Notes: a model not told the origin generated them from the letters alone. 64,000 nucleotides of DNA from Podarcis filfolensis (GCA_964270895.1 OZ185443.1), one strand, 5' to 3'. Counted from the stretch's first letter, positions 1 to 64,000 are shown. A program made the numbers and translations.

Positions 1-1214
1 ACTGGAAGTCACTTGACAGCAGAAACTGCATGTCTACTTGGAAGTAAATTCCCATGTGTTCAAAGGGGCTAGTTCTCAAGTCCTTGTGTGTGAGCTTTTG
101 TCTGAACTGAAGCGAGGCCAATGGTCCATCTTATTAAAGACCCTTCCCTCCCAAAAATAACCACAGGTAAAATTTCAAAATACCATTATAGAATAGCCTA
201 CCTCAGAGAAATTTATAACCATTTAATCCCAGTTTTGTGAGGTTTGCGTATGAGCACTTGATAGGGGATGTATAGTTGATTTTGCTAAATCTTTGATTTG
301 TTTATTAATAATAACATCACCAAACATTTTCTTCATTTGGCTATAGCAGCGAATAATGAATTTAGGAAACACACTAAGAATTGTACAATAAAGACATGCA
401 TTTCTTTATTAAGTATTATCCATTTTCCAGCCTAGTCATTGTGAAAGCTAGTTTTAATTTCTCTGTTACATAACTAGAAGTGTTTTCATACTGTGCTAGT
501 TAGGTTTGTTTAAAAGTTATTGATGGAAAACTTGCAATTCCTCCAAAATGTTCCTTTACTCATCATCAGACTAGTTCCAAGAAACATCTACTCATTCCCA
601 TTCTTAGCTAATCTGCTTTATCACTTCCTACTGTGTTGAGTGTATAATTTTTAACTTGCTGGATGCATCTTAGATATTTGGCAAATGTGCTTCAGTAGTA
701 GAAACCATCTTAAAAATTATTTAATGTTGTTAAGCCATGCCCATGTGATGACCTATTACAGTTCTGCTCTTCTGTACTGGTTTGTAACTTGTCAAATTCT
801 AAAAGACTTTTCCTGTAACTGTATCCTTGACATCTTATACTGACAGCCTCATCATATGCCTGCTTACTCAGAAGTAACTCCCGCTGAGAGTCAAGGGGGA
901 TGTGGTTATCCGTGAGTTCTGCCTCACATCTGGTGTATATATGTAGGAACATGGGGTGGGTGCAGAGTTAACTGCAGAGGCTTGCAAGGGAATCCCTCTT
1001 TCTGTCTGTCTTACTTTTCCACAGCTGGGCCCTGATATCGCCTTTCAGTACCAGAAATAAGCCCAGCTAGGTGAAAGCAAAGTGTTCTGGGAGGGAGTCT
1101 GTAGGAGTTAAGCTGCAAATAGGGGGAAACTTCTGCACTACTCCTCATTTGTTGCCAAAATTGAACCTCACTGTTTAGTTACATTAGTACAGCAAATATG
1201 AATTTGAACTAATG

Positions 1215-1280
1215 GGTCAGGTAGATGAACTCGGTGGTCCTCAGGATCCCTTCCAACTCTGCAGTTTATGATTCTGTACT
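1215..1280 (+). mobile_element. CR1-type 3' tail remnant (CR1 LINE or CR1-tailed SINE)
   Basis: GTAGATGAACTCGGTGGTCCTCAGGATCCCTTCCAACTCT...TTTATGATTCTG resembles the CR1 3' end (ACTAGATGAC...GGTCCCTTCCAACTCT...ATTCTATG). Confidence 0.5.
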
Positions 1281-1529
1281 CTTGCATCTAGTTTGATCCT
1301 GAGTTTTGTGGCTCTTACTTTCAGGTCACTGTGCATAGGGCTGTTGCCTTTGAACCAGATGCAATACATATTTACTCAGAAGTAACCAGTTGGGCTTCTT
1401 TCTGGCTAATTGTGCAGAAGATTGTAGCCTTTGGTGCTACGGTATCCTTTGGTGGCATTTCTGCTTGATAGTGAGAAGCACTGTGCTGATTCCTGATTGG
1501 TTTTATAAGAGGCTAGAATTATGGTAGCT

Positions 1530-2030
1530 ATGGAGTCTTCATTGGAAGTACTTACAGCAGCATTTATGCTTCCGAAAGAAGGTAGGTTTTTGCCTGCAGC
1601 CAGGAAGAGCACAGCATGGAATATGCAGAGAAAAGGAGGATGGGATGAAGGAAAAACTAGACACAAGGATGAGGCTAAAGTCATTGTAAAAGGCAACTGG
1701 GGGCCAACGTAGAGGCAGAGAAGGGCGATGTGTTGAGAAAGAGAGATTATTTTAGCAGGAATATTCTGAGTTGACTGAATAGGTGAGAGAGAACAGGAAG
1801 GAAGGCCAGAGTGGCAGTGGTCCAAGGAAAAAATAACTAGGGCATGAACAGTTTAGCAGAAGATGCAGATTTGGCCAATTTTGATGAAAAATCAGTGGTT
1901 GGAGTTGGCAGTAAAAACAGAGAGGAGAATGAAGAGCCAGCAGTGGGCCTAGTTAGTTTTATGCTTAGAAGGCAAAAGAGAGAGACTTAGCTATATCTAA
2001 TCAACAGGAGGCTTGGGTGTCTGCAGAAAT
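1530..2030 (-). mobile_element. Old L2 LINE fragment (ORF2 C-terminal region)
   Basis: Minus-strand translation TVHALVIFSLDHCHSGLPSCSLSPIQSTQNIPAKII matches the L2 motif LVHALVISRLDYCNSLLAGLP..L.PLQ.IQNAAARLI. Boundaries approximate. Confidence 0.7.
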
Positions 2031-2539
2031 AATTCGTGGGGAGGGGCAGAGAGATCCATGACTTTTAAGTACAGGTATTTGACTTACCTCTGAACTCCAC
2101 ACACTATTACATGGTGCTGAAGAGCAGCAACAAGAAACGATAGTGATTTACTATAGTGTATGGGATTATATATTTCTGAACTAAGTTCTAACAAATTGCT
2201 CTATTTGTCCATTGAACAATAACAGAGTAAGGCACCAGAAAGACATAGAGCTATAATTTGTCCATTGAACAACAATACTTTAAGACTCTGAAAAACAAAT
2301 TAAAAACCCCTAAGGCTGAATTTTTCACCTTTTACACAGAATCTCCCTTGGCTGTGATGAGTGCCAGATATAAGATCAGAAAGTAGCCAGGCTTTTGTTG
2401 TTGTTGTTAATTCCTGTCCACACGTAACATAAAGGAAAATATACTACAAAGTTGATCGCTATTGAAACAAAAATGGGAGACTCTGAGGCTCTTGGCCAAA
2501 ACAGTCAATAACTACTTCTATAAATTTCTCCTTGGGTTG

Positions 2540-2900
2540 GGTCCTCAGCATTGCTCTCTGGATGTTCAACAAACAAGCCAGACAATTGCTTTTCATGCAT
2601 TGTTGAATTTAGCCATGCCTGTGCAAAGTGCTGAAGGATTGTTCAGTTCAGCATGTTGTAACTGGGAGGGAAAGTGCTGTCAGGAGAGCCATTTTAATAG
2701 CAGGGAACCGTCTGGTGTGGTCCAGCAGTTCAGCAAGGTTCTCGGTAAAGTAATAAGTAAATCCAGGTAGGAAATGTAGATGGACCGCCAATAGTTCATT
2801 TCTGTGGATTGGTTGGGATGATGGGCATGGTTTTGACTGTGAGTCCTGGAAGACCTGTACCCTGCCTTTTAGGCCTTTTTCCAGCTGGCCTGGGAGGGTG
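2540..2900 (-). mobile_element. hAT transposase fossil (C-terminal dimerisation region), frameshifted
   Basis: Minus-strand pieces TEMNYWRSIYISYLDLLIT, RRFPAIKMALLTALSLPVTTC*TEQSFSTLHR and (after a frameshift) WLNSTMHEKQLSGL match hAT motifs Y.R..Y.P.LD..I, LP.TT...ERSFS.L.R and WLRSTM...RL..L. Confidence 0.7.
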
Positions 2901-2996
2901 GGACTCTGACTAACTCCAGCTACAACAGCTGAGACTGCTGAACAGAATCTTGAACTGGGGTATTGTTTAGGGGGGCTGTTAAACAGCATCTTTGTA

Positions 2997-3216
2997 CAGT
3001 GGTACCTCAGGTTACATACGCTTCAGGTTACAGCTAACCCAGAAATAGTACCTCGGGTTAAGAACTTTGCTTCAGGATGAGAACAGAAATCGTGCTCCAG
3101 CGGCACGGCAGCAGCAGGAGGCCCCATTAGCTAAAGTGGTGCTTCAGGTTAAGAACAGTTTCAGGTTAAGTATGGACCTCCGGAATGAATTAAGTACTTA
3201 ACCCGAGGTACCACTG
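2997..3216 (+). mobile_element. Tc1/mariner/pogo(Tigger)-type MITE, family A, copy 1
   Basis: Terminal inverted repeats CAGTGGTACCTC...GAGGTACCACTG, TA on the left (2995-2996) and TT on the right; same body as five other copies in the window. Confidence 0.9.
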
Positions 3217-3709
3217 TTTCTATATTTTGGATCTTATGATTTATGTGGCAATTTTTCAGTTTGATTGTGTACTTTTTAATATTGTTTATCACTACTCTTG
3301 CTTTGTTTGTGGTTATGTAATTTTTTAGATGCTGCAAGCCACCTTGAGCACTGTTTTAACTTTGGAAAGGCGGCATGCAAATAAAACGATTTGTTGAGTT
3401 TTCTGTTACATGGTTTGTCTACCTGCTTTAAATTTGAAATCCGTTTCACATTCCACTTTCTTACACTTTTCTACTACTATTGTGCTCATTAGGTTTCCTG
3501 TGTTGTTATGTTATTCCTAGCAACTCTTGTATATATGCTCTTTCATTTTCATTGCATCTAACTTCACAAACTGCAGAACTTGTTCGACTGGTTCTAGCAT
3601 CAAATAATATTTGCTTATAATCACAAGTCAAAGTTATTATTATTTATTAAATTTGTATACCACCCTTCAACTGAATATCACTAGGCATTGGGCTGGCTAG
3701 AGTTCTTTG

Positions 3710-3995
3710 AGAGTGTCAACAAGCATGTAGATGGTCCAGTTCACAAAGGGTACTCAAGACTTTCAAAAAACTTTTGACCAGGTACTTCACCAAAGACTCC
3801 TGAGAAAGCTTAGCAGTCATGGGATAAGAGGAGATGTTCTCTTGTCGATCAGAACTATTAAGGTGGCCAAGTTTGCTGAAGATACTAAATAGTTCAGCAT
3901 CATTAAAACAAAAAGGGATTGTGAAGAGCAGCAAATGATATCTCCAAACTGAGTGAATGGGCAGTAAAATGGCAAATGCAATTCAAACATCACAG
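3710..3995 (+). mobile_element. CR1 LINE reverse-transcriptase fragment with internal deletion
   Basis: Encodes decayed DFQKTFDQVLHQRLLRKLSSHGIRGDVLL and VAKFAEDTK*FSIIKTKRDCEE..DISKLSEWAVKWQMQF, typical of CR1 RT (DFQKAFDKVPHQRLL; KFADDTKL; WQMQFN). Confidence 0.8.
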
Positions 3996-4819
3996 CCTTT
4001 TATGGGTGCTTTAAACTGTAAAAGTGCTACTCCGAATTTTGGAAGTGGATGGTGTAGCTGTTGTAGGACTGGATTGGGTTAGGGAATGAGAACTGGAAAT
4101 GAACGTAGTTCAGTTCCACAGAAATATACACTTATATAAATTTATTCAGTAATCACACAATATTGGGTGGCTTGATCAAAGCATACAGATGTCAATGGGG
4201 AAAGATTATTTTTGAGTTACATTGACTTAGTTCAGATGTGCTGGAAAACTTTGTTCTCCTGAGAGCCTTGGTGAGTCTCAGTGTGCTGTGTTTTTCATGT
4301 GCTAGAAGAAGAGATTGGAAGCCTGCCCTTCTAATTTGTGGTAAATCATAGTTTGCCCTTTCCATCAAATTGGGCAAACAGTGGCTTGTCGTATACTAGA
4401 AGCTAACACTTCTAATTCCTTCTCCTTGTGTGCAAGTGTGCAAGCTTGAGGGTTGCACTTGCCTGCTCTTATAACAATATAACAACTCTGGAATGTTGTT
4501 ATATATGAATTACGCCATGGTGTCCCTTGTATCTCAGCGTGGTGTGCTCAAGGAACATAAGTGATTGCAATACGTATGAAAGGGATTTTTTCTGTAGGAT
4601 CTCGACAGTGACTTGTGAATGATGTCAATTCCAGCTGAATTTTGTGATGAGAGAGAGATGCTTGCCTCCCCAAATTTTTCAGACATATGCCAGCAAATAT
4701 TGTGGCAAATTAGTATATAGAATAATGATTCTCAACATGCATTGATGTTTTCAGATGTTCAGGGATTGGAGTTTTTTCTGGGACTGTCAACTTAAACATG
4801 TCAGGCTAATAGTGTTATT

Positions 4820-4935
4820 TATTAATTATTACGTTTCTATCCCACCTTTCCTCCAAGAAACTCAAGATGACATACATCTCCCTCCATTGCATTTAATTTT
4901 CATAGTACTGTGAGGGAGGTTAGGCTAAGAGTTGG
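4820..4935 (-). mobile_element. Squam3-like (Ther1/MIR-derived) SINE, 3' fragment
   Basis: TATCCCACCTTTCCTCCAAG...CTGTGAGGGAGGTTAGGCTAAGAG is the reverse complement of the Squam3 core/tail as I recall it. Confidence 0.5.
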
Positions 4936-6729
4936 TTGATTGTATTTTGTGGCTGGCTCTCCAAGGGCAGGGTGAGGTGAGGTAACCGCCTCAGGCATCA
5001 TGATCCACAGGGGCAGCAGATCCCAATGTAGATCTTTATTCCATCCTTGATCCTGATCCTTGATCTACATCACCCTTTCTTACCTTGTGGGGAGGAGGGG
5101 GTGCAATTTTGTGTTTCACCTCAAGTGCCGAAATGTCTTGTGCCGTCCTGATTTAATGACTATGTCACAGTGGCTGATTATGAAAACCAGCTGGTAGTGA
5201 AATGTAGATCCAGTTAAAGGTGTGCAGTAGAAGGATCCTTAAAAATGACTATCAAATCATAAAACAAATGTCTGTGCCTTGACCTTCCAAGGATAAGCTC
5301 ACACAATACTTTCCTACTACTGTTTTGCATCTAGGCTCCATTAGGCAATTTCTGCAACTTGAAATAGAAAGTATTGTATGACCACCAATTTTCCCCCAGA
5401 GTAAATAACAATGACAGTGGCAGTGTTATTTGAGGTTTCATATACTTTGTGTTATTGTCTTGAGCATATTCTGATATCTTAGTTACTCGTTCATGGGCAC
5501 ATATTGTCTAATATGCTATTATTCATCTGCACTAAGGATTATTTCTCTCTTTCTCTCTTTCATTGGAGCTCTCACTTTGATCTCTCCTGCAGGCCCATAC
5601 GCACACACATGCACTCAGTTACTGAGAACAGCAGAACAGATGCAGGCCTAAAAGGGTGCTTATTTATTAAAGTTCCCTAGTCTTCTTCCACCTTACTTAT
5701 ACAACCTGCCTGACAGGCACTCATGATTCATTTAGTGTGTTCATCGTTACAAAAAACATTCCTCCTCCTTGTTATTTATTATATAAAAATACAATCTCAG
5801 CCTGAAGATAATTGCTATCGAACAAATGTACTTTTTCTGTTTAGTATAAGAAAATTTGCTAACTACTTGTTCAGATAAATGTCCCCACGGAATTAAGAGT
5901 TATGAGGGTGCTGTGTGAACATGACAACAAAACAGCAAAAGTTTGGTACAACCTTTAGTGCTATCAGTACAAAAGTAGAGGGGGAGAGGAATACCATGAA
6001 ATCAACAAGGAATAACTGGCAAACCTGACTTTTTGAGAAACAACAACTTGGAAGCACTCTCAGATATGATCCGAACCTATCTCTTCATAGCACTCTGAAG
6101 GTGTTAAGATATTGTCAGTTCAATTTGAAATCTATACACTAGTTTGTACCTCAGTAGAATCAGGTTGTTTTTCACTTGGACAAAACTAGTGTCTACCGTA
6201 TTGCTAGAGATCTAAATGGAAGGCAGAACGGGCAAAGGCAGCAGGACAGATTCTCCCCCTCACCATAATATTTAACAGAAGTTTTCATTAGCATTATTCA
6301 TTCAACTGCTGTGTGATTTGCTGCTTTCTATTGCATAACCTCGGAACATTATGTTACGTTCGGTCAGAGGCCTGCAAAACCTAATGAGCAAGCCTCGATT
6401 CCCGGATTAGTTGTTTGGCCACATGCCACATACCCTGATATTGCCACAGAGAAGGAAACAGGAGGCATTCAGAGCGAAGACCTTGAAGCCAAGGTTCATG
6501 CTTAGTTAACAGTAGATCAGCACCCACTTAGATGACTAAAGCCACTTCTGAAGTGGTGGTTGGTATCTGAGGAGCAGTGGGGGGGGGAGTGCCTTACCTT
6601 TTCCCTACACATGGCTGCTGTTCTCCAGTGTCCAGTAAAGAGTTGTTGTTGTGTGGTTTTTTTAAAAAAAACAACCCCACATTTCCCCACTTATAATAGT
6701 CCATTGGGAAAAAAAGCATTTGGGAAAGC

Positions 6730-6985
6730 AATGTGGATTGGTTCGGGAGAGGGCATTCTCTGTGACAGTCCCTAGGGTGTGTGGTTCCCTCCTCACAGAG
6801 GTGTGTATGATTTCCTTGCATAGCTTTCATTATTTGCTGAAGACTCACCTCAGTACCCTGGCCTTTGACACCCGATACCCTTTTAAGGCCCATGCTCATG
6901 TAAATTGTCTTAACTGACTTTAATACTGCATTTTTATATTGTTGTAACCTGTCCTGGGACCTTATGATGAAGGGCAGGTAAGGAA
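6730..6985 (+). mobile_element. L2 LINE 3' end
   Basis: Translation RERAFSVTVPRVCGSLLTEV...SFHYLLKTHLSTLAF matches L2 ORF2 end RAFSVAAP.LWNSLP...SF...LKTHLF..AF; followed by TTGTAACC...CTGGGACC...GAAGGGCAGG tail. Confidence 0.7.
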
Positions 6986-9900
6986 AGCGAGAGAGAAGGA
7001 AGGAAGAGAGAAGGGCAGGAGTGGGAAAATGGAGAGGGGTGGTGGTGAAATGGATGGATCAAAGCAGGAGGAAATAAAAGTCATCTGCAAGTGATCAGTT
7101 GAGACCTGGCAAGTGCGTTCTGTCCCTTTCCCAGCAACCTCCTTGGGACAGGGCAGGGGGAAGAGAAGGAGAATGGGGTGCACCCCACCCACTTTTGACT
7201 CTGGAACCACCACACTTACTTTAGCCCCCTGCCCCAGCAGATGACTCCCGAGACAGGAAAGAGGTTCCACACCACCGAGATGAAGGGTTGGGGGTGGGGA
7301 TTCTCAGATTAAAAACAGGCATTAAACAGCCAGCAGTCCTATCGTATTACTTCTTCAACATCAGCACAGAAGTTAGCTAATTTGTTTTCAGTGTCGATTC
7401 CACCATGCTTCTTGCACATGAAAGAAGCCAAACTAAACTTTGAATATTAATTTTTATAGTGGGGTTTCACCCAGACTGTTTCTTTTCAGCAATTAAGTTT
7501 GGTATGGTCCTTTGCCTGTTATATTTTTAGAAATAAATATGTGATGTCTACAAAACAACGATGCATACCATTTCCAAGAAACTTGCATAAGATTTCCTTA
7601 CTATTTAAGGAATCTAGAACATTGTTTTGCTTTCAAGGAACTGAAGCTGCCTTGGTTCTAAAATAACTTACCATCATCCCCCCCCCCAGGGGGATATATC
7701 TGAGGAAGACTGTGGAAACAATATGTGGAATTACAAATCTGCATGGATATGGCAGGAAATCAATGAAAGCTGGAAATAGATCCCTGCACATTCGGTTTTG
7801 TGGATTTTCCCTGCATCACCTATGTACATTTTGGAACTTTTTTCCCCACAGTGTAAGATGTCTGCTAAATCTTGCTGATTACAGTTTTGGCATGTGTTAA
7901 CTTTAGTGGAATAATGTAGTGAGTGTGCAATATTGCCAGCAAGTTTCTTTTTTATGTCAGGCAAATTACCCTCGTTCCCCCCCCCCCCCGCCCACCAAGA
8001 GAAAGTTAAACACCTGCTTGCTGAAAGTTAACAAATGGGGATAGTCATTCATTATTGCCTGGGGTAAGGGGCAGTATGTGGGTTTTACTAAGGGGACCCT
8101 TTTCATATAACTCTGCAACTTAGAAAGTATGAAACAAGTGCATACATTTTTAGACTGTGAGTAGACTTAAGTTATTCATGAATGAAACAGTCTGATTCAG
8201 GTCATGAGAGGCCAACTGTATGCATTCCAGATGTAGCTGGCTTCAGAGGGACCATTTTTGTGCATGAAATGAATGTGCATGTTTAAATCTTCACACAACT
8301 AAGCTGCTATTACAGCCACTCCAACTTAAGTATGACACTGGAGAATGTTGTGAATGGAAGATATAATAAACTGTGGTGACAAGATAAAAATATTCTGCAG
8401 TACTAACACTACATGGTAATTTCAAGAATCTTTTTTCTTGCATGTCCGAAGAACTGAACAAATACAAATGCAATATGTTGTTAGAGCTGTGGAGGTAGGT
8501 ACTGTATTTGTGATGGGATGCAACATCATTTCAGCCTGGAGAAGTGATAACCTTGAGTGAGGCCCTGTTCCATGACCACTCAACAATTTTCTCTATTACA
8601 AATCCATTTTTGTCCAAGAACAGTGACTTTGAAAGAGCCTGCTCTTTTTCATTAATGCCTTGGCACATCACACCTTCCTTGAAGGCTGAGAAGCAGTTTG
8701 ACTTGCTTCAGATCCCTTTTCTTTCTTTTTAAAAACAGTACCAAGGTCTCTCTTGCACCACTAATGGTGCTCTCATTCCTCTCTGGACAGCCGGGCTCTC
8801 TATGTCTAGAATCTGTAAGGAAGAATTACATTTGGGGGAAATGTCCTCTGTTCTGATTTTGAAGGAGTGTGATAACATGCTTTTATTATTACTGTCTTTG
8901 GGCACAGTTCATAGCAATGCACTCTCGTGATGGGTAATATGGTGATAGTGGGAATGATGGAGTAATGCCACCTCCTTTACCATAAAGAATTGCCTGCTTA
9001 TTAGAATCAAGAAGAGGCCCATAACTTTAAACAAATTATTCGAACTGACTAGAAATAATTAAATACATGCTTGAGAAGGGTGTGTAGCGTTTTGGGTTTG
9101 AAGGAAGCTGGTGGAGATTGGTAAAATATTTGGTTTGTTTGTCCATTAGTATAGAGTTCACCTTGCACAGAAGAACTTTTTAAAAAATGAGTTATTTATA
9201 TAACAGCTTGTAATTTAATAAGCTCATTATTCATTAGCAGCTCTGTGATGTAGGCATTTCTTCTACATAGCTAATCAAGAATTGAGGTTGCAATGTGAAA
9301 AAATCTGAACACAATTTGCAGTTTTTTTAAAGCAATAATTATATATTAGAGCTGCTACATTTTGTTTCTTAGTTGCTGCTAAAAAAAATCCCTTTGTTGT
9401 AGGAATTTTGATCAGAATTTTTTAAAAATGGTATTTTGGAATGTAGCTAGCTCACTGTATGATAATTCGGATATACTTCATTGTACTAAATTCCATTTTC
9501 ACTTCAAATGAAGGGCCAAAAAGTCAGTGGAAATGTTCAAGGACTCTAGAGTAAGGATATCTCACCCTACAGTTAGAGCCAATAAATGGTTCAGTTAATC
9601 TTTTCGCCTCTTTTTCTGAACTACTTAGAAACAAATTGATTCTTGGCTGATAGGAGGGCACAAGTAGCGCTTCAGGAAGAACATAGTGCTTCTCTTTTTG
9701 TAGAGTGTACTGGCAGTGAATGGGTTTTCTTGCTTGTTCTGCAGGGAGACCGCATTTTGATTTAAAGTTATGAGTCACAATATCTGAGGCTTGGAGGCGA
9801 ATACACTATCTGTAAACAGCAGCCAAAGGGCACACACTTCTGCTTTTGCAATTGGCAAAGTCTCCTCCTTACTGCTTTAAAAAGGAAGAGGGGAAAAAAA

Positions 9901-10907
9901 TATCACCATGCCTCTTTTTATGTGTCTTTTCATAAGAAAAGTTTTTGGTGGATCCTTAATGGTTAAGTTCCCTGAAATGAAATACTATGTTGCTGTCTTA
10001 AAAATAACTGTTTCTAAGACACCAAGTCCCAAATGAGCAGGCTAAAACAGACTGGGTTTTCTGTCTGTTCTGTACATTTTGCAGCTTCAGTAGTGCAGTT
10101 AGGACAGTTTGATCATATCACCATGTATATTGTCTCAAAAGAGCTTAAAAACAACAACCCAACAACACCATTTACTGTAGGTCAGTGATCACTTACATTG
10201 TACACATCTAAAGAAAAATGAAATTGTAATGGTGTACTCCTTTTTTGTGGATTGAAACTGGATTCAAAACAACCGCCACCTTTTATTCCAAAGCAAGGCA
10301 TCCTGCATTAATAAAAGATTTTGTTTGTTTTTAAGAAGTACTTTTGGATTCTTCTGCTGTTGCTTTCTGTTCTCCCCATGAAATTTCACCTAATTGGCAC
10401 AGCAGTAACAAATGGCTTACTGCTTTCCTGCATTGTTCTTTACAGTTATCTCACTGCAGAACACATTACAGCTGTTTCCTAGGTTGCTCACAACTCTAGT
10501 TGTTGATTTTTGTGTTTTCTTTACATATTCTCAAAAGATGTGTGGACAAGTTAACTCTGGAGATGGTTGAGCAGTGGCTTCCAGAAGTGCTATTTTTACA
10601 ATGCCAGCTATAACTAATGACCCTTGTTTCCCTTATTTACTCTTTCCTCTACCATGTGACTAAGCTCTGTGTTCTGACATCAGAAGTTAGTGTTACTGCT
10701 GCCAGAATTCCTTCTCCAGTTGTTCCTTTCCAGCTGACCTTTAGACAGTAAACGAGAGTGCAGAATCATGAACATATGTGCCCTTCCCTAACCAAACGTA
10801 AAGCCTATCTGATCTGTTTGGCTGTTTGCTCTAATACAGTTCTTGCAGAGAAATATTATGAGCTAGCAATTTGAAGTGTAGGCATGTGGAATGAGCAATA
10901 TACAGTA

Positions 10908-11136
10908 CAGTGGTACCTCGGGTTACATACGCTTCAGGTTACAGACTCCGCTAACCCAGAAATAGTACCTCGGGTTAAGAACTTTGCTTCAGGATGAGAA
11001 CAGAAATTGTGCGGTGGTGGCATGGCAGCAGCAGCGGGAGGCCCCATTAGCTAAAGTGGTACCTCAGGTTAAGAACAGTTTCAGGTTAAGAACGGACCTC
11101 CGGAACGAATTAAGTACGTAACCAGAAGTACCACTG
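10908..11136 (+). mobile_element. MITE family A, copy 2
   Basis: TA|CAGTGGTACCTCGGGTTAC...AAGTACCACTG|TA; full TA target duplication. Confidence 0.92.
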
Positions 11137-11438
11137 TATAAAGCGAATATACAAAAGGCACATTAAACCTGGCTTACGGTCACCACAATGGAATGTCTAG
11201 GTGCCTTTTTTGCAGTGGGGCTTATTATTATTTTTATTCATTTCTTTTCTATATTGCTTTATATTATAAAGAAAAAATCTCAAAGTGGTTTACAGCACAT
11301 TAACACATTACAACCCAGGATAAACAAATTGAAACTTCAAGGAAAATATTTCAGATCCTTCTCCAAGTGACATTTTGCTTTCCCCATATTTATTTACTTC
11401 CTTAATTTATAGAGTTGCCTCATAGCAGAAGTACTCTA

Positions 11439-11590
11439 GGAAGCCAATGTGGTGTAGCAGTTAGGATATGGGACTAGGACCTGGGAGATCCAGGTCTGAT
11501 TCCCCACTCAGTCATGAAGCTCACTAGGTGACCTTGAGCCACTCTTAACCTACCCCACAAGAGTTGTTGTGGGGATTAACTGAGAAAAAG
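11439..11590 (+). mobile_element. Squam3-like tRNA-derived SINE
   Basis: GGAAGCCAATGTGGTGTAGCAGTTAGG (A box), GGTCTGATTCCCCACTCAGTCATGAAGCTCACTAGGTGACCTTGAGCC (B box plus core), GTTGTTGTGGGGAT. Confidence 0.65.
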
Positions 11591-11593
11591 GCA

Positions 11594-11716
11594 GGCCAGC
11601 CAGATGGAAATGTCAGTCGCCAAACTAGCATCCAGAGGTCTCCACATGGTTGCAATTGGACCCATGCGAGTAGTAAAATGCATCTGGTACCCGACTAATT
11701 TCTAACACTGGCTCAG
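11594..11716 (+). repeat. Unclassified dispersed repeat, copy 1
   Basis: Aligns colinearly, with many substitutions, to the reverse complement of 25242-25365 (shared ATGTCAGTC.CCA, TCTCCACATGGT.GCAA.TGGACCCA, TTTCTA.CACTG). Confidence 0.65.
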
Positions 11717-11780
11717 ATATGTTGGTATAACTCTCATATGTTGGACAGGGACTATTTACAGTGAGGATAATTGTTTAATA

Positions 11781-11850
11781 CAGTGTTTCTCAAACTTGGG
11801 TCTCCGGCCGTTGTTGGACTGCAACTCCCATTATCCCTGACCACTGGTCC
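11781..11850 (+). mobile_element. Truncated hAT-type palindromic MITE
   Basis: CAGTGTTTCTCAAACTTGGGTCTCC...GTTGTTGGACTGCAACTCCCATTATCCCTG, same family as 42569-42682 and 36489-36602. Confidence 0.6.
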
Positions 11851-13011
11851 TGAGTTCAAGTGTTAAGTGAGATGGAGAGAAACTGACACCTGTCCACTTT
11901 CTCCACACCAGGCATAATCTAGACCCCTCTCTCATGTCTCCCCCTCACTCACCTCATCACATGCAAATGAATATGAATAGACCAAGTATATTGCATGCTT
12001 TGTTAGTGAGTTATTGGTGACAGGCTAGCCCATCTCCTGAAGTGAATAACTTAAATTAGAACTGTTTCATTTCCATCCCTGTAATTTCAGTGTTATAAAC
12101 AAGATGAATAATGAAAACTAAGGTGTGTTTCACAGATTATGTTTTTTTATAGGTATTCGCAATGTACACAAGAAAATTATGTTTAATTTGCAGTAGCTTA
12201 ACGAGGCTAGCATTCTACTTTTAAAAACATTTTGGAAGATCAAATTATTACAAATACTGTATTTCCCAGTGGATGAATTTACCTTTGTTCTTTGGCTAAC
12301 TAGTTTATGAATAGGGCTTTGCTTTCTTTCTTCACCTGTTGCTTATCTGCGATACTTGTAATTAAGAGCTGGTCTGCCACACAGGAAAACTCTCTTGTAC
12401 AGCCCTGGTAAGACTTGATGAATTTGTGCTACATGTTTGAATACCCTCCCTAATAAACACACACAAAACCACAAAACTTCTCTGTGCAAAGAAAGTAGCA
12501 CTTTGGAGAAGACTTCTGTTTGGCCTCCACTGACCTGCATTCCACTTACCAGAAGCTGGAGTATGTTTTTTTAACATGGTAATATATTCAGTCCTTCCTC
12601 TGCATTCTGAAAACTACACTCCTTGGAAAGCCATGCCTCCTGGTTTTTCTAAATGTGTGGATTGGACTACATTCCATTGAAATTTATTTATTTAGAGCAT
12701 TTGCACCCCTATCTTCAGCCATAAAAGCTCCCAGAGGGGCTAACATACAGTCACTTTAAACAAGGCAGTCCCCGCCTTCAGGATTACAATCTAAAACAAA
12801 AAACACAGCACATAATGGGAAAGGGACAGAGAGGGGAACCAAATTGCTTTTGGGTTACCTCAAAATTAAAACATGCACATATATTCCTTGATTTTGCATA
12901 ATTTATCATGCTCTTGCTAGCCATGAGTTGAAACAAGCTACACGGAGCATCAAACCCAATTCTTTGCTCAGCATGTTTTTGGATAGCTCAGATTTTAGGA
13001 GGAACAAGGTG

Positions 13012-13201
13012 CAGTGATACTTCGGGTTACAAACACTTCCGGTTACAGACTTCACTAACCCGGAAGTAGTACCTCAGGTTAAGAACTTTACCTCAGGATG
13101 AGAACAGAAATCGTGTGGCGGTGGCACGGCGGCAGCGGGAGGCCCCATTTTTAAGAACAGACCTCTGGAACGAATTAAGTATGTAACCAGAGGTACCACT
13201 G
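13012..13201 (+). mobile_element. MITE family A, copy 3 (internally deleted)
   Basis: CAGTGATACTTCGGGTTAC...GAGGTACCACTG|TA; lacks the AGCTAAAGTGGT...CAGG segment present in other copies. Confidence 0.85.
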
Positions 13202-14181
13202 TATATGTTTTGAACAATGGCCTCAGCAGTATGGAGACAAGGCAAGACAACGTTTCAGTGTCACCCTGGACAGCTCCATGTAGGGCTTAGGCTGGAGACC
13301 CCAATGACATCCAGTAATGTTTGTCTTCTTACACAATGGAAATAAATTTGTGCATTGAGTCTTCTGGTTTCCCTTCTGTTAACCAACCCCCAATCCATCT
13401 TCCTGCATGCCTCAAGAGTCTGCTACAGGGAGTCCTCCAAGACTCTGAAGGATGAGAGGACACAGAAACTTCGTTAGATCTCACCCCAGAAGAGCGGACC
13501 TGGGATGTTGTTTCAGCAGCAGCCATCATCAGACTACCTTGAATAGGAGCTGCAGCTCTGTCTCAGTAGCTAGCTCTGTTTTCTGTGAGAGGAGCTCTTA
13601 ATTTAAAGGAGTCCAGTCTATGTTAGCAGTTGTTGACTGACTCCAATGAAGCCAAAGAGACTGTGATTCTATAGGGTTTCTGTGCTATAGTCTTCAAGGT
13701 CAGAGAAGGGCAACACAACCAGAAAAGCAAGAGAGGCTCTGACACAATGGGCTGCCCTTGCATCAGAGTCTGTGGTTCAGTTGCCCTGAGGGCAATTCCA
13801 TCTCCCACTCTGAATCCCCAATCTTTTCCTCTAAAGATCATAGACTCATGACACCAGGTGAGGCAAGAACAGCAAGACACACATCTTTTGAAGAAGCATG
13901 CTGATATAACCACGTGGAATGGGGCTTCACAATGGGGAGAACTGAGATGGGGAGAACTGTACCAGCAACTAAAAAATGTATATATGGGCCCACATTGAGT
14001 TTACTTGCACAGAAGAGTGTTTAGACCTGAGATGTTAAACTCTGTCCTTTTTTTTATGAATCAGAGGGTTCTAGGCACATCTAGACTCATTAGCTCAGGC
14101 TACACACAGGTGATGTGCTTGCAGTGTTTTATGTTCTGTCTCAAACTGTACTATGTAAGAAGGGCTCCTGATTACCCAGGG

Positions 14182-14637
14182 CAGGGTGGTCCAACTTTTC
14201 ATCTCAAGTGGGCTGCAATAGTACATCAACATGGAACCTGTGGGTCACACACTACCATGTCATGTGGGGGGAGTGAGGCAAAAAATGTGATGCTTCCTGC
14301 AGCCGTGATGCTGCCTTCCCAAAGCTGAACAAGTGAGTCACTGGGCTTTGGGAAGGAGGTGCTAGGCTGTGGCATAGTCCTAGAACCCTCATATCTTCTT
14401 CCCAAAGCTGGAAAAATGCTAACTGGGCTTTGGGAAGGAGCCTTGAGGCCTCTATGACCCTGTCAGAGCCCTCATGCCTCCTTTCCAAAGCCCAGCGCCT
14501 TGCTTACTTGGCTTTAGGAAGCCAGCATGAGGGCGGTGGGGTGGCGGTGGCAGCGGTGGAATCAAATGTTGCTGAGGGCCACCAAAAATGGCCTTAGGGC
14601 CACATGTGGTCCTTGGACTGTGTGTTGGGCTGCCCTG
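14182..14637. mobile_element. hAT-type MITE
   Basis: Termini CAGGGTGGTCCAAC / GTTGGGCTGCCCTG are imperfect inverted repeats; flanks ACCCAGGG / ATCTAGGG (6/8) fit an old 8-bp TSD; internal GGCTTTGGGAAGGA repeats. Confidence 0.6.
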
Positions 14638-16014
14638 ATCTAGGGTGTCTCTTACCCAAGTAAGCCCTGTGGGTTAATGGCTTGATCATGCAAACCTCCA
14701 GTAGAATGGTTTCCAGAGCCACAGTTCAGTTCATCTCACGCCACACGGGTACATTATCTGCAAGCCTGGCATATCATTTTGCATGAGCAAGTCCTTGCCA
14801 TAAATCTTCTTCCATAGTTCATCAGAATGTGATGTCCTTGTCAAATTCTCATTTAGCTCATTTTGTCTGCCTACCCACCACTTTCAGTTAGCTCTGTTGT
14901 CCCTTATTCCCTTGTGAATGCTTGCAGCATTACTGAGTCAATGGGGCTGAACCCTAATGAAGGCTTTTGTTGTTATATTGCAAATATTTGCAAATCTAAT
15001 AATTCGCCAGCGTGATGGTTGTCATTATATAATCTTTCCTATATGATAGATTACAATATAATAAACACCACGCTGCAGAAATAAGGACCTTTGCGTCCTG
15101 AGGTTACTTTGCTACCTGTAAAATGTTTTCAGAGAAAATGTTCTCTCATTCCTGCACTCCTTTTACATCGCATGTAAAGGAGACGTTTTATGGATTCGAG
15201 TCACGTAGCTCACTGTGGATGAAGGAATTTGGGCATGGGAATTTTGACAGATAAATGATGTTGTGCTGTTTGGCGCAGGAGGAGGGAAGGGGGAAGTAAT
15301 ACTGTCAACAGCAGAGCAATCGCTTCTCGCTTATGCTGATTGAGGCCTCAGGTGGACCTTTGTTTCTGATGCATTAAGGTATTGGGCACGAGTCACACAT
15401 CACAACATAGCCCAACTTAACAATTAATTGGGATTGAAAGAGAACCTTGTGTGCGGGTGCCTAATGTATCTAAGTGTAGAATTGTTTTTGTTTTATTCTC
15501 TATAAACATGGGTGTTGCTCGAGACTGGGGCAACCCAGACAGATGGGCAGCATATAAATAAATTATTATTACTATTGAGAGGGTTTGCCAGGTAAAATGT
15601 CAGTGAACTGTTCCTTCTCCCTGTCCAAACATCTTATCCACATAAACATTTTCTCACAATGCAGTCCAGTTCCCCAACTAGTGAAGTTTCTGAAATTTAT
15701 TTATAGGGTGAGACAAGGAGATAAGAAGGTCCATATATTGCAGGGATCCCAGGCACAGAAATGCATTTGCATCTTTCCCCAGAGGGTCCACCAGGGGAGG
15801 CTGGGCCTTCTAGATTAGGGGTGGGAGGTGCTCACACCACAATTGTATCCCCAGGCCCAAAACTGTGCTTTTCTCCATAAGACTGAATGGTAGCTATTCA
15901 GCTACACGTGAGGAAGTAAATCAACCAGAACACCACTGGGAGGGAACAGCTATGCCTAGCCTTTTTACTGTGATCTAGATATATTTTATTCCTGTGACAA
16001 ATAATAATATAGGT

Positions 16015-16250
16015 CAGGCGTGGCCAACTCCCAAGAGACTGTGATCTACTCACAGAGTTAAAAACTGGCAATGATTGGGGTTCAGGTCAAAGTTGTTGAG
16101 TTTTTTTAGGAAAGCCCTGTTTTTTGGTGTTCAGGTCAAAGTTGTTGAGCTTTCTTTAGGGAGGAGGAAAGCCCCGTTTTTGGGGGGTGCAGGGCAAAAA
16201 TGTTGAGCTTTTTTTAGGGGAGACAAAGTTGTAGAGCTTCTTTGGGGGTA
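16015..16250 (+). mobile_element. hAT-like element 5' end with tandem subterminal repeats
   Basis: Starts CAGGCGTGGCCAAC and carries about four degenerate copies of CAGGTCAAAGTTGTTGAGC/TTTTTTAGG; right end not identified. Confidence 0.4.
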
Positions 16251-16817
16251 GATGATCCAATACTCAGTAGGAGGCTTTAGATTGGTGCATTAAGGCCCCT
16301 AGTCTTGTTGATTGGAGGCCATTACCTTTGTCTCAGTGGCAGGTGTGGCCCATCCCGTTTTGCTGGCTGAGGTAAAATGGGAAATTGCCTCCCCCTGCCC
16401 CCCCCCAGCCTTGCTTTCCAAGGTTGCACGGGAAGCTGCCACACAACCCCAGTAGTGGCGGCAGGGGCATATGGGGTACCCAGAGGACATTGCCCCTTGA
16501 GGTTCTGCCACCCTAGATGGCTGTTTCAGTCTGCCTCATGGGTTGGCCAGCGCTGCTCAGTGGAAACACTTAACTTATATGTAAGTAGTGAGGATGAATT
16601 GGTGACATTGTGATAGGATGGGAAAATCCTGCTCTGTACCCAAGATTCTGTTAAAGTTCTGTGTCAGTTATAGTGTATTCTATTTTGATGTTTCCTTCCC
16701 AGCAGCTCCGTGAGCCAGTTTAGGAATAGCAGACTAGTTCAATAGTAATGCCAAACCATTGTTTGGTGCTGCGTGAAGGATCCTTCTGCTTGCCTCCTCC
16801 TTCTCCTTACACACCAT

Positions 16818-16986
16818 AATTCCCTCCTCATCTTCCTTCTTGGTTTGAGGCAAAACATAAACTGGAAATTAGAAGCAAATACAGGTTAATTCTGGTTTGC
16901 ATTCTGGAGAGCATAACCCATAGTGTGGTGGCATGAATAAAATGACAAACTATGTTTTTCCTCAAACCAAGAAAGAAGAGGGAATT
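16818..16986. repeat. Long inverted repeat, probable palindromic MITE core
   Basis: Left arm TTCTTGGTTTGAGGCAAAACAT pairs with right arm ATGTTTTTCCTCAAACCAAGAA (21/22); pairing extends to about 40 bp with bulges. Confidence 0.6.
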
Positions 16987-17115
16987 TCAGAGCATGCAGT
17001 GAGGAGCGGAAAGTGTGAGGGTGAGGGTCCTTGTAGCTTATTCATTTATGTGGCATCCAGCCATGATTTGGTGTAACATGGGAACCAGCCCAGTGGCTGG
17101 CCTAAGGCTGCCCAA

Positions 17116-17295
17116 CAGTGGCGTAGCATGGGGGGTGCAGGGGGGGCCGGCCGCACCGGGCGCAACATCTGGGGTTAGGGCAAATCCATGGGTTAGGGGG
17201 CGCAAATCCATGGGTTAGGGGGCGCAAATCCATGGGTTAGGGGGCGCAAATTACTTGCCTTGCCCCGGGTGCTGACAACCCACGCTACGCCACTG
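17116..17295. mobile_element. Young hAT-type MITE with internal 22-bp minisatellite
   Basis: TIR CAGTGGCGTAGC / GCTACGCCACTG, perfect 8-bp TSD CTGCCCAA (17108-17115 and 17296-17303), CpG-rich, internal unit GGGTTAGGGGGCGCAAATCCAT (2 full plus 2 partial copies). Confidence 0.9.
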
Positions 17296-17303
17296 CTGCC
17301 CAA

Positions 17304-17385
17304 TGAGTTTCATGGCTGAGTAGGGATCTGAATCTGGGTCTTCCACATTCAAGAGCTTTATTGTAACACACAGGAGCCACCTTAG
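17304..17385 (-). mobile_element. Squam3-like SINE 5' portion
   Basis: TGAGTTTCATGGCTGAGTAGGGATCTGAATCTGGGTCTTCC is the reverse complement of the SINE B box/core. Confidence 0.5.
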
Positions 17386-17875
17386 AAATGAATAATTCTT
17401 CAAAATGAGATTTCATGGCTCACAGCAGAATCGCAGGCGCTCAGATTCTGGACCCCTTTGCTAATTGTCAGAGTGTTTGGACAGACCAGCCTGTTTACTC
17501 ACTGTTGCTTTGCCTTCTGGGATTGTGGCTGCTCAGTTTGTAACGGCAGGAAGTTCACCAGGAATCCCTTTTATTTTGAAATCAAAATAGTACAAAGGGA
17601 TGGTGTGTGAACAGGAGTAGGTAAGTAAAAACATGATTGATCCTTTCTGGTGGCTAGTACCACTTTCTGTTTCAGCTCAGTTCTTTACCACAGTAAAGGG
17701 ACAGTTCACTAATATTCTGCTTCAATTTATAGTTGCCACTTTCCCTTTCCTTCCTCCTCCCCCATCCCTTACCACTCCCACTGAGGATTTCTTTTAGGGT
17801 TGTGTGTGTGTAAAGCAGCCGTATGAGAGGAATAAAATAATTTTGAAGAGAATTATATGGCGAGAATTTTGACAA

Positions 17876-18095
17876 NNNNNNNNNNNNNNNNNNNNNNNNN
17901 NNNNNNNNNNNNNNNNNNNNNNNNNNNNNNNNNNNNNNNNNNNNNNNNNNNNNNNNNNNNNNNNNNNNNNNNNNNNNNNNNNNNNNNNNNNNNNNNNNNN
18001 NNNNNNNNNNNNNNNNNNNNNNNNNNNNNNNNNNNNNNNNNNNNNNNNNNNNNNNNNNNNNNNNNNNNNNNNNNNNNNNNNNNNNNNNNNNNNNN
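17876..18095. other. Assembly gap (220 N)
   Basis: Run of N characters. Confidence 0.99.
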
Positions 18096-18150
18096 TTGCC
18101 AGCAGTGTTTGTCGGATCAGGTGGAAGAAAGCTAGCCTCTCTTAAGAAAA

Positions 18151-18211
18151 GTGTGTGTGTGTGTGTGTGTGTGTGTGTAAGTAAGAGTGTAAGAGAGAGA
18201 GAGAGAGAGAG
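18151..18211. repeat. Compound microsatellite (GT)14 and (AG)10
   Basis: Read directly from the sequence. Confidence 0.95.
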
Positions 18212-19691
18212 CGAGCAAGCTTTAGGTGGCTTAGAAATAGTTCTTAAGAGAGATCTTTCTTCATAAGGGCAGAAATGGCTTTTAAAAAGTGGGTATAAGA
18301 CACTACCAAATATATGCATCGTGTATATGTGTAATTATTAGACCCTTTCTAAAAGTTTGGATGATACAATTATATGGAAGGCAACATAGGAAAATACATT
18401 CCAGCTGCCAGCACTATCAATTCACCCACCCTCAAAGGTTCACGGCAGTTTTTTAAAATATAGTTCTGATGAACACTAGATGGTTGTAGGTAGACCTGGG
18501 CATGGAGACCCTGCTAAGACATAACTGGCAGGGGTGGGGCGGGAACCAGGTTGAATATAGATGATTAAAAGTAAATTTCAGAGACTCGTACTAGGTGCAT
18601 AACCTCAGTTATGATTCTTAAATGTTTCTTAAAAGCAATACTTTTAGTTACTCATTAGCAGTAATCTTATAAAGGCACTTTTTAGCCTACAGAGCGTTGT
18701 ACAGCAATTATAACATTCCTCCTCACAACAGTCTTGAGGTAAATGGTTGTAATCCCCATTTTAGTTTACTTATCTGAGCGAGAGAGACAGTGGCTGAGTA
18801 GAAACTACCCCTTTCACACACACCCAGGCCAAGTACAGCATTTTGCCATTACTCATCCTTACCAGTTCAGTCAGCTAAAGGGTAATGTTTTGTTATCAAA
18901 CATTTGCCTGGAAGGTCCATTCTTCCGCTGGTAGCTCTCAGAGTTATGCTCATCATGCTGTGCTAGTTGTGTGAAGCAGCTTACACAGATCAGTGATCAT
19001 GGACTCAAACTTATTATAAAATAATGCAGTACTACTCATTTAAGGCACCCTTATAGCTTACTAGCAGCCTTATGCCCTGTGTTGCTTGGGAATTCCAAGA
19101 AACCAAAAAAGTGCAGTTTTGAAAGGTTCAGTCTGCCATCTTGATTCAAAATGGTGTCTAATCATATCCAAACACAGATGAAACTTCCTTTATCTCAGGA
19201 AACATCATGCAAAATTTAGTTACAGTGTTTTTAGAGATGTCCAAATGCATAGAGAACAGGGAACTTTCCAAAATACATAGAAGACCTCCTCAACCAGTCT
19301 ATAATTTTGAAATATTGAGGTGGGTGTTTTGGACAGTGAAAGTGTGATCAGTTCCTTCATATTCCACTGTTTCCCTATTGATTGGTACTGGAGGCATTGT
19401 GACTGCTCCTTAGTTTTTGTTTCAGGCTGGTACCCTTTTGGGTTCTCCTTTTGAACCTTAAAACATAATTTGGATTCATTCTGTTCTCTTCCTTTGATCT
19501 GCCTGTCGTTAGACCAAGGACATGAAACTTCCACTTGAACTGTAATTTTTGTTTTATCCTGTCCTAGTTCTCCTACGTAAATACTGCAATGGAAGTGGGA
19601 GGCTAGGACAGCCTGCTTACACCCTTCCTTGCACAACTGGCTTTCATGTTTCCCCACAAATACCACCCCTTGATTCTCACAATAGCTAATA

Positions 19692-19933
19692 CAGTGGTAC
19701 CTCGGGTTAAGTACTTAATTTGTTCCGGAGGTCTGTTCTTAACCTGAAACTGTTCTTAACCTGAAGCACCACTTTAGCTAATGGGGCCTCCTGGTGCTGC
19801 CGCGCTGCCGGAGCACGATTTCTGTTCTCATCCTGAAGCAAAGTTCTTAACCTAAGGTACTATTTCTGGGTTAGCGGAGTCTGTAACCTGAAGCATATGT
19901 AACCTGAAGCGTATGCAACCCGAGGTACCACTG
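19692..19933 (-). mobile_element. MITE family A, copy 4 (reverse orientation)
   Basis: TA|CAGTGGTACCTCGGGTTAAG...CCCGAGGTACCACTG|TA; small internal duplication of AACCTGAAGC.TATG. Confidence 0.92.
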
Positions 19934-20979
19934 TATAGGTTAACTATCAAATTTGGTGGCAAAGAGTCTACCTATAGACCAATCTTTATGTACCCTTTGA
20001 GGTAAGGATGACTAACTTGCCTCTTAAGATCTTCTAATGAACCCTAAGTTGTGCTTGTGGACCTGTTAACAGTTTTACTTTTCTTGACAAAGGCTCATAA
20101 TGAGAATATTAGGTAGCTTTAGTCTTCATAAGTGTTCCATCTCCATCTTGCATTTCTGAGATTTTCACTAAATGGTTTGGTATAGACTTCTGTAATTTTG
20201 CTAAAATTGTGGCTTCTTGGTTCACTTGTTTCAACCCTCACGTTTTGTGAACTATTACAATTTATAAAAACAATGATAGATAGAAATATGTAACCATAAC
20301 TGTAGCCTAGTGTAGGAAACATATTATACTGTTAGACTGACCCTCCCTGGGTATATACCCTTTGGCCACCCCCACCCTGAATACCCTTTTCTGGTGGGTC
20401 TAATAGGCTCTGAAGAAGAAGGAAAGCCACCTCTGCTTAACCATCAAAGCTAAAATGAGCATTCCTTAGCCAAGTTAAACTGTCCAGTTTGGGAAGGTCT
20501 GTTCTCATCATGCCTTGCACTGCATTTTTAGGGAGCTCCGGAAATTGTCCCTGTTTTCCCATCAACTGATTGGGAAGAAGTGGTAATTGCAGAATTGCTT
20601 CTGGAAGCGTGCCAAAAGAAATGTGCAGAAGGGTATTCTTTCAATTCAGCCCTTCATCTTTCTACAAATGCACATCTCACTAGTGGTTGACACTTGCTTG
20701 CTTTCAAGTTACTCCCTGTCCCCTTAAATTTAGTCAGTGGTGCAATTAGATAAATTTAGTCTGCACTCACTGGTCTTAAGGCAGACCCCTCTTTAGATGT
20801 TGCACATTACTTTAATTGCGTCAACATGTGGTAAGCTAGCCCCGCTGTGTTTAGGGACACCCCCACCCACCTGCTCTTTCCGCTGAGAGGGATCCTGGAG
20901 TTCTGCCCTGACATCCTGCGCCGACTGATGTTTAGTACCACAGAGAGTTCACAGTGCTCCTTTTGTGGTCTGGGTTCTG

Positions 20980-21740
20980 TGTCAGGCTTCTTCCTTGGAA
21001 CGTTCTGTGACTTCACAGAAGCAGGGAAAGAGCCGTCACCTGCTTTCTCTCTGGCCTCCTCTCATGATTCCCTTCTTTCCTTAGCCTGTTCTCACATCAC
21101 CCAGGGGCCTCTTGGTTCCTCTCCTTCCAACCATCTGCCAAGAACGGGCAGGATGACTGGGAGGAGGAAGAGAATCCCGGGGAGGGATGTTGCTGGGACT
21201 GGGACACACTGGGTCAAGCAGGGTGTGGGGAAGGAAGTACTTGCAGGGTGATAGAGCATGGGGAGGGGGATGAAGGTCAGTGCACAGAAACCAGAGCAGC
21301 AGGACCCAGCACAGCAGGCTCTGAGGTATAGCAAACAGTGGGAGTGGAGCTGTAGCAGGCAAGGGCCCACAGCCCAGCTTCCTGGCTGGCCAGGTGGGAC
21401 TCGCTAGCTCTGGGAGGAAGGGTGTGATTCCTCAGCTGGAGTAGGCTAGGAGCAGGTGAGGATCATATGCCTCGTCAAGCCCAGATGCTGCAATCAGAAT
21501 GCAGAGTACAGAAAGAAAGCAGAGCTGAGGTGCTGTGTCTGCTCAACTGCCCATGTTGAGGGACATTGGCATCTACGTTCCTAGACTTCTAAAGGACTGT
21601 CCTTTGGGTTTGACTCTGGACTGTATTCTGACTGGCGGACTTCAGACTTGGCTACTTTGAGTGACCCTCGACTGCATTTCCTGACCTTTGGACTTTGCTT
21701 GTGTGGACTGACTCTCAAATGTTAGACTTTGGATTTGACA
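20980..21740 (+). mobile_element. Probable solo LTR (761 bp; Gypsy-like or ERV, class uncertain)
   Basis: Termini TGTCA...TGACA (perfect 5-bp inverted repeat, TG..CA), flanks TTCTG / TACTG (4/5, consistent with a 5-bp TSD), GC-richer than flanks, 3' third made of GGACT/GACT repeats. Strand is inferred. Confidence 0.6.
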
Positions 21741-23267
21741 TACTGACTTGCTGCCAGGTAGGCCGGGGTTCATTTTCTTCTTGTTTCTGTCTTGGCTCTT
21801 TTCAAGTGTGATGTTTTCTGGTTTTGTTTTCAAGTACCCCTTGTGAGGCAAATTGGCAATGGGAATACTCTTTGTTGCATTCGTAGACTGTGATTCTCAT
21901 GCTTGAGTTTCGGTGCATATATTTGTGCTTTTTGTATTTCAAAGGTAAGACGGCTTGTGTCATTGTGATGCAGCAATCTATATGCTCAGCTTCTAAGCAG
22001 TTAAAATGGCACAGTTATTCAGCTCCATTTTCTTACCAACAGGATGGTTTAGCTGGTGAAGACACATTCTGTTTCTGGCATGTGGCAGATCGATGCTCTT
22101 TGGATGTTAATGGCTGTAGGAACCAGAGGGGCTGTTGCCTGAGCAAAGTTATTACCTCATTATCCATGGCACAGGGTTAGCTGTGAGGTTTGACCATCTG
22201 TGCTCATGCAGAGTGGGGTGGGGGGAGGAGATGGACAATACCAATAACATATTTCAAAGTGATACAGCTTCCCAGCCAAGGTTGCAGTTCACAGCATAAT
22301 CACAGACCTCCACAGTTTTGTGCATTTGCGTTGCTGGGGTCGGCCTCTACCGTCTGCAGATCACGCTTCCAGCTTAGCCTTTTGTTAGTTTTCTCTTGTA
22401 GTGCTTTGTCAGGTAGGACCTATTCTGTGTTTGTAGGCTGTTAGGAAAGTATAAGGTGGTCTGTGTCTCATAAACATTTTTACCCATAAAAACAAAATAG
22501 CTACAAAGAATGGGAAGGAAAGGAGCTAAATTTGCACTGCCCTCTGCTTTTTTTTTGGTACACAATGTTACCTTACAAGTGCTAATTAACTGGTAAACAT
22601 TCAGTTAAACATTAACACTGGTAAAGAGCTTTTGTAATGACAGATGCAGTTGCAGCACAATTGATAACAAGCCATTTTAAAAAAGCCAATATTGGAATTA
22701 TTTTGTTTAAAAGCTGTATCTTAGGCTTGGGGGGGGAACCTTGCGTGCTTTTATTATTTTGGGTGAGGTCTTGGTTCCTTTCAATCATTTGAATGAAAAT
22801 ATTTGTGTTGTTGCCAGAGGTTGATGCGTCCTCCAATTTTTTTTCATTGCATCAACTGTACATATTGTGTTCCTGTAATTGGCAGCCTGTAGCTCCTTGC
22901 AGGAGAGCAAAAGCTGCTGTTAGTGTCTGCCTCAGACAATCCAATAGTGCATAATGGGAAGGGGGAGGCTTCCTGTTACAATAAAGTCAGCTACCGTCAG
23001 GATGCATGTCTCCCTTGGAAGAGTTGTCTGTATTTGCATGTGAGTGGTTTCCTGCCACACTAGAAATTGATTCAAGTACATGACTGTGGATGCTCTCTCC
23101 ATATTTCCTTACTCTCCTCTTTTTAGCTTGTTTACAAATAATTAATTGTAAGGTTTATCACCATGTTCTGTTTTGTTTTTAGATCAAGTTTTCTGTATCT
23201 ATACCTGACACGTTATCCATGCATGACGCTTTATAGGAACAAAGTGTATGTAGAACTTTTGTATATA

Positions 23268-23493
23268 CAGTGGTACCTTGGGTTACAGATGCTTCAGGCT
23301 ACAGACTCCACTAACCCAGAAATAGTACCTCGGGTTAAGAACTTTGCTTCAGGATGAGAACAGAAATCATGCAACAGCAGCGCGGCAGTAGTGGGAGGCC
23401 CCATTAGCTAAAGTGGTGCTTCAGGTTAAGAACAGTTTCAGGTTAAGAACGGACCTCCAGAATGAATTAAGTTCTTAACCCGAGGTACAACTG
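23268..23493 (+). mobile_element. MITE family A, copy 5
   Basis: TA|CAGTGGTACCTTGGGTTAC...CCCGAGGTACAACTG|TA. Confidence 0.92.
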
Positions 23494-25241
23494 TAACAGG
23501 TTAATAACTGATTGCCTGTTAGCTCTGGGTTACAGAGGAATAGTGAAGGCTGGGAGGAGAGAACCTCAGAAAGGCTTAAAGGTTACAGCTGTATGCAAAT
23601 GGCCTCTTGTAACTGCCCATCCTGTTTGTGGGCAGCAGAACATTTCACCTAGTTTCTCAGGATGTGGAACTAGCAGTGGTAGTAGCGCAGTTTATTTTTT
23701 CCTGAAGTTTTGTTATTTTGCTGCCACCGCAAATGGCGGCGGCAGTGACTGTGTTAGCAGCCTGGACGCCATTTTGCATTCTCCACAATGCCCCCGAAAG
23801 TTCTGCAAATAGATTGTTTTTTGGGGAGAGGGGTAAGCAGTGAGAGAAAGAAAAATCTTAGATGAAAGTCTTCTGAAAAAATTCAGCTCAACTTTACTGG
23901 GTTGAGAGAGAAGATATTGGAGGAGCAAGGTGAGTGGAAAATTGTGAGTCAGGGAGCGTAAAGGGTTATTAGACTCCCCAAATATTGGATGGTAAGTCAT
24001 TGAATTTTGCACATTGGTTTTAATAGCCAGTTAGATTTTCGGATGCAGGTCTTTAGTCACTATATCATATGAGACACTTATTTGCTCCAAATTACCAAAT
24101 GTAACATAAAATTAATTGACGTGGAGGGAGCAAGTTCTGTTTCCAAAACTTAAAATATAGTGTCACAGGAGTTTATCAGAATTATTCTCTCGATAGCCTT
24201 GGTGAGAGAATTCCATTAAACAAAAAAGCAGTTTCTTTCCCATTGATGCAACACCTCAATATTGGCAGACGACCCTGAGGTTTTATAACACACACATACT
24301 ATTTCTCTAACACTGGGGTTAGACTGCAACTCATCCTTGACTGTTGGCCATGCTGGCTGGGGCTGGTGGGAGTAGGCACAACAATATGTTGAGGGCCACA
24401 GGCTTTCCACCACTGCTGTAGCGAGAATAGTGCAGGTTCTGGGTCAGTGAAATACTTGTATCTCTCTTCAGCTTGAGAAATTATTTTTTATTTCCTAAAA
24501 ATAGTCCAGCAACATATGAGGGCTCCAGATTGGGGAAGATGTCTGTAGCAACACATTTTAACCAAATATCTATAAAAAGTTCCAAGCCCTTCACTATGCT
24601 TAGTGTATGCTCCCCATAGTGCAGGTTAGCTGGGTTGCATCTGTGATAAAATGGCTTATTGACACTTTCCACCTGACAAGCCCCCTCTTTCTGCATAATT
24701 GCCAGATCGGTTGATCCACTGGATGCAAGTTCCCAGGTTTCTAGTTTTAAGGGCATATATATTTAATTTAGTCACCTCTTGTATGTTCAGCTGAACTCCA
24801 TTGCTAACATCTACTTATTTCATGGTCTCTGAGGCAGAGCAGAGTTCAGTGTGATCTTGCCAGCTTCAGTTCATTTTGTATGAAAGGCACTACTCCTGCA
24901 GTCTTTCCTCTGCCAAAGATGCCTCCTTGTGACTGTATCCTTTGGCATACTGCTCTTCATTATCAGCATGACATTCCTAGGTAAGAGCAGGGCTTAGATC
25001 CCCAGAGCCAGTGATCATTCAGCAAAATAACATTCAGCATGAAACAAAACAATGATATAATACTCCAAGCTGACTGGGAAATAGTGAAGACAGCTGTGCA
25101 GACTGCAAACTTGTACTTGCCTGTTCCACAACCATACTTTGTGAATATAAAATATCCTATCTATCATATTGTAGGGGGCTCACACAATTGCCCCTCTTAT
25201 CTCTATTCTGTTGTGACAAGGAAGAGGGCATGTGTGGCGGG

Positions 25242-25365
25242 CTTCAGACAGTGCTAGAAACGAGCCAGGCATCACACGCGTTTTGTGACTGGTGTGGGTC
25301 CAGTTGCGACCATGTGGAGATCCCTAGATGCCAGGATGGTGACTGACATCTCCACTTGGCTGGCC
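25242..25365 (-). repeat. Unclassified dispersed repeat, copy 2
   Basis: Reverse-complement match to 11594-11716. Confidence 0.65.
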
Positions 25366-27252
25366 CCTCCAGCTTTCTTAAGCAGCTAAGTGGGAAGCTT
25401 ATTTACTGCATTTATATCCCATTGGGACCACAGTGATTCCTGTAGCTTGGTGTCTAAACAACATTTATCAATCACTCATTGGCTGAAAACACTGACTGGT
25501 GGGAGTAGCTAACTTCACTCATTTCACAGAAATCACTTAGATCAGAACCTGAACACTTTGCTTCATAATTTTCTTTCAGGAATGTTAGAGGCATACCTTG
25601 AACCTTCATTCTTTTTTTTAAAGAAATAGTCCAGGCCCACTGCCTGGGGTTTTCACTGTAGGTAAACGTGGGCGCCATGGGTTGGCAACCCTCTCATTTC
25701 TTGAGGGGGCATTGAGAGGGCAAGAATGGCCATTTTTTATTCTTCCTAGTATCCTTTCTGTGAAAGAGCTTTCTCATTTTCCTTTATCCTTACAACAATT
25801 CTGTAATATTGGCTGTGGTGATTTGCTTCAGGACAACCATTAAGTGTCATGACCAAGTGAGGCATTTAAACCTTCATTTCCCATACCTAAACACACTACT
25901 GAACTAATTGTACTCCCTACTAATTGTACTCCCTACACCCGCCATTTTCTCTCCCTCCCACCTCAGCAACCTGCACAATCAAGAGGAAGTGGTACATGTG
26001 CCCCACAAAACAGCCACCAGCAGAGTGAACGGCTCCAGATGATTAAGCCAGTGAGTTAGGTGGCAGGCCATTTTCTTGCTGCCATTTTCTGTTTTGTTGC
26101 ATTAGGAACCCAGCACCCCAGCTTAGCCTTATAGACCTAAATCCACAGTGGTTATTCCGGCATATTCATGTATGAATCATGCCCGTAAGTGTGTCCGTGA
26201 CGTGTTCTATATGCTTAAACAGAAGCTAGCTTGGTATGGTGCCCTTTGTGCTGCCTCTGCTCTGCTTTATGTGTTCTGGGAAAAGCGAAGCAGTGTGACC
26301 AGTTTGGACTGAGGCGTATTAACAAAAGCAGCATGATTGCTTGGAGTATTCTCAAGGCTGCCTGTGCTGTTTTTGGCTGCAGCCCATGTTATGTCACTCT
26401 GTTACTGTCATAACCTCTGAAGGTCAGCAAATTCACCTAGCATGATTCCTGCATTCTTTCTCCCTCCCATCTTCATTCCAGGCTCTTGTTCAAGCTGCTT
26501 AGGTCTTTTTTCTTTGTACTCCTCACTTAGTAGGTCATGTTTCTGCCTCATCTAGCTGTGCATTTCAGAGTAGCTGAGGTCAGGTTAGAAGTGAAATTGG
26601 GAAGTTTGTTTTTCAGGTTTTTGGTGTGTTTCTTTTAGAGAGACCGGCCGATCTGGATACACAGGCTCTGTGTCCTACTTGGAAGCATTAGTAATTTGCA
26701 GTTGCGAATATTATGGAAGCGGCTGTAGCTAACAATTGCTAGATGTTGCCATTCTCCTTCAGCTGGAATAGTCAGGGGAGCATGGTAAAGTCCAGGCTAG
26801 AGAGCTGTGGGTCTTGGAGACATTTCTAATGGAAAGTGCCCTGAATATTGCTATTTTTGAATAGTACTAGGCCTGAAAGCAAGTAATAATTTTCTAGTGT
26901 TTGCACTGCTCTACCCTCTCACGCCCTACCACAGACAAACATGCTACTCAGAGACAGAAGCAATTAGATGTGCACATACATAACTTGTAGAAGCAAGTTC
27001 ACCTATTCTTACACCTCAAGCACTCTGCATTTCCCTTCTGCCTGATGGAGGCAGCCTGCTTTTTGCAGACAGTGCCAGCGATGACAGTGCACTGTGTTGT
27101 TAGATTCTGGACTTGAGAACCAGCTGCTTGCTGGGCTCAGATTTTGGAAAAGGTGGGGGGGATCACCAACAACTGGTGGCCAGGAGTGCTTTTACCCAGT
27201 TTGGGCTAGTGAGTCAGCTGTGCCTGGTTTTTTAGCAAAGGCAGATCTGACT

Positions 27253-27341
27253 GTGGTCATGTCAAGACTGTGTTATGGCAACACCCTGTATGTGGGGCTG
27301 TCTTTGAAGACCATTAGAAACTTAAGCAGGTTCACAATACA
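27253..27341 (+). mobile_element. L2 LINE ORF2 fragment
   Basis: VVMSRLCYGNTLYVGLSLKTIRNL matches L2 LV.SRLDYCNALY.GLPLKT.RKLQ. Confidence 0.65.
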
Positions 27342-27384
27342 GTTCTAGGATTTTTGAGCAGAGCCATCATTGTGGGCTTCCCAT

Positions 27385-27460
27385 AGACATCTGGCTGCCC
27401 ACTGTGGGCTATGGGATGCTGGACTAAATTGGCCTTTGGAGTGATCTAGTAGGGCTCTTT
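27385..27460 (+). mobile_element. CR1 LINE 3' end fragment
   Basis: GGCTTCCCATAGACATCTGGCTGCCCACTGTG...GGATGCTGGACTAAATTGGCCTTTGG..TGATCTAGTAGGGCTCTT resembles the squamate CR1 3' UTR. Confidence 0.6.
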
Positions 27461-27954
27461 ATATTATACCCTTTAAAAAAGTATAAAGCTTCTATTTCTG
27501 CTTTTGGTATTCCTGGTGGAACAGCCCATTGGGTATGTTACCTTGGGACAGGAGTCCAGGACCATGAATTCATAGATTCTATGCTTGAACAAGATTTGCA
27601 CATGACCTTTTTTCCTGTTAACTGTGACACTCTCTAAGAGGTAGGACTAAAATAGAAACAGGGTGGTCTGGAGAGATGTGACTGAGTGACTCTGTAACTT
27701 CGCCTGTGGGCAATCCAGAGTTTTGCCTGGGTCTTCATGACTCTCTAAAACAATATACTTGGTTGCAGGGGGAGGGGAGCTGATGGTTTGAATCTACGTT
27801 TTCCAATCTTAATAAAAAGCTGCAGGAAAAGATTGCTGTTTTGTATTGGCGTTCAGTTAACTGATTTTCACACACGAGCTGCTTGCTTTTTTAGGCTTTA
27901 TTCTTTCTGGACACTTTGTGTCACGGTGTCAGGGTTAACTGGGTGGGATCCCTC

Positions 27955-28068
27955 AGTGGAATAGTACACACTTTGCATGCAGATTCAATCCCTGGTATTT
28001 CCAGTTTAAAATGTCCAGGTAACAAGTGATGAGAGACACTCCCTAATGCCCAGGGAGCTGCTGTCAGT
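27955..28068 (+). mobile_element. Decayed tRNA-derived SINE (Squam2-like)
   Basis: ACTTTGCATGCAG, ATTCAATCCCTGGTATTTCCAG and GAGCTGCTGTCAGTCA match the family at 57386 and 58472. Confidence 0.45.
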
Positions 28069-28195
28069 CACAGTTGGAAGGGACCACAAGGGTTATCTAG
28101 TCCAGCCCCCCTGTAGTGTAGGAATCTTTTGCCCAACAAGGGACTTGAACCCACAGCCCTGAGATTCAGAGTCTCACGCTCTACCCACTGAGCTA
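28069..28195 (-). mobile_element. tRNA-Lys(CTT)-derived SINE with CR1-like tail, copy 1
   Basis: Reverse complement reads TAGCTCAGTGGGTAGAGCGTGAGACTCTGAATCTCAGGGCTGTGGGTTCAAGTCCC..GTTGGGC (tRNA-Lys-like), then AAAAGATTCC...GGACTAGAT...GGTCCCTTCCAACT (CR1 tail). Confidence 0.75.
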
Positions 28196-29184
28196 GGTGG
28201 ACAAATTGTGTGACCTAGAATAAGACAGCTTCCTTTTTTTCTTTCTTATTTAGAACAAGTGGATGTGGCACAAGGAAGGGAACTGTAGTCATCCATGTTT
28301 TTCTATCAGATTTTTCTTTTAGATATATTTTTTGTTGGATTTTGTATCTGCAGTCAGTTGAGCGTAACACTTTTCCGCGATTGCATTAAGCTGATGCAAG
28401 ACCAGTTTCCAGTCGTATTTTCTGTAGGGAAATTTTATTTTGCTCTTCATCAGTGTTTTGCAAATATTCCACTTGTGATTATTAATACTACCTGTATCTC
28501 GGAATGAATTGTCCTAATCATTAATGAACCGAGTCAAAGAAATGGACCCGATACCATTAAATTGGATGGTTCTGTATAGCACCTGGTTCATGTTGACTGC
28601 AGAAATTGGATAGCCAATTTGTTTGTTTTTTGTAACAGAGAAAAATACATCGAAATGCCACTAGTATAGGTGGGTGCCTCCCTTCCCTTTGGTTTGCTGC
28701 TGCTAGACCACATCGTGATGGAATGTCATTGTGAGCTTGCTGATAGATGCAGGAGAAGATTAATGTTCCTTCTGTCAACTAGGTAAAAGAAGAATCTGGT
28801 CCCTAAACACTAAATATTGTGAATCATCTGGGCTGTTTACAGAGATGTCTGGAATTTGGCAGTAAATTTTAGCTGTGTGCTACCTTGTGAATGCAGAAGC
28901 TTTAAGAGCAGTGTTCCAGGTTATATTTGTGCCTAGTGGGCTAGCGTGAATTTCAGCTTGCACATTTAAAAGTACAAAGCAAACAAAATCTTACATTTAA
29001 ATTACTTAAATAAAAAGAGAAATAGGCTCATATAACGAAAAAAATTCAATTTAAATGTTGAATGACAATACACAAAGAGGAATGAAAGCACTGTCCTATC
29101 ATAAATTGCTCCCCAAGTATGTGGGGTTTCCTATAATCAAGCAGCATACTGTATAAATTTTATGAAATAAATAAGCATGAGCCT

Positions 29185-29365
29185 GTGTAGAAGTTAGTTT
29201 TTTGGACTTGGGCAGAGGAGACACTTGGCCATGAAATTCATTGAGTGACCATGGCAGGTCACTCCCTCTCAGCCCAACATATTTCATGGGGTTGTTGAGA
29301 CACGACATTGTCTTGTACACTACCCTGAGCTCATTGTAAGGAAGATATGAGCATAATGTAATGTG
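29185..29365 (+). mobile_element. Squam3-like SINE, decayed
   Basis: GGCCATGAAATTCATTGAGTGACCATGG..GGTCACTCCCTCTCAGCCCAAC...GGGTTGTTG...ACCCTGAGCTC. Confidence 0.55.
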
Positions 29366-29425
29366 AATATGCAGTCCATCATTTTATTTTTATTTGAGAA
29401 CAGTTTTCAACTACTTCAGTCTTCC

Positions 29426-29516
29426 AGGGCAATCTTATGCATGCCTACTTTGAAGTAAATCCCACTGAGTTCAGTGGGTTTTACTACCATGAAAATGTGC
29501 CTTGGATTTGTAGCCT
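29426..29516. mobile_element. Short (about 90 bp) Harbinger-like MITE; further copies near 25-85, 850-900 and 55338-55429
   Basis: Shared core ATGCATGC.TACT.TGAAGTAAATCCCACTG.GTTCAGTGGG with AGGGCAATC / GGATT.GTAGCCT ends. Superfamily is inferred. Confidence 0.55.
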
Positions 29517-30852
29517 TAGATGATTTTCCATTGGCTTCAGCAGGTTTACAGCTAAACTTAACCTGTATTGCTTCATTCCGCCACAAATTTGACTGCCGTT
29601 TTGTCCGGCAACCCCAGAGACTGCCTGAAAGGAAGCTGGAGGCACAACAAAGGCAAATTCATTTCTAGAGAGCAAACCTCTGTCCCCCAATCACAAAATT
29701 GTTGTCTGAATCAAACCCAAATAACCAGTTGCTGCGCTTCCATTTCCTGTTCTGCTGTTGCCTCTGCCCTGGCTCCTGATGGTACACATTGAAATGCAAA
29801 TGACAGCAGTAATTGGCTGAGAGATAAACCACAATGAGTGACTGAGCCATGCAGCAGGGAGTTAAGTGGCTAAGTGACAATTATTGCGCTGCATCCTCCA
29901 GGATCATGAGCAGCAGCACCGTTTGTTCTGGGATTTAAAGGAACTGTAACACTTTAATTGCAGGGCTTTTTAAAAAAAATTATTTGGTTAACGTGGCTCA
30001 CATAGTTTCTCTTCTGGTTCAGCTTCAGCATGAAGTAGGGTTGGGGAAAGGGCTTTTGCTTTCCCTTGTTTTATTCCTAAGTCTTATACTTGTTTATCAC
30101 ATTTTTCTGTTTTTTATTAGGTATTTTCATGTCTTTAAAACACATTGCAGTGCTTCTGGGTGGGCAGAAGGGAAATAGATGGAGAAAGTTGGTAATTAAC
30201 ACAGAAACTAAAGGTGACATCCAATTAAGTCATATTTGGAGTAGGCCCACTGAAAGCAGTGGATTTTCTTGGTTTCGGTGGATGTACTCAGAGTATGAGT
30301 AACATTAGACATCTCCCTAAGGCTGTATGTTTTGAATGACTGTTCAGCTGAAGGAACACTGGCAGTAGCAAGTTAAAATGGAATCTTGCAGTGGAGTTTT
30401 AAATGAACAGTTTTGGGCGATGCAGATTGCAGGCGTGGCCCCATTTTCCCCACCCCTGGCCATTCCATCTGTGTTGGGGCCTGCAGCAGGATGTGTGTGT
30501 TTGCTTTAAAAGTACTTCTGCCCCACTCTTTAACCAAAAAGAGTCCTGGGAGCTTTTTTAAAAACCCAGTAAGAGCATCCATGCCTACCATAGGCATGTG
30601 CCCCACTGGAATTTTACTTACAAGGGAACAAGACCCTTGAACTGAACCCCTGCTCTGAGTACTTGTTTCTAAAGTTATTTTAATAAAGCAATACTCTGCT
30701 TCTCTGCAATTTCCTGGGGGCCTGAAGATTACACACACTCCCTTCCCAACATTCCCTGAACTCTTGCCCACATTGGGGCTTGTCTGCCTCAATGGCAAGC
30801 TCTCTTATCATCTCCACAATATGCACAGAGCCCAGTCCATGTTCTTCTAGCC

Positions 30853-31103
30853 CAGGGGTAGGCAAACTAAGGCCCAGGGGCTGGATCTGGCCCAATTGCC
30901 TTCTCAATCCGGCCTGCGGACGGTCCGGGAATCAGCATGTTTTTACATGAGTAGAATGTGTGCTTTTATTTAAAATTCATCTCTGGGTTATTTGTGGGGC
31001 ATAGGAATTTGTTCTTTTTTTATTAAAAAAAAATAGTCCGGCCCCCCACAAGGTCTGAGGGACAGTGGACCGGCCCACTGCTGAAAAAGGTTGCTGACCC
31101 CTG
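30853..31103 (+). mobile_element. hAT (Charlie-like) MITE
   Basis: TIR CAGGGGTAGGCAA / TTGCTGACCCCTG, TSD TTCTAGCC / TTCTATCC (7/8); same family as 37277-37526. Confidence 0.85.
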
Positions 31104-31460
31104 TTCTATCCAGTCTAGCATACCAGAATCTGGAGCCATTCCAAGCCCAGGTTTTGCTTAGGACTCAAGTTCTCACTTCCTGCCTGACAGCCATGAAAGG
31201 TTTTGGTAGGCCTTGCTTTGAGTCTTGCTTTGATGCCAAAGTTGTTCTAATAAAACCACACTCTGCTTAGACCTCTTCTCTGCATTTTTCTGGGTTCCTG
31301 GAGAACCTTCTATCTGCAGTGGAGTCTGGTCCATTAGGATGAATGGGGTCCTGCCGCACCAAACTCAGTCTGCCCCAGTGAGCCTCCATCTGCCTGCCTT
31401 CTAACTTACTATCAGTTAATGGGGTGGCACTGACTGTCGGCTTCCTCCTCTTTAATCTAA

Positions 31461-31769
31461 GACTGCATTCATACATTTAAAGCAGTATGATGCCACTTCA
31501 AATAGTTGTGGTTTCCCCCCAAAGATTTCTGGGAGCTGTAGTTTAAGAGTGTTGAGAGTTGGTAGAAGACCCCTGTTCTTCTTACAGAGCTTCAATTCCC
31601 AGAAGAGGGATTGTTAAACCACCCATCGAATTGTAGCTCTGGAAGGGGAATAGAGGTGCCCTACCATCTTCCAGTGCCTTAACTAACGAGAGCTCCCAGA
31701 ATTCTCTGGGGGAAGCCATTACTGTTTAGGAGAATCATAGCGCTTAAAAAGTATGGTGTGAATGTAACC
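31461..31769. mobile_element. Palindromic Harbinger-like MITE
   Basis: The two halves are imperfect reverse complements (CATACATTTAAAGC...TTCCCCC..AG / CT..GGGGAAGC...AAGTATGGTGTGAATG); flanks TAA / TGA fit a 3-bp TSD. Confidence 0.7.
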
Positions 31770-32849
31770 TGACCAATGCCCATGTTGAACTCGATATGAA
31801 AAAGTATGGCAACAAAAGCAGAATTAGTTGGCTAGGCCTGTCATTGACTTTGGCTCCCCCTACTGTTAGTCTCCCTGCCTTCCTCCCTACCAGTAACAAA
31901 CTTAGTTGGTCTCTACTGGAAGAATTTTTTTTAAATTTTGTTTAGTCACCACCGTATTTAGCACTCTCTGGTACTGCTAAATCACTTCTTAGTGGTGACA
32001 GTGATGCCATAAAGATTTGCTCTTATTTGTAAACTGAGTAAAGCACCCAACTCGGTGGATGCTTCAGGAAATAAAACCAGTAATTTTTATGCTGATGCAA
32101 TGACGGTTTCAGAATGTAGGAGACAACTGCATGTTTGCATGCTCTGGATGTTGGGGAGAAGGGTTTTGAAACTGTAACTTCGAGCTGGTTATTGAGCTGG
32201 TGTGTCTCCCCTATCGCCATCCTTTTTTCCTTTTGTGTCATGAATGAAAAGGCTGCCTTATTATGGATATTGTAATCCACTCCAGGAGTCTTTCTTGGCA
32301 AAAGAGCAAGGTAAAATGTTTTAAACAAACAAATAAACAATGGCTGTTCTTATTTGGGAGCTCTGTATGCACAGGGAATACTTTATGCTGAGGAAAATTA
32401 AAACTTGTGAGGAGGTCTGAATGAGGCTTCCCATATGTTCAATTCAGAATGTGGAATCGGAGGCCATTGTATTAATTATTAAACGCTAGCCTTTGGGGAG
32501 GAAAGGTAGACCCAGATTCTGGCTGTGCATTTAACGCCACAGTGGCCGTGAAGTTCAGGAAGAAGAGCCTTTTAGGAGTCGGCAGGATTAGAGGGCTAGA
32601 ATTGCTGTGTGGAACGGAGCAGTCAGAAAATTGATTGGGTGCAGCATAAAACAAAACATTAGGGCGTGATAATTCATAGCACTTGCACTGAGACAAGAAG
32701 AAGTTTATCTAGTTGATCCAGTAACCTGAAAGGGAAAAATGTTTATATATAAAATTTGAGGGGAGAGGCTGCTTGATCTGTGGGATTCATTGCTACAGTG
32801 GATTGGGGCAGGGGTGGGGGGAGAGGTTTAGTCAAAAGCCACAACAATA

Positions 32850-33320
32850 TTTTATTTATGTTGTTCCTTAAAATATTTATGGCCTGCCATTCATTTATAT
32901 AGATCCCAGAGCAGGGTGTGCAGTACATTATATAAACATAACAATAAAACAATCAGAATAGAATCTGCTAAAAACAAAACACACTGCAGCAGAGCTGGTC
33001 AAAGAGTAAAGCTCTTAAAACACCTGCACCAATAGACAAGTTTTGACCAGGTGCCAAAGTGATAGCAATGTCAGCACCTGGCATACTGCTAATGGGAGGG
33101 CACCGCCACCAAGAAGGCCATCTCTTGTATCACCACATCATGCACTTTCCCTAACAATGAGATGTGGAAAAGAGTCAACTCCCTTAGAAAATTTCAAGTC
33201 ATGGTTAGGCTGGTAAAGGGAGAGGTGTTCCTTTGAGTATTTGACTCCTAAGCTATCTCGATCTGTAGAAGCAAGTCCCTAACACTGAATTTGGCTCAGG
33301 AAATAAATAGGCAACTATTT
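32850..33320 (-). mobile_element. L2 LINE 3' region, decayed
   Basis: GGGAGGGCACCGCCACCAAGAAGGCCATCT and AGAGGTGTTCCTTTGAGTATTTG.CTCCTAAG resemble the reverse complement of the L2 ORF2 end; A-rich tail towards 32860. Confidence 0.55.
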
Positions 33321-33342
33321 TACACAATTTAACCAAATCTGG

Positions 33343-33391
<49 letters not shown>
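33343..33391. repeat. (AAT)n microsatellite
   Basis: Read directly, about 16 units. Confidence 0.95.
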
Positions 33392-33393
<2 letters not shown>

Positions 33394-33654
33394 TAGTGCA
33401 CCTTTTTGTAAATGAGCTCACAAAAGTCACTAGCCTGCAATATAAATTAATGCAGTCAAACAAGTCTGCTGGAGTTTGGCAGAAGAGAGGTGGGAATTCA
33501 GTCTGTTCTGAAAGTCTGCTGGGCACAGAGGTGGGGCTGAGTACTGCATCCCTCTTCTGCCAATCCCTTCAATTGCCTACATGGAATTTAATGCAGCCAC
33601 CTGCATGATGGCTGTGTTTTGCCTCCATTGTTGAAATCCGTACGCTTTGAATAC

Positions 33655-33745
33655 CAGTTTCTGGGAATTGCCAATGGAGAGAGGTGCTGTTTCACTCGCC
33701 TCCTGGCCTCTGTCTGGCCACTGAGAACAGGATGTTCTTATGCAG
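33655..33745 (+). mobile_element. CR1 3' end fragment
   Basis: CTGGGAA...GAGAGGTGCTGTT.CACTC.CCTCCTG...CTGGCCACTGAGAACAGGATG. Confidence 0.45.
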
Positions 33746-34673
33746 CTTCTTTTCCCATGTGGCTACCAGGCTAGCGCTTAAATACAAGCCGGGATAGTTG
33801 ATCTCTCCTGTCTGCATTGTCTATTAAAAGGAGGAAGGGAAAATATTACCCCCAAAATGAAATAACTCTGTAAACATTAAAAATACTCTTCTAAAATGAA
33901 GCCACATCTTAAAGGACCAAAGGAAATTGGTGAACCACATTGACATTTGGGTCTTCAGCAAATCCTAATGCTCTACAAAAATATTTTATAGACTCGCTTT
34001 CTGTCTGTATACCATTTCTCAGTCGGATCTGGATTCTCTGAATAGCACAGAATGTTTTAGAAATAGGTTTAGATGACCATGCACATAAACATTTACAGCA
34101 TAATAGTCAATAATAATTTCACCGCATAGCCTACTGTCTAGGTATGGTTAAGACTCTCTGTGTAACCAGCAGTTGCTCCCTGTACAATTGGGGAAGATTG
34201 AAGCAGGCAAGATTTTGCTCATGCACAGTAAGACATAATGTATGACTTGCTGTGATGTGTGGACCTGGCCAATGCAACCCAAGAAATCAATATATTCTGT
34301 AGCTTTCCATTTTGTTTTGCATCTTCATCCAGCAAATTGTGTTAGACAGTTACACTGTGTCTTTAAAAAACAAAAGAAATTGTGTAACTTAGCTGGGCTT
34401 GCACCATTGCCATTGATCTCACTTTTCACATTTAATGGTGCTGTTTGATTTGGAGAAATGTTTGGAGTGGAATGTTCAGTTCTTCTGCAGACAGAAGCCT
34501 GCTTGGGTGTGGGAAATGGAAGTAGCCATATATTGGCTCCATTACAGAAGAACATTCAGTGATGATCCACTTCAGTTATCAAGTCGGGGAGCGGGGAGTT
34601 CATAGATTCTTCCTGCTCTAGCTTCTGTACCTCAGTGTTTGGGTCTCATTAAGTGGTGCCTTGACTTCGAGTT

Positions 34674-34675
<2 letters not shown>

Positions 34676-34720
<45 letters not shown>
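34676..34720. repeat. (AAT)n microsatellite
   Basis: Read directly, about 15 units. Confidence 0.95.
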
Positions 34721-34725
<5 letters not shown>

Positions 34726-35103
34726 ACCATTTCCAGACAGAACAATTATTGACATACTCACCTTTCCTCATCTCCCTCTCCTCCCAGTGCCACATCTGCC
34801 TACCTTTAAAGGCAGTTGATTTGTTTTTAACTTACACAGAATGGGATAAGTAGGGAAGTGTGGTATTGTGTGCACTGTATTTCAAAGCTGCAGTTTTGCC
34901 CTTGGAAAAGGAGCTTCTTGGCTGAATCCCTCAATATTATGAAGTCAGTGTTTAGATTTGTAGGTTTCTTTTGTGTGTGTGTGTGGCTGTGTGTGTTCAG
35001 TTACTTCTTTCACCCTGGAGAATCTGGAGTCTTCCCAATAGTTAAAGTTCATTGTATAGAAGCACATAAACATGTTTCCAAGTGTTGGCTAAAAGTATTC
35101 TGA

Positions 35104-35456
35104 AAACCCTAAACGGCCTCGGTCCAGTATATCTGAAGGAGCGTCTCCTCCCCCATCATTCTGCCCGGACACTGAGGTCCAGCTCCGAGGGCCTCCTGGC
35201 GGTTCCCTCACTGTGAGAGGCTAAGTTACAGGGAACCAGGCAGAGGGCCTTCTCGGTAGTGGCGCCTGCCCTGTGGAACGCCCTCCCATCAGATGTCAAA
35301 ACGATAAACATCTACCTGACATTCAGAAGACATCTGAAGGCAGCCCTGTTCAGGGAAGTTTTTAATATGTGACATTTTAGTGTATCTTTCATCTTTGTTG
35401 GAAGCTGCCCAGAGTGGCTGGGGAAACCCAGCCAGATGGGTGGGGTACAAATAATA

Positions 35457-35504
<48 letters not shown>
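35104..35504 (+). mobile_element. Young 5'-truncated L2 LINE with (TAA)n tail
   Basis: Frame KTLNGLGPVYLKERLLPHHSARTLRSSSEGLLAVPSL*EAKLQGTRQRAFSVVAPALWNALPSDVK...FRRHLKAALFREVFN (L2 ORF2 C-terminus, one stop), then 3'UTR and AAT tail. Confidence 0.85.
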
Positions 35505-35540
35505 TAAAGCACTGAAATTAGGAATGGGTCTAGGCTGCAG

Positions 35541-35889
35541 GGACGGGGGTGGCGCTGTGGGTTAAACCACAGAACCTAGGGCTTGCCGATCAGAAGGTCA
35601 GTGGTTCGAATCCCCATGATGAGGTGAGCTCCCATTACTTGGTCCCTGCTTCTGCCAACCTAGCAGTTCGAAAGCACATCAAAGTGCAAGTAGGTAAATA
35701 GGTACCGCTCCGGCGGGAAGGTAAACGGTGTTTCCATGAGCTGCTCTGGTTTCACCAGAAGTGGCTTAGTCATGCTGGCCACATGACTCAGAAGCTGACC
35801 CTCGGCCAGTAAAGCAAGATGAGCGCCAGAACTCCAGAGTCGTCCGTGACTGGACCTAACGGTCAGGGGTCCCTTTACCTTTACCTTTA
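35541..35889 (+). mobile_element. Sauria SINE (Squam1), full length
   Basis: GGACG.GGGTGGCGCTGTGGGTTAAACC (A box), GGTTCGAATCCC (B box), CTAGCAGTTCGAAAGCAC, tail (CCTTTA)3, perfect 10-bp TSD TAGGCTGCAG (35531-35540 and 35890-35899). Confidence 0.93.
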
Positions 35890-36488
35890 TAGGCTGCAGA
35901 CTTAAAGACATTTCCAAAGTGGGTATTTCACTAAAATCAATTAGAGTTACTTCAATGTAATGTGTTTGGATCTGATGGAATAGTTAAGTTGATAGGTTAA
36001 GATAAGTTGATAGGTTAAGATAACAGAAAGCTGAAGCAGATTTTGGGGGGGGGGCTGGGGATAAGCTTTGTCAGATATTTCAGCCTTTGACTTGGGATGA
36101 AACAAGGAAAATTAACTGAAAATTCAACATCATATGTATGTTGGGACTGGACAGAACTAAATGTCCCCCCAGGGGGGCATTTGAAGCATTTATATGCCTC
36201 TTCACTCTTCACTGTATTTCAAAGTGGTGTTGCTTTTCTTTTGACATTTCATATTTTGATGTGCATTGCGAAAATGGTGCATGAAGTCACCTGAAGGAAG
36301 CAGTGGTACTAAGACCTTTTCATCACTAATTTTAAATTTACCCCCTGGCACTGCTGGATATCATTTTAGAGATAAGCCAGTGTTATTGAAAGCAGAACCT
36401 ACTCTGGAAACTTCCTGTCAAGCATCAATATAGTCACCGTGTAACCATGTTGCCTCTTACTGCCCTGGAAACTAGTGAGTCCATTGAT

Positions 36489-36602
36489 CAGCTTTTCTCA
36501 ACCTGGCATTGTACAGATGTTTTGGACTAGAGTTGTGTTGGCTGAGATTGATGGATGTTGTAGTCCAAAACTTCCTGGAGAGCACCAGGTTTGGGAAGGT
36601 TG
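36489..36602. mobile_element. Short hAT-type palindromic MITE
   Basis: CAGCTTTTCTCAACCTGG...CCAGGTTTGGGAAGGTTG, internal TTTTGGACTA / TAGTCCAAAA, flanks CCATTGAT / GCATAGAT (6/8). Confidence 0.6.
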
Positions 36603-37276
36603 GCATAGATGGCATGTTTGCACACCCACCTTGAGTCAAGTAGACTTGAGTGATGAGGATGCTTTAGTATATGTCTTGAAGCACCTTACATGCCGAAACG
36701 CATGTTTAGCGACTGCTCATAATAGATAGTTGCCAAGTCATTTATAAAAAGTTAGATACTAATCGACATAAAAGTGATAGACTTTAAGACATAGCCCTGT
36801 ATTTATATTAGCAGAAGGACTGGTTCCTTAGCTGTTAAACCCATTAGTAAGGAATATACACAGGACAGCTGAAGTGGTGTAACAATAGCTTGACACACAC
36901 TGTCAAATAGTATAAGGAAAAAAAGGCAACTGCTTCTCTATCTCTCTCCCTCTTTTGCTTAGTGTATACTGGTGTCCAAATTATATGTTTGGATAAATTG
37001 TCCAGTCCAGTTCTTAGCAGCTCGGAGAACTATAATGGAAATAACTCTAGATGTTAAATTCCTGTCTTAACTAACAGTATAATGGGGTAACTTGATTCAC
37101 AGAAGCCATGAGAACAAACTATGTTGTTTTACATAAATATTACCCTTTGCAAAACTTGGCTTTTGCTTTTGTTTTCTCTGTTTTTGTCAAGTTTATGTTC
37201 AGGCCCTACCTCTTCTGGACATAGAGGAGATTATCAGCCCTGCCCTGGCTGTAGACTCAGTTCAGAGGCTCTGTTG

Positions 37277-37526
37277 CAGAGGTCAGCAAACTTTTTCAGC
37301 CGGGGGCTGGTCCACTGTCCCTCAGACCTTGTGGGGGGCTGGACTATATTGGGGGGGGGGGAATGAATGAATTCCTATGCCCCACAAATAATCCAGAGAT
37401 GCATTTTAAATAAAAGGACACATTCTACTCATGTAAAAACATGCTGATTCACGGACTGTCCACGGGCCAGATTTAGAAGGCGATTGGGCCGGATCCGGCC
37501 CCCGGGCCTTAGTTTGGCTACCCATG
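37277..37526 (-). mobile_element. hAT (Charlie-like) MITE, reverse orientation to 30853 copy
   Basis: CAGAGGTCAGCAAAC...AGTTTGGCTACCCATG with perfect 8-bp TSD CTCTGTTG (37269-37276 and 37527-37534). Confidence 0.87.
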
Positions 37527-38990
37527 CTCTGTTGGAAGCAAACAGTTGGCTAATACCTTCCCTCTTATATACAGCCCCCCCCCATCCAGTTCTACATGCT
37601 GTGCCATCAGGAATCAGGTAATGGTTAGCACTAGCTTTCAAAGCATGCTTTGTAGACCTGCTTTAAATTATGATTTAGAGGTTAGTGCTAACTATAGTTA
37701 GCCCAGTTCTGACATCACAGCAAACTTGGTTTCATGGAACTAGAAACACAGGATGAGATCTGTTGAGCCTGCAAGATGTTCCAAATGGATTAGAACATGA
37801 CATTGGGAATGGGTCACTGTCATTCTACAGATGCTGTAGCCTCAATCTCAGTGCTGTTGTGCTCGAGATGGAGTGTTGGGTTTGTAGACAGATGAGATCA
37901 TAGGAGGTAGTGTTTTCCGTCCTTTCCAAAAATCCATTGGAGATTTATTTTAATGCACCACGTGAGTTAATTCCAGGAGGCTTATAGTCATACAATTGCT
38001 TAAGAGCCTACAAGGAATGTAGAAATTCCACCAGCTGCAGTTTCAGCAGTTACTGCAATTAATGTGCACTTCAGGTTTTAGCTTGATCTGCCTTCCATTT
38101 CAGCTTCTTTTGGCATGCCAAAAGTTTGGCAAGTTATCCTGTTCCGCGTAAACATGAATGTACAATCCTTCAGTACATCTGCTGAGAAACTAAAAATATT
38201 GCTTGCTGTTGTGGTTTCCTCAGTAGCCCTCAGCTTCTAGTTAACTCCTCCACACTGAGCCCTTTTGCCACACAGAGTAAAAGCAATGGGTTTGTGCTGC
38301 TCCTGCTGCTGCTTGAATTTGTAACTGAAACTGCTGCTCCCCACCCTCCACAAGCTGCAACACTGCCCAAAACTTGTTCTATCCAGTTTTCCTCCTTGTC
38401 TTCCTAGAGATACATTCCTTTGGCTCCATGCAACCTTAAAGCATGCGGCCAGAGTGGCGCAGGGTGGGGGGGGGGACATTCACAAGCTTCAGTTTTCTAA
38501 TTTTCTATTTCTTAACATGAAATGTTTTCCCCATTTTTGTCCGCTGTCTGTTGCATTACCTTCTCCCAGCATTTTATTTTCCCCTGCACATCCTTCCCAT
38601 AAAGATCCCGATTTCACAAAATTTTCCCAAGTTAACATAATTGCTGTGCTAAACATTGAACTGCCCTGGGCAGACCCATTTAACTCCCTCCTTCAGTCTT
38701 GTACTAGCTGGATCTATGGCGTTAAAGCTAAGTACACGTGTCCTTTAATTGAAGTTGTGCATGATGTGTACTATGATTATAATTAAGTATTTATTTATTT
38801 TGATGGTAGGGGGCTTGCTCCTTTATCTACCTGCTGCAGTATCTTCAAAACAGTCTCCGTGCATAAATGCTACTGACCACAGGCTTCTTGGACTGGAATC
38901 ACACGTGTGTGGGCCTGTGTGGGCCTCTTTTGTGGAAATCTGGTATATCAGAAAACTTGTATATCAAAAATAAAATCAATATTAAAGGTG

Positions 38991-38991
<1 letters not shown>

Positions 38992-39031
<40 letters not shown>

Positions 39032-39038
39032 ACACACA
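38992..39038. repeat. (CA)n microsatellite
   Basis: Read directly. Confidence 0.95.
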
Positions 39039-40231
39039 GGTTAAACAGCTGCTTGCACAGGAGGTGTGATCTGTGGCTTTCTCCTGCTGAAGTTGACAGC
39101 AAGCATAATGCTAAGGTTAGCCACTGACAGTCCTAAAAAGTCCCACTGCAGCAGAATATATTATTCATTTGGAAGGGGGAGAATACTAGGGCAACAGGAT
39201 TTTTATTACATAATTATGCCTCCCCCATAAAGCTTTGAATAAATGCTATAGCTGCAGATCATTAAACTGCCACCTCACATGCTGCTATGATCACAGAGTT
39301 CCGCACATGTTAAAGGGTGTACAATGTGGACACGCTGTCCGTGCCCTTGCAACATTCATGAATTTTAAACTCCCCACTCCTAAGTACAATGGAAATGGCC
39401 TGATCAGAATGTGCAATGCACTCTGTGTCCTGGAACCTAAGATGCTCGTTCGAGGGTGGAAATGCAGACATCCACAACTTTTTGTTTTTGTTTCCTGAAA
39501 GATTTAATTAAAAGATTGAAAGGAAGGGAAATGAAAATGCAATTTCTGCCTAAATAAATAAAATACAGAGTCATGTGTACTCTGTCACTATCAGGTGGAT
39601 AGAGTCAAGGAATCCTGAAAAGGTTGCGTATGAAAATGAATACTTTTTATAGTGACCCTAGTGTCTGCTACTGGAGTTTCTTTGATATGAACCCCCAGGA
39701 AGATGAAATTGTTATGAATGTGTAAGAGAGGGCCCAGATGCCCCAAAATTCTTGATTTAGCAAATGGTAGGATGTAATTAATATTTGGAGTATTAAGGGA
39801 ACATGGCATGCACAGTGTAAGAATACAGGCTGAGCCTGTTCTCCTGTTCAGGAGATCAGCTGACAGGTGCCATGAAAGAACAAAGACGGGTGATGGCAGT
39901 CATTACCCTGAGAAAAGGTGGCAGATTCAGTGTCAGACAAGGAGCAGGGTGGAGTTTCTCCCCTTGCTGTGTGTTAGTTAGCAAAAGACAATGGCAGAGT
40001 TGGGAGGGGAAAGTTGCCAGGGTTACAGAGGGGCATGATGTCACCACAGGAAAAAAGATGCCCTTTTACACCAGGCTTGAGTTGCTTTTGGAGCAAGGGA
40101 TTTTGAGAAGAAGGGAGGGGCAGGACATCATGTGGGGCTGGTTGGGAGAGGCAGCACTGAGAGACTGGACTCAAGCGGGCTGAAGCTATGAGGAGAGCAA
40201 CAAAAGACACTATTGGGATATAATGTTCTAC

Positions 40232-40487
40232 CAGTTGCATAGCATCGGGTGCCAGTGCCTGGGGCAGGCATGCGCTAGGCGGCGGCGGCAGGCGGGTGCC
40301 AGCCTAGCCACAGACGCTAGAACGACCCCACCAGAGCCATGTGGGCCTAAGCTGAGCCCCCTGCCTGCCTACACAGGGGGGACCCCACCAGCTGGCACGG
40401 CCAGTGGACAGAGGGAAGCACTGGGCCATGCTGTGCTGGGGTGTCTGGTTCACGCTCAGGGCCACAGCCCCCCCTACTATGCCCCTG
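40232..40487. mobile_element. GC-rich hAT-type MITE
   Basis: CAGTTGCATAGC...CTACTATGCCCCTG termini (related to the 17116 TIR), TSD TGTTCTAC / TGGTCTAC (7/8). Confidence 0.7.
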
Positions 40488-42045
40488 TGGTCTACACTCC
40501 CTCCACCCAAACTCAGGTGTAAATATGTGTAAACAAACCACTGCAGTCGCTGCCATGCCTCATTCCAAAGGAGCACAAACCCTGGTGGAGTGCAAAGACC
40601 CCGGAATCTTGTTCCGACTCGACAGACGGGGTGACCTGTAATACTATTATTCCTTTCCAATTACATGGCAAAGGTAGGACAACAAAAAACAATGAAGGAG
40701 AAACAATTGTGTTAACTGAAGGGAATGAAATAGGTAATTCATAGATACATTGTACATCTAGAGTCTTACTGGGCATATATTTGAGTTAAACTACAGTTAT
40801 AAACACATTTGCAGTGAAACAGAGCTCCACTTCTGTGGAGCTTCTGTGTTGCAGCTTTGCGTTCCTAGAGCTGTGCAACTTCTCCACTGAAATAAGTGAG
40901 GAAGCTGGAAAGTGTCTTACGCATTGCAAATTATCTGGGGCAGTAGAAATTCAAGTGCTGTGTTGTGTTTAGACATCAACAATGTGCCTTATTTCCAAAT
41001 GTTAAAGAGCAACAGGTTAAGGTGCCATCTTGTTTTGCTGATGTCACCACCATCTATATTTAGTCCTGAAGAGCAAACTGGATTTATAGGGTGGAAGGCT
41101 TTGGGGGAAGATACATTGCCCTACAGGTTGTTGTTGTTGCTGCTGCCTTGAAACCACAAGTGGACAGATGGACACGCACCTGGGAAAGCTGAATCCAAAT
41201 TGCACCTCTGGCATTGACTTACTGGCAGGCACACAGAGTTGGGCCCAACACCGGGGGGCTATCGTGCGTGCATGGCATCACACGTGCAGCGCCCCACTCC
41301 CTATCGGGCCATGCCTGCCAGGATGCACGGACACCTTCCGAGACACTCAGGTGATCGTGGCATGGGGTGCGGAGGGTGAAAATTGCTCTCCAAGCCTTCT
41401 GCCTGGTGTGCTGGTGTTTGCCCAGGGGCAGCAGGGGATGGGAGTTCCCTCAATACTGGGTGGGGTCTCAACACTCTGCCTCGAAATATTGAGAGGGCTG
41501 AAGCCCATTCTGCCCTCTATAGCTGGTTCCCTTGCTTAATGAGCATCATTCTTCTCCCACTGTGGTTGTGGGATGAATGAAACAAGGATGCTAAAGCCCG
41601 TAGCACATTAAAAATGCTATATGAGTGATGATTTTTTTTAAAAGCCCTCTTAATCAGAAGAATTAGGAAGTGATTGTCAAGTTGATATACATAAGGATGC
41701 TCAAGTGGTCCAGTCAGAGGGCCTGATGAAAGTACTTCATCAGGTGTTTGGTTTTGCCCATCATCCTCTTGTTTGACTTCAGGTTGTTCTACCCTAGGTG
41801 CTTGTAGCAGGAGAAACCCTGAGTGAGGACAAGAAATGCTGTGTGATTACAGGTTCTTCTGTGGTGCTTTAAACCTCATAACAAACTTGTTCAGTGAGGT
41901 CAGAGAATCAACATACTTCAGTTTCAACTAGCATTGCTTTAAAATGAGTCGTTTATAGTAGTGCTTTCTGATGGTCGCGGTGAATTGTGGTAGAGAAGTC
42001 GTTGAATTTTGTGCTTCGCTCCTGAGCCGAATGGAACGAGTCGCC

Positions 42046-42360
42046 GTGTCTCACACAATTTTGCTTGTTCAACTACCAAACGACCAGAAGGCAGGACTTA
42101 GGCTGATTATGAGTCTGTCAATGAATGCATGGAAGGTGCCTGTAAAATATATGAAGAGCACCTGAAGAGAATGAATCCTAACAAGCCTTCAATTATTACA
42201 TATATTAGCCAGTAATTTGATTTCATTGATGACTTGGCTCACCTCAGCTGCCTTGTTTATTGTGCTGATACTCAGACATACCAGGCATACAATAAAGACT
42301 GGATAAAGGAAAATATCTTATGTCCCTCTCCATAGGCAAGCTCAGCAAGCAAGCAAATAA
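42046..42360 (+). pseudogene. ERH: ERH retrocopy coding remnant, disabled
   Basis: Frame-corrected translation (V)[101 protein letters not shown] versus [107 protein letters not shown]. Lesions: ATG>GTG, 1-nt deletion near 42072, TAG 42099, TAA 42213, 1-nt insertion near 42318. Confidence 0.96.
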
Positions 42361-42568
42361 GACACCATGGTTTAAGGGGGTTTTGAGGGAAGGTGTGTAC
42401 AGCGTTCTGTAGTGAAAGTTGTTGTATTGTAGTCTTCCTGTTCATTCTTGTTAGTCTGTATTTGAGACAAAATCTGTTAGAATTCCAAGGGGCTTTCTCA
42501 GTTTAAAACTCAAAGAAGTAAGGATATGTCTTCTGCTGGTATTTTAGTTTAATTGTCTTTGCTTAGAC

Positions 42569-42682
42569 CTTTCGCAACCTGTGGGTCCCCAGATGTTGTT
42601 GGACTACAACTCCCATCACCCCTAGCTAGCAAGGCCAGAGCTCAGGGATGATGGGAGTTGTAGTCCAACAACATCTGGGGAC
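42569..42682. mobile_element. hAT-type palindromic MITE inserted in the ERH retrocopy 3'UTR
   Basis: Internal palindrome GGTCCCCAGATGTTGTTGGACTACAACTCCCATCA / TGATGGGAGTTGTAGTCCAACAACATCTGGGGACC; CTTAGAC repeated on both sides (42562-42568 and 42683-42689). Confidence 0.8.
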
Positions 42683-45242
42683 CTTAGACAGTTCTACTTT
42701 CGTTCCTCATTCACGGTATTCACTTCTGCTTTACCACAGTCGCTGTATGTACCCCTCTCTGGGTTTCCCCCCAGTGTTATTTCTTGGAGGCAATGAAGAA
42801 TAAAATAAATACTCTTTAGATAAAAAAAAGTGAAAATGATTAGTTTATTTGTAGATATGAAGTTTTATTTCACACACACACACTCAGGAGGATTGCATTA
42901 GGTTGATGCTTGAATACTTTCCCAAAAGTCCAGATTGCTACAGTGAACAGTAGCTTGGATAAGTGATCTCTTGAAAACAGTGAGTGCAGTAGGTGTGGAC
43001 ACAGGAAGGTCAGCGTTAAGTGCCCTGATGACAGTCCACTTTTAAACATCAGGGTTTTCTTTTTAAATGTAAAGCTTAAGTGCTTTGCTTTCTGTTCTAC
43101 AGTTAAATAACGTTTTGAAAATATGCATATATTGCTTCCTGCACTGCATACAAGGAAAGACTGAGACAAATAAAAAATCATATTCAGAAGTCCTCATTTG
43201 GCGACAAAAATGTAGTGATATACCTGTGTGCTGTTAAACATCATAATAAAATTATGGATGCATAATATCCACAGCTTTGAACAATAGAGAAGGTTTGTCA
43301 AAGATTGCATTCAAATAAATGCCAGGTTCTGTTTCTGGCACCTGCAATTAAAGGATTCTGGATCATGGGCATAGAAGGGCCCCTTTCCTGGAACCCTGGA
43401 GAGATGCTGATATACCAAAGTAGTCCTTCTCCAACTTGGTGCCCTTTTGGATTACCACTCCTGTCAGCAAAGTTGTAGTCTAAGGGCAGCCTATGTGGTG
43501 CCTTCCAGAAGTTGTTGAACTACTACTGGCCTATGTTCAGGTAATGGGAATTACAGTCTAGCAATAACTGGAGGACAGCAGACTGGGAATCCCTGGTGTA
43601 CATAGTACTTGGGCATAGCTGGACCAGTAGTTTGACATAAGGCTGCATATCAGTATATCCTAATCATCAGATGATGGGCAAGGTTCCATCAACACAACAC
43701 TTTCGAAGGTGGAAATATGACTCTGTTGTGCTTATTAACAAGTTACTCCATTTTGCACTGGTTCCCTGCCTGTCCCTGTTCACCCACATTCTGACTTTTG
43801 GTGTCACTTACACAGCTGGAACTGCATTATTGAAAAGGGGTTGGTTTTTATCAGACGTTTTATTAAATACAAGTTGACTCCCCCTCCCAATTGCTTTGTA
43901 AGGGAGCCAAGCAAAATAGCAACTGAATTTTACTTCAATGCTGGCAATAGGGCAGCGTCCTCCATCACACTGAATGACGGCAGGCTCATTTAAATGGCTT
44001 AGGGCAGGCCATGTGGCACACACGGTTCTGTCCTCTGAACACCTCACCCCTACTCCCTACTGCCAGCATTTCCTGTCTGAAGCAGCTGCCTCACTCTGCC
44101 TAATGGCAGGGCTGGCGCTGGCATCTAAACCATCACGACTGTGAGCAGCAAGGACCTTAATTGTAACAAAGCTTCTCATTTGCTTCTCCACAACTGTTGA
44201 TTCTCTCTCATGCTTTGTAGAGATGTCCTGCTACGTTTTGCTGGTAGTCACTGCCTTGCTTAATAGCATGCTGTTTACATGACCATAGAAGAATGAAACC
44301 CTTTCCTCCAATCTGAGGTTACTACTGCGGTGCTTTGCTTCACTAGCTCGTCATTATGGGGCCTTGGGGGCTCTCTTGCATTCACGAATGTGCCTCTTAT
44401 GGGAAATCCTCTTTCATTCCTAAGTTAAGATATCATTGGATCCTTCTCTTCTTATTTTCATTAATTGAATTAGAAACTCCTCCCTCTTCTGGTACTTGTC
44501 TATGACACTCCAAGCCATCTGTCTCAGGATAAGATTTTGGAGCAGCTCCTAAGCTTTAGTATACATCTCCCTGGAAATCTTTAGGTGGTATTTCCATCGT
44601 CTTGTCCTGTGTCTCGCTTCCCATTATTCTATATATTCCTCCCTCTTGAGAAGATGCTGAAAATGAACCAAGAACGATCCAGACATTAGGAAATATGGAA
44701 AATGGCTTACATTGCCTTAGCTCAAGTTCTTAGCTGGTTCTGACATGTTTATTGTTACATGAGCAGGGCTTAGAGTGGGATCTGCCAACTTGGTTAGGTT
44801 ACTCTAATCCCAGGGTAGAGTCTGCCATGCACTGAAAAGTTAGCATATAAAAATGCGAACTAAAGATGTTGTACCACTTTAAATGTGTAATTTTCCCTTG
44901 GACTAGCCTAGATATTTTAGGTAGCAAGTGCTGTCAGCACTGTCCCTAAGAGCTAGGTCTTCAGTTTGGCCCTGCATTGGTAACAGAGTGTGGGCCTGAG
45001 TGCAGACTTCCTGGGGAAAAGAATGCACTTAATTCTATTATTACAGTGCTGGATGGTAGTTGCCTCATTTCATCTCTTCCTTACCTATTTAAAGGAAGCT
45101 GCCGTTGGTGCTGCTTCATTGGAGAAATGGTCCTATGGTGGCATAAGAGCACTGTATTAGAGACTTTGTTGGGTGAAGATGGGATTAAGTGGGAGCAAGC
45201 TGTAGAAATGAGTTTAAGGGTCTCAAGAAGGCAAGTGGGTGA

Positions 45243-45260
45243 ACGCACGCACGCACGCAC

Positions 45261-45298
<38 letters not shown>
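45243..45298. repeat. (ACGC)n-(AC)n compound microsatellite
   Basis: Read directly. Confidence 0.95.
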
Positions 45299-45300
<2 letters not shown>

Positions 45301-46409
45301 TGTACGTATGTAGAGCTGTCTCCATTGCCTTCCATAACATGCTTCTCTAGTATGTTTCAGAGCAGAGGCTTGTAGGTTTGTATTGCAATAGCTGAAGCCC
45401 TGATTAGCATTAAGTTGCCCACGTGTTAGCTTGCTCTTGGTGAAAAATACTTTGCCGGCCAAGCAGGGCATGCCAAAGCAGGGTAATCTTTCTGCACAAT
45501 CATGAGTTCTGTGCTAACTAAAACATCTAATTTGGCTTGTGCTTGAAATAGCGCCTGGAGGGTACACTCCATGAAGTATCATAGTTGTGCAACACCCATA
45601 CCTTCCAATTTGGGCTGTGCAGAGTACTGACATGGGCCCTACTGAAAGGAAAAGAGGTTGCGCTACTTTAGCAGTGCTTGGTGGGGTGTATGCCTTTGAT
45701 CAGGTTAACTCAGTGAACTGTGGGACTTTCTCTGTTGTCTTGGAAGCTCTGACAATGTCAAAATAGCTTTGGATTTAAAAACCAGACACCTTGTCACCAA
45801 TTGGCCTAACTGGCAGGTCATGCAGATTTTTTAATATATTTTTTTGTTCTAGCAGAAATATGGATGGCTTTGCTGCACATAATCACTTAGAAAAGACATT
45901 CTGAATACAAGGGATTGGCATATGAGAGCTGCTTTGCTGTAGTTGTTTTTAAATACTATAGCCGAGGTTTTTAAGGGGCGAAAACAGTGCGATTTTTACA
46001 GTTAATTTTTTAAATGGAAAATTGCAGGTGCAATTGTGGGCTTTCTAGCTATTTGAGGAATTGAGATCTATTCTGTTTTTGTTTTTTCTTGTTTCTTTCC
46101 ATTTCCTTCTTTTAAAGGAAACAGATGCATTCTTGTAACCGAGATCTGAGAGTGACATTTCTCCAATGAGAGGACACAAAGGGGGGGGGGGGGAGAATTC
46201 AAGAACTACATGCCAAAAGCTTTTTACTCTGGATGACAGGCCAACATGCAATTGTCTTTAATGACTTGATTACTGTTGTGCCACATAAACCTGTAGCATT
46301 GTTATTTAGCACTTTGTACATGCTGCTGTATAGATTTACAGTCTTTGTCCTCCAAACAACAGCCCTCTGTTGTTCCCATTATGTCAGGTGTGAAGGGTGA
46401 CTTGCATAA

Positions 46410-46680
46410 GCGACTCCACCAACTAACTTGTTCGTGTGCTTAGTTGAGGTGACACTCCAACCCTCTCAGGTTGGCAGAGTGAGCCTCTTGGTAATTCCAC
46501 TATTCTTGGCTGTGCAGGGTATGGTGGCCCAGAAAAGGGCTTTCTCTGTGGTGGCCCCTAAGTTGTGGAACTTCCTTCCAACATAGGTGTATCTAGTATC
46601 TTGGTTGTATAGCTTCCACTGTACGCTGAAGATGCAACTCTTTACCGTGACTTAACAGCTAAGGTATTTTGTGGGACCCA
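46410..46680 (+). mobile_element. L2 LINE 3' end, decayed
   Basis: AAAAGGGCTTTCTCTGTGGTGGCCCCTAAGTTGTGGAACTTCCTTCCA encodes KRAFSVVAPKLWNFLP. Confidence 0.6.
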
Positions 46681-48075
46681 ACTTCTTTTGTTTCACTCTG
46701 TTCTGTTTAGTTTGGAACAATTTTACTTGTTTTTATAACTGCACACGCAGGTCCACTTTTTGAACACGATGCATTCCCTGGAATTTGTTCATTAGGCAAG
46801 TGGTCGCATAAGAAGCTGACAATTTCCATTATTTCCTATGAGAATGTGATTTGTCCAATCTCCTCCCACTTCCTCCATAGTTTCTTCCTGAAATGGCTGT
46901 AGCCAACCTGCAAAAAACAACAACCTGATTTGTCTGATCTCTCTCCCTGCATGGTTTCTGCCCCCAAATGGCCACCACCAACCAGCAAAGCATAAAGACG
47001 TAAGGAAGTGGGCAAACGCAAGTTGTTCAGAATCTGCAGTGTGTATATTGAGGTTTGGGTACTATGTTAAGATAAGTGAATTTTCACAGAAGCAGCATTT
47101 TGAAAATGGGACCTGCGTGTATCTTATTATATTGGTATAACCTGCCCTGGAACCTTGTAGTGAAGGACATGTAATAAATCTTACATAGATAGACACACAG
47201 TGTTGTGGAAGAGGCACACGAGTCTCTCACTCTCAATTGTGCAGGTATCCAGCCAGTGTAAGCCAAGTCCTGTGCTTATGACTGCAGAGGGGCCTTGCTT
47301 GTGTGCTTTTTGCCCTCAGACAAAACAGTACAGGGGATGTTGGAGGGGGAGAGACATATGCCTCTTGTCCATAATGCTTTTGCAGTGCCATACTGCGATG
47401 GTTTTTAACTGGAAGCTACCTTGGAAAGTCTTTGAAAAAGCCTTGATACACAGTGTTTCTCTGCAACATCTGCACCGTTTTGACAACTGAGCCATTGTGC
47501 AGACTCAAGATAGCACTCCTGTTGTGGGGGCAACCCACACTTCCCTATCACTTTCACAGCAGTATTTTGCTGCAGGAGTCACATGGCTCCCTTCCAGCTT
47601 CTCAAGGTCTACCTCGCATTCCCAGCCTAGCCCAAGATCCTCATATCTGTGTTTTCTTCTCCCTTTCCTTGGCTCAAACCATGGAGAGAAAACAGAGGTG
47701 GTGTTTCTGTTTGCATTTTGCAGACATTTCTGATCTTTTTTCCAAGGTCCCCTGGTTATTTTTTAGGTCCTCTAAGTGTCACCAGTCATTCCAGTGATTG
47801 AATTTTCCAGAGCTAAATATTGTGCTCTAAATTATGCAAGGGGAGCCAGGTTGTGTCACTTGGTGCTGTTTAACAAGAGGGGGTGTTGCTTTCCTTTGCT
47901 TTATTAAAATTTCAGCATTCAATTGGATCTCTCCTGCACAGGCTCTCTTGCAATAAGAAAACATAAGAGAACTGGACCTCTTACGCAGGCACAAATGCTC
48001 CAAGGTTTGCTTGCACCAAGCCCCTTTGTTAAACCCTTAGTTTTGTAGTTTTTCAATCTATTGTAACACAAAATA

Positions 48076-48266
48076 CAGTGGTACGGTTGCGGTTGCGGAC
48101 AGGATCCGTTCTGGAGGTCTGGCCGGATCCTGACGTTTTCGCAACCGGAGAGACCGCTTCTGTGCATGTGAGTGTGGCAAAATCCTGGAAATATACTTCC
48201 GGGTTTGCCGCTTACATATCCTGAAGTTTACATACGCAGAGGGATATGTAAGTGGAGGTACCACTG
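48076..48266. mobile_element. TA-flanked Tc1/mariner/pogo-type MITE, family B
   Basis: TA|CAGTGGTAC...GAGGTACCACTG|TA termini shared with family A but an unrelated internal sequence. Confidence 0.8.
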
Positions 48267-49076
48267 TATGCAAAAGGGTGAAGAATTTGTTGAAGTAGGA
48301 ACCTTGTTCTCTGAGATTTATATGGGTCTGATGGTAGCCTTTGATTAGTCACCGATGGTATGTGAGGCGTTCTGATAGAGCAATGCTCCAGATGTTATTA
48401 ACCCAAACAAAACTCCTGAAGTATGGTTGAGACTGCAGCATGGCTAGGTAAGGCAGAGGTGTGTTAGTAATTCAGACAAAAGGCATCTCGGATGCCAGGG
48501 GGCTTAAAGTTCACAATCATCACATTCAGAGGAGTTAACAGTTCCTGTGTGTGTTGATCATCTCCGGCTTGGCAAAGACTATTTACAGTTCTCTGATTGC
48601 ATCCCCAGTTCGGTGGCTATATAAACAGATAAATCTTCTTTATAAATGTATGCATATGAAGGCATGTTTGTATATAATTGTCAACTGGCAAGGTACTTAT
48701 AAATGCTTAACTATAAATCTATCTGTGGATGTACATATTCAAGACCTGCGTGCTGTTCCCAGTTTTATGTTGGTGTAACTTTGCTATAGAAGTCGTTACA
48801 GTTTTTGACTCCTGTCTGCAGTGCAGAATGCAAAAAAAAAATAGTTATGCATAACTTTGCATCTGCTACAAGTATATATCATGGCATCCATTTATTTGTT
48901 AGCATTTTCAAAAATGGGTGTTTTGAGTAAGTGTTAAATTGGACTGGAAAAGTTTAGCCGAAGTTTAGCCTTCAGTGAATCAAACCATTCTCTCTTGCTG
49001 CTCCTTGTGGATAGAATGGGACTGCAGAACACATTTTATGATGATAGATCCACCTTCCTCCCTTTCTTATCCTTTT

Positions 49077-49213
49077 GGGATAGCTCGTCAATAGAGCACG
49101 AGTCTCTTAATCTCTGGGTTGTGGGTTCAAGCCCCACATTGGGCAAAAGATTCCTGCATTGCAGGGGGTTGGACTAGATGACCCTCGGGGTCCCTTCTAA
49201 CTCTGCGATTCTA
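49077..49213 (+). mobile_element. tRNA-Lys(CTT)-derived SINE with CR1-like tail, copy 2
   Basis: GGGATAGCTCGTCAATAGAGCACGAGTCTCTTAATCTCTGGGTTGTGGGTTCAAGCCCCACATTGGGC (tRNA-Lys-CTT-like), then GGTTGGACTAGATGACCCTCGGGGTCCCTTCTAACTCTGCGATTCTA (CR1 3' end). Confidence 0.8.
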
Positions 49214-50492
49214 AACACACATTTTAAACCTTTAGTCCTCTTGACCCTCAGCTGAAGTGAGGGTTCTGTCATGTGCAGAACTTCATTTAATAACACCTGT
49301 CATTTGCTCCCCTTCCTTGCATCTACCTCTTTTTCCCCAGATTTATCCCCATACAATCAAAACAAAGACATCAAAAATAGTACAAAATTCAGAATTTAAA
49401 AACTGCAAGCTAAAACATAAATACAGTAAATAAAAATGATAATTCAACAACACTTGATACCACTTTTTTTTTTAAAAAAAACAGAACTAAAGAAGACATT
49501 ATTGAGTCAGACCATCACCCAAATATGTTTTGTTAAGCAGAAAAGGAATGGCAAGTGAAATAATTGTTTTGATAAAGAATTTGATTGGTGAATAACATTG
49601 GGATTCCAGTTTCTGTGCTGGATTTAAGATCCTTTAAAAAGTAATTTATCTCTTGCAAGCTGCCCTGGGATCTTTAGATGAAAGGCAATATATAAATCAA
49701 ATAAATAACAAATATAAATATATAATTTTATTTAAAAAACAGCATTTGTAGACTGCACATTTTAATACACAAGAGGGACCTAAGGCTGTTGAGTTCTGTA
49801 ATCTCCATGTGATGGATCAAGGATAAACAAATGGTTAGAGAATGACAGTGATGGGAAATTGGCCAGATACTAAGTTCCAGAAGTGTGAAGCAAATAATAA
49901 AATAAAATAAATAAATAAAATAAAATAGCACCTTCTAAATAAACACTTACTACTGTAAATGGAAGACCTTGAGCCTTGAGCTGAATAGCATCTTACTTAG
50001 AATACAATGCATTTCCATCAGCAATCTTTGCTTTTAATTGTATGAGCGAATCCTGTGTGGGCTGCCCTCATTCTTCAGTTCAAAGGTGAGTTATTGAAAG
50101 CTTACCTTTGTGAACAAGAGGTGGGGAAAAATCACATTCTAGAAAGGGAATCAGTTTTTTAATTAAACTGTACAATCAAACTATATCCAGTATCAATAAT
50201 ATTCAGTAACAAACCCTATATACTCTATAGAAGTATTACAGTCAGAGCAGGTCGAGAGAGGTATTGCCCAGAAACAAGCACAGTGCAGAATGAATGCTTA
50301 CATAATTCAAAAGATAAACATGATACTGAAAACTATTTTGAAGTGATAGCCTGACACGGTTGAACTAGATTCCTACAGGACGTCAGGGGTGCCAATGCTC
50401 ACATTACTTCTTTCATTGGTGCCGGGGTAAATTTTGAAGTGTGGGAGTTTCTCATGATGGCAAGTGGGATTCACCAGAAGGGACTCCTGTCA

Positions 50493-50494
50493 TT

Positions 50495-50546
<52 letters not shown>

Positions 50547-50548
50547 TC
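50493..50548. repeat. (TTTC)14 microsatellite
   Basis: Read directly. Confidence 0.95.
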
Positions 50549-50606
50549 CTGCCAATGGCATTCATTGTGTACTTTCACTCATTGGACTTTTATCAAGATA
50601 TGAGTA

Positions 50607-50832
50607 CAGTGGTACCTCGGGTTAAGTACTTAATTCGTTCTGGAGGTCCGTTCTTAACCTGAAACTGTTCTTAACATGAAGCACTACCTTAGCTTAAGGG
50701 GCCTCCTGCTGCTGCTGTGCCGCCAGAGCACGATTTCTGTTCTCATCCTGAAGCAAAGTTCTTAACCTGAAGCACTATTTCTGGGTTAGCGGAGTGTGTA
50801 ACCTGAAGCGTATGTAACCCGAGGTACCACTG
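50607..50832 (-). mobile_element. MITE family A, copy 6 (reverse orientation)
   Basis: TA|CAGTGGTACCTCGGGTTAAG...CCCGAGGTACCACTG|TA. Confidence 0.92.
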
Positions 50833-51275
50833 TACCAGTATTTTATTTTATTACCTCTAAAAAAACCACACTTAAAACAGCCCCCCCAGCCTGTGCAGAG
50901 TGGAGAGTTCAGACAGGTACACTTGCCCCAGGCCTTGAAGGGTTAAGCTGCTTGTGGGGGCCCCACCAGGGACCAGATGCTTTTTTGTCCGAATTTATAA
51001 CTAATCAGACTCCCACCTCGGGCCTCAAACAAGCTCTGCAGGGGCCTGATGCCCCCACAGTCATCATCCCCATAAATACATTCTTCCTCCCCAACCGCCC
51101 CCACCCCCCGCAAAGCTGGTGGCCTAAATGTGTTTATTTGGGACTTACCTTTTACATAAAGATAATCAAATCTGAACTGCAAAGGTAGTAGTTACACTGA
51201 TGTCATATTCTTTTCTTTCTCTGGTGTGTGTAATTGTGTGTATGCATGTGCCTGTGCATGAGTGTGTGGGGTGGA

Positions 51276-51453
51276 GCTGTGTACACACTGCACCTATTTG
51301 AAGCACATTCTTACCGTCAAGGAATTCTGGGCATTGTAGTTTCCCCCTCAGAGTTACAAATCCTAGCAACCCTTAGAAAACTACAGTGCCCAGAATTCTT
51401 GGGGGGGGGGATGTGATTCGAATGTGCTTTAAAGTTATGCTTGTGTGCACTAT
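51276..51453. mobile_element. Palindromic Harbinger-like MITE
   Basis: Internal inverted repeat GAATTCTGGGCATTGTAGTTT / AAACTACAGTGCCCAGAATTC; termini GCTGTGTACACAC / GTGTGCACTA. Confidence 0.6.
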
Positions 51454-54400
51454 GGGGTGTGGGTGGGTGGGTGCCTGGGCTTATTTTCTATTTAACAGAC
51501 TTTCTGTGAAAACAGTAACTCCATATTAAATGAGAGAGTAATAGGGGATTGCATTGTGAAAAGGACAGCAGGTGGACTCTCTGCAAAACTTCGATGCATG
51601 AACAGTACCAAGTGCACAGTAAACTGCTTTGTGGAAGTGTCATACTTCTCAGATGCAGTTTTTCCCAAGCTGAGTTACTGAAAACTCTGCTGGTAGGGTC
51701 TGGAAAAGCAAATATGGGATTTGTTTATTTGTTTGTTTTCCTCACTTTCTTGTTTCCCTCTAGAGATTATTTTATTTCTATGTCTTTTTTTGTACTTGCT
51801 GTTAAATGTTATAATTGCGTCTGCAAAAATGGTTCCAGACTGAAAGAGCTCTACTCTTATTTTCCCCAAGCCTTGTTGTTAAGCTGGAATCTCTGCTTGC
51901 TCTCCTTGATTTGTATAGATAAGATAACCAGACATGCATTGTCCTATGCTGAGTTTCCGGCTTGACTTTTTCTTCCTCTGTCTCCACACTTTTTGAATTT
52001 GAGCAGGTAATCACAATAAACTTAAAAGCCCCTCACCCTGCAAGCAACAAGTACAGATGACATCATCTCTCCTGCTCTACAGATAGTGTCTGCACTCTGC
52101 CCCATTCTCTTTGAACTACATTTTTAGATGTCCACCTGGGATGCTTTAATCATAGTGTGTACTTAAAAATGTAAAATATTAATACATCAAACATGATTTT
52201 GTGAAAAAGTTTATCTCATGGGTATGATCAGTGAGCAATATTCAGCTCTCAGGTGTTCAGCCTTTTTGGGTTAGAAAGCACAAAGTTCTCAAACAGGTGT
52301 GAATATTTTTTTCAGTGACCTAGTTGCTAATAGAACCTTGCACAATCAAGACCCGGTTGAGCCTGGTTTACAGACTTTTGTTACATACATATTGAGATGT
52401 CAATACCTTCTTTGTGTGCATAGAGGTATCAGTGGGCTATCCTACAAAAAATACATTTTACTAGGACTCATTCATTATTTTGGATTATGTTTGTTCTGTT
52501 CAACCTGCCTTGAAGTTTATTAAGTCCTTCTGTGGAGTGCTTGTGGCTCCCATTTTCTTTGAGATCACAGAAGCATGTGTTTTTACTAAGTGATGCAAAA
52601 TGTATTTTGTGTGTCAATACTAAAGCTCAAGTATAAAGATACCATAAAAAGTCAGTAAAGCGTCATCAGTGGAATTGCACTGGCTCGCTCTTGCTCAGGG
52701 TGTAACCCTAAGCATGTCTTAGTTCACTGAAATCCACAATTCTTTGCTGGCCCAGAGGCAGTGATTTATAATAGCCAGAGCATCTTTCCCTGATGTTTGG
52801 GCTGCCCATAAATTTTGACTTTCGAGGCACGACAGTAGCACTTCAGTTATGTCTCTCTGTTCCTTAAATTGTTCCATTTGGCACATAGTTCGCCATAATT
52901 CTCGAGAACACATTACGGTTTCTTGTGACGCCATCAATCTTCTTTTAATTTTGGTCATTTATTGCCCTCTTGCTCTTGGTTCAAATTTTCTTCCTGGTTC
53001 TCACTTCTTTTCCTTCATCATCTCAGATTTGTGGTTAAGCTGTCTTTGTTTCTTGACCCCCAGTGATTAGTGCATTCAGATGGGTATCTCTAATGATTCA
53101 CTTACATGCTGCTGAAGGGATCTGTTACATGGGGCAGGTTTCATACGTCACCCTTTAAAGCTTTATCATTCAGTGGCCCTGCTTTTGCTCACACGACATT
53201 ATATTCTCCCCTTAAGTCTTGCATGATTTTCTTACTAACTTTCTTCTACACAGGTTATTATAAATAACAGTGTCCTTTATGTCAACTGCTTGATTCAGCT
53301 GCGTTTTCATAGCAAGTCAGGTTGGATAAATAACGTCAAGCTACAATGCTTCTGGGCTCTTCCATGCAGCAATCACACTGGAAGCTTATTCTTTCTACAT
53401 CTTGCCAAGTCTCAGTGCCGTATCCTGATTTCAAGTGAAGTGTAAAGGACCAAGCAAAGACATTCCTTGGGACATGTCTGGCTTGGTTGCTGCATCTTGT
53501 TAAGAGGATTCAGACTCCCCGAATCATGCATTAACATAAGAATTGCTTTTCCCCACATTATCATTAGATAAATGGCATAAGGCAAAAATAGACTATCAGA
53601 TATGGCTGCAGGAAAATAATTTGAATCATCCTGAGATTGGAGGCTATTTAATGGCTGCTTTTGCCTGGAACATTAACAGTGGCAGCTTATTTGAGGTCTG
53701 TAGCTTGTGCATCTGCCTGTACCATAATGCTCGGGGGGGCCTTAGAGTTTTAAGTAGTCAGTCACTGCACTCTAGAACATATTGGACTTTGGCCATGAAC
53801 TGCAACTCCTGGGCAGGGGCGTACAAAGTGGGGGGCGGAGGGGGTGGGCGCCCCAGGTGCCATTCTGGGGGGGTGACAAGATGGCCCCTGCCTCCCTCCA
53901 GCTGTAGAGTGGCCGATGGTGCGCATATTCCGTGCTTGAATGCATACTGAGGGACAAAATGAACTGCATCTGCTATTGCAGCTGATCAGTTGATGTAGGT
54001 AGTTCCATAGTTCTGTACTTCCCCCTCTGCCACCCCATTTCTAGACATATTAGCCACTGTTTGCAAAACCTTCAAGTAACCAAAAGTTGGATTTCCTTTT
54101 TGTGCTCAACAAAGAGGGCTGTGAAATCATTGGAAGGGCTGTTTTGCCTTGCCCTTATCTTAATTAAAAGACATGGAGGCATGCAGATATATAGTATGTG
54201 AGTATGCATTTATCTTCCAGTTACTTATTTTCTTATTATATATGTATTCCATAAAGCTCAGAGCAGTGTCTAGGACAGCCTTACAACACCTCTGTAAAGT
54301 AATTTAGGTTGGGAATAGTCGTTTGTAAAAGTACCTTACCTCTGTTCCTTCCACATTGAAACCTCCAGTTCTAGCCAACACACCATTCTGATTGTTTTGT

Positions 54401-57385
54401 TTGTGCACTAGAGATTACACACATATACCTGTGTATAAGCATGTGCTGCTTTAAAGTTATGTGCTAACATAACTTTGTTTATAGAGAAGGAGAGCATTAT
54501 GGCAGATGCTATCAGAACTCACTCACAGGAGTTCTCAGCCTTTGTCATCATGAGCTGCCTGAAAATATTGTTTGAGTCCTGAAGGTGCAGCTAAGCAATA
54601 CGAGACAGATGGCCCAGCTGGCAGTGCTTGTTCCTGTCCTAGGTCCAGAGCCAAACAGTTCAATGTAACTGTGAGAAAGGAAGGCCACGTAGCAGTCTGA
54701 AACCTGCAAAGTCCACTAAGGGAGAGCAAAAGCCTGGACACTTAAGAGGCAGCTACTTCGTTGGCCTTCAGCTTTTCCATTAAACAGTTCTCCAAACAAT
54801 ACACAACAGATCTTGAGTCACTGTTCTTGGGTGCTATGCTGGCTTTTTATTATTATTAATTCCTTTCTGTTTTTTGTGCATGAGCAAACTCAAGAAAACA
54901 TAAGGCTGTAAGAATCTATGTGGAACAGGTGAAGTCTCAATATTATTTGTTTAGGAGGGCATCAGCTGTAATCTCTTCATGCTGATTTATAAGGCCTTGA
55001 ATGGCATTCCACAATTGTGTTGATCTGATTTGATAACTTCCAACTGGTGTGTCTTAATGGGCCTATCTGCAGGACTGGATTCACTTTGCCACTCCTGGAG
55101 CCTTTTGCCATTCTTCTTCTACCTTGTGGGATTCTATTGCCAAGGTGATAAGCACGATCATGCTGTTGAAGCTTTAAAAAAGAAACTGAAGCATTTGGGT
55201 TCTCTGTGTTTCCCGCCCGCTTGACACTAGCAGTCACGCTTTCTCAGCTTCTGTTCTGTTACCACTGGTGTGACATGAAACAGCTATTACACCAAATGCT
55301 TTCTAGCAGCTTTTAATAGATTGCAATAGTGATTCTTACAGCACATGCCTATGCATGCTTACTCTGAAGTAAATCCCACTGTGTTCAGTGGGGGCTTGCT
55401 TCCAGGTAAGTGTCCATATAATTACATCCCAATCCTCCCCCCCCCCCGGCACCATATGCTAAGAATACATGTTCTTCTAAGTGATACCTTTGCACTACCT
55501 CCAGTCCAGTGTCGTTAGCAATGATACCCAGTTCCTCTTCTCTCACTCAAAGGCTGGAATTGCCCTTTTAAAATGCAGCTTGCCATTTGCAGTATTTGTA
55601 TTTAAAATAATATATTTTCAAAGCTCTGCTGGTGGATTAATGGGTGGGGCACCTTACAATAGGAAGGTTTTGAATCAACCTTGTAACTTTTTATTTTGCA
55701 GCTCTTTTAGTACTAAGCAAAACACATCTCTGCTTCAGTTTTCCCAAATAGTTACTCATCAGTTGTTCCTTTTTCCAAATAGGAGTGCATAGCAAGCTAT
55801 TTTATTTCTGACAAATTGTAAAATGACAAAGTTGCATTACGGTGCTTTGTTTACAAATATATGCCTGATAGCAGATGATTGCTTTGTGGATTGGTGCCCA
55901 AAAGAACCCCATTTTAAAGGTAGGAAAAAACACGTGGCTGCTTTTTTACCATGATTTCTTGTTTTTTTTAAATCCAAGCTGTATGTACTGAGAAGGAGCA
56001 GCAGTTGCTTAGAACTCTGGTTATTTATGATGGGAGGATCCACTTAACTCCTTTTCTTTGGAGCTTCTGAGCAAGGGTGTGAAATTGTGCTGCTGCAGAA
56101 AAAGATGTAGCCTGGGGCTGGTTGGCTTGTTGAGCTCATGCAGATGGGAGTGTCATATTACTAACATTGCAGGGGCATGTACTGAGCTGTCATCTGTAAA
56201 GAACGGCAGGGAAAAAAGCAGAGACTTATCTTGTTTTTAGTACAACATCCTGCTGCTAGATGTGTTGCCCGGTTGTTGTTGAAGTAAAAAACCAAAGATA
56301 CATAGCTTCAGGGATGGGAGAGAACCAAGGTGAAATATATATGTCTTCTCTCTCTCTCTCTTTTAAAGCTGGCAACGTTACCTTCTACTTTTCTTCTTGA
56401 TAGCTTAACACAATCTCATCTCACTTGGGAAACAACTGCCTCTGTGCCTGCCAAATGGTGCCACCAATAAAAAGGTTACATTCATGTTTCTCATGAATGT
56501 ACTGTACAGTGTTTCAGATAATGCAAGAAAATGTCCCAGGATAATTTCCAATTCAACACTTTGTGACGCTTTGTTTTTTAAAACCTGTGAGCTAGGTGTC
56601 ACGTCGAAGGGCAAAAGGCATTATTTGGTTATAGGAATTCACCTTTTTTTTTAAAAAAAAATGCTATTTTGGCACCCTCATATATCCAAGACAATGACTT
56701 ATGCAGGCATAGCGGGGTGCAAGGCATGCAGCCTGTGATCATCCACAACATCACCATGCTGCGGGATCCATGAATGCTGGCTTATGTTCCTAGTCAGCCA
56801 TCATTTGTGGTCATCACCAGTCTGCTCGCTTGCATCCTCTGTTATGCACAGGAGGCTTGGGAGAGACTCAGGGTCATACCTCATTTGTGCAAGATACAGT
56901 GGGGGTCTCTTGCTGCTTCAAAAGAATTCCTGCTATTTCTTACCTACTTGAAAAATGTGGGAATGGGGGTTTTGCAGAGCAGCAGTCTGTGTGCTGCCAG
57001 GTATCTTGCTTGCCAGAGCACTGGAAGCGTTTTGCAGCTTGGCCAGAAGCTTCATGGACGCCTGGCCAGGCTGCTTCCACAAGGCAGCTCATTTGCAGGC
57101 TGGCTTTTTAAAAGAAGCTTTTCTTTCTGGGAAAAGACCTTGGTGAGCAGAATACAATGTTGTCTTGCCTTGACTTAAAGATAAAAGAAGAAGAGAACTC
57201 TCAATTTTCCTGAGTCATTACTTTATCTTCACTTGCCAGCTCTTCTTTTACAGAGAGATGGGCTGGAATTGCTTATCCAAATTTAACGTTTCCCCATTGG
57301 GTAGCAATGACTGCAGGCTTCTAAATGAAGGCAAGACTCCAACTAGTCTAAATGATGCTAAAACTAGCCAGCTGGCCACAGTGTT

Positions 57386-57560
57386 CATAGGAACATAGAG
57401 AGCTGCTTCATTCCAAATCAGACCATTGGCCCATCTAGCTCAGCGTTGTTTACACTGACTGGCAGTGGTTCTCCAAGGTTTTGGCAGAAGTATTTCCACA
57501 ACTCCAGCCTTACCTGGAGATGCCAGGGATTGAGCCAGGGACCAGGCAGATGCTTGTCAT
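57386..57560 (-). mobile_element. tRNA-derived SINE with CR1-like tail (Squam2/Anolis SINE2-like)
   Basis: CATAGGAACATAG.GAGCTGC...CAGACCATTGGCCCATCTAGCTCAG...CTGACTGGCAG...CCTGGAGATGCCAGGGATTGAGCC; homologous to 58472-58670. Confidence 0.7.
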
Positions 57561-58373
57561 ACATACATGCATCACACACGTTGTCCTTTATGGTATTTGC
57601 TATAAGATGCTGTTGTCTCACACTCCTTGGATCCTGTCAAGTGAGAGGCGGGGCAAGGTCCTCTGTGGAAAGCAAGAATGGGTGCAGGTGGAGACCTCTT
57701 GTTCAGGCCAAATGGTTATTGCATACTTGTGTCCACATTTTCTGAACTACCACAAACCACACACTTACTTCTTGGGCTCCCACATAGTACAGACCACATG
57801 GCTTTGGCTCCATGTAAGTGTGGCCTCCTAAGTGAGTTAACCCTTGGAGGAAGTCTTTACAGCTTTCTTATAATTCAAACACTGTGCCTATTGTGGAAGG
57901 CATTGCTGAGCCTCAATAAAAGAGTTTCAGCAAGCACCACATCTCTCTGTCTTTAGAAAATTACAGGGTTTACTTTTCCTACTGAATATATAATTGCATA
58001 TGATTTATCTGAGGAAGTACTGTTTCCTCTCCTTCATAGTATGTCTATTGTATTTTTGAATGTGAGGAAAATCTAACAAAATACTTTCTCAAGGAGGGTT
58101 AAAAGGATAAAATAACACACCGTTGGTGGATTCTTACTTGGAGTGGGTGGAGAAGGACTTCCAGGTTACTAATAGCCAAGTAGAGTCTTCTTGGTTTAGC
58201 AAACATACTGAAAATAGTAGAAACATCTGTAGCATGATATCATCAATATATTTAATTGTGGTCAAATGAGAGTTAATAAAGAGGACTTATTGCTTACATG
58301 AGCAATGGCTTACATGTATAGTATAAGCTGAACCAGAAATAGCCTGGGCTACTGGTTTGTTTAGCCTTTAAGG

Positions 58374-58468
58374 CAAGGATAGGGAACTTGTGGTCCTTCA
58401 GATGTTCCTGAATCACAAGTCCCATCATCCCTGCCCATTGACCATGCTGGTTGAGGCTGATGGGAATC
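58374..58468 (+). mobile_element. Truncated hAT-type palindromic MITE
   Basis: CAAGGATAGGGAACTTGTGGTCCTTCAGATGTT...TCCCATCATCCCTG...GGCTGATGGGA. Confidence 0.5.
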
Positions 58469-58471
58469 TAG

Positions 58472-58670
58472 CATAGGGTGATAGAAAGCTGCCTTATACT
58501 GAGTCAGACCATTGGTCCATCTAGCACAATGTTATCTACGTTGACTTGCAGCAACTCTCAATAATTTCAGGCAGGGCCCTCTTTCAGCCATACCTGGAGG
58601 TGCTGGGGATTGAACTGAGACCCTTCTGCATAAAAAGCAGGTTCTCTGCTGATGAGCTATAACCCTTCCC
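58472..58670 (-). mobile_element. tRNA-derived SINE with CR1-like tail (Squam2/Anolis SINE2-like)
   Basis: Reverse complement GGGAAGGGTTATAGCTCATCAGCAGAGAACCTGC...TGCAGAAGGGTCTCAGTTCAATCCCCAGCACCTCCAGGTA...GCTAGATGGACCAATGGTCTGACTCAGTATAAGGCAGCTTTCTAT. Confidence 0.75.
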
Positions 58671-61600
58671 CTAACAATATCTGGAGTGTCACTGTCCCTA
58701 ATTTAAAGCCCTTGGCAGGTTAGGACCTGGATACTAGAAGGGACCCTTCAAGTATCCATGTTAACATGGTTTATAAAAGGCATCCATTAGGGAGCCAGTC
58801 ACTGGGACTGCTCATGATAAGGTGGCTTCTGCCAGTCCACTGACAAAGACGAGTGTAGATCTGGCTGTGGGTAGGTCTGGACCAGACTACCACTGTGTCC
58901 TTGTTCAACTTCTTTGTTGTTTTGTTTTGCTGTCCATATATAATCTCTTTTCCTAAAATGCCACCTCCTGTCACTTTTTTTAAAAAAATAGATTTACCAT
59001 AAAGGATGAGGGTGTACATTTCTGCTAAACCTGTATAGACATCTGAAGGAATATTGTGGAAAAGTTAGCGCCTTTTTTCACAAGGATCATGATAAGCTGC
59101 AGCATGCTGAAGAACAGCAGGTGCAAACAGATTCTAAGTCACCCCGTGTATTGGACTGTGTGGGGTTAACTGTTAGGTAAAGAGATTATTCGTTTGTGAG
59201 AACTAATGTGTAGATGAGGATGATGGTGTCATTTTGAAAGTTAGGTTTAGATGAGAGAATCTCTTTGTGATCGGGTTATTTTTTCCTAGTGCATTTCAGA
59301 GTTCGCCTTTCTCTGATAAAACAAAACAATCCAGAAAACAAGGGACTAAAATATAATGTGATAAGAGATATGGCTTGGAATGTAGCATTTGAAGTCTGAT
59401 GAACTTTCCATGTTGTTTCCTGGAGAGAAGCTGCTTTGGACAAGGAACATTGAAACAAACTGCTAGTGGTTTATGAAAACCGTTAGTAATAATTTTGTCC
59501 ACATCTTTTTCTCTTAATACATCTGTTCCTCTTGATTTTCTCTTTTTGGGCCAAGAGATTGTGCTTTTGCATGCTACGTTAAAATGTGCTCTACCAAGTT
59601 ACTTTCCGTCAGCTTTAAGGCCTCCTGTTATTAACAGTGAATTGTGCTGTGTCAAGGCTCCTGTCTCCGGGCATGTTAACTCAAGGTGCTGGACACCACA
59701 TCCCTCCCTGATGCCCCAGGAGATGCTGAATGCTTCTCGGAGCCGAGTTGTTTCTGTGCGGTAGAAGAGCAAATCTTTTAAACCACTCAGACGCTCACTG
59801 AACCAGGTGGTGTGGCTGTCTGCTTCTTCTGCTTGCTGTTGCTAAGTGAACAGCTCCATATCGCACACAAAGCTGAACCAATAGCATCCTGACCTCCCAA
59901 AGCTGTTAAAAGCTGAAGAAAGAGGAGCTGTCTGTTCTCTCCCCCCCCCATCCTTTTTGAGGGAGGTTGGTTAGGCAGGAGAGAGAAGATGGGTGCGGGA
60001 ACTCCTAATAGCCATTGATTCTTTGGAAATAGACAGCCTTTTCCCATGTGAAGAGGGGTGGATATACTGCTGCTTTGCATGTACAGAATAGAGGGAGGAG
60101 AACATTACTTCTCACATGTGCTCTCAATTCAATGTTCTGATTAAGACTGTCATATTGTTTCTTTGCTTTGCCATTGTTATAAGCTGGGTTTAGGGACCCT
60201 TCTTGACCAGATAAGCACTTGAGATAAGCACTTGATGTGTTCCCTGCATTTCCAAGCCACTACCCACCCCCAGCGTATATATTTAGTGCATGTGTATGTT
60301 CTTGATTATTCATATCCCCTCCCCACACACCTTTCATTGTGAAGGGTAAATGTCAGCACCACAATTCGTGAATTACAAAAATCTGTATGGAATTAGCTAT
60401 CTTACTGCAACATGTCTAGAAACAGCCAGGTTTATGAGGTAGTTAAAAATAAGGTTTGGTAAACTTTTCATTACAGTGTGTAATGTAAAAATCAAATGCT
60501 GTTTTATAAAGTGTGGCACTAACATACAGTAAAAAGCTGCTCATGTGTGGGCTATATTAGAACTCTTTGGCAGGTGTTCCAAGCTTCATATTCCTATAAA
60601 AGTTCTTTTTAACACCACGTAGAGATTAATAAATAGAAACAGAGATAAAATAAGGCAACGAAGGCCTTTAAACTTCAGCCTTTCTATGAACAAAAATAAA
60701 TCTTACCTTCCAAAACATAGCACCTTGTCATGCTCCCTTGACAGTCTCCACACCAGCAAAACAAAGCAGACAGTTCTGTCCACTTCTTACAATCAGATGT
60801 TTGCCTTGATGTCTTAGCTGCAAAAGTTGAATTTCTATCCAGAGGCCTTATGTATATGTCACACAAAGTAGTATATAAACCTCTGAAATCTTAAAATACC
60901 ACCTTATGGTGATTCCAGAAAACTATACCAATCACATAAGTTAAATGTTATCACTTGAGTTCATACTTCTGGAATTCACACTAGATCCATGCCCCTTCTA
61001 GTAAAAGAATTGTATTATTTCCACTTTCTCTTCTCCATATTAAATGTAATGTACAGCAATAGTCACACACCAATACATACAGACAGGATTTAGAAACTAA
61101 ACAGCTCACGTTCAGAAAACAAAAGATAATCAGGTCTCCCAAGCTCAATCTGCAACTTCTTCAGCTTTTCACTCAAATATATAAAGATAACTGGCTACAC
61201 TATAGTTAATAGCTATAACATTTAAGAGCTCAAACAATATATGTCATGCACCACACATGGGTGTGCAGTGTTGATTTCATATATGAAAAAATGTACTATA
61301 TGGTACAATCCTTTGATATAAAATCCATATAGTGATACTGTTTTGAATCTATTTCTGTTTAGGTCAATCCAGCAGCAACAACCTACTTGCACATGCTTAT
61401 CCAAGCAGCAGTTGTTGCATTATGAGGTATTGCACAGCCTATTTTGGATCTCTTGTTCTATACTAGATATAAAGCAGGGCTAACAGTTCTGTCTTTTGTT
61501 TGTGTGATGTTTATGACCACTGGCTAGAGACAAACATACTTCCTTTCTGTACCGCCAGGGCATTATTTTCTCTTACACTAATCTGATGTGTTCCCCTGTT

Positions 61601-63182
61601 CCCCTGTTGCATGTGTTTGCAAGCAGCCTGTCACCAAGCAATACTATGCACCCATGATGCCAGGCCATCACTGACCCAATACAACCCAGATTACAGCTGT
61701 GTAAGCAGGACACCGCCAAGTACAGTGCATATATTGCAAGAAAGCAAGCCAAGCCACAGACCACACGTCACAACATAAGTGATATACTCTTTACCTTCTG
61801 CAGCCTCTTGCTAGGATTGTTTTGCCCACCTGCAGTCCTAAACACACTTGCCAGTGCCATATACTTAGCTCCTGCAGTTTGGTGGGTCTCATTGTTACAA
61901 ATGAGGAACAAGGCCCAAGCAGAGAGAAAGAAGCTGACCTGCTGAACCTTTCCAGTGAGCACATAACTAAACAAAGGATTTCTGGGCTGTATGTCAAATA
62001 CTTAGTACTATGCAGGTCCTTGACTAGCTCCTTTCCACCAATTATTACTAGAGGAATCAATTGTATATTTAAATCTAGTATATGTCTACTAGTATATGTC
62101 ATACCCACCCATTTCCGCCCCCTGCCCCCGATGAAACTTTCCCAACCTGATGTCACTCTCAACATTTGCTACCATGACGATAGTGGCACGTCTGCCTTCA
62201 TATCAATACCAGTGGGTGAGAGATATGAGAGAGAGAAAATTTCCTGTTTGCTTTGGAAGACTATGAGCTTTCCCCCTTGCATTAAATAATATGAAACTTC
62301 CCCGTCAACATTTGGATCTTTGAGCCACTGCTTTTCTTTGCTAGACTCCAGCAAATGCACTAGAAATGTTGTATGGGGAGTGACTGTAGAAGCTGTCCAG
62401 AGATGTTAAGTTGAAGCCACTGGCAGGAGCTTGCACTGATCTCTCTGGAACCAATGCTTTTAACTGAATGGCTGAGTATATTGCAGAATATTCCTATAAA
62501 TGGATTTTTTTTTTTACCTTTTAGCTTTATTTTAATATCTTTCATGTGGAATTCACTGTGTGCTTAAATCTGTCTATCTCATCTCCTCTATTCTATGGTA
62601 TTTATAATGTGCCTATCACCATGGCATCTAAGCGCTTTTTAATACATTTCATCTGAAATTCATTGCATGTTTCAAATATAAGAGGGGCTGAATAAGAGGT
62701 GGGGTGGAGAAATGGAATAATATTTTTAAAGGACAGTTAGAGAAGAAAAATGGGTTTTAATCATCTGACTTGGTAGCATTCCTCCTACATCCCAATCTCA
62801 CTTGGAGACTTTATGCCAGTGAATGCATAGCATTCAGAGTGCAGCTGAATTTTGTCAGTTCACCCTCTGAACCGGGGCCTATTGATTACCCTGCCACTTC
62901 CAATCATCACTCCACTCACTAATCTCTTTTGCCTCACCTCTCTCCTCTAGCACAGATCACTCAGAGCCTGTCTCTGTATTAAGAAAATTGGACCGTATGT
63001 AATTCAATTAAGGTATCTTAAGGTGTTACAGGGAAATGATAGGAATTCCAAACTACGGCTAAAATGGTGCTCATCTGAATTTCAGGTAAAGCTCCCTATT
63101 TCAGGCAGCACAAGATGATTCAGGAAGCTTGGATATCTCCTAAGAGACATTCCTGGTTCAGATGAAGCCTTGTGCAACTCCG

Positions 63183-63260
63183 TAATAATAATAATAATAA
63201 TAAATTTTATTTATATCCCGCCCTCCCCAGCCGAAGCCAGGCTCAGGGCGGCTAACAACA
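63183..63260 (-). mobile_element. Extreme 3' tail of an L2-type element with (TTA)n end
   Basis: Reverse complement TGTTAGCCGCCCTGAGCCTGGCTTCGGCTGGGGAGGGCGGGATATAAATAAAATTTATTATTA; CpGs intact, so young. Confidence 0.6.
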
Positions 63261-63914
63261 TTCAAATAATCAAATAATAATTGTAATTGTGGCAGCCATG
63301 TTTGTTTATTCATCTGGTCACAGTATACAACGGGATGGTCTGATTTGTTTACCTCAAAAAGGACTTGCAGGTGAAGAAAGCTGAGCCCTCCACATTTCTC
63401 TGCTTTTCCTCTCTAAGGTTCATTCAGCAGTAGACAGGGCATGCTGACCCATGGCAGAATCAGTTTTGTCATGAACACTTGGAGTTACTATATTATTACT
63501 AATTACACCTCTGTAATTAGTGGTGAGTGGGGACATACAGAGTGCATCAGTGCATATTATAGCTGGCCTCCCTCTGTCTGTCTGGAATCCCAAGAAGGAA
63601 AGAAACTCCCCCGTCTTCGCATTCCCTATAGGCAGAGATGGCCAGATTGCACTTGAAGTGGTTACCTGACCCTCACCCCTCTCCACACGCTTGCAGTTGA
63701 GAGCTGTTGAGAGCTTCGCTCTTGCAGCCAGAGAAGATCCTTGCCACACAGAAAAATGAATTGCTGGCAGGGCCTGTTGCTTTATTGCCTAAGCATTCAC
63801 TTACACCACACCTGAGACCAGGTCAGGCAGGGAGACGGATGGGTAGTAGGATGGCAGGTATGCCAGCAGAATCCCTGACACATTCAATTGAAAGCTCCTG
63901 ATAGCACCTGAAGT

Positions 63915-63918
<4 letters not shown>

Positions 63919-63948
<30 letters not shown>
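63919..63948. repeat. (TG)15 microsatellite
   Basis: Read directly. Confidence 0.95.
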
Positions 63949-63950
<2 letters not shown>

Positions 63951-64000
63951 ATACATTTTACCCTAAAAGTACAAAAATGGTAAAGTTAAGGCAGTAAAAT

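Follow-up and report, generated by a model that had tools for sequence, protein, structure and literature searches.

A processed pseudogene, old, broken and reverse-transcribed from the mRNA of ERH (enhancer of rudimentary), lies at positions 41941-42848 of a 64,000-nt stretch of Podarcis filfolensis DNA (GCA_964270895.1 OZ185443.1), the whole of which is referred to here as the window. Its parts are as follows, with positions counted from the first letter of the window.

41941..41956, plus strand: target-site duplication, 5' copy (AAAATGAGTCGTTTAT), preceded by TTT; direct-repeat match
41957..42010, plus strand: GT-rich segment of 54 nt that separates the duplication from the ERH homology; also at the orthologous locus in two other species
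42011..42045, plus strand: part of the 5'UTR that matches the present ERH mRNA, with four CpG kept; 29-34 reads; differences at 42020 and 42032
42046..42360, plus strand: ERH coding sequence, disabled and intronless, 315 nt (104 codons and a stop)
42361..42568, plus strand: first part of the 3'UTR; RNA depth 53-80; 14 nt present in the parent are missing behind 42390
42569..42682, no strand assigned: hairpin repeat insertion, 114 nt, with CTTAGAC as a direct repeat on either side (42562-68 and 42683-89)
42683..42821, plus strand: second part of the 3'UTR, with AATAAA at 42799 and 42804; RNA reads and signal positions
42822..42832, plus strand: poly(A) tail remnant, A8 (42822-42829) and then GTG
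42833..42848, plus strand: target-site duplication, 3' copy (AAAATGATTAGTTTAT); direct-repeat match

No Pfam domain was found in the ten longest ORFs of the window, and an Rfam scan over the window yielded nothing but one tRNA, a tRNA-Gln(CTG) on the minus strand (28129-28203; 56.9 bits with Rfam, with which ARAGORN agreed). This tRNA may be a gene or the head of a SINE. A run of 220 N, either a gap or a mask, occupies 17876-18095. At 41400-41533, the depth of DNA contigs was 3 to 7 times that of single-copy sequence in all three DNA runs, which points to another repeat upstream of the retrocopy.

An intronless and disabled ERH coding sequence

The initial annotation had reported the full 104-aa ERH frame without introns at this locus, and such a frame was indeed present, spanning 315 nt. 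Translation in reading frame 1 yielded VSHTILLVQ (42046-42072). A different frame (42075-42332) yielded TKRPEGRT-stop-ADYES...ISQ-stop-FDFIDD...CPSP, ending in KENILCPSP. From 42322 onwards the last twelve codons, stop included, return to the first frame and close with the TAA at 42358-42360. The pieces, split at the stops and 37-39 aa each (ERH has 104 aa), were searched separately. Two stop-free pieces matched Pfam PF01133 "ER" (Enhancer of rudimentary) with E values of 1.8e-11 and 9e-11 (profile positions 19-54 and 57-91), and both matched human ERH chains in the PDB (1w9g/2nml and others) with E values of 6e-17 and 1e-15 (residues 20-56 and 58-92).

All five defects that had been described previously were found: a GTG in place of the ATG start codon (42046), two premature stops (TAG at 42099-42101 and TAA at 42213-42215) and two frameshifts, a loss of 1 nt in a Pro codon (42073-74) and a gain of 1 nt at 42318. 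In addition, the copy has IITY in place of the ITYD of ERH, a 3-nt gain combined with a 3-nt loss, as a result of which the coding length still amounts to 315 nt. The single ORF over the copy (64 aa, 41971-42165) contains no part of ERH other than SHTILLVQ, so the earlier remark that the ORF track is nearly blind to the copy was accurate.

Expression and intron content of the ERH parent

Four runs from three species, three of DNA and one of RNA, were aligned to 41400-43400 at 80% likeness. The RNA run (X23) is stranded, and the organism sampled, E, is related to the source species. Outside the hairpin repeat, X23 reads were in sense orientation only, extended from 42011 to ~42810 with none on the flanks, and were collinear with the copy, without joints. 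The RNA reads were mapped to diagnostic letters, as the initial annotation had proposed, and all were parental at 42046 (A in 34/34 reads, giving ATG), 42101 (T in 22/22, giving TAT) and 42214 (T in 56/56, giving TTA). The extra base at 42318 was missing from 74 of 94 reads. Among the listed letters, 17 codons differed between copy and RNA (ten with and seven without a change of amino acid), and in all ten cases of an amino-acid difference the RNA letter restored the residue of human ERH. Since the RNA letters are all parental and restore the human residues, an intact ERH mRNA is expressed, and the protein-changing changes are all on the side of the copy. No X23 read carried the copy's own letters at the listed diagnostic places; the copy was thus not detectably transcribed in that sample.

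An intron-bearing parent, separate from the copy, was apparent from genomic contigs. In DNA of the source species (X1, record 4), 117 nt of ERH (42140-42256) were embedded in a contig of 779 nt between 239 and 423 nt of dissimilar sequence, and in X5 (record 21) the ERH match started at 42262, after 1306 dissimilar nt. In these two records the dissimilar sequence represents the introns beside ERH exons, so they derive from a parent with introns, as the initial annotation had anticipated. The local alignments end a few bases before the likely junctions near 42134/35 and 42260/61 because of mismatches at 42137, 42139 and 42260.

ERH-like contigs other than orthologues of the copy differed from it by 6-12%. 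Three of them, of ~800 nt each (X1 record 2, X12 record 10 and X5 record 18), had the whole coding part unbroken and differed from the RNA at 42327 and 42332, as did one further contig type. These genomes therefore contain no fewer than two ERH retrocopies besides the present one. Among these further intronless loci, represented by contigs over 42011-42420, one reached only 0.4-0.6 of the depth of single-copy sequence in each of the three DNA runs and could be hemizygous or sex-linked.

The 5' end of the copy

Similarity to the RNA, and likewise to all other ERH-like contigs, starts at 42011. The preceding 54 nt (41957-42010) were covered by records 9 and 17, from the orthologous locus of two other species; no match was found in ERH RNA or in other ERH contigs from the three DNA runs and the RNA run, and no X23 read fell on bin 41936-42002 in either orientation, where DNA depth was single-copy. 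An Rfam scan of 41900-42060, up to E = 10, returned only two chance matches, and local alignments of the segment, run on either strand against the remainder of the insert and against the full window, were no better than those of shuffles. The previous statement that the 5'UTR is present therefore holds for 42011-42045, which match ERH mRNA, and fails for 41957-42010, which do not. RNA depth stayed level as far as 42011 (42020, 29 reads; 42046, 34 reads), with no pile of read starts listed, which suggests that the modern ERH mRNA probably continues upstream of 42011 with dissimilar sequence. The 54 nt may represent an old or alternative 5' exon, junction filler or the product of a template switch, or a later rearrangement.

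Two candidate origins of the segment were rejected: a twin-priming inversion, as there were no reads of opposite orientation on 41957-42010 and a 14/19 inverted match was at chance level, and a small-RNA 5' partner of the kind seen in U6-type chimeric retrocopies, as the 54 nt contain no recognizable Rfam family.

The 5' end is also rich in CpG. Nine CpG were counted in the 97 nt of 41950-42046 versus six in the other ~850 nt, and the window-wide ratio of observed to expected CpG was 0.21. Of the seven CpG implied by the parental RNA letters in 42011-42045, six were kept until the sampled species split.

Target site, polyadenylation signal and tail

The AATAAA, the A-tail, the 16-bp duplication with 14 identical positions and the location of its 5' copy behind TTT/AAAA, all part of the initial annotation, were recovered at the places given there. 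The direct repeat (41941-41956 and 42833-42848) is 16 nt long and identical at 14/16 positions. Upstream matches of at least 14/16 within 1.5 kb turned up in 2 out of 2000 dinucleotide shuffles (P ~0.001), and 8 out of 1601 real 16-mers taken from the window had one as well (~0.005). The duplication starts within TTT/AAAATG (41938-41946), and the motif TTAAAA occurs at 0.1% of window positions. The contiguous TT/AAAA is the signature of L1, unlike the split Tn-TA of Bov-B (PMC13295347), and a T run ~10 nt upstream of the cut, as in the latter, was absent at the target site. The repeat may be longer by GTAG with an indel of 1 nt, in which case the insert would start between 41957 and 41962.

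At the 3' end, two overlapping AATAAA (42799 and 42804) lie 13-18 nt ahead of A8, and the depth of the parental RNA drops to zero at this end. The claim that the copy preserves the ends of the ancestral transcript was thus borne out for the 3' end; it was not for the 5' end, where 41957-42010 match no ERH RNA or DNA.

A hairpin repeat nested in the 3'UTR

The 3'UTR, previously noted as present, consists of two parts that match ERH mRNA and are split by 114 nt of foreign repeat, so that the description needs amending in that respect. In the first part, 49 of 74 X23 reads carried the 14 extra letters behind 42390. The arms of the repeat (42584-42623 and 42644-42683) are complementary at 39/40 positions. 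Parent-like contigs matched up to 42564-42568 and then again from 42683, and records 11 and 13 of organism E overlap by exactly 30 nt, the overlap that adjacent 31-mer unitigs should show without the repeat. We infer from this break and overlap that the hairpin repeat entered the 3'UTR part after retroposition.

The hairpin repeat is very abundant. It has ACTACAACTCCCA on both arms, which is also found in the window at 11816-11833 and 36549-36566, and in three lizard DNA runs its summed contig depth exceeded that of single-copy sequence by a factor of ~4-9 x 10^4. RNA reads covered it in both orientations.

Distribution among species and age of the insertion

The stretch was present in twenty public runs from five organisms. 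The contigs of organism A, the likely source, showed 0 differences, and orthologous contigs in organisms C and E differed by 1-2%; all had the same insertion and flanks and also the 54-nt segment. The two stops were common to the orthologues of the three species, as was the extra base. Organism C retains A at 42046, from which it follows that the start codon was lost later than the stops and the extra base were gained. An empty site with a single 16-mer was found in none of the three species compared, all of which have the insertion; a similar share of its words occurs in two more organisms.

Parent-like contigs diverged from the copy by ~6-9%, and the orthologues of the three species by 1.4-1.7%. 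Taken together, these values suggest that the insertion took place about 5-10 times as long ago as the sampled species diverged, and the two mismatches in the 16-nt duplication agree with the 6-9% divergence and with that age.

DISCUSSION

We consider it highly probable (roughly 0.87) that the element arose when ERH mRNA was retroposed by L1-type enzymes through target-primed reverse transcription, leaving a dead copy that later received a hairpin insertion. In this mechanism, a mature, spliced and polyadenylated ERH mRNA would have been reverse-transcribed at a nicked TTT/AAAA by an L1-type endonuclease and reverse transcriptase, giving a copy that lacks introns, ends in the poly(A) remnant and is bounded by a target-site duplication of 16 nt. 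The copy, without function, would have gained its two stops and two frameshifts before the three sampled species split, would have lost its ATG later in part of the species only, and would have been entered by the hairpin repeat in its 3'UTR part. Of the earlier designation of an L1-made mRNA copy, the derivation from mRNA, the lack of introns and the L1-type signature were all observed, and L1 as the maker is what we infer from that signature. Retrocopy numbers in non-mammalian chordates track the copy number of L1 (PMC3136929). Three features fit less well with this account: the 54 unmatched nt that adjoin the 5' repeat copy, which would not be expected of a simple full-length copy, the short A run with GTG between A8 and the 3' repeat, and the nine CpG kept at 41950-42046 in an apparently old, dead copy.

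The 54 nt could be read in other ways. If the true 5' junction lay at 42011, a copy truncated within its 5'UTR would abut 54 nt of ordinary target DNA, and the 14/16 repeat would have arisen by chance. Such a junction would explain why ERH homology all starts at 42011 and why the 54 nt resemble nothing in ERH, but a 14/16 match within 1.5 kb was obtained in only 0.1-0.5% of trials, the repeat begins exactly at TTT/AAAA and within 60 nt of the homology start, and no alternative repeat flanks 42011; we regard this junction as distinctly unlikely. A chimeric retrocopy, in which a template switch in the ERH 5'UTR or filler DNA captured in repair added the 54 nt ahead of second-strand joining, is a possibility that we entertain with some doubt. 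The modern mRNA does seem to extend upstream of 42011 with dissimilar sequence (flat depth, 29-34 reads), and the segment ends in TTTTG; on the other hand, it matches no Rfam family, no source was found for it among the three DNA runs and the RNA run, and an old or alternative 5' exon accounts for the same facts. More speculative, and in our view rather improbable, is the combined proposal that the 54 nt represent either a first exon of lizard ERH, since lost or used alternatively, or the outcome of template switching or filler capture by a reptilian L1, and that the end of the copy with the unusually well-preserved CpG cluster escaped methylation in the germ line, for instance by acting as a weak promoter.

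Alternatives that concern the copy as a whole fare worse. Bov-B/RTE and CR1/L2 LINE clades are abundant in squamates (PMC13295347, PMC11303007), which might favour Bov-B/RTE, CR1/L2 or an LTR element as the source of the reverse transcriptase; however, the tail is an A run after AATAAA and not (CAA)n or another microsatellite, and the target is a contiguous TTT/AAAA rather than a TA with a T run ~10 nt upstream (PMC13295347). Duplication at the level of DNA is ruled out by the loss of all introns, and together these origins are given very little credence. The CpG kept at the 5' end and a total length that is still 315 nt might be taken for signs of a working retrogene or a regulatory RNA. Against this stand the two stops and two frameshifts common to three species, the ten of 17 listed codon differences that change the protein, all ten on the side of the copy, and the lack of any X23 read with the copy's letters or on its flanks, and we consider a function of this kind extremely improbable. 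Retroposition of ERH mRNA by L1-type enzymes remains our preferred account.

Processed pseudogenes of ERH exist in human, and processed pseudogenes in general number in the thousands in mammals. In the mammalian L1-mediated processed pseudogenes of Esnault et al. (2000), as cited in PMC3136929, the same features recur: a highly expressed housekeeping mRNA copied without introns, together with a poly(A) signal, A tail, 16-nt duplication, TT/AAAA and disabling mutations. Compared with that system as it is cited there, the present copy derives from lizard ERH in a lacertid host, has 54 unmatched 5' nt and carries a later hairpin repeat. In Anolis carolinensis, 404 retrocopies have been reported, of which 187 are retropseudogenes (PMC3136929). 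These represent the same class in a squamate genome and were attributed to L1 by correlation; species and locus differ here, and the analysis of the ERH copy looked directly at its junctions and at the parental RNA.

The ERH copy is real but ordinary, a processed pseudogene of a type known by hundreds in lizards (PMC3136929), and it raises no new question. For lacertid lizards it provides one well-documented case in which a host mRNA was retroposed in L1 style, and for which the parental RNA, the introns of the parent and the junctions were all checked. The insertion is a neutral marker common to several wall-lizard species, and the hairpin repeat nested in it gives the relative order of events.
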